A stretch of DNA of 64,000 bases, from positions 76,744 through 140,743 of IMG/VR virus record IMGVR_UViG_2908369612_000002; one strand, given 5' to 3'. The position numbers were made by a program, and so were the translations under genes. The notes below the pieces were generated by a model, which did no database searches, was not told where the DNA came from, and worked only from the letters and a program-made list of their open reading frames with translations. How positions within the stretch are numbered: position 1 is the stretch's first letter; each line of letters opens with the position of its first letter. This document shows, in pieces, positions 1 to 64,000 of the stretch. This DNA is from a virus. Its lineage: Duplodnaviria; Caudoviricetes.

Positions 1-1143
1 ATTGAACATACAGACGGCTGCGGCATGATTCTTCCAAGCCTAAGCCGTAAAAGTTTTATGGTCAGGCTCCCTTGGGTCAAAGGATTGTTAGTCCCGTTTG
101 ATTTTCGTAAGTTTGCTGAAGAAAACAATTCATGTAAAGTAACAGACGTTTACGGGAAGGAATGGGACATTGTAAATGATGATATTCAAGTAATCTTCAC
201 TAAGAGTCAGTTCAAGATGTGGAAGTATTATTCTTCATGGGAAGAATATCAGGATAAATATAAAAAATACGGATGTTTAGGGGCAAAACTTAACGAAGAA
301 GACCCTTCTGTTGAAGGAAAGCTGACATATCAAATGCTACAAACATTAACTGATATCACAGAGGAAGAGCTAAAACAAATCAGTGATCAAACAGTTAATG
401 AAATTACTACATTGGGCACTGATAAGGAAACCATGATGAGAGTTTTAGGGGCTACAGAGAAGAATAAAAATAAGACAGCTCTTCAGGAGGCACTTCTCTT
501 ATACCCAGAGTTACTAAACGATGATCACACGAAAGAAATCATCAAGAACAAAAAGAAAAGCATGATTAAGGATGCTAAATCAGGAAAACTACTCGTAGGC
601 GGTGCTCGATACACCTATTTATGCCCTGATCTATATGCTTTTTGTGAAAAATTGTTCCTGAATATTGAAAATCCGAAGGGTTTACTATCAGGTAGCGATG
701 TCTATTGCTCTTTATACAATGAAGGTCATATTGATATCCTCCGCTCCCCTCACCTATACAGAGAACACGGAGTAAGATTGAACAAAAAAGACAAGGAAAA
801 AGAAAAGTGGTTTATTACACCTGGCGTATACACCAGCATTCATGACCCAATATCTAAGCTTTTGCAGTTTGACAATGACGGTGATAAGGCTCTAATTATT
901 TCTGATGAGTTAATCGTTAATATTGCCAAGCGCAATATGGATGACATCGTTCCCTTGTATTATGAAATGTCAGTAGCCCAGAAACAAGAGATAAATAGCA
1001 AGAACATTTATGAAGCTCTGACCCTTGCTTATGGCATCAATATTGGAGAATACAGTAACAACATCACTAAGATATGGAACAGTGACAATATAAACTTAGA
1101 TGTGATCAAGTGGCTATGCATGGAAAACAACTTCACTATCGAT
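1..1143 (+). CDS. yonO: Phage single-subunit RNA polymerase YonO, exon 1 (starts upstream of window)
   Basis: Frame open from position 1 ([10 protein letters not shown]); LRSPHL and catalytic DNDGD motifs of the double-psi beta-barrel polymerase family; ends ...NNFTID at the intron. Confidence 0.92.
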
Positions 1144-2433
1144 TAAATTTATAGTCGCGTCGCATAGCGATATGCGGATGAAAAGTCAGTGAACCTAGAA
1201 ATCTAGGGTGTGCATTCAGCGAAAAGTAGCGATAGGAAATGATCGTCAATGAGTGTGCTAACAGGGGAATTCTAACTAATACATTTTACATTTTGAACAA
1301 TGATATTTAAAACAAGGGGGTGACAAAGTGAAGTTTATAAATGAAGATGAGCTTAAATATTTGAGTGGTATATATAAGATTGAGCAGATAAGCACCGGCT
1401 TAATATATGTGGGGAAAACTAAGATGAAGTTTATTAAGCGTTACTGGCATCACACATGGAAGCTGAAAAACAATTCGCACTGTAATCGACATTTGCAGAA
1501 TGCTTGGAATAAATATGGAGAAAACGATTTCCAATTTCATGTTTTGCAAACAGTTGATCCAAACTCAGATATGAACGAAATAGAAACTCACTACATAAAT
1601 GAACTAGAGGCCTATTTAAATGGCTTTAACATGACCACCGGCGGAGAGGGCAAGAGTAATTGTAAGATGTCTGACTATACCAAAAAGATTATTGGCAAAA
1701 AGAATAGGATTAATAACATCGGAAGAAAGCTTAGTGATGAGACTAAAGCCAAAATGAGTAAAGCGAGAATTGGCAGAAAGCTCTCTCCGCAGCATAAGGA
1801 AAAGCTTTTACAATCTAGAATGAATAAAAGGCATTCGCCAGAATCTAGATTAAAGATGCGTCAGTCTCATTTAGGGTCAAAAAATAAATCCTCAAAAATA
1901 AATGAAACGAAAGCACATGAGATAAAAGTTCGATTGATTAATGGGGAAAAGATGTCTGAAGTATCAAAGTCAATGCGTGTTTCCTACCCCATCGTTAAAT
2001 CAATATTAGAGTGTAAAGTATGGAATCATATTCATGTTACTGGGTGGGACGGCTTTATTCTTAAATACAATAGCAAGAAGAAAAGCACTCTTACTCCAGA
2101 AGAAGTACTTCGTATAAGAAAACTTCTTAAAAAAGGGTTATCAGCACCCCATGTGGCAAAAATGTGTAACATAAAACCCAATGTTGTTTATGGAATTAAA
2201 CAAGGAAGAACCTATAAAAATGTGAAATGAATGTAGAATGTATTATATGAAAATCCTGTGCCAAGCGTTTACATCATGCTGGGAAGCACTTGTAAATGAA
2301 GGTGCAACGACCATCCTTTATGGAGTAATAATAAGGTGAAATTCCTTATTATGAAGCGCTGACCATCTGTCTAGCACAGATGATGATATGGTCTATTCCC
2401 TAATAAAATATCGGGAAACCGAGGGTATCAAAG
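1144..2433 (+). mobile_element. Group I intron in yonO (1290 nt)
   Basis: Exon ends in U, intron ends in G; P1 CGAU|UA..UAGUCG with U-G wobble; core elements GCTAACAGGGGAA, AATCCTGTGCCAAG, GAAGGTGCAACGAC, GATATGGTCT; splicing restores [12 protein letters not shown]. Confidence 0.92.
1328..2230 (+). CDS. Intron-encoded GIY-YIG homing endonuclease with NUMOD3 repeats
   Basis: GIYKI...IYVG motif; NUMOD3-like GRKLSDETKAKMS, GRKLSPQHKEKL, KRHSPESRLKMR; RBS AAGGGGGTGA. Confidence 0.92.
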   Translation: MKFINEDELKYLSGIYKIEQISTGLIYVGKTKMKFIKRYWHHTWKLKNNSHCNRHLQNAWNKYGENDFQFHVLQTVDPNSDMNEIETHYINELEAYLNGFNMTTGGEGKSNCKMSDYTKKIIGKKNRINNIGRKLSDETKAKMSKARIGRKLSPQHKEKLLQSRMNKRHSPESRLKMRQSHLGSKNKSSKINETKAHEIKVRLINGEKMSEVSKSMRVSYPIVKSILECKVWNHIHVTGWDGFILKYNSKKKSTLTPEEVLRIRKLLKKGLSAPHVAKMCNIKPNVVYGIKQGRTYKNVK

Positions 2434-3087
2434 TTCGCAAAAACCTTATTCATGCCTACTCGTCCTAATCATGTTGATGAGAAAATCAAAGATTACATAA
2501 AAAACAAAGTTCCCCACTTCTTCATTAATGCAAAGGATAAGGAAGATCACAGCGTTGAGCCGGTCAATGAAAGCACCGTAAACAAATTGGATTCACTTAT
2601 CCCTTCTGACAGAATTAATTTTGCTGCAGTTGCCGGGAAATTTGATTACCGTTTCTTACTTAAAAACAAAGAGATTAAACTCGATGAAGCTATTATAAAT
2701 GAATATATACGGCTTGATCGGAACAAGAAATGGATTATGAACGATGAAGATGTTAAACCTGGACAAAAACTTTATGTCTATAAGATTATCAAAGAAAGAT
2801 TGTTGAATGTACATAATGATGAACAATACGTTGCAGATGTTTTAGTAAAGCATCTGTATAAGAAGAAAAGCAAATTTAAATCGACTTTGTGGGAGTGCTT
2901 TGGAGAAAGAATTCTGCTTAACTTAGAATACAATTTCAAGCAGTTTAAAAAATGTACTGGATGCGGGAAATTATTTAAAGCTTCAACAAATAGACAGAAA
3001 AAATGCACAGATTGCTCCAAAATTGAGAGAAGGAAATACCAAAAAAACTTAATGCGAAGAAAAAGAAAAGAAACTGTTAGCATTTAG
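2434..3087 (+). CDS. yonO: YonO exon 2 with C-terminal Zn ribbon
   Basis: In frame after the intron terminal G ([11 protein letters not shown]...); CTGC...CTDC near the C-terminus. Confidence 0.9.
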
Positions 3088-3338
3088 AAAGTGTTTTGAG
3101 TCTTACTCTCCCAAGGGATACAGCGATTTTACCGAAAAAAGTTTAGTAAAAAAAGTGCCTTAATCCCTTGATATGACTGGGCTGACTGCCATTTTAGAGA
3201 TAATCGTCATAAGGGAGAAAGAAAGCTAATTTCCACATAAAAGGGTGAGTAAGTCTCCCATTTTTAAAAAAAGTACAAACGTTTCCGTAATCATACTTTA
3301 ACACAAAAATAAACAAAATCACTAGGAGGAATTTAAAC

Positions 3339-3614
3339 ATGACCAAAACAGAATTTGTTGGAGAAGTTGCAGAAAAATTAGGAGTTACTAAGAAAGAAGC
3401 TGCACCTAAAGTGGAAGCAGTATTTAATGTGGTCGTTGAAACACTAACAAAAGGTGAATCAATCAAGATTCCTGGAGTTGGAACGTTTGAAGTTCGTGAA
3501 CGTGCAGCTCGTAAAGGGAGAAATCCACAAACGGGTGAGGAAATTGATATTCCGGCTACAAAGGCACCTGCATTCAAGGCTGCTAAAGCTCTAAAAGACG
3601 CAGTGAAAGCTTAA
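3339..3614 (+). CDS. yonN: HU-like DNA-binding protein
   Basis: GTFEVRERAARKGRNPQTGEEIDIPA HU signature; RBS AGGAGG. Confidence 0.95.
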   Translation: MTKTEFVGEVAEKLGVTKKEAAPKVEAVFNVVVETLTKGESIKIPGVGTFEVRERAARKGRNPQTGEEIDIPATKAPAFKAAKALKDAVKA

Positions 3615-3642
3615 TAAAGTATCCTTCCTCCCTTTTTCCCTA

Positions 3643-3781
3643 GAATGCGGTGGCGAAAAAGGTAAACGCGTAGATCGAGGTGGTATGACTGACCTTCGGG
3701 AATCTCGAGGCCAACCTTCAAGAGAAGACTAATAGTTGGCGAATTGTCATCCATGAGAGGTGCAAATCCTCTCCCGCATTC
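3643..3781 (+). ncRNA. tRNA-like RNA with an enlarged anticodon domain
   Basis: 8-bp acceptor stem GAATGCGG/CCGCATTC; D-arm-like TGGCGAAAAAGGTAAACGC; T-arm-like GAGAGGTGCAAATCCTCTC; about 85-nt structured middle region. Confidence 0.65.
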
Positions 3782-4482
3782 ATCTCCAGGTTAATTAATT
3801 AGAGTTCTTTTATTGATGGCATGGGGGTGTCGTCAATAATAAGCTGTTTACTGATATGTGGGATATCAGTTCTCGGCTAATATTCATTTATTTGAGGACT
3901 TGGAATGCCAGGGATTCGAATAAATGAATATTAGCGGGGTATGCCCCTTCGTGGATTAAGCTTTTTCTAAACATGTCTATTCTCACTTAATGCGGTGTAT
4001 TGCTTCGGCTTACACTTATGTAAGGCAAAATGCGTCTTCCTTCCCTTTAAATAATGCCCTTGTAAGCAGTGATGCTTACCATGCGGTCATCAAAACTTTT
4101 TCCGGGTTAGCGAGGCTTTTTGTAATTACATACCCTCGTAAAATAAGTGAAATGGTTTTTGGGCGCTTGATCACCGCTCCCATTTCATGGAACAGGTTTA
4201 TACCGGTCTTGCCTTTTCAATTTCACTAATAAACACATTCACTATTTTATTCGCTACGTCTCTTTCAATGTTCTGAACGGAGACTCACCTTTCCCATGCA
4301 CATACCTCCTTACACGGGTCAGAGAAAACTGTGCAAAATAAATGGCGAGCGTTTGAGACGCTTTGTTTCTCAATAAGGCGTGTAACCTAACAAGAGCATT
4401 AAAAAATGCCATTGAGAAGGCTTATTAGGGTCTTTCCTTTTCAAGTTATTTTTTCTTGACTCTCGGACTTTAAGGGTGAGCA

Positions 4483-4562
4483 GTTGGCAAGCAACATAAA
4501 AACTTGATACATTTTCCGGACTACGAGAGCTGGACGTTGGCGAGCAACATAAAAACTTGATA
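4483..4562 (+). repeat. 27-nt direct repeat GTTGGCRAGCAACATAAAAACTTGATA, two copies (partial third at 4571)
   Basis: Copies at 4483-4509 and 4536-4562, one mismatch. Confidence 0.9.
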
Positions 4563-5136
4563 TATAAGATGTTGGCAATAGGAACTTTAAACACATTCCA
4601 GAAAGTGTGTATTATTTGTTGTCATAGCTCATCTGCCAGGTGTAGAAGGAGAATCCGGTTTTCGCACAGCGATTACCGGTTTTTATGCTCATGTACCATG
4701 AAGTACAAGGAGTTCCTGAAGATGTCATTATGACGTCTTTTGTTATTTTCGCCTTACTTATAGTTTGTCGACTACAAAGGTTTCAGTCGCTGAACCCGTA
4801 ATCAGCGTATTCCCTGTCGATCTGAAGGCTTGCGTCCCTACGTGAGCTACTGATGTAGGTGAGATGGGGTTAGAATGTAATCAGAACAAGGCCATCTAAA
4901 TCGTTAGAAGGTCTTTTTGTGCTTGCGTTTTACTTTATGAATCAGCCGGAATGTGCTTACGAGCCTTCCGGTACGCAAGTTATCAATAGTCTCCTTCGGG
5001 CGTTTCCCCAACGCCTATCCGACTTATCTTTTCATCTCCTTTATATCCCCTTTTCGGACGTTACCGATGCTTCGGATCATCGGGCTTCCGAAGGAGCTTA
5101 TTGAACGTAAATAAAACACATATTGGAGGAATTTAA

Positions 5137-5328
5137 ATGGCAAGCAAAAAAGTACATCAAATTAATGTAAAAGGCTATTTTGATATGGACGTAATGGAAG
5201 TTACTGAACAAACTAAAGAAGCTGAATATACATATGATTTCAAAGAAATTCTTTCAGAGTTTAACGGCAAAAATGTTTCAATTACCGTAAAAGAAGAAAA
5301 TGAACTTCCTGTTAAAGACGTAGAGTAA
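5137..5328 (+). CDS. yonK: YonK family small phage protein
   Basis: 63 aa, RBS GGGAGG, SPbeta synteny. Confidence 0.85.
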   Translation: MASKKVHQINVKGYFDMDVMEVTEQTKEAEYTYDFKEILSEFNGKNVSITVKEENELPVKDVE

Positions 5329-5340
5329 GGCGGTGACTAA

Positions 5341-6558
5341 ATGATCGATCCTATTCAAACAAAGCGTCACTCAGATGAAAATCTTAAAGAATGGAAAATT
5401 AGAATTTGCTCTAATAAAGACATCTATAATCTTAATTGGGAAGAAATCAAAGAATTAATAAACAAAGAAACCGGCGAATCTAAAGGCGAATCAGCTTATA
5501 GAAAATGGTTCAACAACTTCATTGAGGGGGTTGAATACCAAAAAGAAATGTCAGCTGAATCAAACTCTTCTCTCCTAGAACTGGAAATGAAAAAGGTTGA
5601 AATCATGGAAGAGAGAAAGAAGCTTCAAGCTGTAAAGCATGAAATACATAAAAGCACACGTGTCAAAGGACGAACAGAGCTTCTATATGAAAATGTAACT
5701 GAAGCAATTGAGAAAGTAGGCACTCTTCCTCCGCCTTCCTTCTATCCATTGAAAAGAAGCGAAACAAAAAGAGCTGCAGTGCTAGGATTTGGAGATGAAC
5801 ATTTCGGGAAGCAATTTAAAAGCAACAACAATGAATACAACGAACAAATATATCTACAACGTATGAATCAAATTCTTTCTGAAACTATTGAGTACATTCA
5901 CAAAGAAAATTTAGATGAGCTGGTCGTGTTAAATGGTGCTGATAGTGTTGAAGGTATGGCATTGCGCGTATCGCAATTAACTGCCCTTCAGTACGGTTTT
6001 ATTGATCAAGTGATTAAATACTCTAGGTACAAAGCTGAATGGCTTTTAGAGCTTTCTAAGCACGTCAAAATTAAGTACATACATATCCCTTCTGCAAATC
6101 ATACTGAACTAAGATTACATAATACAAATCGCTCGGAAATGCCTAAAGAAGATGTAGAGCGTATTATCGCTACTTATATCCATGACGTACTCAAAGACAA
6201 TGAGCGTATTGAAGTTCCTTTATACGACGAAGGAATCGTAGATTTTAAATTACTTGAATTTGAAATTGTTGCTTGTCACGGACACCAGATTAAAAACAAA
6301 AAGAACGCTATTCGTGACATCTCACAGATGAAACGAAAATTCTACGATTACATGTACATCTCCCACTTCCACCACGGGAATATGCTCACTGTAGGTGAAG
6401 CAACCACTCATAATATCCAAGTTATACAACTCCCTTCCGTTATGGGTTCCGATGAATACAGTGACAGCTTAATGACAGGTGCAAAAGCTGGAGCAAACCT
6501 ATCAATTTATGAGTCTGGCAAAGGTCGGACTATTCAATACGATTACATATTAAATTAA
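5341..6558 (+). CDS. yonJ: Calcineurin-like metallophosphoesterase/nuclease
   Basis: DEHFG, GAD, ANH, HGH, SHFH motifs; synteny. Confidence 0.8.
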   Translation: MIDPIQTKRHSDENLKEWKIRICSNKDIYNLNWEEIKELINKETGESKGESAYRKWFNNFIEGVEYQKEMSAESNSSLLELEMKKVEIMEERKKLQAVKHEIHKSTRVKGRTELLYENVTEAIEKVGTLPPPSFYPLKRSETKRAAVLGFGDEHFGKQFKSNNNEYNEQIYLQRMNQILSETIEYIHKENLDELVVLNGADSVEGMALRVSQLTALQYGFIDQVIKYSRYKAEWLLELSKHVKIKYIHIPSANHTELRLHNTNRSEMPKEDVERIIATYIHDVLKDNERIEVPLYDEGIVDFKLLEFEIVACHGHQIKNKKNAIRDISQMKRKFYDYMYISHFHHGNMLTVGEATTHNIQVIQLPSVMGSDEYSDSLMTGAKAGANLSIYESGKGRTIQYDYILN

Positions 6559-6598
6559 TCCATATAAGCATCATGTTCATTTACAAGGAGAAAAAAAT

Positions 6599-6730
6599 AT
6601 GTGGATAGATGACGAAATCTTAATTTGGATATGTGACCTCTGCGGTATGTCATGGTGTGAGTGTTGTATTGAATGCGAATCCCTCCATCGGGACTGTAAT
6701 GATTGCTGTTGCAAAGAATGTAGTGAATAA
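6599..6730 (+). CDS. Cys-rich 43-aa peptide, metallothionein-like (not in the ORF track)
   Basis: RBS AAGGAG 8 nt before ATG; MWIDDEILIWICDLCGMSWCECCIECESLHRDCNDCCCKECSE, 11 Cys. Confidence 0.7.
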   Translation: MWIDDEILIWICDLCGMSWCECCIECESLHRDCNDCCCKECSE

Positions 6731-6794
6731 AATGAGGACTACTTATAACCATTATAAAAATTAAACGACACCGAGGTGTCGCTAAAAGGGGAGA

Positions 6795-7516
6795 TCAATT
6801 ATATAACCATCTTTCTCTTTGTTTTAGTTGTTCTAATTGCAATTTGAAGTCTTTGTCACTGTAATCTTTGTTTCCACTTGAGGTGCCGATCATTGATAAT
6901 ACCACCTTTCCGCTAGGAATATTACTCGGAGATGTATCCTTACAGTCATAAGGGGTAACTGATAATCATTGTAATGTTGGAGTTCATGGGTACTGATGTT
7001 CTCCATCGATCTAAGTTTTTGCAACAATCGAATCATATATCCAAAGACATACTCAGCATATTCAATTGTCTCATCATATGTAGGTATTTTCCCTTTATGG
7101 GTAACGGCATTTCTAAATGTAACCCTAGTCCTTGAAATTTGTTCAGGGGGCTCTTGAAACTCATTTACATAAAGATAATAAAAAGCGCCTAATTGTCTTT
7201 CTGAATTTATAGATACCATTTTAAATGTTTGTTCTCTGAGTTCTTTTGAAGCTCCATTTTTTATCATTAAGATATTAATACAGTATTCGTGTAATCTCTC
7301 TATCGCCACGGCAAAACTCGATACGGCTTCCCTTGTATATCCATCGAGCAAAGCATAGGCTCCTAATTCAAAGAGTAATTCAAATTTCTGCACCTGAACA
7401 AAACATTTGCTTTTATGCCCTTTGCTACAAGTTAGTTCATACATATTAGTCTCATTAACCTCTACTTCTACAGGGCTGTTATTATCGCAAACTGAACAGA
7501 ATAATTCTATTTTCAT
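6795..7516 (-). CDS. Zn-finger plus HEPN-like protein (apparent frameshift at G-run 6952-6955)
   Basis: CSVC...CSKGH; RNAVTH matches RxxxxH; RBS AGGAGG; adding one base gives a protein-like tail ending ...LEQLKQRERWLYN. Confidence 0.65.
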
Positions 7517-7708
7517 TATGACTCCTCCTTATCTGTATTTATATTTAACATCTAACAAAAGGAAAAATCAAAGAAAATTTGTAATTATTTTACGAAGAAT
7601 TAAAAGCACCTTTTTAGAACGCCTAGTGATGATTGCGATCCCCCTTTCGCTCTATTGCTGGGCGTTTTATAAAACGTGTTTTTGAACCAATTATTTGGAG
7701 GTGAACCA

Positions 7709-8716
7709 ATGCCAAGAAAAGCTAAAGAAAAGGAAAAATTGATCTGTGCTGCTTGTCAGAAAGAAAAGGACAAAGAGTCAGGGTTCTATAATTCACGAAG
7801 CAGTCTGTATGAGAAGACTGGAAAAGTCCCTATTTGCAAGACTTGCTTGAAGAAAAACATTGATTACAACAATATTGAATCAATATATACAGTCTTACAA
7901 CAGATTGATGTTAAATTTGATCCGTTGTATTGGGAACAAGCTGAAAAGAGAAAAACAGATACATTTAGCGCTTATATGACAATGGCTAATTCATTGAAGC
8001 AATTTAACGGTACTGGTTATAAAGACAGTGTTTTTGAAAGACAACCAGAGAAGCCACTTATAGAGGAATCTACGCCTACAAACAATTCTGGTGCTAGCCA
8101 GCCTGAAATTTCAGATGACCTGATTGATAAATGGGGTATTGGTTACACCCCCGATGAGTACCGTCAGTTTGAAAGAAAATACAATAAACTTATTCGAAAT
8201 TACGGCGAAAAAACCACACTTCATACTGAAGGTTTGCTTTCATATATTCGTTTTCGCGTAAAAGAGGAGCTAGCAACTGCTAAAGGAGATGTAAAAGAAG
8301 CTAAAGAATGGGGTTCATTAGCTTCAAAGGCAGCTACAGATGCAAAAATTAATGTATCTCAATTAAGTAAGAGCGATATCAGTGGTGGAGTCGATGTACT
8401 TTCTCAATTATTTGAAGCCGTTGAAACAGAATTGGGCATTATCCCCCTTCTCCCCCGATTAGCAGCTCAACCATATGATGACGCTGATCTAATCATTTGG
8501 GCGATTATAAATTATTACAGACGGCTTGAAGACAAGGAAAAAGTCGATTACAAGGACATTTACCACTTTTATGATGAAATGCTCGAAGAGGACTTCAAAT
8601 CAAAAGGATTGTCGCCTGAAGAAATTGATAAACTGAAGAGTGCTCGTAACAATGTGTTCAGAGATTTAGAGAATGTGTACAAAGAACCTCTTTATGACAC
8701 AGGTGATGAAGAGTAA
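7709..8716 (+). CDS. yonG: Phage protein with N-terminal Zn finger, probable terminase small subunit position
   Basis: CAAC...CKTC; RBS GGAGGTG; directly upstream of the terminase. Confidence 0.75.
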   Translation: MPRKAKEKEKLICAACQKEKDKESGFYNSRSSLYEKTGKVPICKTCLKKNIDYNNIESIYTVLQQIDVKFDPLYWEQAEKRKTDTFSAYMTMANSLKQFNGTGYKDSVFERQPEKPLIEESTPTNNSGASQPEISDDLIDKWGIGYTPDEYRQFERKYNKLIRNYGEKTTLHTEGLLSYIRFRVKEELATAKGDVKEAKEWGSLASKAATDAKINVSQLSKSDISGGVDVLSQLFEAVETELGIIPLLPRLAAQPYDDADLIIWAIINYYRRLEDKEKVDYKDIYHFYDEMLEEDFKSKGLSPEEIDKLKSARNNVFRDLENVYKEPLYDTGDEE

Positions 8717-8717
8717 A

Positions 8718-10466
8718 ATGGCTAGTTATAAAAACTTCACCTCAAAAAACAAGAAGCATACCAAAAACAGAACAGATATTTACGACGCAGCTTTTGAAAC
8801 TCCTCTGAATCCAGATGACAATTCAAACCTCATTGGCAAGAATATCTCCAAGTGGGCTGAGTTCACTTCATTTATTCGTTTTTATCCAGACATTTTTTAC
8901 GATATGTTAAAACCAGAGGTCGGCGGAATTGAATTGGATTTATACCAAAGAGTTATGATGAGAACCCTCAGTCGGTTCCCGCAGAACTACTTCTGTATCC
9001 CCCGCGGTGGATCTAAAACCCTCACACAAATCATGGTGGCTTACCATACAGCTATTTGCTTCCCTAATGTAACATTAGCCATTACCGCTTCCACAAAGGA
9101 ATCGGCGGTAAAAATATGGAAAGAAAAGCACGAGGAAATTTTAAGGTTTTACCCTTCCATTAAAGATGAAATCAAGAGTGAAAACTTTTCAAAAGACAGT
9201 GGTCGAGTTGAATTTCAAAACGGGGCGATCATCGATAACTTGGCGAACGCCCAATCCTCTAAGGGTTTACGTAGAAGACGTGGTTCCTTAGAGGAATCTG
9301 CCTTGATTGATAAAGATTTATACGATGATGCTATCGAGCCGATCTTTAACATCCCTCGCACAACCATGACTGGCGAAATTGATCCCGCTGAATTAAATGG
9401 TCAGATTAACCGGTTCTCTACATCAGGATATAAAAACTCAGATGAATATGAAAAAATCCTTACGATGGTTAAGGAAACTGGCGATCTTAAAGGATCCTTT
9501 GTATTCGGATCTGATTGGCGTATTCCTATTCACTTTGGTCGTCAAAAAATGTCTGTTATTAATAAAGCACGGCAAGGGAACGTAACTCGATTCCGTCAGA
9601 ACTATCTTTGTGATTGGATTGGTGCAAGTGACGGTGCTTTAATTAATATCAGTAAATTGATCAAAGCTCGGACAATTACCCACCCTGAACTTTCTTGTCC
9701 TAGAGATAAAAATAAGAACTTCTTGCTACATGAATATGTAATCGGGGTTGACGTAGCCCGCTCTGCAGCTGAATCAAACAATAAAACAGCTATCGTCGTT
9801 TTGAAGATTATCAGAAACAGCAACAACCTCATCAGGCAAGTTCAAGTAGTCAATATTATAGAACCGCCAAACGGATTGAGTTTTAAAGAACAATCAATCA
9901 TGGTAAAAAGAGTTTTCAAAAACTATGGAGGAAATCAAGATACTTCCCTCTCAAGAGTTAAAGCTGTTATTGTCGATGGAAACGGAGTCGGTGGCGGTTT
10001 AATCGACCGGTTATTAGAGGATGTTACGGATCCGGAGACCAATGAAGAACTTGGATGCTGGGCCACAATAAACACTGATCAAAAACCAGATGTCCCAAAT
10101 TCGCCGGAAATCGTTTACAACCTAAAATCTCAAGGTATTAACCAAGACATTATTACTCAATTTCTGGATTATGTAGAGTCCGGAAAATTGAAGTTGCTAA
10201 AGTCCTATGATGACATCAAGAACCAAAAAAGCATAACTGATGATGTTATGATTGAAGCAGCATGTATTCAAACTCAATTGTTCATTGACGAAGTTGCAAA
10301 CCTCAGAATTAAAAAGACACAGAATTCTTTCACTGTTGAGCAAGTTGTAAAAAGAATTGATAAGGATAGGTACAGTGCAATTGCTTATGCGCTGTATTAC
10401 ATAGCTTTATTTTTAGAAAAGGAAGAATCCGATGATGAATATTCATTTGGATTCTTTTTTAATTAG
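8718..10466 (+). CDS. yonF: Terminase large subunit
   Basis: Walker A-like PRGGSKT; nuclease domain GVDVAR and DKDRYSA. Confidence 0.9.
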   Translation: MASYKNFTSKNKKHTKNRTDIYDAAFETPLNPDDNSNLIGKNISKWAEFTSFIRFYPDIFYDMLKPEVGGIELDLYQRVMMRTLSRFPQNYFCIPRGGSKTLTQIMVAYHTAICFPNVTLAITASTKESAVKIWKEKHEEILRFYPSIKDEIKSENFSKDSGRVEFQNGAIIDNLANAQSSKGLRRRRGSLEESALIDKDLYDDAIEPIFNIPRTTMTGEIDPAELNGQINRFSTSGYKNSDEYEKILTMVKETGDLKGSFVFGSDWRIPIHFGRQKMSVINKARQGNVTRFRQNYLCDWIGASDGALINISKLIKARTITHPELSCPRDKNKNFLLHEYVIGVDVARSAAESNNKTAIVVLKIIRNSNNLIRQVQVVNIIEPPNGLSFKEQSIMVKRVFKNYGGNQDTSLSRVKAVIVDGNGVGGGLIDRLLEDVTDPETNEELGCWATINTDQKPDVPNSPEIVYNLKSQGINQDIITQFLDYVESGKLKLLKSYDDIKNQKSITDDVMIEAACIQTQLFIDEVANLRIKKTQNSFTVEQVVKRIDKDRYSAIAYALYYIALFLEKEESDDEYSFGFFFN

Positions 10467-10484
10467 AAATTGAGGAGGTGAATA

Positions 10485-12026
10485 ATGACTACACCTGAAC
10501 CACAGTCATCATATGAATTTAATACAAATTTAGCGCCGCTTGATTCGTTGTTCTTTAATGATTTATTTAACGGCATTTCTTACGACAAAGTTAAATCATG
10601 GCTGAAAGACCACAACGTTTACAATAAACAGATTAGGGATGCCTCTAAATTGCTTTATAACGCAAATGGTGTGTATAGAAACGTTATTGACTACATGGTA
10701 GCCCTCCCTACTTTAGACAGAGTTATTTTGGGATCAAGTAAAGTAGCTGATTTCAAATTGAACAAACAAAAGTTCAATCTGGCCTTAAGGAAGATCAGCG
10801 ACAAAAGTGTTGTCAGGGATGCATTAGGAAAACTCAGCAAATATGGCACTGGTTTTTATTATTTTGATTCTGTAGTGAATGATTCTTTTCCCACCACTCT
10901 AAGTGACAATGAGATCGGATCAATAACTGAATCAAATGCTATTGACGACTTTAATTGTTCCGTCCTCCCCCTTCCCCTCGATTATTGCAAAATTATCGGC
11001 AGGAAAAATTCCTCTTATCAGTTAGCTTTTGACGTCTCCTATTTTGACAAGTTCACAAGTAACGGAAGATCACTAAAGCTTAGACGATGGCCAGAAGAAA
11101 TTAGACAAGGGTATAGGGCTTATAAGAAAGATCAAAATCGAAAATGGCTAGTTCTTGATAACAATAAGACCATTGCTGTTAAAGGAAGTAGCGACATTGA
11201 AGACCAATGGGGACGTCCAATCGGTTTATCTGCATTTATTGATATGGTTTATGATGAATACTTTGTTGACACTAAACGGAACATTTTAGATGAGCTTAAC
11301 AGTACTTTAATCTACCAGACCTTCCCTGAAGGCGATCAAAAAGGTAAATCAGCTTTATCTCAAAAGCAACAGGAACAGCAGCATGAGAATATAAAAAAAG
11401 CATTAGTCGCTAAAGGAAGTGTTAAAGGTGTTAAGTTCTTCTCTTTAGCCTCTGGAACAAAATTAGACAAATTAGAAACTAATGTGGATTTCTTAAAGGT
11501 AAAAGGTGAAGACGAGCTCATTAAACGTATCACTACAAATTTAGGATTTGCTGGTTCTGCTCTCAACGGACAAGATGGTAACTACTCTTCTCAACAAACC
11601 AATATCGAGATGGTTTCTTCCCAAATATTCTCCTGGTTAGAACAAATTCAAAGTGAGTTTAACAAGGTGATAAACGCCAATATCATCAAAGATCCTCGCT
11701 CTCATATTGAGGTTTACTACCTCCCTCTTACCCACGTTAACAGGAAAGAAAAAGTCCAAAACATGAAAGACCTTTATACAAGTGGTCGAGGCAGCCTTAT
11801 TGCTTGGATAGCCGCTACTGGATGGAATCCTGATGCTTACTTATCCCTAATGGAATATGAAAAAGACGAAGGTTTTGATGAAAAGTTCCCTGTTCATGCG
11901 ACCTCTTTCACAATGAGTAAGAATAACGACAAGTCAGCCGGCGCACCTGAGATTGATAATCCGAAAAATGAAAACACGATTAAATCGAAGACAAATAACA
12001 GTAACGGAACGCCTTCTGGCTCTTGA
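10485..12026 (+). CDS. yonE: Portal protein
   Basis: 513 aa following the terminase; WGRP motif; synteny. Confidence 0.8.
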   Translation: MTTPEPQSSYEFNTNLAPLDSLFFNDLFNGISYDKVKSWLKDHNVYNKQIRDASKLLYNANGVYRNVIDYMVALPTLDRVILGSSKVADFKLNKQKFNLALRKISDKSVVRDALGKLSKYGTGFYYFDSVVNDSFPTTLSDNEIGSITESNAIDDFNCSVLPLPLDYCKIIGRKNSSYQLAFDVSYFDKFTSNGRSLKLRRWPEEIRQGYRAYKKDQNRKWLVLDNNKTIAVKGSSDIEDQWGRPIGLSAFIDMVYDEYFVDTKRNILDELNSTLIYQTFPEGDQKGKSALSQKQQEQQHENIKKALVAKGSVKGVKFFSLASGTKLDKLETNVDFLKVKGEDELIKRITTNLGFAGSALNGQDGNYSSQQTNIEMVSSQIFSWLEQIQSEFNKVINANIIKDPRSHIEVYYLPLTHVNRKEKVQNMKDLYTSGRGSLIAWIAATGWNPDAYLSLMEYEKDEGFDEKFPVHATSFTMSKNNDKSAGAPEIDNPKNENTIKSKTNNSNGTPSGS

Positions 12027-12043
12027 GAGGAGGTGACAAGTAT

Positions 12044-13201
12044 TTGAAAAGCACGATTTTAGAAATTAACAATCAGAAGAAAACCAGTGGTCAAACATAC
12101 ATCAAGTGGGTCGTTCTTGAAATTCACGAAAACAATACTCAGTTTAACAAGAATGGCATTACCTGGCTGGAGAAATACATAAACGCTAACCTTGAATCAA
12201 TCAAGTTAATGCCAATTTGTGCAGAGTTCTTGGATGATGAAAACAGTGAGCCATTCGGACACGGGTTAACAGAAGTCAAGGACGGTACCCCGCTCTTTGA
12301 AAACAGCGCAGTGGTTGGTACGACTACCAATGCTTACATTGACACTATAGATGTTAATGGTGAGCCAAAAAGAGTGTTAATAGCCGAAGGCTTCCTATAC
12401 AACCAGCGCTACCCTAAATTTGTTCAATGGTTAAAATCAAAAATGTTTGATGGTGATTTCCCTGAAACCTCTGTTGAGATAGCAGCTGTAGAAGGGTCAC
12501 ATGCAATTGAATATGAAGGTGGCTGGAAAGAGCAAGGGCGTATACCTATGAAGTTTGACTTTACAGGTGATGCAATTTTAGGTATCGATCCTGCAGATGA
12601 CGCTGCCATTTTACTTGAATTAAACAGTAACAAAAAGGAGGATAATTTAATGCCAAAATCTCAAGAAGAAGTAGTCCTTGAGTTAAACAACAAACTTGAT
12701 AATAAGAATAAAGAAATTGGAGAGTTAAATCAAAAAGTTGAGCAACTTACTGAGGACTTAAAGCAAAAAACTGAAGAACTGAATGCCGCTGTTAAAGCTG
12801 CAAAGGATGAAAAAGCTAAGGCTGATGCAAAAGAAAAAGAAGCGCAAAAAGCTAAGGATGAAAAAGCCAAGGCAGATGAAGAGCTTAATTCCCTAAAGGA
12901 ATTCAAAAACAAGACGGTAGCCGAAAAGATGCAAGGAGAGCTTAACCAAGCTTTAAAGGAATATTCTCCTGAAGAAAAGGATGTCGCAAAAGAGAAAATT
13001 GAAATGTTCTCTAAGTCCCCTTCTGTCGAGCTTAAAAACGAAATTATTTCTGAAATCAACTCAGCAATCGCTCGATCCTTCATCGCTGAACGCTCAAAGA
13101 AGCAAGCTTCTGAGACTAATAGCAATACAAATTTCGATATTTATTCTGAAGTTCAAGATTCTGGACAGCAAGGTTCAGTGACAATTGATGATCTTTATTA
13201 A
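12044..13201 (+). CDS. yonD: Prohead protease/scaffold protein
   Basis: Protease-like N-terminus (HG...TSVEI) plus coiled coil; TTG start after GGAGGTG. Confidence 0.7.
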   Translation: MKSTILEINNQKKTSGQTYIKWVVLEIHENNTQFNKNGITWLEKYINANLESIKLMPICAEFLDDENSEPFGHGLTEVKDGTPLFENSAVVGTTTNAYIDTIDVNGEPKRVLIAEGFLYNQRYPKFVQWLKSKMFDGDFPETSVEIAAVEGSHAIEYEGGWKEQGRIPMKFDFTGDAILGIDPADDAAILLELNSNKKEDNLMPKSQEEVVLELNNKLDNKNKEIGELNQKVEQLTEDLKQKTEELNAAVKAAKDEKAKADAKEKEAQKAKDEKAKADEELNSLKEFKNKTVAEKMQGELNQALKEYSPEEKDVAKEKIEMFSKSPSVELKNEIISEINSAIARSFIAERSKKQASETNSNTNFDIYSEVQDSGQQGSVTIDDLY

Positions 13202-13241
13202 GATAAAATAACACTTTTATAGAAATTAGGAGGAATATTTA

Positions 13242-13706
13242 ATGTTCAAATTTGGCACTATTGGCGCTTATAAACAAGTGCGAAACAACCCTCGTTGCAA
13301 AGCAACTGTAGATCTAGTCCCTGGTCTCGTTGTAATCCCTAACGATTCATCAAAAAATGCATTCCCTCCAGGAGCTACATTATCTGCAAAAGGTGATGTC
13401 TATGTTGTTGGGAATATTATTGATAAGCCGGAAATCCGCAATAAAGCAGACTTCAAAATCCTGAAAGGTGAGTACGTTCTTGCTTTTAATGTAGCTGATT
13501 TAAAAGGATTGCCTATCGAGCTTAGTTCAGATTGTGTAGTTGATTATGATGCTCTTATTAAAGATGATGTATTAGTTCCTGCTGCAGACAAAACAGGTAA
13601 ATGGGTTAAAGCTGGAGACGATGTTGCAGAATTCAAAGTGTCTTTAAAAGTAGTAGAGAAAACTTCATTCGGCGGAAAAGGTTTGTACCTAACAGTACAG
13701 GCTTAA
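13242..13706 (+). CDS. yonC: Head decoration/structural protein
   Basis: Lies between scaffold and capsid genes. Confidence 0.65.
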   Translation: MFKFGTIGAYKQVRNNPRCKATVDLVPGLVVIPNDSSKNAFPPGATLSAKGDVYVVGNIIDKPEIRNKADFKILKGEYVLAFNVADLKGLPIELSSDCVVDYDALIKDDVLVPAADKTGKWVKAGDDVAEFKVSLKVVEKTSFGGKGLYLTVQA

Positions 13707-13730
13707 TTATAATTTTGGAGGTAACTATTA

Positions 13731-14837
13731 ATGTATACAGTTGAATTAAATAATGTTCAAAAAGACTCACATCATTATGCAAATGCAAAATTGAATGCTA
13801 AATCACCTATTGTAGAAATCTTTTCTGCAGTAGCAACAGGGCAAGACCTTTCTAAATTTGGTGCAAAAGCAGACGTAGCAATGAACCGTGTGAAGGAACT
13901 AGCTTCACAAGCAGTTATGGGTAACCCTGTAGCAAAAGCCGAAATCAATACAATTGTTCGTTATGCTATTGAGCCTAAACTCATTTCAGCAATTAAGCTA
14001 TTTGATTTTATGGGCACTTTTAAAACTATTGGATATGATCAACAACCAATGATGACAACTTACGCACATGAATCAATCCGAAGCCAATTCCAAGCTCCCC
14101 GTGGTGACGTACCGTTCGCTACTACAACTTGGAGCGAATATCCGATCGGGACACAAACCATTTCTTCTGGTTACGCAGTTAACTATCGTGAGATTCAAAG
14201 TGGAAACCTCGATAAAGTTGCTGAAGGTATGGAACAAGTTCAAATAGACATGATGAATAAAGCAATGTATTATGTCGTAAATGAAATGTTTAATGCGATC
14301 AAAAATGCAACAGGAGTAAAATACTTCGCTGAAACTGAAGGCATCACTAAATCTTCAGTTGATGAGACAGTCACAAAGATTCGCCGATTTGGACAACCGT
14401 CTATTGTTGGTGATTTTTCTGTTGTTTCTCAGTTAAATGATTTTGCAGGATTCCAAGCAGTTGCAGGAGATGCTACAAGCACTAAGCTTCCTCAATCTGT
14501 AATGGATGAGATTCGTAGAACAGGATTATTAAACACTTATAAAGGCTCTTCTGTTGTTGAATTGCCTAACTCGTACAATCTTACAGAATTAAATAAAGCC
14601 GGTGACAACTTCAAAACATACCTACCTGAAGGTCTTCTCTTCTTCATTCCTCAAGGTAAAAAGTCCCCACTTCAAGTATTCCAAAAAGGCGGATTGACTT
14701 CAATGAACGGTAACGATATTATCACTGGAACTGAAATCACTCGTTTTGATATGGAAATTGGTGCAGGTGTTGCTAAGGGACAAGAACATCAAATCGGTCT
14801 CATTAGAGACACTAAATATGAATTACCACAAGTTTAA
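13731..14837 (+). CDS. yonB: Major capsid protein
   Basis: 368 aa, strong RBS, followed by a terminator; synteny. Confidence 0.8.
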   Translation: MYTVELNNVQKDSHHYANAKLNAKSPIVEIFSAVATGQDLSKFGAKADVAMNRVKELASQAVMGNPVAKAEINTIVRYAIEPKLISAIKLFDFMGTFKTIGYDQQPMMTTYAHESIRSQFQAPRGDVPFATTTWSEYPIGTQTISSGYAVNYREIQSGNLDKVAEGMEQVQIDMMNKAMYYVVNEMFNAIKNATGVKYFAETEGITKSSVDETVTKIRRFGQPSIVGDFSVVSQLNDFAGFQAVAGDATSTKLPQSVMDEIRRTGLLNTYKGSSVVELPNSYNLTELNKAGDNFKTYLPEGLLFFIPQGKKSPLQVFQKGGLTSMNGNDIITGTEITRFDMEIGAGVAKGQEHQIGLIRDTKYELPQV

Positions 14838-14851
14838 ATCATTAAAAATTT

Positions 14852-14875
14852 AGGAGGGCTGTGTCCCTCCTTTTT
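14852..14875 (+). terminator. Intrinsic terminator after the capsid gene
   Basis: AGGAGGG-CTGTGT-CCCTCCT followed by a T-run. Confidence 0.75.
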
Positions 14876-14890
14876 ATTTGGAGGGATTAC

Positions 14891-15364
14891 ATGTCTTTTA
14901 ATTTAGATAAGAAAATAGCAATTAAAAATTTATGTCCATGGGATTTATATTTCAAAAAGATTGACAGCCATGGTGACTTCAGGCTACCTGCTAATGGGAT
15001 TAGACAAATCGCAGCTGGTGAAGTTCAATCTCAGGTGTATGATAATACTTCATTATTTATTGGGACTGACGGTCAAGGTACCCATGCTAAGATCTACATT
15101 GATGATAAAGAAACTCGTGTACACTTAGGGTTTGAGACTGAAGGCAAAGATGACAAACAAGAAGTTATTACCGTTGAACGAATCAAACAAATTTTGGGCT
15201 ACAAAACACAAAAAGCCTTTGAAGACAATGTACAAAAAGAAATCGTATTAGAATCTGAAAAAGCTCAATTGTTTGAAGTTGCTAAGAAAGAAAAAATCAA
15301 TGACTACAACAAAATTAAGTTCATTGAAGATTACACTGGATTTAAATTTGACGTTCAAACATAA
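14891..15364 (+). CDS. yonA: Phage structural/assembly protein
   Basis: Synteny; RBS GGAGG. Confidence 0.65.
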   Translation: MSFNLDKKIAIKNLCPWDLYFKKIDSHGDFRLPANGIRQIAAGEVQSQVYDNTSLFIGTDGQGTHAKIYIDDKETRVHLGFETEGKDDKQEVITVERIKQILGYKTQKAFEDNVQKEIVLESEKAQLFEVAKKEKINDYNKIKFIEDYTGFKFDVQT

Positions 15365-15377
15365 GGAGTGATGAACG

Positions 15378-15764
15378 ATGACTCCTTATGATAAAGTCAT
15401 AAACGTTTTCCATTCAATGTTTCAATCAAATGAGGTTCTTCCTGATGGTTTGGAGCAACAATTTTTAATGAATGCTATTGGCGAGTATGAAGGTGAGTTG
15501 ACAGAGCTTAATTATGATGAAGAAACAAACACTTTTAAAGAGCCGCCTACCTCTCCTCAAATTCAAATATTAGGAATGCTGATGTATAAAGATTATCTTG
15601 GAAGATACCGAGACAGAGCGCTTAAATTAAACAACGTTGTGGGCAGAGATATTCAATTGACAGGTTTAGCGAATACTAAAGCGCAAATTAACAGAGCTTA
15701 TGAAGATCTCGTTGATAAAATTGAAAAAAAGATGAGCAAATTAAAGGTAAATAACTTTGATTGA
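15378..15764 (+). CDS. yomZ: Head-tail connector-like protein
   Basis: Synteny, 128 aa. Confidence 0.6.
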   Translation: MTPYDKVINVFHSMFQSNEVLPDGLEQQFLMNAIGEYEGELTELNYDEETNTFKEPPTSPQIQILGMLMYKDYLGRYRDRALKLNNVVGRDIQLTGLANTKAQINRAYEDLVDKIEKKMSKLKVNNFD

Positions 15765-15773
15765 GGTGATTAG

Positions 15774-16439
15774 ATGTCTAAAGATTGGTATCTAACTTCT
15801 TCCTCAAATTATTTAAGTGGATGGGAAAACGAAGAGTTTAATTCAAACAAATACGAAGTCTTTAAAGAAATCTTAGCTAATTCACCTGAAACATACGACA
15901 TTGAATTGAACGGTAAGCCTGAGCAGGTAATAATCCAAACCACTCAGGACAGCGAAACAAAAAAAGTCCTTACAGTATTAGGGCTATTAAATCGTGGAGA
16001 CTTAATCCTTTATGACGGTAGCTATTGGTTAGTTAATTCACGTCCTACCGATAACAAAATGAATGACAGTGCTACGATGCGGCTTTGTAATTCATCGATT
16101 AGTCTAACATCATCTGATAAACTAATCGATTCCGGGAAGATTGATGAAATTACCGGGAGACCGATAAAGATTAAAGTACCTGGTGAGAAGGTTGACTTCC
16201 CATGTATTTTAGAACGAACGTCTTCAGTAATTGGGTCAGAATTGGCGATAAACATTCCTGAAGGACAAGCTCATATTACTATTCCGTTTGTAAAACATGA
16301 AAAATTAAAAAAGGGTCTTTTTCTTTCTTTTTATGGCGAAGAATACCGTGTCGATGACATAGACTATTCGAAGGTCTATGGAGACACCGGAACAATTAAA
16401 CTAATAGCCAAGAAGAAAGTTGGAGGTGATAGCGAATGA
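15774..16439 (+). CDS. yomX: Head-tail joining protein
   Basis: Synteny. Confidence 0.55.
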   Translation: MSKDWYLTSSSNYLSGWENEEFNSNKYEVFKEILANSPETYDIELNGKPEQVIIQTTQDSETKKVLTVLGLLNRGDLILYDGSYWLVNSRPTDNKMNDSATMRLCNSSISLTSSDKLIDSGKIDEITGRPIKIKVPGEKVDFPCILERTSSVIGSELAINIPEGQAHITIPFVKHEKLKKGLFLSFYGEEYRVDDIDYSKVYGDTGTIKLIAKKKVGGDSE

Positions 16440-16942
16440 GTATGATGGTTGAACATATGACTAAGATTTTCAGGACTGTCATTGATGATAAACCGTTAAA
16501 TCGCCTTTTGTATTATAAAGATGATCCTCTATCCCCTTCTCTTCCTGACGTTCAAACACTGGACAATTATTATGATCCAGTCGATGACTCGTCTTCGATT
16601 ATGAAGACCATAATTAAACGTGCTCCCAAAACAGACGATCTCATTAACACACCTATCTGTAGACTATGTATTTATCTAGGAAACGCAATTCCAAAGCCTT
16701 CTAATCAAAGTATAATGTTGCTTAATCAGGATTTAATGATTGATGTATACACTCACATCAACACATATGAAGAGACTGAATTCAGAAACTTAAAGATCAC
16801 AGATCGAATATCTTCTTTGTTTTTCAATCAGAATATAGCTGGCTTCGGAGTAAATGTAAACTATAATCGTTTATTGATAAGCAATGCTCCTGATGGGTAT
16901 TTAGGGTACAAGATGATTTTTACATTTGGAGCAAGTAAATGA
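16436..16942 (+). CDS. yomW: Tail completion-like protein
   Basis: ATGA overlap; synteny. Confidence 0.6.
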   Translation: MSMMVEHMTKIFRTVIDDKPLNRLLYYKDDPLSPSLPDVQTLDNYYDPVDDSSSIMKTIIKRAPKTDDLINTPICRLCIYLGNAIPKPSNQSIMLLNQDLMIDVYTHINTYEETEFRNLKITDRISSLFFNQNIAGFGVNVNYNRLLISNAPDGYLGYKMIFTFGASK

Positions 16943-17649
16943 ATGAATTCAAAGACTTTTTCTTCTTAGGAAAACCCATTAATACAGAGATCGGTGAACT
17001 GGATTTTATTCGTTTGAAAGAATATCCCGATTACATAAGTGCCTTGAATATGATGAAAATGAGTAAAAAAGAAATCATTCGGGAGCATTCAAAATTTAAT
17101 GAAGACGGTTCTCTAGATGCATTAATCATTGAATTGAAAAAGAGAAGCCTGTTCGATATCGTTCATTCTCTTCTTCCCGAATTCAGTGAGGCATACTTCA
17201 AGGTTTTGTCCAGAGTTGTTAAAGATACAGAATCATTGCAAACTATCGACAAAAAAATATTCAACAACATCAGAAAGCTGATATTGGATATGCATTGTCT
17301 CACAGAAGATAAAATCATTGATAATGCGGAGCTTCAGGAGTTTCATGATATCAGTAAAACATTAAAACAACAGGATTCGCAAAACGATTTAAAAGATATT
17401 GCAAGTTGTGTGGCTGCTTTTAATGGTTACACATACGAAGAAATTTCGGAAATGACAATGTACCAGCTTTATCTTTCGTATTACAGAATGAGCGAAGTGA
17501 TGAATTATAACACCTCAACATTATTTGCTACAGTCTCTCCAGATGTAAAAGTCGGTGATTGGAGTAATCATGTTGATCTTTATAAAGAAGAAACATATCA
17601 CCTTGACTCAAAAGAAGCTAAAAATATTGAGAAATTGTTTGGAGACTAA
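16939..17649 (+). CDS. yomV: Phage protein
   Basis: ATGA overlap; 236 aa; synteny. Confidence 0.6.
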   Translation: MNEFKDFFFLGKPINTEIGELDFIRLKEYPDYISALNMMKMSKKEIIREHSKFNEDGSLDALIIELKKRSLFDIVHSLLPEFSEAYFKVLSRVVKDTESLQTIDKKIFNNIRKLILDMHCLTEDKIIDNAELQEFHDISKTLKQQDSQNDLKDIASCVAAFNGYTYEEISEMTMYQLYLSYYRMSEVMNYNTSTLFATVSPDVKVGDWSNHVDLYKEETYHLDSKEAKNIEKLFGD

Positions 17650-17691
17650 AAAACTAGTCTCTTTTTTTATTAAATTATAGGAGGAAACAAC

Positions 17692-18483
17692 TTGGCAAAA
17701 CAAACAGTTATCCATGAAGTTGGTAAGATTTTAGCAAAAAGAATAAGCGACAATAAGGTCGTTGCTTCTGCTGTTACACAAATGACTCAATTCTCCCAAC
17801 AAGTTCAACAAGATTTTTTAAAGGGCGGATGGGGAAACCGTGACCTTTACGTTATTAACTCAAGCAAAGAAGTTTCCGGGAATGTCCGTAATGCATTCTT
17901 CGATTTAGATTTTATGGCCATGCAACAAGGTGTAAAAATTGAAAACGAAACTATTTCTGTATGGGAAGATGAAAATTTAACAGTCAGTGATTCTGGAACA
18001 GTTACCCTCGCTTACCTTCCATTGTCCAAAGTTTCTTTGACTAATGAGGAGGGGGAGCAACAAGAAATAGATTCCTCTTCTCAAACAGTTACAGTTCCTG
18101 AGATTTTCGCTGCTAAAGGAAAATCTGTTACAGCTCATTACCAAATCGAAGTTGAAGCAGAAACTGTTGAAATCAGTGGTGAAAAATTCTCCGAGAACTA
18201 CTACTTCGAAATCCACACTATTGAATACGATCCTAAAACCTCTAAGATTTACAGCGACCTCTACATTCAACTTCCTAAGGTTAACTTCTCTGGTGAAGCA
18301 GACATGTCATTTGAAGCAGGTTCTGCATATACACCTGAAATCGGATACCGTGCGCTTGCTGATGATAATGGTAAGATAGGTAATTTCGCACGTGTCAAAC
18401 GTAACCCTGATGGAACAAAGGGAATTAAAACCGATCAAGATGAGACCACGAAAAGTAGTGTAGACATAGGAACAACAAAATAA
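17692..18483 (+). CDS. yomU: Major tail tube protein
   Basis: Beta-rich 263 aa; strong RBS; synteny. Confidence 0.7.
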   Translation: MAKQTVIHEVGKILAKRISDNKVVASAVTQMTQFSQQVQQDFLKGGWGNRDLYVINSSKEVSGNVRNAFFDLDFMAMQQGVKIENETISVWEDENLTVSDSGTVTLAYLPLSKVSLTNEEGEQQEIDSSSQTVTVPEIFAAKGKSVTAHYQIEVEAETVEISGEKFSENYYFEIHTIEYDPKTSKIYSDLYIQLPKVNFSGEADMSFEAGSAYTPEIGYRALADDNGKIGNFARVKRNPDGTKGIKTDQDETTKSSVDIGTTK

Positions 18484-18510
18484 ACAAAATAATGATAGGA
18501 GTTTGATATC

Positions 18511-18975
18511 TTGGCACTTTTGAATAAAGACGGAGACATATATACTTCAGCTAGAGACGATGGAACTGGAAAGCCGATCACTGACATCCATCTTAAATCA
18601 CAAGAAAAACCACTACAGGTGGACTTCCCTCAAACTGGCTTGGATGCTATCAAAGGGATACAAGTACAATCCCCTTCCGTAACAGTGAATGAAAAAGATC
18701 CAGGCTTCTCCTCTTTTAAGACGGATAAATTCAAAGTGACTTCAACAGCCCAAAAAGTTACCGCAGGCATAACTGACAGGACAACCCTTACTGTATACCC
18801 TCCTTCAGAAGGAACAATTTACATTGGGAACTCTAATGTAACGGCTGATACAGGTATTCCTTTGGCAGCTGGTGAAAAACCATTCTCAGTCCCTGTCGCA
18901 GAAGGAAAAACACTTTATGTTTATGTAATTAATGACGGTACTGACAGAGATGTAAGAGTATTTGAAGCTAAATGA
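18511..18975 (+). CDS. Phage structural protein
   Basis: ORF with RBS in the tail cluster. Confidence 0.6.
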   Translation: MALLNKDGDIYTSARDDGTGKPITDIHLKSQEKPLQVDFPQTGLDAIKGIQVQSPSVTVNEKDPGFSSFKTDKFKVTSTAQKVTAGITDRTTLTVYPPSEGTIYIGNSNVTADTGIPLAAGEKPFSVPVAEGKTLYVYVINDGTDRDVRVFEAK

Positions 18976-19046
18976 TTTTTGAGGGGGTCTCTCCCCTCTT
19001 CATATTTAAATAAAAGACAGTTTTTATACAAATTAAGGAGGTAGAG

Positions 19047-19406
19047 ATGTTGCCAGAAACCGATGACAATATTTTGAGAACCATACCAGATAAAACAACC
19101 TTTACATTTCACGAAGCAACAACTGCCCCGTCTGAAGGTGAAGAATTTTCAGTATCACATTTTCGGGATATTACTGTTAAGATCTCTGGTTCCTCAACTA
19201 CAAGAGAATTAAAATTCTTTGCGATAGATGAAAATGGTGAAAAAACGGAGCTTGCTGGAACAAACAAAACAGACTTTCAATTAGGCACAGGAACATTAAA
19301 CACTAATGAGAATTGGGATTTTGAAATAGCCGGCTTGTTTAAATTTATGGTTGAAGTAATTTCAGTTAATGGTGATGTTACTGTAAAAGGAATTGCGGTG
19401 AGTTAA
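19047..19406 (+). CDS. yomS: Phage tail-associated protein
   Basis: 119 aa; synteny. Confidence 0.6.
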   Translation: MLPETDDNILRTIPDKTTFTFHEATTAPSEGEEFSVSHFRDITVKISGSSTTRELKFFAIDENGEKTELAGTNKTDFQLGTGTLNTNENWDFEIAGLFKFMVEVISVNGDVTVKGIAVS

Positions 19407-20668
19407 TGAGTAGCAGCAAATTCGTAGGCCAACTTAAACAAAACAATATTCAGATCAATAACCTTAGAAATGATTACACTAAAACCGAAAAGCACATGAT
19501 CGACCATGAACAGGCGTTAACTGAAAAAGTGAACGACTTTATGGAACAGCAAAATTTCGAATTAAAACAGCATACCGAAAACAATAACAATCCCCATCAA
19601 GTCACCAAAGCGCAGGTCGGATTGTCTAAAGTTATCAATGAACAACAAGCAACAAAGACTGAATTCAATAAACATGTTGATGACAAGTCCAATCCACATT
19701 CAGTAACAAAAGATCAAGTTGGTTTAGGGAACGTTGATGATATCCAACAAGCAGCTAAAACGGAGTTTGATAATCACGTAAATAATCTCTCTAATCCTCA
19801 TTATGTAACGAAAGAACAAATAGGTTTGGGCAATGTCACTAATGATAAACAAGCATCGTTTAGTCAATTCCAAGCACATGATTCGAATGGCATTCGTCAT
19901 GTGTCTCAGGCTGATAAAGATAAGTGGAACGGCTCACAGCTCTATAAAATAACTCAGGATAACGGACTAGCAAAGTATTTATCTGGTGCAGATTTCAATA
20001 CTGTTACCGATACTGGATTTTATTACATAAGTAGTGCCTCAACAGCATTAAACGCTCCTGTCAATAATAATGGATACTTAATGATATATAACTACGGCAC
20101 ATATGCATATCAAGAATTCACGTCATATAGTAGCAGTGACACATCATCATCAGGTAGAAGAAAGTTTATGAGAAACAAAGTAGCCAGTTCTGATACTTGG
20201 ACAACTTGGCGTGAAATAGAATCAGTGGAAGGCTCACAATCAAAAGTAGATGCTCATGCTAATAGAAATGATAACCCACATAATGTAACTAAAATTCAAA
20301 TTGGACTCAATAATGTTGATAATGTAAAACAAGCATCTTACTCTGAATTCAATAAGGCTACATGGTCAAATATAACATTGCAAAATGGTGCCACAGTTGG
20401 TACCAGAACTCCAATATATTCAAAATGGGGCAGTCTTCTTTTGATGAGAGGTCATGTAGTCACAAATGCTGATGTTATATTTGGTAAAATTCCGTCAACT
20501 GCTGTTCCTATTGGAGGTTCAGTAAACTTAGTACCTATTAGCGGTACTGGAGGAAGTGCAGGATTAATTCTTTATGAAAATGGAGAAATGAAAGTCAAAT
20601 ATCCAACTCCAGCTGACTCAACTAAAGCAACCGGATATTACTTGGATATAGTAATCCCATTACAATAA
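19406..20668 (+). CDS. yomR: Tail fibre protein
   Basis: Four NPHxVTKxQ(V/I)GL repeats; DFNTVTDTGFYY pyocin-knob-like domain. Confidence 0.75.
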   Translation: MSSSKFVGQLKQNNIQINNLRNDYTKTEKHMIDHEQALTEKVNDFMEQQNFELKQHTENNNNPHQVTKAQVGLSKVINEQQATKTEFNKHVDDKSNPHSVTKDQVGLGNVDDIQQAAKTEFDNHVNNLSNPHYVTKEQIGLGNVTNDKQASFSQFQAHDSNGIRHVSQADKDKWNGSQLYKITQDNGLAKYLSGADFNTVTDTGFYYISSASTALNAPVNNNGYLMIYNYGTYAYQEFTSYSSSDTSSSGRRKFMRNKVASSDTWTTWREIESVEGSQSKVDAHANRNDNPHNVTKIQIGLNNVDNVKQASYSEFNKATWSNITLQNGATVGTRTPIYSKWGSLLLMRGHVVTNADVIFGKIPSTAVPIGGSVNLVPISGTGGSAGLILYENGEMKVKYPTPADSTKATGYYLDIVIPLQ

Positions 20669-20679
20669 GGAGGTTATAA

Positions 20680-20970
20680 ATGATTCAAGTCTATAGATAT
20701 GATGAAGATTTCTTATTTGACAAGCCTGTCCTAATTGAAAATCCAAACGAAGAAGGACTCTATATAATTCCAAAGAATTGTACAGAGATTCAACCGCCTT
20801 CGTTTTATAAAGCTAAATTCGATATAAAAAAACAAAAGTGGTTTGAGTCTGCAACTCAGGAATATATAGATAGCTTAAAACCCGAAGCACCAGAACCAAC
20901 TGAAGCAGAGAAAACAAAGCAACAATTGGGCGACCTCACCTTTCAACTTATGATGAGTGGAGTAATTTAA
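20680..20970 (+). CDS. yomQ: Tail fibre assembly chaperone
   Basis: PKNCTEIQPP...KW motif; follows the fibre gene. Confidence 0.65.
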   Translation: MIQVYRYDEDFLFDKPVLIENPNEEGLYIIPKNCTEIQPPSFYKAKFDIKKQKWFESATQEYIDSLKPEAPEPTEAEKTKQQLGDLTFQLMMSGVI

Positions 20971-21128
20971 TGAACTGGTATGAAACAATAAAAGATTATT
21001 ATAACAACGGTAATGGTGTATGGGATGAGTACCGTGTAAAACAAGCAGTTGTCAAAGGAAAAATAACACCTGAAGAATATAAAGAAATTACTGGTAAAGA
21101 ATACATTGAAGACAACACCCAAATATGA
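20970..21128 (+). CDS. XkdX family protein (not in the ORF track)
   Basis: MNWYETIKDYY...VVKGKITPEEYKEITG, the XkdX signature; TAATG overlap. Confidence 0.85.
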   Translation: MNWYETIKDYYNNGNGVWDEYRVKQAVVKGKITPEEYKEITGKEYIEDNTQI

Positions 21129-21141
21129 TAATTTTGTATCT

Positions 21142-21996
21142 ATGAATATATTAAAAAACTTAATAATTGTATTTCTAATCTTCATAGGAGGGTGTTCCAC
21201 CACTTCTCACTCATCTATTAAAGGTTCGGGAAAAACAGAAAATCCTCCTATAGCTAACTACACTCCATTGATTATTGCTCACAGAGGAGCGTCTGATTTA
21301 GAACCAGAACATACCGTATTATCTTACAAACGAGCAATTAAAGACAAGACAGATTTTATCGAAATTGATTTGAGACAAACTAAAGATGGCGAATTAGTCG
21401 CAATACACGATAAGGATGTTGAAAGAACAACTAATGGAAAAGGAAAAGTTCAGGATCTCACTTTGTCTCAATTAAAAAAACTCAATGCTGGTAAAGATCA
21501 AAAAATAATGACAATCGAAGAGATTATAAAAGAATTTGGCCTCTCGACCAATTATTACATTGAAACCAGAGAAGATAATAACGGCAATTTAGTAATGGAA
21601 CAGAAACTTATTGATATACTGAATAAGTATAAACTAATCACTAAACATAAAGTTGTTTTACAGTCTTTTAGCGAAAAGAGTTTAAAAAAGTTACATTCAA
21701 TCAATAAAAATATTCCTCTTATGCGTTTACTAGGTGATGAAGAGGTAGAAAGTTTAACTAGCGACACTTTAAAAAACATCAAAAAATATGCTTATGCAGT
21801 TGGCCCTAACGCTAAATTAGTTGATGAATCATTTGTAAAGAAAGTACATGCAGCAAATCTGAAAATACATGTGTTCTTTGATGCAGAAAATGAGAGAAAA
21901 CTGACCAAAGAAATGCTCGGTTTAAAGGTTGATGGATTGTTTACCAATAACCCCTTTTACACCTTAGACGAGTTGAAGCAACAGAAAACAGGATAA
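21142..21996 (+). CDS. Glycerophosphodiester phosphodiesterase lipoprotein
   Basis: IAHRGAS, EIDLRQTKDG...HD GDPD motifs; lipobox IGGC. Confidence 0.9.
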   Translation: MNILKNLIIVFLIFIGGCSTTSHSSIKGSGKTENPPIANYTPLIIAHRGASDLEPEHTVLSYKRAIKDKTDFIEIDLRQTKDGELVAIHDKDVERTTNGKGKVQDLTLSQLKKLNAGKDQKIMTIEEIIKEFGLSTNYYIETREDNNGNLVMEQKLIDILNKYKLITKHKVVLQSFSEKSLKKLHSINKNIPLMRLLGDEEVESLTSDTLKNIKKYAYAVGPNAKLVDESFVKKVHAANLKIHVFFDAENERKLTKEMLGLKVDGLFTNNPFYTLDELKQQKTG

Positions 21997-22012
21997 AATA
22001 CAAGTTTTATTT

Positions 22013-22044
22013 AGACACCTCTCCCCTTTGAGGTGTCTTTTTTT
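22013..22044 (+). terminator. Intrinsic terminator after GDPD
   Basis: AGACACCTC-loop-GAGGTGTCT followed by a T-run. Confidence 0.8.
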
Positions 22045-22075
22045 AAGATCAGAGGATATATAAGGAGGAAATGAA

Positions 22076-22561
22076 ATGGCATCGAAAAAATTAAATTTAG
22101 CATTGATTGAAGAAAGTGTAAGCAAATACGACAAGAAGGAAAAAGTACAGCTCACTAATGACGTTCATGTTTTTATTTACCCTTACTTCTCCCCTACCCG
22201 ACTAACCAACATGCTTACTGAATTGATTTCAGATCCACAAAAAGCCGAAGAAAAAACCATTGACTTTAAAAGTATAAATCCTGTTCAATGGGGCTTCTTT
22301 TCACTAATTAAGGAATTTACAGACTTAGGCATTCCAAGTGATATCAAAAACAAGGTTAAGTGGTTTGTTAAACTTGTAGACTCTGAATTTTTCCCAATGA
22401 TTATTAGTAGCTTCCCTGAAGAAAGCATGAAGAAATTTGGAGAAGCAACAAAGATGATGCAGGAGAACTTAGACAAACTTTCAAACATGACTTCGGAAGA
22501 AATAAATGATCTCATTCTAAAAAAGGTCGAAGATATTGACAGTGAAAAAGAGACTGAATAA
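22076..22561 (+). CDS. yomO: Phage protein, possible tail assembly chaperone
   Basis: Synteny; RBS AGGAGG. Confidence 0.6.
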   Translation: MASKKLNLALIEESVSKYDKKEKVQLTNDVHVFIYPYFSPTRLTNMLTELISDPQKAEEKTIDFKSINPVQWGFFSLIKEFTDLGIPSDIKNKVKWFVKLVDSEFFPMIISSFPEESMKKFGEATKMMQENLDKLSNMTSEEINDLILKKVEDIDSEKETE

Positions 22562-22977
22562 TGGCTAAGAACATGAAAGAAATAGCAGCAATGATTGAAT
22601 TCGCTGCAAAACAGGCAATTCAAAAAAAATCAAACACAAAGCAGTCAATGATTAAAACGGGTCAGGATCATGTTCAATCTGATGTGTATGACTCCTATGA
22701 CCCGCTCGTGTATGAACGTACAACTCTTTTAAAGAATTCCTTTGTAATTGAAAACCACGCCAATGGAATTTTCTTAGACAACACCCGTGAAGACAGCGGT
22801 AAAGATGTTGCTACTGTCGTAGAGACTGGACAAGGCTATACTTATCCTGATAAATATGGTTACGGTTATGGGAAATCTCGTGCGTTTATGAAGAATACAG
22901 CTGAATCCTTAAAGGATGGACGATTAATTGCCGCTGCGAAAAAAGATTTACATGCAAGTGGTATTAAAACAGAATAA
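22561..22977 (+). CDS. yomN: Phage tail component
   Basis: YDPLVYERT motif; synteny. Confidence 0.6.
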   Translation: MAKNMKEIAAMIEFAAKQAIQKKSNTKQSMIKTGQDHVQSDVYDSYDPLVYERTTLLKNSFVIENHANGIFLDNTREDSGKDVATVVETGQGYTYPDKYGYGYGKSRAFMKNTAESLKDGRLIAAAKKDLHASGIKTE

Positions 22978-22990
22978 CGGTGGTGTATTA

Positions 22991-23997
22991 ATGGCCAAAA
23001 TTAAGAAAAACATGTTACGGGATAGGGCTAAAAAACTCCCAGAAATCACAGACGAAATGTGGCAACACGTAAATGATGAATTAAGGACAATTGTTGATGA
23101 GTTCATTGCTGTTCAAAACTTTAGTCCAGATACAAAAAACAATACCAATCCGGACTAAGACAGTTTGGATATTACGTGTACCAATCAATGAATAATAAAC
23201 CTTTATATAAGCTTACTAAAAGAGATATTCTTCGTTATTTAAGCTACCTTCGTGATAACCGCAAGCTCTCCTCATCTTCGCAAAGCTTTAAAAAAGCTTG
23301 TGTGTCATCCATGTTTAACTACATTGAAAATGTTATTGCTGATGACGAGGATTTCAAAGAGTACCGTAGTTTTAGAAATTTAACTCGAGGGCTCCCTCCT
23401 ATCCCCAAAAACAAAGTCTATGACAAAGTTAAGATAACATTTGACGAATACAAAGAAATGATGGATGTCCTTGAAAAAGATGAAAATTATTTAGGGATGG
23501 CTTGGCTTGCGACAGCTTTTAATGTGGGAGCTAGAAGAAGTGAAATTGTTCAGTTTAAAACTGAAATACTCGACTATCCAATTCCTGAAGGTAAAACCTT
23601 TGTTTATAGTCATAACGTGCGGTTAAAGGGACAAGGTGAGGATGGGAAAGTAGAGCCTTATATGATCAACCTTGAAGCTCTAAAATACATGAAGCTTTGG
23701 GTTGGTCAGAGAGGATATGAATCTGAGTATATATTCTCAACTAAATATGGAGGAGAAGCTAAGCAAGCTTCAAAGTCTTGGGCAGATTACTTTTGTTCAA
23801 ATGTTTTAAGCGATATTCTCCAACGAAGAGTCAACCCACATATATTTAAAGCCTCTTGTGTAACCTATCTTCTTGAAAGTGGAGTGGATTTAAAGCTCGT
23901 TTCAAAATATGTTGCACACCACGAAGATGTATCAACCACTATTGCCCACTATGATCTCAGGGAATTTGAAGAAGAGAAAAATAAGATATTCTCATAA
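22991..23997 (+). CDS. yomM: Tyrosine recombinase-like protein, frameshifted at A6 23134-23139
   Basis: GARRSE, PHIFK, HH...TT...Y motifs; one extra A joins the two ORFs (TKKQYQSGLRQF). Confidence 0.8.
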
Positions 23998-24158
23998 CAC
24001 CCTCTTTCATTCCCAATAAAATCCCTCTTTTATGCAGAATCAAGATTCCTCATCAATCAGGGGGGATTTTGCTTATGTTTAAAAGATGATAATAATGTCC
24101 AAAAATAATATCCTTTTTTAGTGTAAAATTATTAAGACTTTAGAAAAGGAGGATTACT

Positions 24159-24482
24159 ATGGAAATAGAAAAATTAAAAATCCGAGTGCAAGACCAATAT
24201 GAGCGAGATTCATCTTTTGTAGATTATGTTGAAGATTTACTCAAAATGGGAAGCCTTGAGGGGAAAGCTGTAATAGGTATTGGCAAAAAAATAGTTTCAG
24301 AGGGCGTTAAAAGTCTAACTCCTAATCAATTAGACACTTTTATTAAATATGGCTTGTATCCATATAATTATGTAGAAGAATGTACTTGCTGCAGGTCATC
24401 TATACCTTGGGAAGAAATGCTGTTTGCATTGGATGATTCATTATGCTCTATAGGTAGACATAGCTTCGAGAAGAATGATTAA
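24159..24482 (+). CDS. Hypothetical protein with Cys-rich C-terminus
   Basis: RBS AGGAGG; upstream TGTAAAAT -10-like box. Confidence 0.7.
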   Translation: MEIEKLKIRVQDQYERDSSFVDYVEDLLKMGSLEGKAVIGIGKKIVSEGVKSLTPNQLDTFIKYGLYPYNYVEECTCCRSSIPWEEMLFALDDSLCSIGRHSFEKND

Positions 24483-24675
24483 CGCAGGATAACATTCCGT
24501 ATCAGTCATTTTGGTTGCTAAATGAAAAACAAGAGGAGTTAACACTTATTACACTAAAGGGTAACTTAAACTGCACAAGAAAAAGGAAGGTACTCAACAG
24601 GTACCTTTTTTATTTTGAAATATATAGTGAACTACCCAACTTTTTTCTGTAAAATTAATTTAAAGGAGAGTCAGT

Positions 24676-25392
24676 ATGGAAAACTTTGTAGCAATTTTAA
24701 TTTTTACTTTACCAGGGTTATTGAGCTACTTTTGGATACAATTATTCGGATTACATCCAGCAAGCAAACATATAAACTTTGAAATAGCAGCAATAAGTGC
24801 AATTTTATGGTTCCCTGTTGGAATGGTTGTGCTTGGGATTTATCAGTTAGCAGAGATGATTGTTAATACACATTTAATCAGCAATCGATGGTTATATATT
24901 CAAACACTAAGTGATGTTCTTGAATTATCGAATAATCTTGGTTTCCTGGTTTACTTTGTGTTGTTCAGTGTTATTTTCAGTTTTCTTTTCTCTTGGTTAG
25001 TAGCAAGGTTCGGTTACAAGTGGATGATTAAATTGGTGAATGTTGTGAGAAAAGGAAGTGGAACTGCTGAACTTTCAGACACTAGTACGGTATGGAATGA
25101 GACATTTTTGAAGGATGATTCTCAGGTCATTTCATTTAGAAAAATTGACAATCCTAACGAAGTTATTTATGGAATTATAGAAAAAGTGTCCAGACCCGTT
25201 GAATTAGATAGAAATCTGCTACTCTCTGATTCAGAGCACTGGACAAATATTTTAAAAGATAATAAGGATGTCGAAGTAGACAAGATATTCGTTGATACTA
25301 AAACAGGTTTTATTATATCTATTTACAATACAGATGATGCTAAAAAGGCTCAAGAAAAATATAACGCTACATTTGAAAGTGATGCAGATTAG
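24676..25392 (+). CDS. Membrane protein with about 3 TM segments (DUF6338-like)
   Basis: N-terminal LPG motif and hydrophobic helices; RBS AAGGAG. Confidence 0.7.
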   Translation: MENFVAILIFTLPGLLSYFWIQLFGLHPASKHINFEIAAISAILWFPVGMVVLGIYQLAEMIVNTHLISNRWLYIQTLSDVLELSNNLGFLVYFVLFSVIFSFLFSWLVARFGYKWMIKLVNVVRKGSGTAELSDTSTVWNETFLKDDSQVISFRKIDNPNEVIYGIIEKVSRPVELDRNLLLSDSEHWTNILKDNKDVEVDKIFVDTKTGFIISIYNTDDAKKAQEKYNATFESDAD

Positions 25393-25517
25393 TTCTTTCT
25401 TGGTGGTTTTATTGTAATAGACTGTTTATTGGCTGAGTGTTGCTCGTGTTTTGGTATGTTCATTGCATTCTCAGTCGGTCTGTTATCTGGTCTAGTTTCA
25501 GCTGGTCTTTTTTCCAT
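25389..25517 (-). CDS. 42-aa hydrophilic peptide
   Basis: RBS AAGGAGAG before ATG; MEKRPAETRPDNRPTEN... Confidence 0.5.
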   Translation of the reverse strand: MEKRPAETRPDNRPTENAMNIPKHEQHSANKQSITIKPPRKN

Positions 25518-25634
25518 AACAATCTCTCCTTGCTTGATAATAATTCTAATAGTACCACAATTCAGGGAGGTTTTCCCTCCCTTCTCTTTAAAATTTTCCA
25601 TTTGTGTCCGATAATCACTTTGAGGTGATTTGCT

Positions 25635-26057
25635 ATGGATAGTAATACAGTAACAGAACAACTTCTTTCCCTTGATACTAAACAATTCCTTGAATACATT
25701 AAAGATGATTTAGGATATCTGAATAAGACTGAGGAAAGCAGAAGCACAATCCTAAATTCTTTGAGAGAAGTCGATAAGGATTCTTTAATTTTTATTGAAG
25801 CAAGACTAGAGAATCTTCAAAAAAACTATGATCATACTAAACATTTACCTTGGATTTTAGCAGTTTGGAATATTGCTATAGGTGTTTATCAGTCATTGTT
25901 TGACTCATTCCCTCTTATTAATACAATATTTGTAGCTGGGGCAACCCTTGCATTTTGGTGGGCTTATTTTAAAGACAGAAAAAATTTATTGGTTGTGGAT
26001 TATTTGAGTGATTTACTTGAAAAGATCAAAAAGGAAAAAGAAAGGAATGCCTCGTAA
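25635..26057 (+). CDS. Membrane protein with 2 TM segments
   Basis: RBS GAGGTGA; hydrophobic C-terminal half. Confidence 0.7.
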   Translation: MDSNTVTEQLLSLDTKQFLEYIKDDLGYLNKTEESRSTILNSLREVDKDSLIFIEARLENLQKNYDHTKHLPWILAVWNIAIGVYQSLFDSFPLINTIFVAGATLAFWWAYFKDRKNLLVVDYLSDLLEKIKKEKERNAS

Positions 26058-26135
26058 CCACTTATCGCCGTATTCTTGTTCTACGCTTCTGGAAACCATG
26101 ATATAATGTAGGAAAATAATACTGGCGGTGGTCGG

Positions 26136-26762
26136 ATGGATACTATGTACTGGATAATCCTTTTTTTGCTTTGCATTATCCTGCCTATTTCAATAATATG
26201 GTCTATACATGCAACTAATAAAGGAAAAACAATGACTAAAGTAGACGAACAAATTAAAAATGAATTAATTAACTTGGATAAAGAATTTCAAGCAGATAAG
26301 TTTTTTATAAACCCTTTTTCAAATGAAAAAATTGCATTTAACAAGGATAAAAATTTGTTTAAAATCTATACAAAAACTGGAAATAGTTACTCTGAAATCT
26401 CAATTCCTTTTTCTAAAGTTATTGAATCAACAATTATTATTGACGATCAAACAGTAGTCAAAGCTGAAAGAGGAAATCAAATAGCCGGAGCTTTAATCGG
26501 CGGATTAGTCGCTGGTGGAATAGGTGCAATAATAGGCGGGAGTTCTCCTAATGCCATCAATCAGAAAGTTCTTAAAAAAGTTAGGTTAAAAATTGTTAAT
26601 GATGATTTTGATTGCCCTAACTATTATATCGATTTCCTCCCTTTTAATGAAAAAGGATATTCTAATACAGATCAAATAACGATTACTGCAATAAAAGAAG
26701 TAGAGTATTGGCAAAGTATATTTGAATTAGCAATGCGTAAAGCAAACAAAGTCGCTCAATAA
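26136..26762 (+). CDS. Membrane-anchored protein with Gly-zipper
   Basis: N-terminal TM; GALIGGLVAGGIGAIIGG; own TGATATAAT promoter box. Confidence 0.7.
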   Translation: MDTMYWIILFLLCIILPISIIWSIHATNKGKTMTKVDEQIKNELINLDKEFQADKFFINPFSNEKIAFNKDKNLFKIYTKTGNSYSEISIPFSKVIESTIIIDDQTVVKAERGNQIAGALIGGLVAGGIGAIIGGSSPNAINQKVLKKVRLKIVNDDFDCPNYYIDFLPFNEKGYSNTDQITITAIKEVEYWQSIFELAMRKANKVAQ

Positions 26763-26812
26763 CTGGGTGGCTTTTTATTTTCCCCTCATTATTGAAAGGA
26801 TGTGACTAATAC

Positions 26813-29800
26813 TTGAGTCAAAACCTCAAAATTATTTTAACTCCCCAAGCTGACACCTCCTCTTCTACAGTTGAACAGCTTAATAAGCAAATAAAAACTC
26901 TCCAAGGAAAATTAAACGCGCTAAAATTAAACACCAATATTGATTCAGCTACTTTAAAAACACTTAAAGAATTCTCATCTTCAGTTGAAATTTATCAGAA
27001 AAATCTTAAGGCGTATAATCAAACCGTTAGAGAATCCTCTAAAGTTGTCAAAAATGCTGACGGTACCGTTGATAAACTAACACAGCAATATAAGAAAAAT
27101 GGTGAAATACTTCAACGTGAAACTAAGATAATCGATAATCGCAATAAGTCACTAAAAGAACAAACCCAAGAAGTAAACAAGCTTTCCTCAGCTACTGAAA
27201 AACTTGGTCAGGTTCAAAAGAAAACTGAGCAGAAAAATAGCCACGGACAAACAACAAGAGTAATTCAAAAAAATCGCAATGGTTTTGATGATATTACTTA
27301 TGCTACTGATCCTAAAACTAATGTTACTTCTTCCAAGATAACAACAAATTATGATCAACAAAGAAAAGCCTCTGAAGAGTTAAAGACCTCTTTAGAAAGA
27401 TTAAGACAACAAGGAATCGTTTCTGATACAACCTTGTCATCCCTTGGTAGAAAAATTAATTTAGCACAGACTGCACAACAAATCGAAAATTAAAACTAAA
27501 GCTTAAAACCCTTGATGATAAATCTTCTGCAGTTGCTAAAAACAAAGAATTAGAAAGACAAATCCAACTTTATCAACGAGCAGCGCAGCTTAATGCGAAT
27601 AAGTTAAAAAGTACATATGGAAACAACTTAAGTGCTCAAAGTAATCAGCAAATACAGCAATATCTCAATTCAGTTAACCAATTGTCCGCTAAAACTCCAG
27701 CCCTAAGCTCCAAAATTCAAAGCTTAAATATGAAGTTTAGAGAATTATCAGCCTCTATCCAATCATCTACTCAGACAACCACTTCCTTTGGAGAACAACT
27801 TGGGAGTGCATTTAGTCGCATGCCTGCTTATCTAATAAGCGGGTCAATTTTCTACGGAACAATAACTGCATTAAAGAATATTACTCAACAAGCAATTGAA
27901 ATTGATACCTTAATGACTAATATTCGAAGAGTCATGGATTTACCTGATTACAAATTTAATGATTTACTTCAGAATTCAGTTGATTTAGGTGACCAGCTAA
28001 GTAATAAGATTAGTGATATCCTCCAGATAACTGGAGATTTCGGAAAGATGGGCTTTCAAGAAGATGAATTAGGAAATATTACAAAGACTGCACAAGTACT
28101 TCAAAATATTTCTGACTTGAATCCAACTGATACTGTTAATACCCTAACTGCCGCAATGCTGAATTTTAATGTCGCTGCCGGAGATTCAATTTCCATTGCT
28201 GACAAGCTTAATGAAGTTGATAATAACTATGCCGTTTCCACGATGGATTTAGCAAATTCTATTAGGAAAGCTGGAAGTACCGCAAGTACGTTTGGTGTAG
28301 AATTAAATGATTTGATTGGTTATACTACCGCGATTGCTAGTACTACTCGTGAAAGTGGAAACATAGTCGGTAAAGCGATTGCTGACTTTAAATCTCTTCT
28401 GATTGACTTGGAACTCCTAACGTTAAGTCGAGGACAACAAGGGGCAAGCGTAATGGCAGCCTGAACGACTGAGCGAAGAGACACAGAATTGTGAAGCGAC
28501 AGTCTGAACATCTATGGAAACATAGAGAGTGTGGTTGAAGTACCATACCGCCACAATGGTGGTCAGTAGCCTTCAGGGTGAAAGTAACAGAATTGAACTC
28601 GCTCAAAACTATTTTTGCACGTATTGGAAATAATGAGAGCTCGATTAAGGCTCTTGACCAAATTGGTATCTCAGTTAAAACATCTGCTGGCGAGGCAAAG
28701 ACTTCAAGTGATTTGATTGGCGAAGTTGCTGAAAAATGGGACACCTTATCAGATGCACAGAAACAGAACACTTCAATTGGTGTTGCTGGAATTTATCAAT
28801 TGTCCAGATTTAACGCCATGCTTAATAACTATTCCATTTATCAGGATGCAGCAAACACTGCTGCAAATTCAATGGGTTCAGCTTGGAAAGAGCAAGAGAA
28901 GTACGCAGATAGTTTGCAAGCTCGCATAAATAGACTTCAAAATACGGTTACTGAATTCTCAATTGCTGCAAGTGATGCTTTTATTAGCGATGGATTAATT
29001 GCTTCTACTGAAGCTTTAGGTAAACTAATGGGAGTGCTTACTAGCACAGTTAATAATATCGGTTTCCTTGCTCCAGCATTCGCAACTGCAACAGCTGCCA
29101 CTCTACTATTCTCAACTGCACTCCGCACCACTTCAATGGGCAACGGTGCCAAAATTATTGACTTACTAAGAACATTACCAATTCAGTTGCAAGGATATTC
29201 AGCTAAAACAGCGGTTGCCACTACAGCCACTAGAGTATTATCTTTGTCTTTTGCAACACTTGGAAAGGCTGCTAAAGCGACTGGGGCATTTTTAGCAGGT
29301 TCGTTCCTCCCTCTTGCTGCATTTGCCGCACTTGGATTTGCCATTGAAAAAATTGTTACAGCTTATTCAGATGCTAAAAAAGCTCAAGAAGATTTTGAAA
29401 CTGCTCAAAAAACAAGCATCGAGGCTTGGACAACAAATAAAGAAGCAACTAAAGATTTGATTAATAAGTACAAAGAGCTAAACAAAGCTAAAGAAGCTAA
29501 CCAATTAGCACCTGATCAAGAACAAGAATATCTTTCTGTAACACAACAATTAGCTGCCACCTTCCCTAACGTAGTAGCAGGATACGATGCGCAAGGGAAT
29601 GCTATCATTAAAAATAATGCAGCACTCAAAGAAGCAATTGCGTACACAGAACAAATGGCAAATTTCAACAAAAGGGATATTAAAGATAATGCAACAAGCA
29701 ACTTCTCAGACCAATTAGATAAGCTTAATAAGTTAAACAAAGAAATGGAAACCAATCAACAGCTATCTGATAAAATGAAAGAAGGCTCAAGTTGGTTAAC

Positions 29801-32800
29801 TCGAGTATTTGAAAATCCATTTGCTAATAACGATGACTACACTAAAGAAGGCTATAAATACGAACGTGAAGCGTTACGAACAAAACAATCCATAGTTAGT
29901 GCAAATGCAGAAATTCAGGCTTCTGTTCTTGATGTAATAAATGCTTTTAATGATATTGACATTAACCCAAGTATCAAGAAATCCATTACTGATGTTCTAA
30001 ATGCAATGGATTTCAGCAAGCTGAATCCAGAACAGCTAAAAAGTTTTTCTACTCAAGTAGCTACTATAATGAATTCAATGCAAAAAGCGTTAAATGATGG
30101 GAAAAGTTCAACTTTTGACGAACAAACTCAATCACTTAAGAGCTTAATAACGGAGTTTTCAGATGGTAAAGTTAAAGTTGATGATTTATCTTTTTCTTAC
30201 AGTGATCTCAAAGATGCTGTTGATAGTGCTAAAAATTCTGGTGATCAGGCTAAAGTTGCGTGGGATGAAAACGGCGAAGGCGTTGATGCCTTAGGTGATT
30301 CAGTTGGTATGCTCTCCGATAAGCTTAAAGAGGCAAAAGGTGATTTAGAAGCAACCTTAAATATAATTGACGATCTAATCAATTCTAAGCAAAGTGATTA
30401 TGCTGCATCAACCCTTCAAGAAGAGGGCTATGATGAAGTAGCAAATAAAGTTTCTATTTATAATGAACTACTTGAAAAAGTGGCTGAAGGTAAAAATTTA
30501 TCAGCTGCCGAAGCAATGAAGCTTATACAAAAAGAAAAAAGTTTATCAAAAGCAATTTCAGTTCAAAATGGCATTGTTAACATAAACCGTCAGGCTGTAA
30601 TAAAAAGTAGAGATGAATTTATTGCATCCTACAATGACAAAATAAAAGCTGTCAAGAAATTAATTCTAGCTCAAGCAAATGAATACACAGTTACAATGCC
30701 AAAAGATGGATCAGTCGATCCGATAAAGGTTAAATCATTAAAGGAAGCCAAAAAACAACTTGCTGAATTTAAAAAAGAATACGAGAACGCCTTAAAAAAT
30801 ATCAATAATGGCGGTATTCAAAATATCAGTGGCGCTAAACAAAACTACGAAAATTACAAAAAGTTCGTAGAAAGCCTAGAGAGCATGGATAAGGTGTCTG
30901 AAATCACTTCAACTTCTTTAAACGAAGTTGGGACATCTCTTGAAAATTACTCAGACGAGCAAGAAAAAGCATCTGAAGAAACAAAAACTTCAATGTATGT
31001 CGTAGATAAATATAAAGAATCATTAGAAAAAGTTAACGCTGAAATAGATAAATACAACAAACAGGTTAATGATTACCCTAAGTATTCTCAGAAATACAGA
31101 GATGCAATTAAGAAGGAAATTAAAGCTCTTCAACAAAAGAAAAAGCTTATGCAAGAACAAGCTAAACTTTTAAAAGAGCAGATTAAATCCGGCAATGTCA
31201 CCCAATATGGCATTGTCACCTCCTCTTCCCCATCTTCTGGCTCATCGGGTGGCTCATACTCATCCTCCGGTGGTTCTTATTCAGGAAAGTATTCCAGCTA
31301 CATTAATTCAGCCTCAAGTAAATACGGTGTTGACCCTTCCCTTATTGCAGCCATAATTAAACAAGAATCAGGATTCAATGCTAAAGCTCGTTCTGGTGCT
31401 GGGGCAATGGGACTCATGCAGCTGATGCCTTCCACCGCTAAAAGCTTGGGAGTTTCTAATGCGTACGATCCTTACCAAAACATTATGGGCGGTACAAAAT
31501 ACATTGCGCAGCAATTAGAAAAATTCGGCGGCAATGTTGAGAAAGCTTTAGCTGCTTATAACGCTGGACCTGGTAATGTAGTTAAATATGGAGGAATTCC
31601 TCCTTTCAAAGAAACACAAAACTACGTTAAAAAGATCATGGCCAACTACACTAAGTCCATGACCTCTGCTAATTCTTCAATTGCGAGTTATTATACTAGC
31701 AATAGTGCATTTAGAGTTAGTTCCAAATACGGTGCTCAAGATGGTGCTTACCGTTCTACTCCACATAAAGGAACAGACTATGCAGCAAAAGCTGGAACAG
31801 CAATTAAATCACTTCAGAATGGTAAGGTTCAGATTGCTGGCTACAGTAAAACTGCAGGTAACTGGGTTGTTATCCAACAAGATGACGGAACAGTTGCTAA
31901 GTATATGCATATGCAAAGCACTCCATCCGTTAAGAGTGGCCAAACAGTTCAAGCCGGGCAAACAATTGGCAAAGTTGGTAGCACTGGTAATTCCACAGGT
32001 AACCACCTTCACCTTCAAATTGAACAGAACGGCAAAACCATTGACCCTGAAAAGTACTTACAAGGATTAGGAACCTCTGTTTCTGATGCCTCTTCTGCCG
32101 AAGCTGAAAGACAGCAAGCGATTGCTCAAGCTAAATCAGACCTCATCTCTCTTCAAGGGGACCTCAGTTCAGTTGATGATCAGATTCAAGAACTTCGATA
32201 CGAACTCGTTCAATCTAAACTTGATGAATTTGATAAGCGTATTGGTGATTATGACGTTAAAATTGCAAAAAGCCAGGCATTGGCTAGCCATTATTTATCT
32301 GACAGTAAACAATTTAGAAAATACACCAATGAACAGAAAAAGGCTTTATCTGAGCAACAAAAGATTCAGAGTCAAAAGGTTTCTTGGATCGAAAAAGAAA
32401 TTAAGGCAAATAAAAATCTTAACTCTGCTCAGAAAGCCCAGCTTAAAGAAGAACTAAAACAAGCTAAGATTGATTTGATTAATTTCCAAGAAGAAGTTAG
32501 AGAGCTTCAAGGTCAGTTAATCCAGTCAGAAGTTGATGAAACACTTAACAATATTGAAAAGTCCTCTAAGAAAACAGAATCAAAACTTAAAGACGTTGAT
32601 AATAAGATTTCAATGACCGAAGAGGACGAAGATAAGGTTAAGCACTATAGTAAACAGATTAAGCTTATCCAACAACAACAATCTGAGGCTAAAAAATACA
32701 TCAAGCAACTAGAAGCACAGAAAAAAGCAGCTAAAGGTTTTCCAGAGATACAAAAGCAAATCACAGAGGAGATTGAAAACTGGAAGGATAAACAGAAGGA

Positions 32801-33908
32801 TTTCAATCTTGAGCTTTATAACACCAAAAAGTCGATCAAAGATATTTATAAATCATTAGCTGATGAAGTTGTTTCTATCTACAAGGAAATGTATGAAAAG
32901 ATGCGTGACCTTGAGTTAGAAGCTCACCAGAAAGCTACACAGGATTTAATTGATGAGATTGATAAAACCGATGATGAAGCTAAGTTTCAGAAGGAATTAA
33001 AAGAGAAACAAGATGGAATTCAGGAAATACAAGATAAACTAAACAAGCTTGCGCTCGATGATTCCGAAAAAGGCAAGTCTGATTATAATGACCTGAAAAA
33101 GGAATTAGAAAAACAACAGATTGATTTAGATGAGTTTCTTAAAGATCGTGAGAACAGCAAACGAAAAGAAGCGCTACAGGATCAGCTTGAAAAAGATCAA
33201 GATGCCATAAATGACAAATATGATAACCTGACAAACGATGAGAGAGAATTCAAGAAAATTGAAGACAAACTCATGAACGGGAAAATCACTGACATATCAA
33301 AGCAACTTAATGAATTCTCTAAGTTCATTAATAGCAATATGGAGTCTATCGGAAAGAGTATTTCCAATAACCTTATTGATAAGCTTAAAGAAGCTTCTAA
33401 TGCCCTAAATACTGTGACCAAAGGTAATACTACTGGTAAAAAAGTATCCTCATTTGCTTCTGGCGGATACACAGGAACCGGATTAGGTGCAGGCAAACTC
33501 GCCTTCCTTCATGATAAAGAGCTAATCTTAAACAAGACGGACACTGCGAATATGCTTGAGGCTGTTAAAACGGTTAGAGAAACTGCCGCTGAAAGCGAAA
33601 GTTTCACTCCTAAATGGGGTCAAGGTGGAAAATTATCAGCTTTGATTAGCAAAGGGATTACCTCTATCCCTTCAATTGTTCCGAATATTAATCAGGCGAG
33701 TTTATCAAACAGTCTAATACCAAGTATTCAAAACATTGGTAAACCGAATGCTCCGACACTTAATAATACTAAGGAAATAACCAAAAACATATCCCCTGTA
33801 TTTAATAATAACGTAACATTAAATGGCATAAATGACCCTAAGCAGATTACTAATCAGGTAATGAAAGAACTAAACGAAAAACAAAAACAATACGGCATGG
33901 AATTTTAA
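26813..33908 (+). CDS. cwlP: Tape measure protein with lytic transglycosylase and M23 peptidase domains (YomI/CwlP); join 26813-28371 (frameshift at 27486-27489) with 28596-33908
   Basis: TMP core; SLT motifs [19 protein letters not shown]; M23 motifs HKGTD, HLH; reconstructed length about 2290 aa. Confidence 0.9.
28372..28595 (+). mobile_element. ORF-less group I intron (224 nt) in the tape measure gene
   Basis: P1 GUCGGU|AA..UUGCUGAC with U-G wobble; core CCTGAACGACTGAG and GCGACAGTCTG; terminal G; splicing restores [15 protein letters not shown]. Confidence 0.88.
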
Positions 33909-33914
33909 TCAATG

Positions 33915-33939
33915 GAGTCGGTCTTAAGATCGGCTCTTT
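33915..33939 (+). terminator. Hairpin/terminator after the tape measure gene
   Basis: GAGTCGGTC-TTAA-GATCGGCTC then TTT. Confidence 0.6.
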
Positions 33940-33961
33940 ACTTATTTTGTGGAGGTGTCAA

Positions 33962-34717
33962 ATGTTTCGCGAAAAAATGCACTTTATATTTAACGGCCAA
34001 CGTTCAACTGACTTTGGAATAATTAACTGTGCAGTTGATGACGGCTTATTTAGAGAAGAATTTTTAAGCAACCGCTCAATAAATGAATTGTCAGTAGCAG
34101 GTGCAGATACGCCTTATTTTGAAGGAGTGAAACGGGAGCCAAGACAGTTAAAACTTCGCTTTTGGATGAGTGAATCATGGGATGAAAAGAAAATTAATGA
34201 AATTGCAGAATGGTTAGATGTTAATTATTATCAACCCCTTTCCTTTATGCCTGAAGACTATGTTTATTATTGCATACCTGTAGATGTAACTGAGATAGTT
34301 CACAACGGCTTAAAAGATGGATATTTAGAGTTAAGTATGAGATGTGATTCTCCTTATAAGTACAGCCCTATCACTACTGTTCACCAAAAAGTTGAGGACT
34401 ACAAAACTATTGAGATAAAAAATACTGGAAGGATCAAAATAACCCCTGAAATCACCATTGTTAAAAAAGGTGATGGAGATATTAGCTTATCTAATCTTTC
34501 CAACTTTAATGGTAAACCATTTACCTTAACTAATCTTGAAGATGGCGAGACAATTATAATTGATGGCGAGTACGAGACAATTCAGTCTGACAGATACGGC
34601 AATTTAAGGTATGAAAACTGTAACGAAGAGTATTTGTGGCTTAGATATGGAGTAAACAGAATCAAAATTGAAGGCAGCTGTCAGATCAACTTCACCTATC
34701 AGTGTACACATAATTAA
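33962..34717 (+). CDS. yomH: Distal tail protein (Dit)
   Basis: FIFNG...SxDFG and CDSPYKYS Dit motifs; follows the TMP. Confidence 0.8.
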   Translation: MFREKMHFIFNGQRSTDFGIINCAVDDGLFREEFLSNRSINELSVAGADTPYFEGVKREPRQLKLRFWMSESWDEKKINEIAEWLDVNYYQPLSFMPEDYVYYCIPVDVTEIVHNGLKDGYLELSMRCDSPYKYSPITTVHQKVEDYKTIEIKNTGRIKITPEITIVKKGDGDISLSNLSNFNGKPFTLTNLEDGETIIIDGEYETIQSDRYGNLRYENCNEEYLWLRYGVNRIKIEGSCQINFTYQCTHN

Positions 34718-34728
34718 TCGGAGGGCTT

Positions 34729-37389
34729 ATGAGAAAAAGAATTAACAGAAATATTAAGGTAGACAAATTAAAGCTATCTTTAACCACAACAAACAAGAAA
34801 AAAATAGCCAACGTCCTCCCCTTCTTTTCCGCCTCGACTACAGAAAATTTCGGAAGCGGCTATAATGAGCTTACATTTGAAATTCCGATAACGATAACTC
34901 AACGCCACGTAAAGAAACGCAATCATGTTGCAGATATCCTTAAAGTGGGCTTCTTAATCAAGACCTTTTACAGAAACGAAGAACACTGGTATGTCATCAC
35001 GAATGTGGATAGAAATCAAGCAAGTGAATCTAATCGAATAGGAGTAAGTTGTAAAAGTCTTCATTATCTCCTTTACAGAAAGAAAATTGAAGCATATGAA
35101 AACATATCTCGAAATCTAACAGAAGCTGCTGCAGATTGTTTAAAATCAACTGGGTGGAGTATCGGGTATGTTCATGAGGACTTCAATATAAAGCGACGCT
35201 CCTTTGAAGAAACCGGTACGAATCGACTTGATTTATTGTATAAGATTGCTGAAACATTTGATGCAACGCTAAAATTCGATACTGCTAATGAAATTGTACA
35301 CTTCTATAAAAAAGAAGAGTTGTCTAAATATAAACATGTGAAATTTAAGCCAGGTCAATTCCTGATTGATGTGTCAGATCCTGACGACCTAGACGAAGTA
35401 GTCACAAGATTAAGAGTTGTAGGGAAAGACGGGATTGGAATAAATTCTGTTAACCCAACAGGACAAGCTTATATAGACGATTTTTCCTTTTTCCTGTACC
35501 CGTTTGAACGTGATGAAAATAGAAATATTCTAAAATCAAGTGATCGTATTAGTGATGAATTAGCACACAAGATTCTAGATTATAATGAATTAATCAATAA
35601 GAATTCAGAACGATTTAAAACCTTATTAGAAGAAAAATCAAATTTAGACAAACAAAAAGCAGGATTGGAAGCGCAGAAGGCAACACTTGAAATCGAGCGA
35701 AAGCAGCTACTAGATAAGATTGAAGTTGCAAAGAAAGCTAAAGATCCAATTGATGAGCTCAAAAAACAACTCAACAGTAAGCTTGAGGAAGTAAATGAAA
35801 ACAAGGCAAAGATTAAAAGCATCGAAAGCAAAATCTCTAAAAACTCAACTGCCACAGAAAAGCTTAGATACACATTATCTCAAGAGAATTTCTTTGGAGA
35901 AAAGTTAATTGGTGAACTGTCTAAGATAATTTTTGAAGATACATGGACGAATGACAATATTTTTGACGAGTCTGATTTATATGAAGCCGGCTTAAAAGAA
36001 ATGGAAACCAGGAGTTCTCCACCTATAAACATCACCAATCTTAGTGTATATAATTTCTTTAAATGCATTGACCATCAATATTACTGGGACAAATTTGATC
36101 TAGGGGATATCATACAAGTAGTGAATGAAGAACTTGGGATTAACGCTAAAGCAACAATAACACAGATTGTTATCAATTTTGATGAATCCACTATGTCCTT
36201 ATCAATTACAAATGGTAAGCGTGCAGAAAGTGCATTAGATAAACAAATTAAATCAAGGTATAAGATTCAAAAGGCTGCAACTGAATATAATCAAAGAAAA
36301 TTAGATTATGAAAAAGTCTATTACAATTTCAATCAAAGAAATGATCAAATATCGACTCCTGTTGAGCCCCCTACTCTTTTGAATCAACAAACATTGTCAC
36401 ATACGGTAAATGATAATGGTTCGGTCGATATTACTGTTGAGTGGGGCTATCCTGATGATTACACCATTGATAAAAACAATATAGATGGTTTTAGAATTAT
36501 TATGTATGCTAGTGATTCCTCTGATCAATACATGTTTGGCGCAACCATGGCAAATGAAAACAGTTTGACCGTAGAAAGAGAAAAACGCAAAGCAGTTTTT
36601 ACAGGCTTATCCCCTAACAAATATTATACATTTGGTGTACAAGCGTATAGAAGTGTTGACCCCAACATCGCTGCTGATGGATACATTAAATCAGATATCA
36701 TTGTTTCAAACATTGAGTCTGAAAACCCCTATCTCCCTTCTCCTTCTGTTGAAGTTAAAGGAAGCCTTAGTGGAAAAGTTAACGGTCTCTATACAATATC
36801 AACAGAGTCTAAGCCTGAGTCCCCAGAAGCCGGAACAATATGGATTGATCCTAAAACAAATAAGCAGGAACTTTACGATGGCGAAAAATGGATCGTATCT
36901 TCAGCAGGCACAGCAGAGTCTTTAAATGGTTATTCAGCTTCGACCCTTTCTTCTCCAAATTCAATCCCGGTTCGCAACGAGTCAGGTGTAATTTCTGGTT
37001 CAATTGATGGTAATGCTGAGATGCTAGGCGGTAAAACCGCCGAAGAATATGCATTAGAATCTTCAATTTCGAAGTTTACTAAAGGAACTTATATTGGTGA
37101 TGGTACACCAAGCAAACAATTCCCCCTCCCTTTTACTCCGAGCCTTGTAAAGATATCTCCTATATCTACAAACGATTCGCAACTAATTATTGAAAATTCC
37201 ACAGGTGGTTTTACATACCAAGTCACGAATGTTGGGCTTTCTTTGGTAGGAGGAGATTTAACATACGGATATTTGTCCGATAGCTCATTTATGACGGGAT
37301 CTGATGTCAACTGTAGAGGCAACAAATTAAATGTCAAATATATTTGGGAGGCATACCAGCAAACAAACGGAGGTGAGCAATCTGACTGA
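34729..37389 (+). CDS. yomG: Tail-associated (Tal-like) protein with FN3-like domain
   Basis: Prophage tail endopeptidase-like N-terminus (VTRLRVVGKDG); GLSPNKYYTFGVQAY. Confidence 0.75.
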   Translation: MRKRINRNIKVDKLKLSLTTTNKKKIANVLPFFSASTTENFGSGYNELTFEIPITITQRHVKKRNHVADILKVGFLIKTFYRNEEHWYVITNVDRNQASESNRIGVSCKSLHYLLYRKKIEAYENISRNLTEAAADCLKSTGWSIGYVHEDFNIKRRSFEETGTNRLDLLYKIAETFDATLKFDTANEIVHFYKKEELSKYKHVKFKPGQFLIDVSDPDDLDEVVTRLRVVGKDGIGINSVNPTGQAYIDDFSFFLYPFERDENRNILKSSDRISDELAHKILDYNELINKNSERFKTLLEEKSNLDKQKAGLEAQKATLEIERKQLLDKIEVAKKAKDPIDELKKQLNSKLEEVNENKAKIKSIESKISKNSTATEKLRYTLSQENFFGEKLIGELSKIIFEDTWTNDNIFDESDLYEAGLKEMETRSSPPINITNLSVYNFFKCIDHQYYWDKFDLGDIIQVVNEELGINAKATITQIVINFDESTMSLSITNGKRAESALDKQIKSRYKIQKAATEYNQRKLDYEKVYYNFNQRNDQISTPVEPPTLLNQQTLSHTVNDNGSVDITVEWGYPDDYTIDKNNIDGFRIIMYASDSSDQYMFGATMANENSLTVEREKRKAVFTGLSPNKYYTFGVQAYRSVDPNIAADGYIKSDIIVSNIESENPYLPSPSVEVKGSLSGKVNGLYTISTESKPESPEAGTIWIDPKTNKQELYDGEKWIVSSAGTAESLNGYSASTLSSPNSIPVRNESGVISGSIDGNAEMLGGKTAEEYALESSISKFTKGTYIGDGTPSKQFPLPFTPSLVKISPISTNDSQLIIENSTGGFTYQVTNVGLSLVGGDLTYGYLSDSSFMTGSDVNCRGNKLNVKYIWEAYQQTNGGEQSD

Positions 37390-38203
37390 TTTTCCTAAAC
37401 TTTATAATGACCCTACTCTTTCCCAGAAAAGAAAGGGTTCAATTGATGATCCCTATTTAACTTACAATGAGACACTGACAGTGTACAATGGGCGTGTTTT
37501 ATTAACTGAAGTTCCTAATCGAGAGTATCGGATTGAAATAAACGGTGATAACAAAGAGTGGCGAGAAATCGAAGACGGTGAATTACAGGACAATTACTTT
37601 AAGGTTGACTACCTTATGGGAGTTGTCTTTTTTAATGCCACAAATGAGGGCAAATCGCTAACTCTTACATATCAAGGTGAAGGTGCTTCCTTCTTCCCTG
37701 CTTCTCGTATATGGATTAAACGACAAGGAAATATGGTCATCGAGACACTTCAAGGCATAGTTGACGAAGCTGAGGATGCCATTATAAGAATGAACGAACG
37801 GATAGCTGAATGTGAACGTGTTACTAAACGTTGTGCAGAAATAACACAATGGTGTCGTGAAGCTACTTCTGATTATGAATACATGGTTGAAAACACAAGA
37901 AAAATTTATAAACCATCAGTTTATACATACGCAGATATCATATCGACCTACCCTAATCCCCTTATTGGGTGGACTGTTGCAGTAAAAGAAACAAAAACTG
38001 TATATAGATGGGATGGTTTTGATTGGATTGATATTGGGACATCTGAAGTATATGAAGGATTCGATATATTATTAAGCGCTGTTGAACCATTTAGTACTAA
38101 TTATGTGTGGTATCAAGATGAAAATCTCGCACCCGAAAAACAAAAAGTTGTGATATCCAATACTACACCAGAATCAGGTGGAGTTTGGTATGAAATTGAT
38201 TAA
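37382..38203 (+). CDS. yomF: Tail protein (start uncertain, CTG follows the best RBS)
   Basis: Synteny; RBS GGAGGTG at 37369. Confidence 0.65.
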   Translation: MTDFPKLYNDPTLSQKRKGSIDDPYLTYNETLTVYNGRVLLTEVPNREYRIEINGDNKEWREIEDGELQDNYFKVDYLMGVVFFNATNEGKSLTLTYQGEGASFFPASRIWIKRQGNMVIETLQGIVDEAEDAIIRMNERIAECERVTKRCAEITQWCREATSDYEYMVENTRKIYKPSVYTYADIISTYPNPLIGWTVAVKETKTVYRWDGFDWIDIGTSEVYEGFDILLSAVEPFSTNYVWYQDENLAPEKQKVVISNTTPESGGVWYEID

Positions 38204-38249
38204 AAAAAGAGACTTCGATCGGGTCTCTTTTTTATTTGGAGGTTAATAG

Positions 38250-40829
38250 ATGGGATTTAAATATTACGACAAGAATACTGGTCAATATGTACCCATGTCG
38301 ATTGAATTACTAAAGTCTGACGGAGTTAAATATACAGCTCCAGATATAAAGAAAGCATTTGATGATGCTTCTAAAGAAATTTCAACAGCATTGAGCACTG
38401 TTGATACAAAACTTCAGAGTGTAGATCAAAGCATAGAAAATGTTACAAATTTAATCGGTGACATCACAAAAATCCCCGCTTCCGGTGCTAATTTAGTTGA
38501 AAAGACATTGAATGAATTCATTAGAAGAAGCGTTAATGTTAAAGACTTTGGTGCAAAAGGTGACGGAGTTACAGATGACACTCAAGCTTTTAATGCCGCA
38601 TTTGCAAGTGGTAAACGAGAAGTTTTCGTACCACCTGGAACATATATGGTGCAAGGATTAAAAATACCATCTTACACAAAGATTTATGGGGTGGGATTCC
38701 AGTCTATAATCAAGCTTCATTCTACAGCAGCGGGAACAGCTTGTGTTATCACTAATAGCGACTACTCTAGTGGAAACGAATATATTTCAATTGAAGACAT
38801 AGATCTTGATTGGAACAGATCAAAGGCAGACAATAAAATTTCAAATGGAACTAATGCTAACTGTATTGGTATCGTGAATTCTAAATTCGTTCGCATTAAG
38901 AACGTTAACGCTCGCAATGCAGGTGTTCATGGCTTCGATGTCAGCTCCCCTATTTGGAACTCTTCATCAGACGGTGCAGATTACTATCAGCCAAAAGGAA
39001 GTAAATATGTTTGGATTGAAAACTGCACTGCAACCAACTATGGAGATGACGGTTTTACAACCCATTACTCTGAATATATTTTCATTACAAATTGCTATGC
39101 TTATGAAGGAAATGGTTCAGCTCACCCCAATGGTTCTCAGAACTCCAATGGATTTGAAATTGATGATGGTTCTAAAAATGTATGGCTTGTTAACTGCTAC
39201 AGTTACAAAAACTGTAGAGGATTTGAGGTTAAAGCACATAATCGAGCACCTGCAGCAAGAAACGTTAATTTAATCAACTGCTACTCTGAAAATGATATTA
39301 GAGCATTTGATTTTAGACATATCGGTTTCCACCTTGCTTCTGAACCGATCTCAAAAAGTGCTTACAATATCAACGCAGTGAATTGCACTGCAAAACATCC
39401 AATCTTCAGTAACCTCTATACTGGTTTAAATCCCCGTGCGCTTGTAGTATCTGCCTATAGAAATGTAAACATCTCAAACTTCACGGCCATTGGCGATCCT
39501 TCCTACGATTATAAAAATAATGCTGTTATTGCATTGCAATATAAGAGCAGAAATATCAACTTAAACAATATATCCGTTTCTGGATTTAGCACAGCTGGAA
39601 ACGATATTTATGTTATCGGTGGATCTCAAAAGTCCGACAATGTAAATATCTCAAATGTCACAATCAATGAATCTGCTTTAGTTGGTATTGCTGTAGGAAG
39701 TAAAGTTGGATCTGTGAACATCAACAATGCAAATCTAATCGGAACAAGTAAGACTGGCTCTATCGGTATATATTGCACAAACTCACAAGTTAATATCAAT
39801 TCTGTTATGAGTGAAAAATACTCCACTCCCAGTAAGATTGCCGGAAAAACCTACTCGTTTATCCCGAATAATTTCAAAGGTGGAACGAGGATTGCTACAA
39901 CTTCTGGCTATGCTAAAACAAAAACTAGTGTTGTAATGGCATCATCAGGTGGCGGACAAGCAACTGGTGATGCTTCTGCTGTCATTGCTACAACTGGTGG
40001 TTCCAAAGCAGAAGGCCCACGTAATGCTGTTATTGCATCTTCCGGTGGGTCAAAGACAACCTCTGAAGGAAGTCGCTCTTTAATTGGAGCATCAAATAAC
40101 TCAAGAATAGAAGGAACTGGTTCATCACGAGCTGTACTTGCTTCCCAAGGTGTGGTAAATAAAACAGGTTACACTGTAGCACTGGGATACGGAACTAGTT
40201 CTACTCCTTCCACGGCAAATACTAAAATCCAACTCCATGCAAAAGACGGGAATATCACTCTAACTGGACAAGTTAAAGGCGCTTCCACTTTCGCTGACTA
40301 TGCAGAGTACTTCGAATCTGCTGACGGTAGAGCTATTGCAACTGGATATATGGTTACTTTAGAAGGAGACAAAATCAGAAAAGCTAATTTAGGTGAAAAA
40401 GTTTTAGGTGTTATTTCTGAAACAGCAGGTGTTGTTCTTGGTGAGTCCCTATTCAATTGGCAAGGTAAATATTTAAGAAATGAGTTTGGCGGATTAATAT
40501 ATGAAGATGTTGATGTAACGTTTATTAATTCAGAAGGAGCACAAGTAACTGAAACTAGACGCTTGCCTAAGGAGAATCCTGAATTTAATTCTGATGAGGA
40601 ATACGTGCCAAGATCCGAACGACCAGAATGGAATATCGTAGGTATGTTTGGACAGATTTATGTAAGAGTTGATGAAACAGTTCAAGACGGTGATCGAATT
40701 ATTCCTAAAGCAGGTAAAGGATCAAAATCAACTGACGGTACAGGTTATCCAGTAATGAAGGTAACTACTCCTTATACAAAAGAACGTGGATTCGGTGTCG
40801 CTGTGTGTCTTGTTGCACCAATGATGTAG
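38250..40829 (+). CDS. yomE: Tailspike / pre-neck appendage: pectate-lyase beta-helix plus C-terminal autoproteolytic chaperone
   Basis: VNVKDFGAKGDGVTDDT; ADYAEYFE peptidase G2-type motif. Confidence 0.88.
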   Translation: MGFKYYDKNTGQYVPMSIELLKSDGVKYTAPDIKKAFDDASKEISTALSTVDTKLQSVDQSIENVTNLIGDITKIPASGANLVEKTLNEFIRRSVNVKDFGAKGDGVTDDTQAFNAAFASGKREVFVPPGTYMVQGLKIPSYTKIYGVGFQSIIKLHSTAAGTACVITNSDYSSGNEYISIEDIDLDWNRSKADNKISNGTNANCIGIVNSKFVRIKNVNARNAGVHGFDVSSPIWNSSSDGADYYQPKGSKYVWIENCTATNYGDDGFTTHYSEYIFITNCYAYEGNGSAHPNGSQNSNGFEIDDGSKNVWLVNCYSYKNCRGFEVKAHNRAPAARNVNLINCYSENDIRAFDFRHIGFHLASEPISKSAYNINAVNCTAKHPIFSNLYTGLNPRALVVSAYRNVNISNFTAIGDPSYDYKNNAVIALQYKSRNINLNNISVSGFSTAGNDIYVIGGSQKSDNVNISNVTINESALVGIAVGSKVGSVNINNANLIGTSKTGSIGIYCTNSQVNINSVMSEKYSTPSKIAGKTYSFIPNNFKGGTRIATTSGYAKTKTSVVMASSGGGQATGDASAVIATTGGSKAEGPRNAVIASSGGSKTTSEGSRSLIGASNNSRIEGTGSSRAVLASQGVVNKTGYTVALGYGTSSTPSTANTKIQLHAKDGNITLTGQVKGASTFADYAEYFESADGRAIATGYMVTLEGDKIRKANLGEKVLGVISETAGVVLGESLFNWQGKYLRNEFGGLIYEDVDVTFINSEGAQVTETRRLPKENPEFNSDEEYVPRSERPEWNIVGMFGQIYVRVDETVQDGDRIIPKAGKGSKSTDGTGYPVMKVTTPYTKERGFGVAVCLVAPMM

Positions 40830-41002
40830 ATGTCCTCTATTATTTAAGGAGGTGGTTAATTTCTAGTTAAAATATAGATTTTATTCAAAATACATAGTTG
40901 AAAAACAGAGTAAACAAGAGTATACACGAGATTGAGAGAGATGGATTTAACCCCCTTCTCTCTTTTTTGTGTTCAAATTAAAATTTAGGAGAGATGTTTA
41001 AT

Positions 41003-42018
41003 ATGACACAAATTATTCAAGATATTATCCCTAAAGGAAACAACAATAGGCCTGGATACTCAATGAATCCGACATACATTACAGTTCATAACACAGCCAA
41101 TACAGCAGCCGGGCTAATGCAAAAATGCACGCGCGCTATGAGAAAAATCCTAATACAGCTACAAGTTGGCACTTCACAGTGGATGAGAAAGAAATTTATC
41201 AGCATCTTCCGCTAAATGAAAACGGCTGGCACGCTGGTGACGGTAATGGAACAGGTAACCGGAAATCAATTGGAATTGAAATATGTGAGAATAGCGATGG
41301 AGATTTTGAAAAAACCGTAAGCAATGCTCAGTGGTTAATCAAAAAGCTGATGAAAGAACAAGGAATTTCATTTGCTAATGTTGTTCCTCATCAACATTGG
41401 TCTGGGAAATACTGCCCTCGTAAATTACTTGATCGTTGGGACTCTTTTAAAAAAGGAATTAGCGATGCCTCTTCCTCTACTCCATCAAAGACAACAGCTA
41501 AAGAAACTTCTAAAACATCTGCCGCAAGTGGTTCCCTTAAATCAAAAGTTGATAAACTCCGATTCTACTCAAAACCATCATGGGAAGATAAAGATGTTGT
41601 CGGCACAGTAAATAAAGGGATCGGATTCCCTACTGTTGTTGAGAAAGTTAAAGTTGGATCTGCGTATCAATACAAAGTTAAAAATTCTAAGGGAGCCACT
41701 TATTACATCACTGCTGCAGATGAGTATGTAACTGTTTCAGGCAATGTTAAAACCTCTGCACCTGCAAAGTCCTCTACCAAGTCCAACAGCGATATTAAAT
41801 CTGTAGGGAAAATCAAAATTGTTGGCGTATCAAGCTCTGCTATCGTAATGGACAAACCTGATCGCAATAAAGCGAAGAACCTTGGCACAGTAAAGCTCGG
41901 TGATACGATCAGTATTTCTGGCTCAGTGAAAGGCTCAAACAACGCTAAAGGTTACTGGGAAGTTATCTACAAAGGCAAACGCGGCTACATCTCAGGACAA
42001 TACGGAAAGAAAATCTAA
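41003..42018 (+). CDS. Endolysin, N-acetylmuramoyl-L-alanine amidase (Amidase_2), frameshifted at GGG 41111-41113
   Basis: ITVHNTAN, SWHFTVD, WHAGDG, IGIEICE, HQHWSGKYCP; one extra G restores TAAGANAKMHARY. Confidence 0.85.
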
Positions 42019-42143
42019 CTATATATTTAAATATCTTTGAGTATATTTGTTGATCAACCTATATCAATGAATATCCTTTTTATTTTAGGGAGGTGATGAA
42101 CTAATCGTCACCCTCTTATTTTTAAATTAGAGGCTGGTGTCAA

Positions 42144-42536
42144 ATGGACAATTTTCAACAAGAAACAATATCACGTTTAAGTGTATTAGAGGAAAAAACT
42201 AATCAACATGACGGTAAGCTTAACTCTCTAGAAGAAAAGACAAATGTTATTAATCGCATTGCTACCTTAGTCGAACAACAGGTTGAAATCAATAAAGATG
42301 CACAAGTTCAGTCTAGAGAACAATTTACTACGCTTACTGAAATGAACAACAGCTTGAGAAACCTGAGCAAGTCTTATGAAAAACTAGATAACCGAGTAGA
42401 AATCTTAGAACGATCTGATTCCACACGTAAAATTGATCCTTCGCAGTTTACAAAGGATCTCATTTACAAAGTGTTACCTAGTGTCATTGCAACAATCATT
42501 GGAGCATGGCTACTTATACATTTTGGTCTAAAATAA
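42144..42536 (+). CDS. Coiled-coil protein with C-terminal TM, lysis-associated (XhlA-like)
   Basis: Architecture; position between endolysin and holin. Confidence 0.65.
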   Translation: MDNFQQETISRLSVLEEKTNQHDGKLNSLEEKTNVINRIATLVEQQVEINKDAQVQSREQFTTLTEMNNSLRNLSKSYEKLDNRVEILERSDSTRKIDPSQFTKDLIYKVLPSVIATIIGAWLLIHFGLK

Positions 42537-42557
42537 TACTTTAAGGAGACAAAGCGC

Positions 42558-42809
42558 ATGAACAAAATAAACTGGAAAGTAAGACTTCAAAAGAAAACAT
42601 TCCTTGTGGCAATCTTCTCTGCAACTCTTTTATTTGCACAGCAAATTGCAAGTGCATTTGGATATGACATCTCAGTGTTTAGTGATGACCTCACTGAGAA
42701 ATTCAACGCATTACTGACCTTTTTGACTGCTATGGGAATTGTAGTTGATCCAACTACTACAGGCATTTCTGACAGTCATCAAGCAATGGAATATACAGAA
42801 CCTAAATAA
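42558..42809 (+). CDS. Holin (phi LC3 family)
   Basis: INWKVRL...GIVVDPTT.GISDS signature. Confidence 0.9.
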   Translation: MNKINWKVRLQKKTFLVAIFSATLLFAQQIASAFGYDISVFSDDLTEKFNALLTFLTAMGIVVDPTTTGISDSHQAMEYTEPK

Positions 42810-42863
42810 TTCGGGGAGTTCACCTCCCCTTTTTTCGATTTTGAACATGAAAGGAATGGTTAC

Positions 42864-43160
42864 GTGAGTGTACAAATAGGATCAGGTTATATCGGCAGCT
42901 CAAACCTCGAAAAATCAACACCAAATCAAGAGGTAATCCCCTCCCCACCACCTACTTGGACAATGAAATATTCTCTTTACAAATTCAGTTTTTCAAATGA
43001 TCAAGAGTGCCATGTATCAATCAATGGTATCAATCCTATTTATTTAAGAGCTGGGCAAGGATTTCAAATGGATGCTCAAGATTCACCTATCACTAGCTTT
43101 AAGATATCTGAAGCAGGGATAACATATAACTTTTTGGGGCGCATAAATGAGTTTCTTTAA
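42864..43160 (+). CDS. Hypothetical protein
   Basis: RBS AAAGGA; overlaps the next ORF. Confidence 0.6.
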   Translation: MSVQIGSGYIGSSNLEKSTPNQEVIPSPPPTWTMKYSLYKFSFSNDQECHVSINGINPIYLRAGQGFQMDAQDSPITSFKISEAGITYNFLGRINEFL

Positions 43161-43476
43161 TCCAATGGTAAATGTCTCGATAGTAACTGGTAAGTCTGCT
43201 TATGATATTGCAGTTGATAAAGGATTTTCTGGAACTGAAGAAGAATGGTTGGCTTCGTTAAAAGGTGAAAAAGGCGATAAAGGTAGTACCGGAGCAATAG
43301 GTGCTAAAGGAGACAAAGGCGATACTGGTGCAACTGGATCCAAAGGTGCCACAGGTGCTACCGGGAAAGACGGGAAAGACGGAAAAGATGGTTTATCTGC
43401 ATACGAATTAGCTGTTCAACAAGGTTTTACAGGAACATTAGATGAATGGTTAGCTTCTTTAAAAGCAACAAGTTAA
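43147..43476 (+). CDS. Collagen-like repeat protein
   Basis: GXY repeats flanked by two SAY..AV..GF.GT..EWLASLK units. Confidence 0.85.
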   Translation: MSFFNPMVNVSIVTGKSAYDIAVDKGFSGTEEEWLASLKGEKGDKGSTGAIGAKGDKGDTGATGSKGATGATGKDGKDGKDGLSAYELAVQQGFTGTLDEWLASLKATS

Positions 43477-43627
43477 CAAACCTTACCCTTCTCAATCAAT
43501 TTCGAGGAGGGTATTTTTTCGCAACTCACTTCCTGAATTGAAAAATTAAGGAAAAGATAATCTTCCTCACATCTTAAGTTATGATAAAATATTACATATT
43601 AGACGAAATATCGGGAGGGTGATTATT

Positions 43628-44764
43628 TTGCAGCAAGTGATCTCTTCTTCAAAAGTTGGTTTAAAAATCAATGAATGGTATAAATACATAAGATTGTTCA
43701 GTGTTGCAGATGCAGAAATTTTAAAAACCGAAGTGGAACAAGAAATAGAGTACATGGAAGAAGATCAAGATTTATTGTTATACTATTCGCTCATGTGTTT
43801 TAGACATCAATTAATGCTTGATTACCTTGAGCCAAAATCAATGAATGAGGAACGACCTAAAATTTCAGACTTATTAGAAAAGATCGAAAGTAATCAAACT
43901 GATCTAAAAGGAATTCTTGAATATTATTTTAACTTTTTTCATGGAATGTATGAATTTGAACAGTACGAATATCTTAAAGCAATAAGTTTTTACAACCGAG
44001 CAGAAAAGATGATATCTATTGTTCCAGATGAAATAGAACGTGCAGAATTTCATTACAAAGTCGCTGAAGTATATTACCATATGAAACAGACTCACATGTC
44101 TATGCACCATATAGTTCAAGCAATAGAAACCTATAAAGCTCACGAGACGTATTCAGTAAAAGTCATTCAATGTTCATTTGTCATCGGTCTGAATTATTTA
44201 GACATGGAATATCCAGAAAAAGCAGTACCACATTTTATGAATGCTTTAAAACAAGCACAAGAAATTAATTTGCCTCGGTTAATAGGATCTTCTTTGTATA
44301 ATCTCGGTTTATGCTCATTTGCAACAGGAAATATGGAAAAGGCTTTGGAGTATTTCAAAGAAGGCGCCTCAATTTACCAAAGTAAGGCTCTTCAATATTC
44401 TAACCGACTACTAGACATACTTCTGATGTTGGCAAAAACACATTTTAAATTATCCAATACCGTTGAAGGAAAGCAGGTTTGTGAACAAGGTGTAATACTG
44501 TCGAAGGAATTAAATGACGAAGTATTAGGAAAAATGTTTGATTTTCTTATGATTTTATTCGTTGACAATGACAAAGACCAACTCTTTAAAATTCTTAGTT
44601 ACTTGGAGTCAAAAGCTATGCTTTCAGACGTGGAAGACCTAGCGACTGATGCAGCAATGTATTATAATGTAAATGAAGACCATAAAGTAGCTACTACCTT
44701 TTATGAGAAAGTGCTTTATGCCCGAAAACAAATTCAGAGAGGGGATTGTCTTTATGAAATTTAA
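43628..44764 (+). CDS. Rap-family TPR response-regulator inhibitor
   Basis: ISSSKVGLKINEWY, MEEDQDLLLYYSLM.FRHQLML Rap signature. Confidence 0.95.
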   Translation: MQQVISSSKVGLKINEWYKYIRLFSVADAEILKTEVEQEIEYMEEDQDLLLYYSLMCFRHQLMLDYLEPKSMNEERPKISDLLEKIESNQTDLKGILEYYFNFFHGMYEFEQYEYLKAISFYNRAEKMISIVPDEIERAEFHYKVAEVYYHMKQTHMSMHHIVQAIETYKAHETYSVKVIQCSFVIGLNYLDMEYPEKAVPHFMNALKQAQEINLPRLIGSSLYNLGLCSFATGNMEKALEYFKEGASIYQSKALQYSNRLLDILLMLAKTHFKLSNTVEGKQVCEQGVILSKELNDEVLGKMFDFLMILFVDNDKDQLFKILSYLESKAMLSDVEDLATDAAMYYNVNEDHKVATTFYEKVLYARKQIQRGDCLYEI

Positions 44765-44933
44765 ACTTGCATCTTCTTTTATTTTTTTAGTTATCTTACT
44801 TGGGCTTGTCGGACATTATCTTCTTAACGACCACAAAGTTTTAAAAGAAGCTCGAAGAGGCCACACAGCCAGTATCCAAATCGCTCTTGATCACCATGAC
44901 TTCTCAGTGGAACGTAGAGGGCAAACCGCATAA
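44754..44933 (+). CDS. Phr pro-peptide with two candidate signals, RRGHTA and RRGQTA
   Basis: Overlaps the rap 3' end; signal peptide; duplicated motif. Confidence 0.88.
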   Translation: MKFKLASSFIFLVILLGLVGHYLLNDHKVLKEARRGHTASIQIALDHHDFSVERRGQTA

Positions 44934-44965
44934 ATGTTTTTTCACCCCCATATAGGGGGTATTTT

Positions 44966-46216
44966 TTATGATTTGTGCCCACCTGTCAAACCTGCTCTAT
45001 ACAAAGCTGTGCCTCCAGGTGTATAAGAAACAGCTCGCAAGATCGCTTTTGATCCGTATTTATTTCTTATCCCGTCCATTACAAATCCAAGTTTTCTTCT
45101 CTTTTCATTGTCTTTTTCAAACAGGCTTAATTGTTGATTTACATCATCTTCGATATTGGATAAAGTAACTGAGATACTCCTCACTGTTTTGCCTGTATAG
45201 AACTTATCAAACAACACCAAGCAATATCGATAAATATCCATCGTGATATTTGTAGGTAAATCAATCGTTTTGGCTCTATGAAAGTCGCCACCGAACTCAT
45301 CTTTACTGTAACCGATTCCTAGGCTGATGGTACGCCCTACTTTATTATGTGTCCGCGCTCTTCGCGCAACCTCTTCACATATCTCCAACAGAACAGCCTT
45401 TATATCCTCTTCTTTCGTATAATCCCTAAGCAAAATTTGACTCTTTCCATAGCTTATTTGCCCTTGCATCAAAGGAGCTCCAATTTCAGATAGGTCGATT
45501 CCATGTGCATGATAAAAAAGCTGATTTCCCATAATCCCAAATTTCTTCTCAAGTAGCTCTAAGGGATAATTAGCCAATTGCCCAACAGTTGATATCCCCA
45601 TCCGGTTCAGATTTCTTTCCATCCTCCCGCCTATCCCCCACATTTTAGACAACGGGTGAACCTTCCAAAGTTTATTTGGTACATCTTCATATCTCCAACG
45701 AGCAATGCCACTCTTCGTTTTCTTGCTCTCCAGATCAAGAGCAAGCTTACTCAGCAACATATTGTCACCAATACCTACTGTGCACATAAGACCGAACTCT
45801 CTCCACATGCTGCTTTGTATTGCTTTCGCCATTTCTTCAGGATTTTCTTTTCCTGCATCTAAAAAAGATTCATCAATTGAATACGTATGAACACATTTCT
45901 CAGGTACAAATCTGTAAAACAGTTTTGTAATCTCAGTCGAAACTCTAATGAAAAGTCTCATTTGTGGATTTACAACATGTATTCTTGGATCATCTGGGAT
46001 TTCAAATAATCTAGACCCTGTTTTAATCCCAAAATCTTTTTTAAGTGCAGGAGATGCAGCTAATACTACACTTCCCTGTCTCTCCGTATTTCCTACTACA
46101 GCCAGATAACAAGTCATTGGATTTAATCCCATAGTTACGGCTGATACTGAAGCATAAAACGACTTCATATCAACACAGAGAATATTTTTACGTGGAAATT
46201 GTGAGTAATCAATCAT
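44966..46216 (-). CDS. uvrX: Y-family DNA polymerase (UV repair)
   Basis: CVDMKSFYASV, YSIDESFLD motifs. Confidence 0.93.
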   Translation of the reverse strand: MIDYSQFPRKNILCVDMKSFYASVSAVTMGLNPMTCYLAVVGNTERQGSVVLAASPALKKDFGIKTGSRLFEIPDDPRIHVVNPQMRLFIRVSTEITKLFYRFVPEKCVHTYSIDESFLDAGKENPEEMAKAIQSSMWREFGLMCTVGIGDNMLLSKLALDLESKKTKSGIARWRYEDVPNKLWKVHPLSKMWGIGGRMERNLNRMGISTVGQLANYPLELLEKKFGIMGNQLFYHAHGIDLSEIGAPLMQGQISYGKSQILLRDYTKEEDIKAVLLEICEEVARRARTHNKVGRTISLGIGYSKDEFGGDFHRAKTIDLPTNITMDIYRYCLVLFDKFYTGKTVRSISVTLSNIEDDVNQQLSLFEKDNEKRRKLGFVMDGIRNKYGSKAILRAVSYTPGGTALYRAGLTGGHKS

Positions 46217-46541
46217 TGTACGCAACTCCTATGATGTCATTCATGGTGATGTAAATTTTAAGGTCGTTCTGATCTTTTACATGTAGCTTTTTTTGTTCGT
46301 AGTTTAGATACTGAACTCTTCCGATTAATTCCTTAACATACCCATCTTCATACAGTTGAAATTTTAGCTCTTTGTTCAGTGACATTGCTTCAGAGACGAG
46401 AATATCCATCTCCTCAATTTGTTGATTATCTAATGATGACTTTCCAATTTTTGATACATCAAGTAAGTCTTGTTTAAGCTGTGTTAAATGTTCTGGGAGC
46501 ATCATTGATGTCCATTTGATTGTCCCTCGATCTCTAAGCAA
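46209..46541 (-). CDS. yolD: YolD-like protein
   Basis: RDRGTIKWTSMMLPEH signature. Confidence 0.92.
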   Translation of the reverse strand: MLRDRGTIKWTSMMLPEHLTQLKQDLLDVSKIGKSSLDNQQIEEMDILVSEAMSLNKELKFQLYEDGYVKELIGRVQYLNYEQKKLHVKDQNDLKIYITMNDIIGVAYND

Positions 46542-46575
46542 TTTGAATCACTCCTTTATTGATCTAATATTAACA

Positions 46576-46617
46576 GAACAAACGTTCTTTATTCAATACA
46601 AATGAGAACAATCGTTC
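46576..46617. promoter_or_regulatory. Two LexA (DinR) SOS boxes upstream of yolD-uvrX
   Basis: GAAC-AAAC-GTTC at 46576-46587 and GAAC-AATC-GTTC at 46606-46617. Confidence 0.88.
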
Positions 46618-46714
46618 GATGTAAATGTTGGTAATAAAATATGAAGGTCAATAATGATATACGTAGTATTTATAAAGGAGTGATTCTTATCTACGAGGGA
46701 GAGTGTAATGGTGA

Positions 46715-47050
46715 ATGAAGAAGAGGTTAATTGGATTTTTGATTTTAGTTCCTGTTTTGATTATGTCAGGTATAGCTTTAACCGAATCAAACAAAAAGGC
46801 CCCTGTAGAAGTATTGGAAAGTGCTTGGGATGAATTTGGTTTATTTAGTTTTCAAATTGGTCAAACAGATCCTGTAATTACAATTGGCATGGATCAAACC
46901 AAAAGTGAAGCAAAGCTCCGTGAATATTTAAAAGACAATCTGTCCAGAGAAGCAAAGGAAAAATATAAGATTTATATATTCAAAGATGATATTGATAAGT
47001 TGGAGAAAGAACATCAAGAGTATTTGCAAGAAAATAACCTCAATAAGTAA
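46715..47050 (+). CDS. yolC: Secreted or membrane-anchored phage protein
   Basis: Signal peptide; recalled similarity; divergent from yolD as in SPbeta. Confidence 0.75.
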   Translation: MKKRLIGFLILVPVLIMSGIALTESNKKAPVEVLESAWDEFGLFSFQIGQTDPVITIGMDQTKSEAKLREYLKDNLSREAKEKYKIYIFKDDIDKLEKEHQEYLQENNLNK

Positions 47051-47402
47051 AACGCCCAGTACTTTATTAAGCTGGGCCCTGTTTCATATTTAAATTGAAT
47101 TTTTATAAGCATTAATAGCTTCGTTTCGCAACAGCATATTATTTTTGTTAACCATGCCTAAATTGTAAGCTTTTTTGATAAGCATCTTTTCCATTTTTAC
47201 ACATGTTAAGTATCGACAATCACTCAAATGATTTAATAAGAATACAAAAAAGAACCTGCAAATTGCAAGTTCTTTTCACGTTGGCAATTTATTTCGTTTT
47301 TGTAACGACAGGTTCATTACTCTGTTGTATAATATTTCCTGTACATTAAGTTTGCTCACTCAAGGGAGTCTTGCTCATCCCCTAAGGAAAGGGGGTGATG
47401 CT

Positions 47403-47486
47403 ATGTCAACATTCCAGGCATTAATGTTAATGCTTGCATTCGGGTCTTTTATAATCGCCCTGTTGACGTATATAAATAAAAAATAG
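47403..47486 (+). CDS. Type I toxin, BsrE/BsrH family (27 aa, not in the ORF track)
   Basis: MSTFQALMLMLAFGSFIIALLTYINKK; RBS GGGGGTGA; TATAAT at 47328; terminator at about 47571-47608. Confidence 0.9.
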   Translation: MSTFQALMLMLAFGSFIIALLTYINKK

Positions 47487-47657
47487 ACCTCCCTTGAGCC
47501 TCAGAACCTGAAGGGTTAGGTCTACCTAGAAACCACATCGAGCAAGCCCCCTGAGGGCAGCTTTTTGTACAGAGCCGGGGTGTTGGCGCACCTCGGTCTT
47601 TTTATTTTATGCACTCCAATTAAACAAATGCTCAAATAATTATATAATTGTATCATT
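47480..47657 (-). ncRNA. Putative antisense antitoxin RNA (SR5-like); ends approximate
   Basis: Convergent sigma-A promoter TTGCAA-N18-TATAAT (47693-47664) overlapping the toxin 3' UTR. Confidence 0.65.
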
Positions 47658-47946
47658 ACCCTAATTATAACCAGATGGGAATGTTATTTGCAATACTATT
47701 GCTTTGTGATTGAAAATGTTTTTAAATGCAGAGGGTTGGCGCTTTTTTAGGCACAACTGCATGATCTAACTGAAGTGTAACAAATGGGATTTAGAGTTAG
47801 AAACGCTGTTGAGACCAAAATGTTATGTACCTCATATGCTGAGAACATAACTGTTCAAGAACGATTCTATATGGGTAAAATTGCGAAATAGCTAAATTAC
47901 AATGCTCATTTCAATATCAACTTCTAGGTTATTCTAATTTTGAATA

Positions 47947-49017
47947 TTATTGTTGATCATCAAATGAACTGTTAATTATATTAGCAATTTGGTCAGCCCC
48001 AACGCAAAAGTTGCTAATATCTGCTACGAATTCTAAGCAATACGATCTCTGGTTCATTTCTGGATGTAGTAAATCAACTTGACCTACAAAACCCGTATAA
48101 AGAGTTCTTCGATTTGATGCAGTTAAAGGGCCATTTTCGTCTATTTTAGCAGTCATTGATGGAATTTCAATTCTAAATGCAGCCCAAATACCTGAATTTA
48201 TATCTATATTTGTTACTATAGGGCCCATATCAAACACTGTACCGTCTGAAAACGTCTCATGTTGCCTTATCACTCCCCCTCTTTTTTCAATGCTCGTCCG
48301 AACAAACGTCGATAAATTTTCTTTTGCTGTTTCTATGCCTATTGCAGTATATTTACGATTTATTGGAATTGAGAGTGTGTTCCTAGTAGTGTTAATTACG
48401 ATCATTCCTTCTGCATCAGTTAGCCTATTGAAAATCATTACATGTTCACCAACAATTTTATCATCCTTTTTAAGACATCCTTCTTTACACTCAATATAGT
48501 CTTTCGGATAAGAAAAAGATTCAATTCTTGGTGGTGAGTCTTGTGGAAATTCCGGATTGTATTTGATATTTATAATTATTTCTTTCCCAATACGTGATAT
48601 TTCTTTTATATGTAGTCCAAATTGTCCTCCGTTATCATCACTACAATGATTTATCATTTTAGTCATGCATTCTAACCAAGATCTATAGATTCCAGGGTTT
48701 GTATTATGCTGTATTAATCTTTCCCCTTCTACCTGGTTAATATTATTTACAGTTCCATCATTAATAGCTTTTTGAATCCTTTGATACTCTTCTTTTGTAG
48801 TCGATCCATTTAACTTTTGCCCTAATGGTACCCCCTTTATGGGGATTGTAACATCAATATTTAGTCCACCTTGAACTCGCTTCTTAAACTCTTCATAATC
48901 AGTATGGACTATCCACTGATAAAAATTCTGTTGGAAACTACTGCTGGATTCACTTATAAAAACATCTGCTTTTGTATTCTTCAATATCTGGTGACAAGCA
49001 TTGAAATCACATGACAT
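47947..49017 (-). CDS. Hypothetical 356-aa accessory protein
   Basis: RBS AAGGAGG; long ORF; family not recognised. Confidence 0.75.
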   Translation of the reverse strand: MSCDFNACHQILKNTKADVFISESSSSFQQNFYQWIVHTDYEEFKKRVQGGLNIDVTIPIKGVPLGQKLNGSTTKEEYQRIQKAINDGTVNNINQVEGERLIQHNTNPGIYRSWLECMTKMINHCSDDNGGQFGLHIKEISRIGKEIIINIKYNPEFPQDSPPRIESFSYPKDYIECKEGCLKKDDKIVGEHVMIFNRLTDAEGMIVINTTRNTLSIPINRKYTAIGIETAKENLSTFVRTSIEKRGGVIRQHETFSDGTVFDMGPIVTNIDINSGIWAAFRIEIPSMTAKIDENGPLTASNRRTLYTGFVGQVDLLHPEMNQRSYCLEFVADISNFCVGADQIANIINSSFDDQQ

Positions 49018-49274
49018 AAAAACATTTCCTCCTTTTATAAAATTAATGACACTACCTATAATTTCTATACGACAAATAAATATTCATTGAAAATTGATAT
49101 CCATCTTGAATGTTAAATTGGACAACTCGTTTCAGTAACTCGAGGTTTTATTTAATAACATTTAATTATCAACAAAAAAGCCCTCATTAAGAGAGCTTAT
49201 CTTTTAAGTTTGTAAAACTTTTGCTTTATGGATAAAACCATTATTTTATTTAATTTTCAAATTAAGCTGTATTA

Positions 49275-49769
49275 CTAATTTAAGCTATCTTCGGTGAATT
49301 TAAAGGTTTGTTTTAAATTACGTCCTTCTTGCCCCTTTTGAGACCATATAATTTCCACCTCTAATTCAGAAGCCTTATTAGCTAGCATAATGTGCTTAAA
49401 CCTCAACGGTGAACCATCGTTTAAATTTTCTGCCAGAGCTCTTGAATCTTCACTTTGTTTTTCACACTTTTCATCAGGACAGCCAAAAAGTGAATATTTG
49501 GTGATTGAACTAGGATCATCTCTAAACAATTGTACATCCGCTGTGGCTGCCTCTTTCCCAATGTTTTTAATTTCAACGGAATATACTTTATACTCTCCTT
49601 TTTTAGAACTTGCAAATTCCTTTTCGTTTTTTGCTTCACTTAACTCTACTGACCATTGATCAGTTTTTTGTTTGAAGGGCAATTCATTAAAAGATGACGC
49701 TTGAGTCTTTGTTTGCACAAAAAACAATAAAAGTAAAAAGACACTTAATAAAAGTAACAACCTCTTCAT
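49275..49769 (-). CDS. Secreted hypothetical protein
   Basis: Sec signal peptide ending TQA-S. Confidence 0.75.
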   Translation of the reverse strand: MKRLLLLLSVFLLLLFFVQTKTQASSFNELPFKQKTDQWSVELSEAKNEKEFASSKKGEYKVYSVEIKNIGKEAATADVQLFRDDPSSITKYSLFGCPDEKCEKQSEDSRALAENLNDGSPLRFKHIMLANKASELEVEIIWSQKGQEGRNLKQTFKFTEDSLN

Positions 49770-49889
49770 TTCAGTTACCTTCTTTCTTTTTTTATTATCT
49801 TGTCCAATACAAGTGTCTTATACATTGTTTTAATCAATAAAAAAACTCTCAATAAGAGAGTTCAACAACAATAATTGCAATATTTTTGC

Positions 49890-50033
49890 TTAACTGTTTA
49901 GTAAATCATCATCTAATTCAATGAAAAGAATACCGTCATCTTCTTCATCTGAATCCTCTTCAATTGATAAGCTTTGAATAAAGTCTTCAAATGAATCAGC
50001 AATTAAAAAGGTGTCTTTTACTCCATTGTTAAA
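49890..50033 (-). pseudogene. 3' fragment of an SMI1/KNR4 immunity gene
   Basis: Reads FNNGVKDTFLIADSFEDFIQSL...DDLLNS then stop, a typical SMI1 C-terminus. Confidence 0.75.
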
Positions 50034-50288
50034 TGTCTTGGGGAGAGAATCGGAATGAAGAAAGCACTGCCACAGATAAAGGTTATCGAATTAAACAAAC
50101 CTTCAGTAGAAGCGTTGAAAGATATAGCTGATTACATGATAAAAATAGCGACTCGTTGAGTCATTTTGTTGAAATTAAAGTATTTAATTTTTGACTTTTT
50201 GTTCTTCAAATACAATTTTCAAAATATATTGGCAACGAAATCAATTTTTGAATGGTTAAAATAACAATTTAAAAGAGGAGGAATTCAA

Positions 50289-50897
50289 ATGGCAGGGCCC
50301 CCTGAATACCTTGAGTCTAATCAATCACTTGTTCCAGCTTTAACTGTCTATAATCATGCGGCGGGAACAGCACGTCTTATCGAAGGCTACGGTGCTGGAG
50401 TCAACAACCTCACCTTCCTGGTTTACAGTGATGGTTCAATTTGGTCAAAACATAACTACGAGACAGCAGGTGGCATAATTGCAAGAGGTGCCGCCGAAAT
50501 TAAAGGTAATCTCTGGGTGGGACGTGACGCCATGGTGACAGGTCGCGTCTTTGCACTCGAGTTCAAGGTCAGATGTGACAAAAACGCAAAGGAGAATTTC
50601 TCTAGCGTCAACCCCATTGAGATTCTTGATAAATTAGCAAGCATGCCAATCCAATCTTGGAACTTCAAGGAGGAATCGACCAATGAGCGTCACATTGGCC
50701 CGACTGCTCAGGATTTCCAAGCCGCCTTCGGATTAAATGGAGATAATGATACTCGGATTTCAAGCATCGATTTACACGGTGTAGCATTGGCTGCTATTCA
50801 AGGTTTAAACAAAAAACTTAAGGTTGAAAATGATGAGTTACATGCGAAATTAGCTAGCCTCGAGGAACGCCTTTCCGCCCTTGAGTCCAAGAGATAA
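50289..50897 (+). CDS. Protein with peptidase S74-type intramolecular chaperone domain
   Basis: CDKNAKEN, WNFK, HIGPTAQDF, C-terminal coiled coil; RBS GAGGAGG. Confidence 0.8.
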   Translation: MAGPPEYLESNQSLVPALTVYNHAAGTARLIEGYGAGVNNLTFLVYSDGSIWSKHNYETAGGIIARGAAEIKGNLWVGRDAMVTGRVFALEFKVRCDKNAKENFSSVNPIEILDKLASMPIQSWNFKEESTNERHIGPTAQDFQAAFGLNGDNDTRISSIDLHGVALAAIQGLNKKLKVENDELHAKLASLEERLSALESKR

Positions 50898-50957
50898 ACT
50901 GAATGAAGGATTAATCAAAAGGACCAAAAAAAGAGTCCTTTTTCTTTTGATGAAAAA

Positions 50958-51251
50958 TCAACATGTTAAACCATAAAAACCCTCTAACAACTGTGTCTCG
51001 TCGTTTTCCTCCATCCAAGGATCTTTCTCTAAAGGTTTATAGCAAACGTCATACTCAATTTCATCTGTTGTTTTTTTACTTTCTAAATAACAGCCTCCAT
51101 ATTCCTTCAAAAAGTCTTTATAATCAGAAGGTAATTGATTGCCTATATTCCTTTCAATTTCTTTAAGTTGTTCATTTATATTAATGCTGGGATCTGTTGT
51201 TTCATAAATTGAAAACTCACTCAACTTTTGTTTGATGTTATTGAAGCTCAC
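50958..51251 (-). pseudogene. 5' fragment of an SMI1/KNR4 immunity gene (YokK-like)
   Basis: LPSDYKDFLKEYGG; truncated after EGFYGL. Confidence 0.75.
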
Positions 51252-51303
51252 TTTATTACCCCTTCATATGTATGGAAAACGGTTAAAGACCTTCTTTACA
51301 GTT

Positions 51304-51762
51304 TTAATCGTCCCAATCTTCATCATCGATCCAGTCGTCTTTCGATTCTTCAAGTTCCTCTATTAAAAACTCTAGGAATGTGCTACCAACTTGTTTACCA
51401 TATCCCTCTTGGTTATCCCAAAGAATAACAGGGCATTCACCATTTTTCATCTTGTTAGTGTCAAGACAATAAGAAAATTCATCTACATATTCGATCACTA
51501 CAAGACCCTGGGAAAGGTTATAATACTTTTTATATTCATTGGTCTGTTCGACAACTTCAGCACCGTGAGAGTCATATCCGAGTATCATAGTACCGTATGC
51601 TCCCCCTGAACCATACTCAGTTAAAAACCATTTATAGCTGTCTGGAAGGGTTACAGTAAGAGCCTCTTCTATTTCCCTAATCTGTTCTTCAGTCACTCCT
51701 CCGGTGAGAATTGAATTTTCTTTATTTTCATCAAAAAAAGTTTTTATTTTCGAATAATCCAT
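51304..51762 (-). CDS. SMI1/KNR4 immunity protein (YobK-like)
   Basis: LPDSYKWFLTEYGSGG; directly downstream of the toxin. Confidence 0.88.
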   Translation of the reverse strand: MDYSKIKTFFDENKENSILTGGVTEEQIREIEEALTVTLPDSYKWFLTEYGSGGAYGTMILGYDSHGAEVVEQTNEYKKYYNLSQGLVVIEYVDEFSYCLDTNKMKNGECPVILWDNQEGYGKQVGSTFLEFLIEELEESKDDWIDDEDWDD

Positions 51763-51776
51763 TAAACTTTCACCTC

Positions 51777-53594
<1,818 letters not shown>

Positions 53595-53712
53595 CTACTC
53601 TATGTAAATTTTACCACAATCATCTATTTGAATAACAGAAAAAGACAGCCAAATCTGACTGCCCTCCCTTCATTGATTAACCTGTGAAACTAAAAAGTCT
53701 ATGGGTGCATCT

Positions 53713-54270
53713 TTAATTTATGTTCTTATAGTAAGCTTTAACATCTCTTTCAAGTTCCCAATATTTATTACCGTTTGAGCTTAAGAGCCGATCAAACCAA
53801 ATTTCAAAATTCGATTTTAAATCTTCTGCTTCATCAAAATGATCAATTGAATCTAAGTAAAATAAGTAATCTAAGTCCCCGTTTTCATACCTATTCGAGT
53901 CTATAACATAGCGCCCATCAAAATGATAGCCAATCAAAAAACACTTTTCTGGAAGGTCTTCTGTTTCATTGTATTTCAAAACATCTTCAATGCTAAGTAT
54001 TTCAATTCCATCAAGAAACTCCATTCCATTATGTAGAGCTAGGAATTCTTTATAGTCCTTCGGTAAATTTACATTGAAATGAGATTCTAATTTTCTAATT
54101 TCTTCTTCTGTTGCAGGTTCATTAAATTCAAAGGTGGCATCTTCTAACACGTAACCACCTGGTTGAATCATTGGAAAAGTACCGTACTTAGAAATAGCTT
54201 CTTTAATACCAGCAAGTGTCAAGTGAATAAGTTTGCCTTCTTCTATAAAAACCACCTCCTTCACAAACAC
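53713..54270 (-). CDS. SMI1/KNR4 protein (YokH/YobM-like)
   Basis: PATEEEI...LPKDYKEFLALHNG. Confidence 0.85.
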   Translation of the reverse strand: MFVKEVVFIEEGKLIHLTLAGIKEAISKYGTFPMIQPGGYVLEDATFEFNEPATEEEIRKLESHFNVNLPKDYKEFLALHNGMEFLDGIEILSIEDVLKYNETEDLPEKCFLIGYHFDGRYVIDSNRYENGDLDYLFYLDSIDHFDEAEDLKSNFEIWFDRLLSSNGNKYWELERDVKAYYKNIN

Positions 54271-54395
54271 GCTTCACTAAATTTTACCACACAAAAAAAC
54301 TGATGAGGCTAATTTTACAATCTTTGGTTTTATACTTATAATTAGGAAGGTTTGTCCGATATAGAGACAGAACGAACAAATATGGGGGAATTACA

Positions 54396-55376
54396 TTGAA
54401 GAAATTGTTGTTAGGTATTGGAGTTTTGTCTTTGAGCTTTTCTTTAGCTGCGTGTGGGTCTGATTCTGCTTCCACAGACAAAACAGACTCAGACAGTAGC
54501 AAGACAACTCAGCAAGAAGACAAGGGCGCAAAAGAGACAAAGACAGAAAATCAATCAAATGACAAAAGTGTTAATGACAACAAAAAAGAGTCCAAAAACA
54601 CTTCAAAGAAAGATTCGTCAGATAAAAAAACATCTGACAAGAAAAAGTTGGTCGATGTTACACTAAACAAGACAGTTGATGGGGATACAATTAAGGTCGA
54701 CTATAAAGGCAAAGTTGAAACTGTTCGTTATTTGCTCGTTGATACTCCTGAGACTAAAAAGCCAAATGCTTGTGTTCAACCTTATGGTGAAGATGCTTCA
54801 GAGAGAAATAAAGAGTTAGTCAACAGTGGAAAGTTGCAGCTCGAATTTGATGAAGGTGATCGTACAGATAAGTATGGCAGAATGCTGGCGTATGTATATG
54901 TCGATGGAAAATCTGTTCAAGAAACACTATTAAAAGAAGGATTGGCCAGAGTTGCATATGTATATGAACCAAACACGAAATACATAGACCAATTTAAAAA
55001 AGATGAACAAGAAGCAAAATCAGAAAAGCTCTCTATTTGGAGCAAGAACAGTTACGTGACTGATAAGGGATTTAACGGTTGCGTGAAAAAAGCAAGTGAA
55101 GCTAAGAAGAAAACAACTTCAAATGAATCAAATAAACAATCAAGTTCAACTCAGAATTCAGATACAAATAAATCAAGCTCTAGTTCATCAAGTAGCTCTG
55201 CTTCAAGTAGTTCAAATACTGCTCAAGCATCCCCTTCTACTTCTACAGAAGGCACTGAGAGCTTTGCAAATTGCACTGAACTAAGAAAGAAATATCCAAA
55301 TGGAGTACCAAGTTCACACCCAGCTTACCAATCAAAAATGGATAGAGATCATGACAATTTTGCATGTGAACGTTAA
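54396..55376 (+). CDS. yokF: Thermonuclease lipoprotein with Excalibur domain
   Basis: Lipobox LAAC; VDGDT, VDTPET, DKYGR; C-terminal DRDHDNFACE. Confidence 0.9.
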   Translation: MKKLLLGIGVLSLSFSLAACGSDSASTDKTDSDSSKTTQQEDKGAKETKTENQSNDKSVNDNKKESKNTSKKDSSDKKTSDKKKLVDVTLNKTVDGDTIKVDYKGKVETVRYLLVDTPETKKPNACVQPYGEDASERNKELVNSGKLQLEFDEGDRTDKYGRMLAYVYVDGKSVQETLLKEGLARVAYVYEPNTKYIDQFKKDEQEAKSEKLSIWSKNSYVTDKGFNGCVKKASEAKKKTTSNESNKQSSSTQNSDTNKSSSSSSSSSASSSSNTAQASPSTSTEGTESFANCTELRKKYPNGVPSSHPAYQSKMDRDHDNFACER

Positions 55377-55403
55377 TTGAAAGCCCTTTGTGGCTTTCTT
55401 TTT

Positions 55404-55889
55404 TTATTTCTCAGATTGTTTGTCATTGAGTAAAAATATTAGTGCCTCTTCAATTTCTTTTTCTAAGTCATTGTTATTTAAATCGAATAATGTTCCACAA
55501 CCGGTTCCTTTATATCCACCGTAGAAATACCACAAATCAATTGTAAAACAGTCCAAATCTTCATCGTAGGCTTTCACAGCTTCATAATTAATTGTTATTC
55601 GTGAACGGTATTCTTTTTCCAAACATCTATCAGTTGTTAAATCACTCAATATGTCACCATCTATGTCTCTACAAATTTGGATAGTAAGGTTTTGTTTACC
55701 CTGAATTTCAAAAACATCTGTATACTTATTTTGCAGCTTTTCGGATACTACTTCCCCTAATCTTTCTAATTCAATTATCTTTTGTTTTAATTCCAAATTT
55801 AAATTCTTTTCTGGAATCTGTAAATAACTTTCATCGATTTGACTTTGATCTTTCTGTTTTTTGAATAGCTGTCTTAAAGCTTTCCGCAC
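55404..55889 (-). CDS. Hypothetical phage protein
   Basis: RBS AGGAGG; 161 aa, convergent on yokF. Confidence 0.7.
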   Translation of the reverse strand: MRKALRQLFKKQKDQSQIDESYLQIPEKNLNLELKQKIIELERLGEVVSEKLQNKYTDVFEIQGKQNLTIQICRDIDGDILSDLTTDRCLEKEYRSRITINYEAVKAYDEDLDCFTIDLWYFYGGYKGTGCGTLFDLNNNDLEKEIEEALIFLLNDKQSEK

Positions 55890-56062
55890 AGTGTTGCCCT
55901 CCTAACAATTTAAAGCAAAACAAAAAGCCAGAAAGCTATGTGAGGGAGCTCTCTGGCGTTATAGTGGCTGTTAAACCCCTATGATACTTATATAGGATAC
56001 TTTATATTTGAGATGTATTCAAGCTGCTTTAAGGTTTAAATAAAATGGGAATTTTATATAGA

Positions 56063-56299
56063 TCAGCTCCTAATAACTATGTATATAAAACTTAATTTCT
56101 TTCTAATCACAAAAATAAAAATTTGTTGCCCAGCAATAATGAGCAGTAGAAGGATTATTACCCATACATAAATGTTCAGGCTAAGCAAGAATGTTCCGAT
56201 TGCTGGGAATAATTTTGGGAACATGGCAATTAGTATCGGTACGATTGCTCCAAAATAGTTAGAGGTCAGTAGTGAAATTGCGTTTTTAATTTGATCCAT
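56063..56299 (-). CDS. Small membrane protein
   Basis: Two hydrophobic segments; RBS AGGGGA. Confidence 0.55.
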   Translation of the reverse strand: MDQIKNAISLLTSNYFGAIVPILIAMFPKLFPAIGTFLLSLNIYVWVIILLLLIIAGQQIFIFVIRKKLSFIYIVIRS

Positions 56300-56544
56300 T
56301 TTTATTTCCCCCTATTAATTTTTTAGATTTTGTTAAAGGATAATAGCAGGTTTGACAGGGTGTAATTTTTGTCTCAAGCATTATAGATAGTTAATTACGA
56401 TATTTTAACGGAGTTTTGAAAGAACACTGTTTCATCCAAATGTTTCTTTATAGTCAATGATCCATCCCCTCTCTTATAAACTTCAATAGATAACACCCGT
56501 GACTTTTGCTAACCGCACAATTCAGCGAAGTATTCTTCTTGTTT

Positions 56545-56846
56545 TTATAAGTTGCGTATAGACTTTCCAAAACGGACACCCATTCACTGAAATTTCTACC
56601 TACACTTATATAACGGGTTCGGTACCAGTGTTTTTGCGACATCGAAATTAAAACTTTTCACAACTGATAATATGCACGTCTAATAAATGTCGCGCAAATT
56701 TCCTCCCTCATAAATAACTGCGTATAAACTTTCCGATTGGCACGCCGCCTTCATAAATAACTGCGTATAAACTTCGGGGAATGGACACTTTTCGTTGAAA
56801 TTTCTTCAGTTATAAATAGTTGCGTATGTACTTTAGAAAATGGACA
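56545..56846 (+). repeat. Array of direct repeats with core TGCGTAT...ACTT
   Basis: TGCGTAT at 56553, 56719, 56762, 56821; exact 24-mer at 56708-56731 and 56751-56774. Confidence 0.85.
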
Positions 56847-56969
56847 AAAAAATCCCCCGTCATTAAAAGACGAGGTCAGAATGATGTTAGGGTTAGAATT
56901 AATACGATTTCATTATAAACGAGTTATATTTGCCAACATGTATACCGTTCTAGCAACACTATACACTCC

Positions 56970-57373
56970 TCACCTCTTATGTTGATTTTTAGAGGCTAAG
57001 TGTTGAATTCCCTGGTCCTTAAAAACTTGACGAATATAGGGTGGAGAATAATCGTATGCTCGACTAATTTCCTTCAAACTCATTTTTTTATTAAAATGTA
57101 GATCATAAAGGAAATCAAAATCTTTCGTTCTTCTGCGCTTAGACAGCTCCTGAAATGAAAGCTTGTCCACTTTTTGAGCTTTAAATAAATCTAAAATAAT
57201 CCAATCTGAAATATTTAGTTCCTTAGAAATGTCTCCTACAGTTTTAAGCTCTTCAAAGTGCATTTTTTTGATCTCATTAAATCGCTCTAAATATTGCTGC
57301 CATACGTATTTATGCTGACGTTTAGGCTGAGGGATATCGAGTTGAGAAGTGACATAAAAGTTAAAACCTTGTT
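56970..57373 (-). CDS. Tandem-HTH-like protein; frame open up to the att junction, probably the 3' part of a gene split by integration
   Basis: Two HTH-like repeats; no SD at ATG 57263; no stop between that ATG and the junction. Confidence 0.6.
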
Positions 57374-57390
57374 CTTTACGAGCGTGTCTA
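57360..57390. other. Prophage attachment junction inside spoVK (crossover near 57373/57374)
   Basis: SpoVK similarity ends at KEAIDTLVK (recalled intact continuation HMED...); shift in base composition. Confidence 0.8.
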
Positions 57391-57934
57391 TTGCTTCTTT
57401 TCCAAAGTCTTTTTCTCCGCCTCTTGCCAGAGAATAGGCTTCATCAATAAATAAAATTCCGCCCAGTGACTTTTTGATTAAATCTCTTGTTTTTTGTGCC
57501 GTGTGGCCGATGTATTCCCCGACAAGATCCGCTCGTTCAGCCTCAATGAGGTGACCTTTCGAAAGAACATTCATTTCAAAAAAAAGTCTTCCGATAAGCC
57601 TGGCGACAGTTGTTTTTCCTGTGCCGGGATTGCCTTTAAACATCATATGCAATGCTTGTTTTCCCGCTTTTAAACCTTGTTCCGCCCGTTTTTGGTTCAC
57701 AAAGATCCAAGCGTAAATTTCTTTGATATTCCGTTTCATTTCCTCCATGCCGACCAATGTATTCATTTCTTTTTCTATTTCTTTCAGAATGCCGTGCTTG
57801 GCTTCATTTTTTTGGACAGCGGTCTGATATTCCGCCTCTGCTTCAGCATTTGTCAGCACCTGCTTTTGTCCGTTTAGAATAATGTTGATCTGTCCGTTAT
57901 TTTTATAGGTTACAGCGCGCTCCAACATTTTCAC
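57374..57934 (-). pseudogene. spoVK: 5' part of stage V sporulation AAA+ ATPase, interrupted by the prophage
   Basis: GNPGTGKT, LVGEYIGHTA, LFIDEAYSL; C-terminal part missing. Confidence 0.93.
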
Positions 57935-58190
57935 CTCTCTGTTTTCTCTTTATGTTATTCATGAATGAAGCGTTTGTGACACGCGCCTATCATGAGGGGG
58001 CATGTTTTTGACATCCGCCTGTCAAAACAACAGTTCTTTTCGGGAACGATGTTGAACCCTGCGCTTTCCCGAGAAATACTTTATTTCTTATTGTATTCAT
58101 GACGGGAGCGGGGACAAACCATATATTTTTTTATTTTCCGGGAAATAGGAGGCGCTTTTCTTATTTTTTTCGGTAAAGACATCAGTACAA

Positions 58191-58216
58191 GCACCAATCG
58201 GTTTTGTTCATATGCT
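58191..58216 (+). promoter_or_regulatory. Sigma-K-like promoter of cwlC
   Basis: GCAC...CATATGCT spacing; cwlC is a known sigma-K gene. Confidence 0.55.
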
Positions 58217-58233
58217 GTAATGAGGTGATGGGA

Positions 58234-58998
58234 ATGGTTAAAATTTTTATTGATCCGGGCCACGGGGGAACTGATCCTGGTGCAACAGGCAATGGTTTGC
58301 AGGAAAAGGCGCTGACTTTGCAAATCGCTTTAGCGTTACGCACGATTTTAACCAACGAGTATGAGAATGTTTCTTTGCGAATGAGCAGGACAAGCGACCA
58401 ATTTGTCAGCTTAGATGACCGGGCGGATGCGGCTAATAGCTGGGGCGCAGATTATTTTTTATCCATTCATATTAATGCCGGAGGCGGGACTGGCTTTGAG
58501 AGCTATGTTTATCCGGGAGTCGGATCGCCGACGACAACTTACCAGTCACATATCCATGGAGAGGTTTTGAAAGCGGCGGACTTTGCCGACAGAGGGAAAA
58601 AATCAGCAAATTTCCTTGTGTTAAGAGAGACTGCCATGCCTGCATTGCTTACAGAAAACGGTTTTATTGACACAGCGGCAGATGCCAACAAATTAAAAAC
58701 AGCCAGTTTTATTCAAAGCCTGGCAAGGGGACATGCCAATGGGTTGGCACAAGCCTTTAATCTAAAAAAAAAGCCTAGCGACAGTTTATACAAAGTCCAA
58801 ATCGGAGCCTTCAAAGTAAAAGCAAATGCAGATTCGCTCGCTTCCAGCGCAAAGGCTAAAGGTTTCAATGCGATCGTGCTTTTAAAGGACAGCCTATACA
58901 AGGTGCAAATTGGCGCTTTTTCTTCACAAAACAACGCTGATGCTCTTGTCACTAAAGCAAAAAATGCCGGCTTCGATGCGTTTATCGTACAAGAATAA
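58234..58998 (+). CDS. cwlC: Sporulation amidase with SPOR repeats
   Basis: IFIDPGHGG, SIHINAGG; two YKVQIGAF repeats; divergent from spoVK. Confidence 0.93.
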   Translation: MVKIFIDPGHGGTDPGATGNGLQEKALTLQIALALRTILTNEYENVSLRMSRTSDQFVSLDDRADAANSWGADYFLSIHINAGGGTGFESYVYPGVGSPTTTYQSHIHGEVLKAADFADRGKKSANFLVLRETAMPALLTENGFIDTAADANKLKTASFIQSLARGHANGLAQAFNLKKKPSDSLYKVQIGAFKVKANADSLASSAKAKGFNAIVLLKDSLYKVQIGAFSSQNNADALVTKAKNAGFDAFIVQE

Positions 58999-59042
58999 GC
59001 AAAAAACCCAGTCCCTCTCTCTAATGGAGGAACCGGGTTTTT

Positions 59043-59663
59043 CTATTCTAAAATATCCACGACAAACTGCGACCACGTTTCCAGCCGGCTGTAAACACTT
59101 TCTTGTTTTAACTCAGAAATGCTCATCCACTTGCCTGCAATTTGTTCCTTTTCTTTGACTTCCACATGTGCTCCTGATTTCAATTGAAGCGCTGAAAGGA
59201 TGCCGATATGCACTTTACCGACACTGTTTTCGTCATCATTGATTAAACCGAGTGTGACGATCTTCAGTTTATCTTCTCCATTGATTTGAAGTTCCTCATC
59301 CAGCTCGCGGTCAGTGTTTAGTTTTAACACTTCCGAAAATGATGCTGCCCCTTCAATGTGATTCATATGGCCGCCAAAACCAAGCGAAAGTTTATTGTGC
59401 AGACGCGCCTCTCCTCCGCCTACAAGCCGTTCATAAACAAACACTTCATCTTCGCGTGTAATGACTACGTAAGGAATCGGCTGCTTGAAGAGCGGATCTT
59501 CTTCAGCATCTCCCCTTCTCATTTCACGATAATGCGCCTCAATCTGCGCCATGATTTCAGTGATACGTTCGTCTTCACTGTTTACGCCTTGGAAGGTTAA
59601 GCTTTCTTTCTTAAACACTTCACCCCGCGGAGCAACTAAAATAACTTCATCCATTTTTCCCAT
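59043..59663 (-). CDS. ymaB: NUDIX-like protein
   Basis: KQPIPYV, LSLGFGGH; last gene of the nrdIEF operon. Confidence 0.9.
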   Translation of the reverse strand: MGKMDEVILVAPRGEVFKKESLTFQGVNSEDERITEIMAQIEAHYREMRRGDAEEDPLFKQPIPYVVITREDEVFVYERLVGGGEARLHNKLSLGFGGHMNHIEGAASFSEVLKLNTDRELDEELQINGEDKLKIVTLGLINDDENSVGKVHIGILSALQLKSGAHVEVKEKEQIAGKWMSISELKQESVYSRLETWSQFVVDILE

Positions 59664-59710
59664 TTTTCGTTTTCCTCCTGTTCACATCATCAAGCCGAAA
59701 AGAGCAGATA

Positions 59711-60697
59711 TTATATCTGCTCTTTTTCATCAAAATAAAAGTCGTCGTCTTTAATCGGCTCCACCGTAGCTTTCTTATAGCCATTCCCCTTCATCGAGAA
59801 GAAGTCATGTGATTTTGTTTTTGTGTTTAATCCGTTTAAGACGATCGGATTAATTTCTTCTTCTTCAAAGTAAGAATCAAAGCCGAGGTTCATAAGTGCT
59901 TTATTCGCGTTATAGCGGATAAACTTCTTCACATCGTGTGACAGCCCGACTTGGTCATACAGATCCTCTGTATATTCAAGTTCATTTTCATAGAGCTGTT
60001 CCAATAGTTCAATTGAGAACTCGCGCAGCTCCGCTTTTTTCTCTTCGGGCTGCTTATTGTATATTTCTTGTGCAAGGAGCCCGATGTATACGCCGTGAAT
60101 GGCTTCATCGCGCAGAATCAGGTTGATGATTTCTCCGCTCTGCATCAGTTTTCCTTGTCCGTAGAAGTATAGCGGATAATAGAACCCGCTGTAGAACAAA
60201 AAGCTTTCCAGATAAACCGACGCTACCATGGCTTTGAATAATGAAATCTCATCATCTTTTTTAATGCTTTGATAAAGGCCGACAATGATTTGAGCTTTTT
60301 TCTGCAAAAATTTATTTTGTTTAACCCATTCGAACACTTCGTTGATGGTTTCAGTAGGCGCAAGTGTCATAAAAATATTGGAATACGATTTTGCGTGCAC
60401 CGCATTCTCCATCATGGCCATAAAGTTCAGCACCGCTTTGCGCTGATGGCCCTCTACGTGGTCAGCCACGATCGGCATTCCTGTATTCCCCTGCTCGGTA
60501 TCAAGAAGAGTAAGCCCGGCGAGCACCTTCATATAAGTATCTTGTTCGTTTTTCCCAAGGTACTTCCAAGTGAGGAGATCGCCGTTTAAAGCAATCTCTT
60601 CCGGAAGCCAGAACTGCTTTACATTTTGATTATAGAACATTTGGGTAAAATCATCTTCATGCTTTGACCAGTTTGCTGCGTCATAAATTTTCGTCAC
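59711..60697 (-). CDS. nrdF: Ribonucleotide reductase class Ib beta subunit
   Basis: FWLPEEI, ENAVH, DEAIH motifs. Confidence 0.97.
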
Positions 60698-60714
60698 TAT
60701 AAACTCTCCTTTAA

Positions 60715-63172
<2,458 letters not shown>

Positions 63173-63213
63173 TTATCACGACCTATTACAAATTATGAAT
63201 CTCTTATCTCCTA

Positions 63214-63262
63214 ACACTATATATAGTATACTATCACATCCGAAAAACACAATATATAGATT
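63214..63262. promoter_or_regulatory. Tandem NrdR boxes
   Basis: ACACTATATATAGTAT at 63214 and ACACAATATATAGATT at 63247. Confidence 0.85.
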
Positions 63263-63436
63263 CACTTTTATAAAAAGTTCATATTTTCTCTATTCAAGAC
63301 CTTTGCCCGGCTCCTTATGCGCCCAAAAAAGAGAGCAGAACGAGAATCGTCTCTCGTCCTACTCGAAAGGGTCATTTTTAAGCCGATGTATATCATAACA
63401 CGAAAAAAAACTGCTTAGTAGTCTAGATTTTTTTTC

Positions 63437-63649
63437 TTATTTTTTGTAAGAATCGCAACATTCGCTTTCAACGGTTTCTTCAATTTCTGCGTCAGCGCCG
63501 ATTTCTTCTAAGACTGCTTTCAGGGCGCTCGCAATGGATGCTTCTCTGATCAGTTCTTTGCCGTTTACAATGATGCTTGTGCCATATTCATAACAGGAAT
63601 CATCCTCACAGGTTTCTTCCCAATGATTGATAATAACCTTGTGTTTCAT
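63437..63649 (-). CDS. ymzA: Conserved small protein
   Basis: Synteny upstream of nrdI. Confidence 0.75.
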   Translation of the reverse strand: MKHKVIINHWEETCEDDSCYEYGTSIIVNGKELIREASIASALKAVLEEIGADAEIEETVESECCDSYKK

Positions 63650-63730
63650 ATTCTCACCCTCTGCATGATCTATGTCAGTACTTAGTTTAGCGGCATCGGT
63701 CCGCTTTGTAAATTCGAATGCTTGTGAAAA

Positions 63731-64000
63731 TTATTCAAGCTCATCGGATAGCCATTCTTTTTTAAGTGTTACCTCGTTCTTTGATTCATCATACTTATAT
63801 ATTTTGACCGTTCCGTCCTCGTAAACGCCAAAATGATTATGGTCCAGCGGAAATGAGCTTGTTTGCGGGATTTCATAATCACTATGGTCGGTATCGACCA
63901 CAGTTTCTTGATTTCCGCAGCTTCCGAAAAATAAAAATACAGCAATAAACACAAGCGCAATTCTGATTCTTCTCAGTTCTGTTTCACTTTCCGTCAACAT
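63731..64000 (-). CDS. ymzC: YmzC-like lipoprotein
   Basis: Synteny; TM segment and Cys. Confidence 0.75.
   Translation of the reverse strand: MLTESETELRRIRIALVFIAVFLFFGSCGNQETVVDTDHSDYEIPQTSSFPLDHNHFGVYEDGTVKIYKYDESKNEVTLKKEWLSDELE

What the first reader, a model, noticed from the sequence alone, without database searches (positions are those of the whole stretch)
1144..2433. Mobile group I intron interrupts the phage RNA polymerase YonO
Seen: yonO stops at TAA 1144 and resumes after G2433, restoring IDFAKT. P1 with a U-G wobble and group I core elements are present. The GIY-YIG/NUMOD3 ORF is looped out by an inverted repeat (TAATACATTTTACATT near 1278 and AATGTAGAATGTATTA near 2230). Known: SPbeta introns are described in its nrdE/nrdF genes, and YonO transcribes the late genes. 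Inference: late gene expression here depends on splicing, and the endonuclease could cut intron-less yonO of competing SPbeta-like phages.
Basis: partly seen in the sequence, partly recalled or inferred. Interest (0 to 1): 0.7.

Follow-up and report, generated by a model that had tools for sequence, protein, structure and literature searches.

The report
Mobile self-splicing intron in phage yonO
The RNA polymerase gene (yonO) of this SPbeta-like Bacillus prophage is interrupted by a 1.3-kb self-splicing group I intron that carries its own DNA-cutting homing enzyme, a well-known kind of selfish element that has not been described for this gene and shows clear traces of recent spread between related phages.

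Summary
yonO stops at TAA 1144-1146 and resumes at 2434. The two halves are exactly colinear with intron-less SPbeta YonO (D625|F626), with no gap or overlap. The 1290-nt insert (1144-2433) has the expected marks of a group I intron:
- a P1 helix with a U1143·G1154 wobble;
- a terminal G2433;
- a core of the P7.1/P7.2 (IA) type, homologous to the SPO1 DNA-polymerase intron family, with strong helix covariation.

The 300-aa ORF (1328-2230) is an I-TevI-like GIY-YIG/NUMOD3 endonuclease.

Rfam RF00028 scores only 19.5 bits against a cut-off of 50. The annotated SPO1 intron also fails (25.4 bits), so this says little.

Mobility is supported. The intron arms are 98-100% identical between phages whose yonO exons are only 76-88% identical. 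The window's exons follow an intron-less lineage except for a donor-like patch from -4 to +15.

The same intron lies unannotated in GenBank: in Goe11, Goe14 and BUCT083, and without its ORF in phi3T and SPR. Splicing and cleavage remain untested. It is a new member of a known kind.

The parts
1..1143 (+). yonO exon 1. Its 5' end is cut by the window edge. It ends ...NNFTID with GAT at 1141-1143.
   Evidence: The frame is open from base 1. It is 89% identical to SPbeta YonO residues 245-625.
1144..2433 (+). Group I intron, 1290 nt. It begins UAA (an in-frame stop) and ends with G2433.
   Evidence: It is inserted relative to intron-less SPbeta. It is homologous to annotated phage introns. Its helices covary.
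1140..1157 (+). P1: 1140-1145 paired with 1152-1157. The 5' splice site follows U1143, which pairs with G1154.
   Evidence: Read from the sequence. An unconstrained fold of the phi3T copy gives the same pairs.
1160..1177 (+). P2 hairpin: 7 pairs, GCGA (GNRA) loop at 1167-1170.
   Evidence: A GNRA-capped hairpin of 6-7 pairs is found at this place in 7 of 9 family members. None was found in CB457P1 or CS01. RNAalifold shows compensatory changes here.
1185..1189 (+). P3, 5' strand (GUCAG). It pairs with 2359-2363.
   Evidence: 5 of 5 Watson-Crick pairs in 9 of 9 introns, with 9 different sequences. With swapped partners, 4 of 72 are fully paired.
1194..1256 (+). Two family-specific hairpins between P3 and J3/4. 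The first is 1194-1198/1203-1207. The second has an outer stem 1212-1218/1250-1256, an inner stem 1229-1233/1242-1246 and the loop AGGAAAUG at 1234-1241.
   Evidence: Fully paired: first hairpin 9 of 9, inner stem 9 of 9, outer stem 8 of 9. The inner and outer stems each show 9 different sequences.
1261..1266 (+). P4, 5' strand (ACAGGG). It pairs with 2254-2259. It is preceded by J3/4 (UAA, overlapping A1261) and followed by P5, 1270-1272/2249-2251.
   Evidence: P4 was located in 8 of the 9 sequences scanned and is identical in all 8, so it neither supports nor argues against pairing. My anchor did not find it in phi3T, whose 3' strand reads CCCUGU (a G-C pair in place of G·U). RNAalifold predicts P4 and P5.
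1277..1292 (+). P5 extension, 5' arm of the 16-bp inverted repeat. The endonuclease ORF lies in its loop.
1328..2230 (+). Homing endonuclease gene: 300 aa, GIY-YIG plus NUMOD3 plus a weak C-terminal HTH. The start is GTG, with GGGGGUG five bases upstream.
   Evidence: Pfam. Residues 13-103 align to the I-TevI catalytic domain, 1MK0/1LN0, E 3e-8. The ORF is intact at 300 aa in 10 of 10 copies read.
2230..2245 (+). P5 extension, 3' arm. It overlaps the last base of the ORF's stop codon.
2254..2303 (+). P4 3' strand (2254-2259) and the P6 region: GCC 2260-2262 with GGU 2301-2303, P6a 2266-2273/2291-2298, and a tip hairpin 2277-2280/2285-2288.
   Evidence: Rfam's alignment places GCCAAG...GAAGGU on P6. 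RNAalifold gives P6a with compensatory changes.
2309..2313 (+). P7, 5' strand (GACCA). It pairs with 2389-2393 (UGGUC), and its G-C pair is the expected guanosine-binding pair.
   Evidence: Paired 5 of 5 in 9 of 9 introns. GACCA/UGGUC in the window and L066 against GACUA/UAGUC in the other 7 is a double change.
2314..2352 (+). P7.1 (2314-2316/2322-2324) and P7.2 (2328-2336/2344-2352, loop UGAAAUU). These are the extra hairpins of subgroup IA.
   Evidence: P7.2 is fully paired in 9 of 9, with 5 different sequences. RNAalifold predicts P7.1 and P7.2 with double changes.
2359..2382 (+). P3 3' strand (2359-2363), then P8 (2364-2370/2376-2382).
   Evidence: P8 closing stems of 3-11 pairs occur in 9 of 9, all of different sequence.
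2383..2433 (+). J8/7 (2383-2388), P7 3' strand (2389-2393), P9 (2398-2400/2423-2425) with a GAAA-capped tip (2411-2414/2419-2422), and the terminal G2433.
   Evidence: GAUGAUAUGGUCU aligns to the Rfam consensus for J8/7-P7. This stretch is 85-92% identical to introns of Staphylococcus, Listeria, Enterococcus and Brochothrix phages.
2434..3087 (+). yonO exon 2 ([11 protein letters not shown]... to the stop codon).
   Evidence: 74% identical to SPbeta YonO residues 626-839.

Best explanation
Bases 1144-2433 are a mobile group I intron of the P7.1/P7.2-bearing IA type. Its ribozyme belongs to the family found in the SPO1 DNA polymerase gene and in nrdD and terminase genes of other Firmicutes phages.

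Inferred mechanism:
- The yonO pre-mRNA folds so that exon bases 1140-1143 pair with the guide sequence 1154-1157.
- A free guanosine attacks after U1143.
- The freed exon then attacks after G2433.
- The two exons join as GAU|UUC, giving full-length YonO.
- The UAA at the first intron codon stops ribosomes before they can enter the ribozyme.

The ORF in the P5 loop encodes an I-TevI-like GIY-YIG endonuclease. When an intron-bearing and an intron-less SPbeta-like genome meet in one cell, the enzyme is expected to cut the intron-less yonO near the insertion site. Repair from the intron-bearing copy would then copy in the intron together with a few flanking exon bases.

Shown here: the anatomy, homology to annotated introns, helix covariation, colinearity with YonO, an intact endonuclease ORF, and population signatures of horizontal spread.

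Inferred only: splicing itself, cleavage activity and the cleavage position, and the dependence of late transcription on splicing.
For: 1. Precise insertion. The exon halves are colinear with SPbeta YonO at D625|F626, and the intron-less allele reads GAT|TTT.

2. Splice-site features. There is a U·G pair in P1 and a terminal G. The terminal G is also present in the divergent same-site introns L029 and L066.

3. Homology to annotated introns, from blastn against 2.3 Gb of phage records.
- The 5' arm matches the intron inside SPO1 gene 31 (E 9e-5; RefSeq note 'contains intron'), SPO1-like phages (7e-6) and Enterocloster phages (4e-9).
- The 3' arm matches the intron of the joined PH15 terminase CDS (5e-15) and phage Perkons (1e-10).
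- A 2025 paper used SPO1 as a control 'with previously confirmed spliced introns' (PMC11878797, passages).

4. Covariation in 9 introns at anchor-defined positions.
- P3 is fully paired in 9 of 9, with 9 different sequences. With swapped partners only 4 of 72 are fully paired.
- The inner stem of the second hairpin is fully paired in 9 of 9, and its outer stem in 8 of 9.
- P7 shows a double change. P7.2 is paired in 9 of 9, with 5 different sequences.
- RNAalifold on 5 ORF-less introns gave 72 pairs, 34 of them with a kept double change.
- The ORF-less phi3T copy folds at z = -5.8; 0 of 100 shuffles fold as well.

5. Endonuclease. It passes the Pfam GIY-YIG and NUMOD3 cut-offs. It aligns to I-TevI with the GIY, YVG, Arg, Glu and Asn positions kept. 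The ORF is open at 300 aa in 10 of 10 copies read.

6. Mobility.
- Against L013 the arms are 98% and 100% identical and the ORF 96%, while the exons are 86% and 76%.
- The window's exons match intron-less L030 at 48-50 of 50 bases per bin, except next to the intron. There, 7 differences from L030 (at -4, -1, +3, +9, +12, +13, +15) all carry the base of the intron-bearing alleles.
- The same +3 to +15 patch separates L041 from its nearest intron-less relative L016.

7. All three states exist at one site.
- Among 41 IMG/VR loci: 7 with intron plus ORF, 3 ORF-less of phi3T type, 3 with a divergent ORF-less intron, and 28 intron-less.
- Among 16 species genomes: 1 with intron plus ORF (Bacillus rugosus), 1 with a divergent ORF-less intron (Neobacillus paridis), and 14 intron-less.
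Against: - Rfam RF00028 does not reach its gathering score: no hit, 19.5 bits against 50, and 19.7 bits for phi3T. The control weakens this objection, since SPO1 scores 25.4, PH15 20.2 and Perkons 38.2, all below 50, while L029 and L066 gave no hit at E <= 1.
- No convincing P10 pairing with the 3' exon was found. The one pairing that the fold proposes is not conserved in L029 or L066.
- The donor-like patch does not reach the exon-1 markers at -10, -16 and -19. As I recall, I-TevI cuts 23-25 bases upstream of its insertion site, and a cut that far upstream would be expected to convert those markers. So either the cut lies closer to the site, or transfer went by ordinary recombination.
- The covariation table rests on my own anchors and 9 sequences, several of them related.
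- No RNA or enzyme data exist.
Confidence: 0.9

Rival explanations
1. Split gene without splicing. The insert is a free-standing endonuclease cassette that divides yonO into two separately translated polypeptides, which assemble into an active polymerase. GenBank annotates it this way, as yonO_1 / hypothetical / yonO_2.
For: The Goe11 and Goe14 records annotate two yonO CDSs, and phi3T two 'similar to yonO' CDSs. An in-frame ATG exists at 2452.
Against: The ORF is flanked by about 390 nt of conserved, covarying ribozyme that a cassette would not need. phi3T, L029 and L066 keep the ribozyme without any ORF. The ATG at 2452 lies 18 bases inside exon 2, would drop conserved residues FAKTLF, and has no Shine-Dalgarno sequence before it. 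The junction is exact to the base.
Confidence: 0.03
2. Decayed element. The intron, its endonuclease, or both no longer work, so yonO here is a pseudogene in a defective prophage, or the intron is now only inherited vertically.
For: Neither activity was tested. ORF-less derivatives (phi3T type, L029, L066) show that the endonuclease gene does decay. The raw codon differences among ORF copies are about half non-synonymous, for example 12 of 23 between the window and L021, which suggests only moderate constraint.
Against: Every core helix is intact in the window and the ORF is open with catalytic positions kept. GenBank records of isolated phages listed with a laboratory host strain carry the same interrupted gene: Goe11, Goe14, BUCT083, phi3T and SPR. 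I have not seen growth data for them. The arms are 98-100% identical across diverged yonO backgrounds, which argues for recent transfer.
Confidence: 0.06

Closest known systems
[quoted passage not shown]
   Same: The ribozyme family is the same. Window 1187-1269 is about 74% identical to the SPO1 intron. Shared features are a GNRA-capped P2, P3, the two hairpins with the AGGAAAUG loop, the P4/P6 sequences, P7, P7.1/P7.2, and an in-frame stop soon after the 5' splice site.
   Different: The host gene differs (DNA polymerase, not yonO). In SPO1 the ORF sits in the P8 loop, not the P5 loop, and is annotated only as a 'putative homing endonuclease' (gp31.2). I recall it as the HNH nicking enzyme I-HmuI. 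The P9 region also differs.
Phage T4 td intron with I-TevI (and, as I recall, the Bacillus mojavensis thyA intron with I-BmoI)
   Same: The endonuclease family and modular build are the same. The N-terminal GIY-YIG domain aligns to I-TevI structures 1MK0/1LN0 at E 3e-8 with catalytic positions kept, and NUMOD3 and HTH-type DNA-binding modules follow it. It is likewise a group I intron in a conserved stretch of an essential phage gene.
   Different: Similarity to I-TevI is confined to a 91-residue stretch of the N-terminal domain. The host gene and target site differ. The short donor-like patch (-4 to +15) does not fit a cut 23-25 bases upstream, which is where I recall I-TevI cutting.
SPbeta bnrdE and bnrdF introns
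   Same: They occur in the same phage group and are of the same kind of element. This very provirus has RF00028 matches of 45.2 and 30.3 bits between nrdE-like ORFs, together with an HNH ORF, outside the window. The review confirms the SPbeta introns (PMC8270828).
   Different: The genes differ, the endonuclease there is HNH, and those introns score much higher on RF00028 than the yonO intron does.
PhiPA3 intron with HNH endonuclease gp210 in a virion RNA polymerase subunit gene (Birkholz et al. 2024, PMC11620839)
   Same: An intron-borne endonuclease inside a phage RNA polymerase gene. In that case it was shown to nick the intron-less homologue of a co-infecting phage and to lower that phage's yield (abstract and section 5 read).
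   Different: The host is a Pseudomonas jumbo phage, the polymerase is multisubunit, and the enzyme is an HNH nickase. No sequence relationship was tested or is claimed. No competition data exist for yonO.

Membership tests
Group I intron | The 5' splice site follows a U that forms a U·G wobble inside P1 with an internal guide sequence. | tested here: met
   U1143·G1154 lies within a 6-pair P1. An unconstrained fold of the phi3T copy gives the same pairs. All 15 SPbeta-like intron-bearing alleles examined keep ATCGAT.
Group I intron | The last intron base is a G. | tested here: met
   G2433. The same holds in phi3T, L029 and L066.
Group I intron | A conserved core of P3-P4-P5-P6-P7-P8-P9, with the P3/P7 pseudoknot and the J8/7-P7 consensus. 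| tested here: met
   The helices were located and covary. J6/7-P7 and J8/7-P7 align to the Rfam consensus.
Group I intron | The Rfam RF00028 gathering score (50 bits). | tested here: not met
   19.5 bits. This is a classifier threshold, not a biological feature. The annotated SPO1 intron scores 25.4 bits and the PH15 intron 20.2 bits, so they fail too.
Group I intron | Removing the intron restores an uninterrupted, colinear host reading frame. | tested here: met
Group I intron | Guanosine-dependent self-splicing. | not testable with these tools
   This needs in vitro transcription with GTP, or RT-PCR.
Group I intron, subgroup IA (phage type) | Extra hairpins P7.1 and P7.2 between P7 and the 3' strand of P3. 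| tested here: met
   2314-2324 and 2328-2352; P7.2 covaries. A review names P7.1/P7.2 among the features used to class group I introns (PMC3984707, passage). That they mark subgroup IA, and the finer label IA2, I recall rather than tested.
GIY-YIG homing endonuclease (I-TevI-like) | A GIY-YIG catalytic domain with the conserved Tyr, Tyr, Arg, Glu and Asn. | tested here: met
   Pfam PF01541, 29.5 bits against a cut-off of 22.6. The alignment to 1MK0/1LN0 keeps GIY, YVG, the Arg that is Ala in 1LN0, the Glu that is Ala in 1MK0, and NG(F/Y)N.
GIY-YIG homing endonuclease (I-TevI-like) | A C-terminal modular DNA-binding region. | tested here: inconclusive
   NUMOD3 passes (31.4 against 20.4). HTH_38 is below its cut-off (22 against 27).
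GIY-YIG homing endonuclease (I-TevI-like) | Site-specific cleavage of the intron-less allele, and homing. | not testable with these tools
   The support is indirect only: the intron is far more conserved than the exons, and donor-like patches flank it.

The most novel reading that the evidence does not exclude
The yonO intron endonuclease acts as a weapon between SPbeta-like phages. On infection or induction it would cut the intron-less yonO of a co-infecting phage, or of a resident SPbeta prophage inside the bacterial chromosome. That would deprive the rival of its late-gene polymerase or force gene conversion, and so shape which SPbeta-like phages can coexist or recombine in one Bacillus lineage. 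The L030/L016-type target, which differs at five of the first 15 exon-2 bases, could be a resistant allele.
Probability: 0.2. Interest if true: 0.7.

Novelty: new member of a known kind. Interest (0 to 1): 0.42.

Why it matters
YonO is the single-subunit RNA polymerase that transcribes the SPbeta late genes (PMC8270828). In a sizeable share of SPbeta-like phages, production of this enzyme therefore probably requires RNA self-splicing. That share was 13 of 41 IMG/VR loci and 16 of 24 GenBank phage records, including the laboratory phages phi3T, SPR, Goe11 and Goe14. The database records instead show two gene fragments.

The practical consequences are these:
- Annotation of yonO_1/yonO_2 and of 'hypothetical protein' entries in these phages can be corrected.
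- B. subtilis gains a tractable natural set for testing intron homing and intron-mediated phage competition: intron with endonuclease, ORF-less intron, and two kinds of intron-less target.
- The work on phi3T-SPbeta hybrid phages can take the element into account.

As a kind of element it is ordinary.

Tried and rejected
- Rfam at gathering score found no intron in the window. Permissive searches gave only sub-threshold RF00028 matches. I kept this as a weak negative after the SPO1 and PH15 controls also failed.
I used pattern scans of the collections instead.
- MAFFT misaligned the 3' strand of P3 in 2 of 5 rows. I therefore did not run the count of structure pairs or build a covariance model. 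I counted pairs at anchor-defined positions by script with a swapped-partner control and ran RNAalifold.
- The fold proposed a P10-like pairing of exon 2 +1 to +6 with 1173-1178. I rejected it because it is not conserved in L029 or L066.
- A promoter and terminator scan of 1000-3400 gave no more sites than shuffles: 10 against a mean of 8.8 for promoters, and 1 against 1.2 for terminators.
- SPbeta YonO has no relative of solved structure by sequence (0 hits). I therefore could not say which structural element the insertion site belongs to.
- Five paper searches found no description of a yonO intron. The Kohm preprint has 0 occurrences of 'intron'.
- The two Lazarevic papers on SPbeta introns are not held.
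- Supplementary Table S1 of PMC11878797 lists known phage introns and could bear on the claim that this one is not in print.
- The scan's own notes held nothing on this genome or on this intron.
Full report
**What is in the sequence**

The window opens inside a gene whose product is 89% identical to residues 245-625 of SPbeta YonO. That frame ends with GAT at 1141-1143 and meets TAA at 1144-1146. Translation from 2434 continues with [11 protein letters not shown]... and is 74% identical to YonO residues 626-839. The two pieces abut on the SPbeta protein with no gap or overlap.

At the DNA level, intron-less SPbeta reads GAT|TTTGCAAAAACC where the window has GAT, then 1290 extra bases, then TTCGCAAAAACC. 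The window belongs to a 140,743-base IMG/VR provirus record. It also carries the SPbeta marker RNA BsrG.

**Is the insert a group I intron?**

- **P1.** Exon bases 1140-1143 and intron bases 1144-1145 pair with 1152-1157, which puts the last exon base U1143 opposite G1154. An unconstrained fold of the ORF-less phi3T copy recovers exactly these pairs. That fold has z = -5.8, and 0 of 100 shuffles fold as well.
- **Terminal base.** The intron ends in G2433.
- **Rfam.** RF00028 does not reach its 50-bit cut-off. There is no hit at gathering score, 19.5 bits in a local search, and 19.7 bits for phi3T. The sub-threshold alignment does place GCCAAG...GAAGGU on P6, CAACGACCA on J6/7-P7 and GAUGAUAUGGUCU on J8/7-P7.
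- **Control for Rfam.** I ran the same search on annotated relatives. The SPO1 gene 31 intron scores 25.4 bits, the PH15 terminase intron 20.2 and Perkons 38.2, all below 50. L029 and L066 gave no hit at E <= 1. The model is therefore insensitive to this phage family, and the failure says little.

**Homology to known introns**

I ran blastn of the two ribozyme arms against 50,697 phage records.

- The 5' arm (window 1187-1269) matches the intron inside SPO1 gene 31. RefSeq notes 'contains intron', and a homing endonuclease ORF is annotated inside it. It also matches SPO1-like phages, Enterocloster phages, and introns next to nrdD fragments in Enterococcus phage EFP01 and Clostridium phage CS01.
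- The 3' arm matches the intron of the joined terminase CDS of Staphylococcus phage PH15, phage Perkons, and introns of many Staphylococcus, Listeria, Enterococcus and Brochothrix phages.
- A 2025 study used SPO1 as a control 'with previously confirmed spliced introns' (PMC11878797, passages). A review lists the original SPO1 self-splicing paper in its references (PMC3984707).

**Structure and covariation**

I extracted helices at positions fixed by invariant anchors from nine introns: the window, two divergent yonO introns, a second-site yonO intron, SPO1, Perkons, CB457P1, EFP01 and CS01. I compared each intron's own strands with swapped partners.

| Helix | Fully paired (own strands) | Different sequences | Fully paired (swapped partners) |
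|---|---|---|---|
| P3 (5 pairs) | 9 of 9 | 9 | 4 of 72 |
| First hairpin after P3 | 9 of 9 | 3 | 1 of 30 |
| Second hairpin, inner stem | 9 of 9 | 9 | 4 of 72 |
| Second hairpin, outer stem | 8 of 9 | 9 | 2 of 72 |
| P7 | 9 of 9 | 2 (GACCA/UGGUC against GACUA/UAGUC, a double change) | 14 of 28 |
| P7.2 | 9 of 9 | 5 | 5 of 52 |

- P4 (ACAGGG/UCCUGU) is identical in the 8 of 9 sequences where my anchor found it. It therefore says nothing either way.
- A GNRA-capped P2 is present in 7 of 9 introns. None was found in CB457P1 or CS01. P8 closing stems of 3-11 pairs are present in 9 of 9, all of different sequence.
- RNAalifold on a MAFFT alignment of five ORF-less introns predicts P2, P3, both hairpins, P4, P5, P6a, P7.1, P7.2, P8 and the P9 tip. 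It gives 72 pairs, 34 with a kept double change. It cannot draw the P7 pseudoknot, and it mispairs those strands.
- P7.1 and P7.2 place the ribozyme in the IA type. The finer label IA2 I recall for SPO1-like introns and did not test.
- The two hairpins between the 5' strand of P3 and J3/4 (1194-1207 and 1212-1256, with the invariant loop AGGAAAUG) are a family trait. I could not check how the literature names them.

**The ORF**

- The ORF at 1328-2230 (GTG start, GGGGGUG five bases upstream) passes the Pfam cut-offs for GIY-YIG and NUMOD3 and has a weak C-terminal HTH.
- Residues 13-103 align to the I-TevI catalytic domain at E 3e-8. The alignment keeps GIY, YVG, the Arg and Glu that are mutated in the two crystal forms, and the NG(F/Y)N motif.
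- Relatives carry their ORFs elsewhere: in the P8 loop in SPO1 and in the P6 loop in EFP01 and CS01. That is the pattern expected when endonuclease genes invade ribozymes independently.
- The ORF is open at 300 aa in 10 of 10 copies read. The Bacillus rugosus copy was not read because my start anchor missed it.

**Distribution**

One degenerate pattern for the last nine exon-1 codons found 41 IMG/VR loci and 16 loci in the species-genome collection. The 57 loci are classified below.

| State at the site | IMG/VR (41) | Species genomes (16) |
|---|---|---|
| Intron with ORF | 7 | 1 (Bacillus rugosus) |
| ORF-less, phi3T type (keeps the last 41 bases of the ORF) | 3 | 0 |
| Divergent ORF-less intron | 3 (367 nt) | 1 (Neobacillus paridis, 495 nt, with ORF remnants) |
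| Intron-less, SPbeta-like | 20 | – |
| Intron-less, more distant | 8 | – |
| Intron-less, not subdivided | – | 14 (Paenibacillus, Cohnella and others) |

In GenBank, 24 phage records matched.

- 7 carry the intron with its ORF: SPbetaL4-L7, Goe11, Goe14 and BUCT083.
- 9 carry the ORF-less form: phi3T and its derivatives, SPR and SPbetaL3.
- 5 match both exons only: Goe12, Goe13, one hybrid, and SPBc2 listed twice.
- 3 match exon 1 only.

None of the four records I opened calls the insert an intron.

**Evidence that it moves**

- The arms are 98-100% identical and the ORF 95-97% identical between the window and phages whose yonO exons are only 76-88% identical.
- The window's exons follow intron-less L030 at 48-50 of 50 bases per bin. 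The exceptions are the first 100 bases of exon 2 (42 and 46 of 50).
- Base by base, 7 differences from L030 lie at -4, -1, +3, +9, +12, +13 and +15, and all carry the base of the intron-bearing alleles. The markers at -10, -16, -19 and +24 stay L030-like.
- Two of the changes restore P1: C at -4 pairs with G1157, and U at -1 pairs with G1154. Both are synonymous.
- The same +3 to +15 patch separates ORF-less L041 from its nearest intron-less relative L016. Position +3 differs in 11 of 11 such pairs.
- This is the pattern of intron transfer with short flanking co-conversion. The review describes co-conversion as a frequent companion of homing (PMC3984707, passage).
- The patch is too short on the exon-1 side for a cut 23-25 bases upstream, which is where I recall I-TevI cutting. 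I therefore predict a cut closer to the site. Transfer by ordinary recombination also stays possible.

**Rival readings**

- **A split gene translated as two proteins**, as GenBank implies, does not explain several things: the conserved ribozyme, the ORF-less forms that keep it, the exact junction, or the lack of a ribosome-binding site before ATG 2452.
- **A dead element** is not excluded by sequence. But the core and the ORF are intact, and isolated phages listed with laboratory hosts carry the same interruption.

**What is known and what is new**

Introns in SPbeta bnrdE and bnrdF are established (PMC8270828). This provirus has such an intron, with an HNH ORF, outside the window.

An intron endonuclease in a phage RNA polymerase gene that harms a co-infecting phage is established for PhiPA3 and PhiKZ (PMC11620839).

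Five full-text searches and passages of two SPbeta papers found no mention of a yonO intron. Three sources that might mention one could not be read: the supplement table of known phage introns in PMC11878797 and the two Lazarevic papers.

I therefore rate this as a new member of a known kind. It is well supported by sequence, useful for annotation and as an experimental system, and not surprising in principle.

Noticed in passing
L060 (Bacillaceae MAG contig, genome contigs), oriented bases about 742-1757: A second intron of the same ribozyme family sits in a yonO homologue at a different site. It lies between ...LQFD and NDGDK, which is inside the DNDGD motif that I recall as the polymerase's metal-binding signature. 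It follows a U, ends in G, and carries a 209-aa HNH_3 ORF (Pfam E 5.5e-8) in the P6 loop. That locus is intron-less at the window's site.
   Followed up: partly
G000:C1:15491-18670 (L005), outside the window: The same provirus has two RF00028 matches (45.2 and 30.3 bits) between ribonucleotide reductase large-subunit ORFs, together with an HNH_3/NUMOD4 ORF. This looks like the counterpart of the SPbeta bnrdE intron.
   Followed up: partly
window 2436 (exon 2, position +3): This base is C in the window and in 11 of 11 other SPbeta-like intron-bearing alleles, and T in 20 of 20 SPbeta-like intron-less alleles. The change is synonymous (TTC against TTT). Hitch-hiking with the intron is the simplest reading. 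A fold-predicted pairing with 1173-1178 is not conserved.
   Followed up: partly
window 1117-1143 plus 2434-2445: The insertion site lies in a motif, CMENNFTID|(F/Y)AKT, that is conserved strongly enough for a 27-base degenerate DNA pattern to find yonO-like genes in Paenibacillus, Cohnella, Neobacillus, and Ruminococcus and Mollicutes MAGs. Its role in the polymerase is unknown to me, and no solved relative was found.
   Followed up: partly
window 1194-1256: Two hairpins lie between the 5' strand of P3 and J3/4. The second has an invariant AGGAAAUG loop (AGUAAAUG in CB457P1, AGGAAAUA in L066) and a conserved asymmetric internal loop. They are shared by all nine family members examined. They are probably a tertiary-contact module, and they may explain the poor RF00028 scores.
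   Followed up: partly
window 3615-5136, including 4808-4873: About 1.5 kb downstream of the HU-like gene (yonN homologue, 3339-3614) there is no ORF over 80 aa. This stretch holds a DUF3800-VIII RNA match above the Rfam cut-off (49.7 against 40.2 bits). In Goe11 the corresponding region gives a sub-threshold skipping-rope RNA match (31.3 against 36.7 bits).
   Followed up: no
window 47342-47596: A full-length BsrG RNA match (217 bits). As I recall, this is the type I toxin-antitoxin RNA of SPbeta.
   Followed up: no

Follow-up and report, generated by a model that had tools for sequence, protein, structure and literature searches.

The window, meaning the whole stretch of 64,000 nucleotides that was analysed, belongs to an SPbeta-like prophage and contains a gene-free gap of 1.5 kb between the HU gene (3339-3614) and yonK (5137-5328). 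With regard to coding content, the longest ORF within 3615-5136 comprises 79 aa, and none of the six gap ORFs tested matched Pfam. The 79-aa ORF is open over its full length in none of the 72 tblastn hits among the loci compared, a set that still includes duplicate copies of one contig, and stops are present in 56 of them. A protein-coding gene was rejected on account of these short ORFs, the lack of Pfam matches in the six and the broken 79-aa frame, in agreement with the preliminary description, which had seen no credible gene between HU and yonK. One finding runs counter to a non-coding reading: a 52-aa ORF on the minus strand (4254-4412) is open in 32 of 65 tblastn hits. Its ATG falls in the helix strand 4408-4413 and is CTC in four of the five sequence types, and the pairing of this helix is preserved through compensating changes. 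In the literature searched, the gap is mentioned in a single sentence, in the text of Forrest 2017. The structured features of the gap are the following.

3643-3781, plus strand: tRNA-like element, closed by an acceptor-like stem (3643-3650 / 3774-3781)
3653-3655 / 3667-3669, plus strand: D-arm-like hairpin, D loop with GG
3670-3754, plus strand: branched 85-nt domain replacing the anticodon and variable arms
3755-3760 / 3768-3773, plus strand: T-arm-like hairpin with the 7-nt loop UGCAAAU
3810-3822 / 3827-3839 and 3850-3857 / 3863-3870, plus strand: two short hairpins, the first with z = -5.4
3872-3940, plus strand: long hairpin of "type 1", 20-bp stem 3876-3895 / 3916-3935
3987-4450, plus strand: M4 RNA, about 460 nt, made up of a covarying head of two hairpins, a middle part and a 3' domain containing a pseudoknot
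3987-4057, plus strand: M4 head, hairpins H1 (3995-4015, UUCG tetraloop) and H2 (4018-4046)
4058-4285, plus strand: M4 middle, four more hairpins, the last at about 4172-4218
4298-4442, plus strand: M4 3' domain (M4b), helices P1 (4298-4302 / 4330-4334), P4 (4353-4358 / 4368-4373), P5 (4341-4346 / 4408-4413) and P6 (4414-4420 / 4436-4442)
4310-4316 / 4379-4385, plus strand: M4b pseudoknot, two compensatory pairs
4464-4565, plus strand: variable spacer containing both copies of a 49-nt direct repeat (4464-4512 / 4517-4565, 78% identity in the repeat search)
4625-4745, plus strand: four hairpins, of which the last (4718-4740) resembles a terminator, with a U-rich run behind it
4788-4807, plus strand: hairpin adjoining DUF3800-VIII on its 5' side, conserved loop AACCCGUAAU, z = -3.8
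4808-4873, plus strand: DUF3800-VIII RNA (RF03075), covering model positions 1-64 of 64 at 49.7 bits (gathering score 40.2)
4921-4980, plus strand: hairpin GCUUGCGU / ACGCAAGU enclosing CCGGAAU / (A)UUCCGG, z = -3.2
4985-5104, plus strand: leader before the yonK RBS, closed by a long-range helix (4985-4999 / 5088-5102)
5000-5014, 5018-5058 and 5064-5083, plus strand: leader hairpins inside the long-range helix

Folding is stronger in the gap than around it: in sliding 120-nt windows the plus-strand mean z is -1.56 in the gap (n=35) and -0.17 in the flanks (n=74). Taken singly, the fold z-scores are -2.6 for the tRNA-like element (3643-3784), -5.4 for 3806-3841, -11.0 for 3872-3940, -3.8 for 4783-4812, -3.2 for 4919-4982 and -2.5 for 4985-5104, while 3987-4057 (+0.3; +0.28) and 4298-4447 (-0.8) are unremarkable as single sequences and are backed by covariation only. 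The repeat search recovered the arms 3876-3895 / 3916-3935 (20 nt, 95% complementary) as well as 4983-4999 / 5088-5104, and together with the z-scores it places the hairpins named earlier where they had been described. As for the strand, the numbers of G-U and A-C cells per helix set are 50:1, 100:9, 37:6, 20:11 and 8:1; since G-U lies far above A-C in every module, the RNA is read from the plus strand, which upholds the earlier proposal. Of the four C(UUCG)G motifs taken as a hint of this strand, only the one at about 4004 is a covariation-backed tetraloop; the UUCG at about 4993 is instead one strand of the long-range helix before yonK. Compensatory changes affect 4 of 16 pairs in the tRNA-like frame, 8 of 16 in the M4 head and 18 of 31 in M4b with its pseudoknot, counts that are inflated because the sequences are related and the structures were derived from those same sequences. 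In these three, the score is reached by none of 500 shuffles, and pairing in slid controls amounts to 29-65%; the yonK leader, the 4625-4745 hairpins and the 4921-4980 hairpin show just one compensatory pair each. The earlier view of the gap as structured non-coding sequence is supported.

The element following HU exhibits the frame of a tRNA, namely a 7-bp acceptor stem, a D arm with GG in its loop and a T arm with a 7-nt loop. Over 20 unique variants with at least six different centres, 98.4% of the frame cells are paired (helices 2-8 / 143-149, 11-13 / 26-28 and 124-129 / 137-142 of alignment A2). The acceptor-like helix, with seven pairs that are 97.9% paired, lies within the 5-8 bp of the tLRNA signature, and the 6-bp T stem with its 7-nt loop abuts it with no spacer nucleotide (alignment columns 142/143). 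The T loop UGCAAAU fits UUYRANY at six of seven positions, the second being a G that is invariant in all 20 copies. The centre of the frame is hypervariable, with 27-95 nt and at least six types; that of the window type is 98.9% paired, and its 5 compensatory pairs among 41 all come from the divergent copy L057. Within this centre, a hairpin proposed by RNAalifold (3695-3709) was rejected, one of its pairs being broken in L057, and a crossing helix (3675-3679 / 3704-3708) shows two compensatory pairs. A real tRNA or tmRNA was discarded as well: ARAGORN reports neither in the window, and Rfam gives no tRNA at E<=10 in 3300-5400. According to the Wang 2026 preprint, the skipping-rope RNA mimics tRNA and is processed into a stable species. 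The skipping-rope model (RF02924) has no match at E<=10 in 3300-5400; among nine loci searched it reaches 31.3 bits in two (L002 and L009), below the gathering score of 36.7, and in SPBc2 (L001) a match is absent at E<=0.05. In Goe14 the position after HU is annotated "skipping-rope", and a skipping-rope-like element occupies it in Goe14 and L009.

Two short hairpins lead to the long hairpin of type 1. In the first short stem (3810-3839), aligned by eye over 12 unique relatives, the changes are mostly G-U compatible on the plus strand, with breaks in two variants. The 20 pairs of the type 1 hairpin, in 12 unique copies, comprise 183 Watson-Crick, 50 G-U, 1 A-C and 6 other combinations. This hairpin is a paralogue of a "type 2" hairpin at which the YonO-dependent transcript of SPbeta starts. 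The start, published by Forrest 2017, maps into the homologous SPbeta interval at L001 4257, 1,299 nt before yonK, on the premise that the numbering of G041 (which contains the SPBc2 interval at 2225616-2227296 with 100% identity) is that of the reference used in that paper; this substantiates the earlier placement of the gap at the head of the late operon. Within the type 2 hairpin, L001 4257 is base six of the 5' arm, and because the start lies inside the stem, the RNA would begin base-paired. Of 34 loci, 27 have the type 2 hairpin, located 155-185 nt 5' of the M4 head; L014 has neither type, and L016 carries a hybrid hairpin that arose by recombination between the repeats. Conservation is lost over about 6-11 nt upstream of the mapped start, which makes the hairpin itself a possible site of recognition. 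The module of about 210 nt bearing the SPbeta start is absent from the entire 140.7-kb provirus, so the start assigned to the window is a guess by paralogy: the equivalent position is A3879, the sole window match to the start-site motif, with two mismatches. In SPbeta, the text of Forrest 2017 reports only the second hairpin as a start, with a 5' end defined via resistance to 5'-monophosphate exonuclease. A strong 5' hairpin on a processed end could give the same resistance.

The M4 RNA follows. The conserved loop of H2 is GAUGCGUCU, which reads AAUGCGUCU in the window. Among 43 unique copies of the head, 90.3% of cells are paired and seven of the eight compensatory pairs lie in H2. Covariance model R1 of the head finds one copy in the window (79.7 bits), which deviates from the consensus, leaves two cells of H2 unpaired and is no more stably folded than shuffles. 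In the middle part, the loop motif of the last hairpin, UUAU..GGUCUU, recurs in the terminal hairpin of M4b, and one hairpin is swapped for a different one in licheniformis-type copies. A MAFFT/RNAalifold alignment of 3987-4230 (19 unique copies) yields 43 predicted pairs, 14 of them compensatory and 9 one-sided, with at least one break in 21 of the 43. M4b has 97.7% of cells paired over 45 unique copies of five sequence types, compared with 29-55% for slid partners, and it has no Rfam match at E<=10. Its ACCUCC loop is ACCUUC in pumilus-type copies, which counts against an anti-Shine-Dalgarno role. Such mimicry, or avoidance of Shine-Dalgarno sequences, was also rejected on motif counts, which are not significant (GGAGG 0 versus 0.8 expected, CCTCC 2 versus 0.8).

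Downstream of M4, each unit of the 49-nt repeat contains a sigma-A-like hexamer pair, with a promoter-like site at 4484-4513; promoter-like sites are not in excess (6 versus 5.6 in shuffles), and the 4464-4565 block occurs in just 6 of 34 loci. The four-hairpin set, in 24 unique copies, has 33 predicted pairs, of which 10 show one-sided changes, mostly to G-U, and 6 are broken; the 4921-4980 hairpin, in 20 unique copies, has 16, with 7 one-sided and 4 broken. In the hairpin preceding DUF3800-VIII, as read from the alignment, the loop AACCCGUAAU is constant and the stem differs in licheniformis-type copies and phage KLEB27-3, and RNAalifold returned no consensus pairs for it. The gap has no full match to a characterised Rfam family, the outcome named beforehand as refuting the earlier reading: its sole Rfam match is to DUF3800-VIII, over 66 of about 1520 nt. 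Of 34 related loci, 18 carry this RNA too, as does Brevibacillus phage Jimmer1. PF12686 (DUF3800) has no match in the 140,743-base provirus, control genomes being matched by the same model, so the RNA is carried here without its usual protein neighbour. The yonK leader, in 39 unique copies, shows 98.4% pairing of its long-range helix; the TTCGGA / TCCGAA helix proposed earlier, 95.7% paired with no compensatory pair, competes with this longer one. By blastn, the leader is present in 32 of 34 loci, including relatives with 71-79% YonJ identity (L024, L025, L033, L036), and absent from L027 and L028, which are also 71-72% relatives. Its conservation in the 34-locus block map equals that of the neighbouring genes.

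The same blastn map reveals that the modules are present or absent independently of each other. The gap is shared piecewise by 25 SPbeta-like phage records, its length varies from about 1.1 to 2.7 kb across 27 loci, and single modules are also found in unrelated phages. ARAGORN identifies a tRNA-Trp(cca) in L018, L026, L029, L070, L078 and L086, which for the first three is placed, against HU and yonK, inside the interval. The M4 head lies among five to six tRNA genes in L054 and L080, inside tRNA arrays of large phages. Phage SIOphi carries a compact M4 in a 1.47-kb gap, 467 nt before the portal gene, and in L095 a GC-rich M4b follows an HTH regulator gene, 3.3 kb before the HNH, TerS and TerL genes. 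By eye, M4 and the portal gene of SIOphi are separated by a hairpin that resembles a terminator and has a T-run (L041, about 3486-3512), and the SIOphi M4 RNA may be a separate gene rather than a leader.

Based on these observations, the gap is probably a co-oriented array of separately folding RNA modules, with neither a protein-coding region nor a giant RNA. The base pairing of each main module is conserved on the plus strand, and the modules are shuffled among SPbeta-like phages, some occurring alone in unrelated ones; in place and build, the array is comparable to a phage tRNA-gene array. The best reading is a transcribed and processed non-coding RNA array that mostly forms the leader of the late operon. 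The earlier suggestion of a cluster of processed RNAs holds as regards the cluster, which the modular make-up fits, and its processing is putative. By analogy with SPbeta, late-operon transcription of this prophage would start at or near the type 1 hairpin (about 3879); given such a start, 3879-5136 would be a structured leader of 1.26 kb. The 5'-terminal hairpin and the domain before yonK may shield the RNA ends from 5'-exonuclease, and the leader may be cleaved into stable small RNAs. The tRNA-like element would belong to the HU transcript as a tRNA-shaped scaffold, whose acceptor/T-arm/elbow half could recruit tRNA-processing enzymes and whose hypervariable "cargo" domain would sit where an anticodon arm would be. 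In the window, where the head is deviant and its folding no better than that of shuffles, decay of the array's 5' part may be under way.

With regard to function, the modules could constitute a counter-defence cassette, RNAs that act in trans as decoys or inhibitors of tRNA-directed immunity (anticodon nucleases, CCA-tail nucleases, DUF3800-type sensors). This proposal concerns function and is compatible with the array reading; we regard it as possible, with a rather low probability. It would bring together the tRNA look-alike, the real tRNA of relatives, the skipping-rope-like element of Goe14 and L009 and a DUF3800-VIII RNA carried although the provirus has no DUF3800 gene, and a frame centre of at least six types fits an arms race. 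As described in Weinberg 2017, DUF3800, skipping-rope and drum RNAs are linked to the same gene neighbourhoods, and in the Yan 2026 preprint a TPR-DUF3800 protein is an immune nuclease activated by cleaved aminoacyl-tRNA tails. However, the Adt1 family has a TPR domain, and the portion of the Yan 2026 preprint used here draws no link to the DUF3800 RNA motif. The support is circumstantial in that no module is tied to a defence system, target or phenotype, and the skipping-rope matches stay below 36.7 bits, in two of nine loci and none in the window. More tentatively still, the head of the late operon could be a swappable cassette of tRNA-shaped and DUF3800-associated RNAs, including a natural "tRNA scaffold" with its hypervariable cargo and a pseudoknotted RNA common to several phage families. 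Made at the onset of late transcription, these RNAs would decoy or inhibit host immunity directed at sensing or cutting tRNAs, and phages would exchange modules so as to keep up with host defences.

A different role would be that of a cis-acting leader that renders the polymerase resistant to termination over the 38-kb late operon, whether through processive antitermination or by a block to Rho. Antiterminators made of RNA are known, HK022 put and EAR among them, the gap lies at the head of a very long operon, an untranslated leader of 1.3 kb would lie open to Rho, a terminator-like hairpin (4718-4740) is located within it, and in three phage types M4b precedes late, packaging or structural genes. 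Those three types are also a difficulty, as the host polymerase is expected to read M4b in SIOphi and the L095 type and YonO reads it in SPbeta. YonO is without most of the conserved domains of multi-subunit polymerases, and the beta flap is needed for hairpin-dependent pausing and termination (text of Forrest 2017); one RNA working on both enzymes is unlikely. Moreover, the head is found inside tRNA arrays, in SIOphi a terminator-like hairpin comes between M4 and the portal gene, and the modules are freely gained and lost. We therefore consider antitermination improbable.

Two further possibilities are each given very little weight. The features could act as DNA (YonO or host promoter, operators, cruciform, packaging site), with incidental RNA folds. 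The mapped start of the homologous interval does lie at a long inverted repeat, conservation 5' of it fades within about 6-11 nt so that the hairpin itself may be recognised, and the 49-nt repeats bear sigma-A-like hexamers. Nevertheless, the excess of G-U over A-C in every helix set (100:9 in the start-site hairpin) and the 18 of 31 compensated M4b pairs, pseudoknot included, are signatures of RNA, and promoter-like sites are as frequent in shuffles. A promoter role of the hairpin and an RNA role can coexist. A packaging site in the gap was rejected, the packaging start of SPbeta being located between yonR and yonP in the Kohm 2021 preprint. The second possibility is that the gap holds what is left of decayed tRNA genes and mobile elements and serves no function today. 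The tRNA-like frame escapes recognition by ARAGORN and Rfam, the 210-nt module is lost and the head deviant in this prophage, and the hybrid hairpin of L016 stems from recombination; in contrast, compensating changes keep the pairing across groups with 71-79% YonJ identity and unrelated phage families, and the yonK leader is conserved like the neighbouring genes.

The least probable alternative, and one put forward in the preliminary description, is a single ornate RNA of the GOLLD/ROOL kind folding as a whole, which the size, the prophage setting, the proximity of tRNAs (features described in Weinberg 2017) and the many hairpins in series on one strand bring to mind, but which is contradicted by the block-wise presence and absence of modules across 34 loci, their occurrence as lone modules in other phages, the variable interval length, the lack of a GOLLD/ROOL-type Rfam match at E<=10 and the absence of inter-module pairing in an unsystematic look.

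The array reading has several implications. The late genes of SPbeta, a model among temperate phages, are transcribed by YonO, an unusual polymerase of a single chain. With the published start at the foot of a conserved hairpin, of which a paralogue exists, there is a concrete, testable lead to recognition by this enzyme. At least three RNA families with good covariation, the M4 head, M4b and the tRNA-like frame, are absent from Rfam 15 and apparently new; M4b precedes packaging or structural genes in phages of three unrelated types, SPbeta-like phages and two others. As two different tRNA-like RNAs, or real tRNAs, share the interval in relatives, the locus is tied to the recent work on bacterial tRNA mimics and on DUF3800 immune nucleases that sense tRNA fragments, and it offers a tractable Bacillus system for asking what tRNA-like RNAs do.

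Among known systems, DUF3800-VIII (RF03075; Weinberg et al. 2017) is matched end to end by 4808-4873 and is likewise phage-borne in Jimmer1, but it accounts for 66 nt only, and the family, as presented in that paper, is defined by proximity to a DUF3800 gene, of which the provirus has none. GOLLD and ROOL RNAs, as characterised in Weinberg 2017, are also non-coding, found in prophages and near tRNAs, whereas the window has no match to their models and is a mosaic rather than one conserved fold. The skipping-rope/tLRNA mimics, as outlined in the Wang 2026 preprint, share with the window element an acceptor-like helix, a spacerless T-arm-like hairpin with a 7-nt loop, the lack of an anticodon arm and a variable lower half; the skipping-rope-like element of Goe14 and L009 even occupies its position after HU. 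In contrast to skipping-rope, the window element exhibits true-looking D and T arms, no model match and a centre of 27-95 nt.

Phage tRNA arrays are likewise co-oriented, ORF-free runs of small structured RNA genes, and the likeness extends to the tRNA-Trp of relatives within the interval and to the head among the tRNA genes of L054 and L080. Unlike them, the window contains no recognisable tRNA, most of its modules are not tRNA-shaped, and the SPbeta array lies mostly downstream of the late-operon start. The RNA antiterminators put of HK022 and EAR, and the 5'-terminal stabiliser hairpins of Bacillus mRNAs, are structured 5' elements of long operons as well; here there is no sequence or model match to them (none to put or EAR in Rfam at E<=10 in 3300-5400), and the polymerase is YonO. 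Finally, in engineered tRNA scaffolds a foreign RNA replaces the anticodon arm, and the acceptor, D and T arms stay in place to allow folding and processing. The tRNA-like element of the window would be a natural case of this design.

The provirus record, 140,743 bases long and including the window, is of the SPbeta kind, and pieces of the interval between HU and yonK are matched in 25 SPbeta-like phage records.

Landmarks in the window
3339-3614, plus strand: HU gene (yonN-like)
5137-5328, plus strand: yonK
5341-6558, plus strand: yonJ
47342-47596: BsrG RNA (RF01412; Rfam match, 217 bits), the kind of type I toxin-antitoxin locus that characterises SPbeta

The preliminary description had seen no credible gene between HU and yonK, and this is borne out. 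No ORF in 3615-5136 exceeds 79 aa, none of the six interval ORFs tested has a Pfam match, and the 79-aa ORF is open over its full length in none of 72 tblastn matches, with stops in 56 of them; some raw match counts are inflated because the same contig is counted more than once. A minus-strand ORF of 52 aa (4254-4412) is still open in 32 of 65 tblastn matches; its start codon lies within a helix strand and is CTC in four of the five sequence types, with pairing retained. The inverted repeats named earlier are real according to a repeat search, and most fold far better than shuffled sequences (z -2.5 to -11). On the plus strand, the mean fold z in 120-nt windows is -1.56 in the gap versus -0.17 in the flanks. 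The interval also differs from the late genes in G+C content (41.9% vs 36.0%) and AT skew (-0.10 vs +0.12). Regions 3987-4057 (z +0.3) and 4298-4447 (z -0.8) fold no better than shuffles and owe their support to comparison alone.

We compared 34 loci, comprising 31 around yonJ relatives and three phage records. The distance from HU to yonK ranges from about 1.1 to 2.7 kb in the 27 loci with both genes located. The interval is split by blastn into blocks with sharp borders, whose combinations differ among relatives.

Blocks of the interval and number of the 34 loci with a blastn match
3619-3778: 5-6 loci
3779-3891: about 13 loci
3987-4450: about 20 loci
4451-4624: 6 loci
4625-4890: 17-22 loci
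4992-5136: 32 loci

Unrelated phages, too, have single blocks: 4303-4398 is found in 14 Herelleviridae-type records, 4814-4869 in seven Brevibacillus phage records, and KLEB27-3 carries 4754-4809. A protein gene also appears to lie in the interval of licheniformis-type relatives. A 49-nt direct repeat (4464-4565, 78% identity) is present in only 6 of the 34 loci; each unit exhibits TTGGCR, a spacer of 17-18 nt and an AT-rich hexamer, with a small hairpin, GUUG-GCRAG-CAAC, inside. Three contigs titled Streptomyces sp. or Paenibacillus sp. (L037, L039 and L040) match the SPbeta-type leader exactly over 40 nt and contain further modules; this is likely Bacillus phage DNA within those assemblies.

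The RNA at 3987-4450, termed M4, begins with a head of two hairpins, H1 and H2. Pair counts were made on unique sequences, the same related sequences from which the structures were derived; on this basis, 90.3% of cells are paired in the 43 copies of the head, with compensatory change (both bases changed, pairing kept) in 8 of 16 pairs. Seven of these eight belong to H2, which has a conserved loop. A covariance model of the head picks out a single copy in the window; of 91 host-family genomes, 8 have matches. In the middle part of M4, 14 of the 43 predicted pairs are compensatory, and 21 are broken in one or more copies. The 3' domain, M4b (45 unique copies, five sequence types), forms five helices including a pseudoknot; its cells are 97.7% paired, versus 29-55% with slid partners, 18 of 31 pairs are compensatory, and none of 500 shuffles reaches the score. 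The hairpins at 4172-4218 and 4414-4442 are alike in both stem (GARAAGG / CCUUYUC) and loop motif (UUAU..GGUCUU), and a related GUCUUA loop is found in a module absent from the window; this repeated motif may be a recurrent binding site. Phage SIOphi has a compact M4, with the head nearly abutting the 3' domain (L041 ~2866-3140), in a 1.47-kb gap, 467 nt upstream of the portal gene and separated from it by a terminator-like hairpin. In a further locus (L095), a GC-rich M4b lies downstream of an HTH regulator gene and 3.3 kb upstream of the genes for HNH and for the small and large terminases.

The tRNA-like element at 3643-3781 was found by pattern search in 20 unique copies, each with the same 5' portion (acceptor and D arm) and the same 3' portion (T arm and acceptor). 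Pairing in the three frame helices is 98.4%, with 4 of 16 pairs compensatory and no shuffle at the score, and the centres are wholly different (27-95 nt, at least six types). In the window-type centre (nine copies), 5 of 41 pairs are compensatory, every one through a divergent copy (L057); two of them sit in a helix crossing another, a sign of either a pseudoknot or alternative folds. Elsewhere among the relatives, frames of this kind lie downstream of M4a or M4b rather than of HU. Genuine tRNA genes also occur: tRNA-Trp(cca) is present in six licheniformis-type loci (L018, L026, L029, L070, L078 and L086), lying between HU and yonK in L018 (1998-2069), L026 and L029, where both genes were also located, and the head stands among five or six tRNA genes in L054 (2569-2648) and L080 (1252-1331), on contigs of 153-156 kb.

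ARAGORN and the Rfam tRNA model reject the element at 3643-3781. Measured against what the preprint of Wang et al. 2026 sets out for tRNA mimics, it agrees with three of four sequence-level criteria and with the T loop at six of seven positions. The only Rfam family above threshold in the interval is DUF3800-VIII (4808-4873), present in 18 of the 34 loci, and the whole 140,743-base provirus contains no DUF3800 gene. A counter-defence role of the array RNAs would fit the tRNA mimicry, the DUF3800 link and this missing gene, a case that is circumstantial. In the block upstream of yonK, a long-range helix is 98.4% paired with one compensatory pair; it competes with a helix of the preliminary description (95.7% paired, none compensatory). 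The pairing counts are compatible with either helix, and the two form a possible structural switch. In the remaining hairpin sets, changes are mostly one-sided and G-U compatible.

The upstream gene yonO (window 1-3087; provirus G000:C1:76012-79800) is in two pieces around a 1.28-kb insert, residues 1-627 finishing at 1149 and residues 625-834 restarting at 2431. The insert comprises a 300-aa ORF (1328-2230) that resembles a GIY-YIG homing endonuclease by sequence, and a stretch (2178-2415) that weakly resembles a group I intron (19.5 bits, E = 0.032; gathering score 50). In phage BUCT083, a GIY-YIG nuclease family protein is annotated immediately upstream of the C-terminal YonO piece. The insert is probably an intron within the phage RNA polymerase gene.

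A passage of Forrest et al. 2017 gives the start of the SPbeta YonO-dependent late transcript. The SPBc2 interval (L001:3875-5555) corresponds at 100% identity to 2225616-2227296 of a one-contig genome (G041); presuming that its numbering is that of Forrest et al. 2017, the start is L001 4257, an A located 1,299 nt upstream of yonK, at the sixth position in the 5' arm of a long hairpin, type 2. Of the 34 loci, 27 have this hairpin, the distant pumilus- and licheniformis-type phages among them, 155-185 nt upstream of the head motif. Its stem exhibits 100 G-U versus 9 A-C cells, so selection acts on it as RNA. Of the two paralogues, type 1 alone is present in the window (3872-3940; G-U 50 vs A-C 1), and the ~210-nt type 2 module of its closest relative (L006:1990-2210, compare window 3892-3990) has no counterpart anywhere in the 140,743-base provirus. 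Since both types are similar around the start (~11 nt upstream, 17 nt downstream), A3879 can be put forward as a guess at the late start in this prophage. The window head deviates, with two unpaired H2 cells and the loop AAUGCG instead of GAUGCG. Together with the missing module, this leaves two readings: the late-promoter region is decaying, or the paralogous hairpin is used. In L016 (2155-2230), and likewise in L110 (1449-1522), a hybrid hairpin combines a type 1 5' arm with a type 2 3' arm, as if the two paralogues had recombined, deleting the sequence between.

The late start of SPbeta precedes most of the array, which therefore forms the late leader. Antitermination by this leader is less likely: the same domain is found alongside different polymerases, and Forrest et al. 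2017 describe YonO as without most of the domains conserved in multi-subunit polymerases, and the beta flap as needed for hairpin-dependent pausing and termination. We favour instead an array that would be processed into stable RNAs, whose ends the 5' hairpin and the domain preceding yonK would protect. As a whole, the picture of a processed array of RNA genes or modules forming a late leader seems to us moderately probable; our confidence is greater for the modular plus-strand RNA array and smaller for where this prophage starts its late transcript. The evidence fits an array whose build is related to that of phage tRNA arrays.

Follow-up and report, generated by a model that had tools for sequence, protein, structure and literature searches.

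The 97-aa open reading frame (ORF) at the right prophage end in the window, i.e., the whole stretch of 64,000 nucleotides that was analyzed, is no gene of its own and was identified as the 3′ end of the gene for a 693-aa large serine integrase. Integration of the phage at the Lys-187 codon of the host gene spoVK cuts both genes, and excision rebuilds the 693-aa integrase as well as the 324-aa spoVK product. In the prophage, codons 1–559 of the integrase gene are left at the far (left) end, 132 kb away, and codons 560–693 are located at the right end behind the 5′ part of spoVK. The original prediction had claimed that the att site splits a phage gene as well as spoVK, and that attP lies inside this phage gene, possibly the recombinase or a regulator. 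Both claims were borne out in favor of the recombinase, as the N-terminal part of the integrase at the left end joins the tail in frame at the trinucleotide AAG.

The window consists of bases 76744–140743 of a 140,743-bp provirus record, which is rated as 100% complete. It contains the right end of an SPbeta-like prophage inserted in spoVK, while the left end is located elsewhere in the record. With the SpoVK family model TIGR02881, two halves of the gene were found in the record, matching model positions 1–136 at the window junction and 132–261 at record positions 1447–1839. AAG is present at both junctions (record 1828–1830 and window 57374–57376), and the 132,289 bp between the two copies represent the length of the prophage. 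The features at both ends are the following, given in window positions unless the record is named:

56855..56875, minus strand: hairpin with a T run resembling a terminator, about 95 nt beyond the stop codon of the integrase gene, from a consensus scan only
56970..57263, minus strand: 97-aa ORF, the last 97 codons and the stop codon of the integrase gene, read from an internal Met (ATG at 57261–57263)
56970..57373, minus strand: whole 3′ segment of the integrase gene, codons 560–693 (134 aa, predicted tandem helix-turn-helix tail) and stop codon; codon 560 begins with the G of the AAG core
57339..57373, minus strand: attP phage arm on the tail side (P′), which encodes the conserved G-F/L-x-F/Y-Y-V and makes up an imperfect inverted repeat together with the arm of the left end
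57374–57376, minus strand: AAG core, attR copy, common to both junctions and identical to the spoVK Lys-187 codon, counted from the GTG at 57934
57377..57934, minus strand: 5′ part of spoVK, codons 1–186, starting with the GTG at 57934
record 3592–3738, minus strand: 48-aa ORF, overlapping the stop codon of a yotM-like gene and located directly upstream of the integrase gene

The flanking ORFs at the right end match SMI1/KNR4, YokF nuclease and GNAT-type genes, which are annotated beside the integrase in the phages Goe14 and BUCT082. It had also been stated that no integrase gene lies at this end, unlike sprA in SPbeta. This holds for the neighboring ORFs, but not for the tail, which is itself part of the integrase.

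At the left end, the N-terminal part of the large serine integrase is encoded by a 566-aa ORF (record 1805–3505, minus strand), which has a TTG start codon nine bases downstream of a GGAGG and extends into the junction. It consists of integrase codons 1–559 and seven codons from out-of-frame spoVK DNA. When the two phage arms were joined at the AAG by a script, a single open frame of 693 aa was obtained, and joining of the host arms in the same way restored the SpoVK protein of 324 aa. Rebuilding of attP from the retrieved other prophage end, which had been proposed as a check, thus gave the expected result, as a minus-strand ORF runs in frame into the 97-aa ORF. Over 692 aligned residues, the rebuilt integrase is 93.8% identical to the integrase of Goe14 and 94.1% identical to that of BUCT082. 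That the 97-aa ORF merely remains from an integrase that decayed in a defective prophage is therefore extremely improbable, since the two parts join without a stop codon, are about 94% identical to the integrase of plaque-forming, lysogenising phages and belong to a provirus record rated as complete. Such decay does occur among the relatives, as a Bacillus siamensis locus (L013) has a tail copy with internal stops.

The 566-aa ORF has the domain order of a large serine recombinase, i.e., a resolvase-type catalytic domain followed by a Recombinase domain and a zinc ribbon with an inserted coiled coil. The Pfam matches are Resolvase (PF00239, 76.2 bits, cut-off 23.3, residues 24–174), Recombinase (PF07508, 61.8 bits, cut-off 21.1, residues 197–303) and Zn_ribbon_recom (PF13408, 30.3 bits, cut-off 25.3, residues 315–380). 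In addition, the ORF matches the catalytic domain of the TP901-1 integrase (3bvp, E 1.4e-6). With an AAG in the 3′ part of the integrase gene and attB at the spoVK lysine codon, it also shows the characters of the Goe14-type integrase of spoVK-integrating Spbetavirus phages.

The position of the cut within the protein was analyzed with a structural model of P0011, a full-length relative of 687 aa with 59% identity to the left-end ORF. The model was built from a 23-row alignment and has a mean pLDDT of 79.3. Its best matches by Foldseek are the SPbeta integrase structures 9y66 and 9dxd (E 2e-22), and it also matches the Bxb1 and phiC31 integrases, so that the E-values of the three integrases range from 2e-22 to 2e-13. 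The coiled coil is represented by long helices over residues 373–495 and the last strands of the second DNA-binding domain lie at residues 513–531. Residues 533–554, which hold the junction, have a pLDDT below 50, and they are followed by a strand (556–564, block-mean pLDDT 56–69) and six helices (pLDDT about 90). According to this model, the cut lies in a low-confidence linker between a complete recombinase core and the predicted tandem helix-turn-helix tail. As the core ends well before the junction, the prophage retains the complete canonical enzyme, and what it loses is only an additional module, putatively for DNA binding.

Both peptides that flank the junction are conserved. The attP arms form an imperfect inverted repeat around the AAG, in which 22 of 34 positions match at a 1-nt offset (raw count). 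Since the junction-flanking peptides are encoded by these arms, their conservation may reflect the DNA site.

The unsplit gene was found in free phages. All five free-phage records with a close match (Goe14, BUCT082, BUCT083, SPR and SPbetaL2) contain one integrase CDS of 2082 nt, which ends in the tail, and an unsplit 693-aa ORF is also present on one IMG/VR contig (L035). Because of these single coding sequences and the in-frame join of 693 aa, the split gene is that of the recombinase, and the protein has its putative DNA-binding tail in no state but the excised one, as the original prediction had assumed.

The layout of a split integrase gene is already known for the same type of integrase from phage Goe14 (Kohm et al., bioRxiv 10.1101/2021.11.22.469490). 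Its GenBank entry OL580764 annotates a 2082-nt serine-type integrase with the attachment site within it and a nested 97-aa ORF. According to the preprint, Goe14 and a prophage of Bacillus subtilis BS155 integrate in spoVK, AAG is the core of attP and attB, attP is located inside the integrase gene, and the gene is truncated upon integration, whereby a new 97-aa ORF arises (Kohm et al., bioRxiv 10.1101/2021.11.22.469490). The authors observed no relevant similarity of the enzyme to SprA and 28% identity to SpoIVCA of the skin element, and they speculated that integration is the work of the long form and excision that of the short one (Kohm et al., bioRxiv 10.1101/2021.11.22.469490). The prophage analyzed here shares with Goe14 and BS155 the integrase type (93.8% identity over the full length), attB in spoVK, the AAG core, the truncation and the nested 97-aa ORF. 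It differs in its strain and in its size, with 132,289 bp compared to 125,490 bp for Goe14. Four results were not seen in the passages of the preprint that were consulted: the cut within a linker, the split in Clostridia-class genomes and distant Bacillota, the small ORF upstream of the integrase gene, and the lack of a conserved start or ribosome-binding site for the tail. Phage release from Goe14 lysogens after treatment with mitomycin C has been described (PMC12361552, 2025). In the literature found, expression or recombination data are given for neither of the two integrase forms, and nothing on mother-cell excision of spoVK prophages was found.

In the prophage state, the question arises if the detached tail is made as a protein. 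It might be produced alone in the lysogen from the mother-cell promoters of spoVK by coupled translation and act in trans as a directionality factor or regulator, which would tie excision to sporulation; such a role as a directionality factor had been suggested for the 97-aa ORF. The arrangement is compatible with this, as the tail is oriented like spoVK, comes immediately after its 5′ part and is followed by a terminator-like site, although the consensus scan found two such sites compared to a mean of 1.3 in shuffles. Furthermore, the tail folds confidently alone (pLDDT about 96 over residues 25–120). In the lysogen, the spoVK frame runs 29 codons beyond the junction lysine, out of frame, to a stop at 57287–57289, and it is different from the frame of the 97-aa ORF, as had been noted. 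This stop precedes the ATG by 23 nt here and in locus L012, it overlaps the start in Virgibacillus (ATGA, L011) and it lies 29 nt before a GTG in L009, so that the spoVK frame ends 0–29 nt before a start codon in four of the seven spoVK-split loci.

Against a translated tail, the spoVK frame already ends 10 nt beyond the junction in the remaining three of these seven loci, and the first in-frame start ranges from tail residue −15 to 46. The Met of the 97-aa ORF is tail residue 38, 111 nt after the junction. Its frame stays open over the 37 codons up to the junction with no start codon on the phage side, as had been predicted, and over 22 further codons in spoVK DNA up to 57440, a stretch in which no ATG, GTG or TTG is found in this frame. 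The absence of a Shine-Dalgarno sequence was confirmed, too: a GGAGG-like motif is missing in the 20 bases before the ATG, as well as in the corresponding 20-nt stretches of all seven loci. The column of this Met alternates between M and L in the relatives, as expected of a buried hydrophobic position, and all ten database relatives of nearly the same length are close Bacillus-type copies, which is consistent with junction fragments. A start codon, a ribosome-binding site or a stop-start coupling for a free tail protein is hence not conserved across the seven loci, and the proposal of a directionality factor transcribed from the mother-cell spoVK promoters is not supported. A free-standing 97-aa tail protein is clearly unlikely.

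An AlphaFold2 model of the 134-aa tail, based on a 13-row alignment, has a mean pLDDT of 86.3 and consists of two three-helix units (helices 24–41, 46–53 and 57–66, and helices 74–95, 100–107 and 111–120). They fit the two HTH-like repeats seen earlier in the ORF, although all Pfam HTH matches stay below the cut-off, the best one being Sigma70_r4 with 17.3 bits (cut-off 24.1). Comparison of the model to the PDB by Foldseek gave nothing at E≤0.001. A wide VIA-align search yielded only generic HTH rows (resolvase, Tc3 and others) with Z≤6.2, all within 1 of each other and pointing to no specific family. The tail also matches the PHROG family phrog_8446 ('HNH endonuclease', E 3.8e-6) and, by tblastn, homing endonucleases of Pseudomonas jumbo phages (E about 1e-4). 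Its distant relatives comprise arrays of Sigma70_r4-, HTH_38-, HTH_23- and HTH_7-type repeats, one of them with an HNH domain. The tail itself has no nuclease domain and only the sub-threshold HTH matches in Pfam, and the endonuclease matches are read as shared HTH modules; an identity as HNH or homing nuclease was rejected.

In an exhaustive search of 1.84 billion representatives, 75 proteins matched the tail at E≤0.001 and 17 at E≤1e-10. The latter include two full-length integrases (691 and 682 aa) and 15 proteins of 71–207 aa. Of these 15, 14 sequences were read, and seven of them start within a few residues of the junction motif. Fused forms are similarly rare in the word-index searches, which gave one such protein when searched for longer relatives and two by region search.

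In species-representative genomes, 13 loci encode the tail. In six of them, the 5′ part of spoVK ends at residue 187–190 directly before the tail; these belong to Bacillus pseudomycoides, Virgibacillus, Nanhaiella, a Clostridiales genome, a Tepidanaerobacter genome and a contig labeled Streptomyces. Two chromosomal loci of Paenibacillus carry an unsplit integrase of 663–672 aa, one is degenerate, and in the remaining four neither spoVK nor the integrase core adjoins the tail. The other junction was found as well: the 3′ part of spoVK, starting at residue 181–184, follows the N-terminal part of the integrase in six of seven loci (three of four close and all three distant ones), the exception being a close locus which ends at the contig end. 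The N-terminal part is missing at E≤1e-20 in two of the five genomes that carry the spoVK-tail junction. In Nanhaiella, both prophage ends lie on one contig, about 141 kb apart. The split at the same spoVK site and in the same linker therefore recurs from Bacillus to Clostridia-class genomes among distant Bacillota, while prophages in spoVK have been described in Bacillus (Kohm et al., bioRxiv 10.1101/2021.11.22.469490).

Some of the loci show further peculiarities. In Virgibacillus, the junction-side motif G-H-G-F-x-F-Y-A occurs twice in tandem after the 5′ part of spoVK (L011:3908–4060), about 30 codons apart, possibly left by successive insertions or by a duplication. The two Paenibacillus loci (L020 and L021) have a shorter linker without the conserved junction peptides next to their unsplit integrase and tail, and transposase and small-recombinase genes are located near one of them (L021). 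Two contigs (L009 and L023) of the assembly labeled Streptomyces contain a Bacillus-type spoVK, which is 96% identical to the one analyzed here, as well as the integrase parts of the prophage, and this assembly probably includes Bacillus DNA.

It might be supposed that the position of attP within the gene is neutral. The tail would then be a dispensable accessory DNA-binding domain, both forms of the enzyme would act alike, and the direction of the reaction would come from a separate factor only. The completeness of the remaining core as a large serine recombinase fits this assumption, and so does the encoding of the junction-flanking peptides by the inverted-repeat arms of attP, by which their conservation may be that of a DNA site. 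Moreover, the Paenibacillus relatives retain the unsplit integrase in the chromosome, and therefore the tail is not always removed in the integrated element. A neutral position is nevertheless doubtful, since the tail is maintained with 27–57% identity over distant lineages and the split recurs at the same linker from Bacillus to Clostridia-class genomes. Selection in the phage form must act on a domain which stays conserved although it is discarded at each integration.

A small ORF located directly upstream of the integrase gene is of interest for the direction of the reaction. The order at the left end is the yotM-like gene, the 48-aa ORF, a spacer of 86 nt and the integrase gene. In all seven related loci, this position is taken by a small ORF whose N-terminus is basic and which has an invariant Y-K; in two of these loci, the gene further upstream is a different one. 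With the small ORF as query in IMG/VR, the N-terminal part of the integrase lies about 90 nt downstream in all 11 loci; eight of these run on into spoVK, one has the unsplit 693-aa form and two show no spoVK match within the locus. The distant copies were picked by position and share only the invariant Y-K; homology among sequences this short has no statistical support.

No similarity of the 48-aa ORF to the SPbeta factor SprB was detected, neither as a BLASTP alignment nor by hhalign, where the probability is 0.7% with a SprB profile of two sequences only. SprB as query gave nothing at E≤1 in the provirus. A SprB-type sequence identity was therefore rejected. This is not unusual, because directionality factors share no common fold, yet bind the same region of the integrase, namely the junction of the second DNA-binding domain and the coiled coil (PMC12286644). 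Based on its conservation and position, the 48-aa ORF is a candidate for the directionality factor of the integrase core. For Goe14, no equivalent of sprB was observed in the preprint (Kohm et al., bioRxiv 10.1101/2021.11.22.469490), whereas here a conserved ORF occupies the position of sprB in SPbeta, directly after the yotM-like resolvase gene.

The spacer between the 48-aa ORF and the integrase start (record 3506–3591, L005) contains a perfect inverted repeat of 9 bp (AAGTATACC ... GGTATACTT), which is not followed by a T run. It may be an operator or an RNA hairpin.

The integrase gene is thus split by its own AAG crossover, and it seems quite probable that the two forms of the enzyme carry out different reactions. 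Integration would be the task of the long form, because an infecting phage can make only this form, and excision would have to be carried out by the 566-aa core, because the lysogen has no intact gene and can make only the short form. The product of the 48-aa ORF would most likely work with the core as directionality factor. The detached tail would most likely simply be lost and not be made as a 97-aa protein, and its loss may itself help to bias the enzyme towards excision.

In a more far-reaching variant, the integrase would set its own direction by cutting its own gene, in that the long form is blind to the factor and only integrates, and the 566-aa form excises. This reading is based on a remark that, in some large serine recombinases, the binding site of the factor could be blocked by a C-terminal extension (PMC12286644). 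Here, the C-terminal extension of the long form would occupy or mask the factor site on the second DNA-binding domain, which would be free in the 566-aa form. By this masking, the long form would only integrate, although the candidate factor is encoded directly upstream and is maybe co-expressed. It may further be imagined that mother-cell transcription from the spoVK promoters leads to production of the detached tail, which would time excision to sporulation. Self-direction by masking is a rather unlikely addition to the division of labor described above, in which the 48-aa ORF acts with the core.

The SPbeta system of SprA and SprB in spsM also consists of a large serine integrase of a Spbetavirus which interrupts a mother-cell sporulation gene. 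Next to attP, it likewise has a small ORF that comes after a yotM-like gene, and the integrase structures are similar, as seen in the Foldseek match of the P0011 model to 9y66 and 9dxd (E 2e-22). In SPbeta, however, the order is yotM (resolvase), sprB and attP, with attP between the convergent genes sprA and sprB, neither of which is cut. SprA has 545 aa and, judged by length alone, no tail of this size.

The archaeal 'suicidal' integrases of the SSV type also carry the attachment site within the integrase gene, which is split by integration; these tyrosine integrases are called exclusive to archaea in a review (PMC8371274). The enzyme described here is a bacterial serine recombinase, of which only an accessory C-terminal domain is removed. 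It does not belong to the SSV type, as it is a serine recombinase and all three core domains remain on the one 566-aa ORF.

The original prediction had also compared the split to the integration-dependent immunity of mycobacteriophages. In mycobacteriophage BPs, attP is located within a phage gene, too, and the protein differs between the free and the integrated state, but the split gene encodes the repressor and the effect is on immunity (PMC4557955). The comparison is thus valid for the layout, whereas beyond it, with the integrase itself being split here, it is an analogy only.

Large serine integrases are widely used in genome engineering, as their reaction is unidirectional unless reversed by a separate factor. 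If the proposed roles of the two forms are true, this integrase would be a natural enzyme that rewrites its own gene by the reaction it catalyzes and would represent a self-contained two-state switch, by which the life cycle of the phage is coupled to a sporulation gene of the host. The small candidate factor and the wide distribution of the split make it easier to test which form of the integrase carries out which reaction.

Two further observations concern the surroundings of the right prophage end. Just beyond the integrase terminator, a direct repeat of 38 nt is present in four copies in non-coding DNA (window 56541–56846), which are 61–76% identical to the reference copy and may be operator sites (SPBRE) of an SPbeta-type repressor. 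To the right of spoVK (window 58204–60727), the translations, read by eye, show a cell-wall amidase with SPOR-like repeats, a small NUDIX-like ORF and the small subunit of a ribonucleotide reductase. These host genes presumably match the cwlC-ymaB-nrdF neighborhood of B. subtilis.
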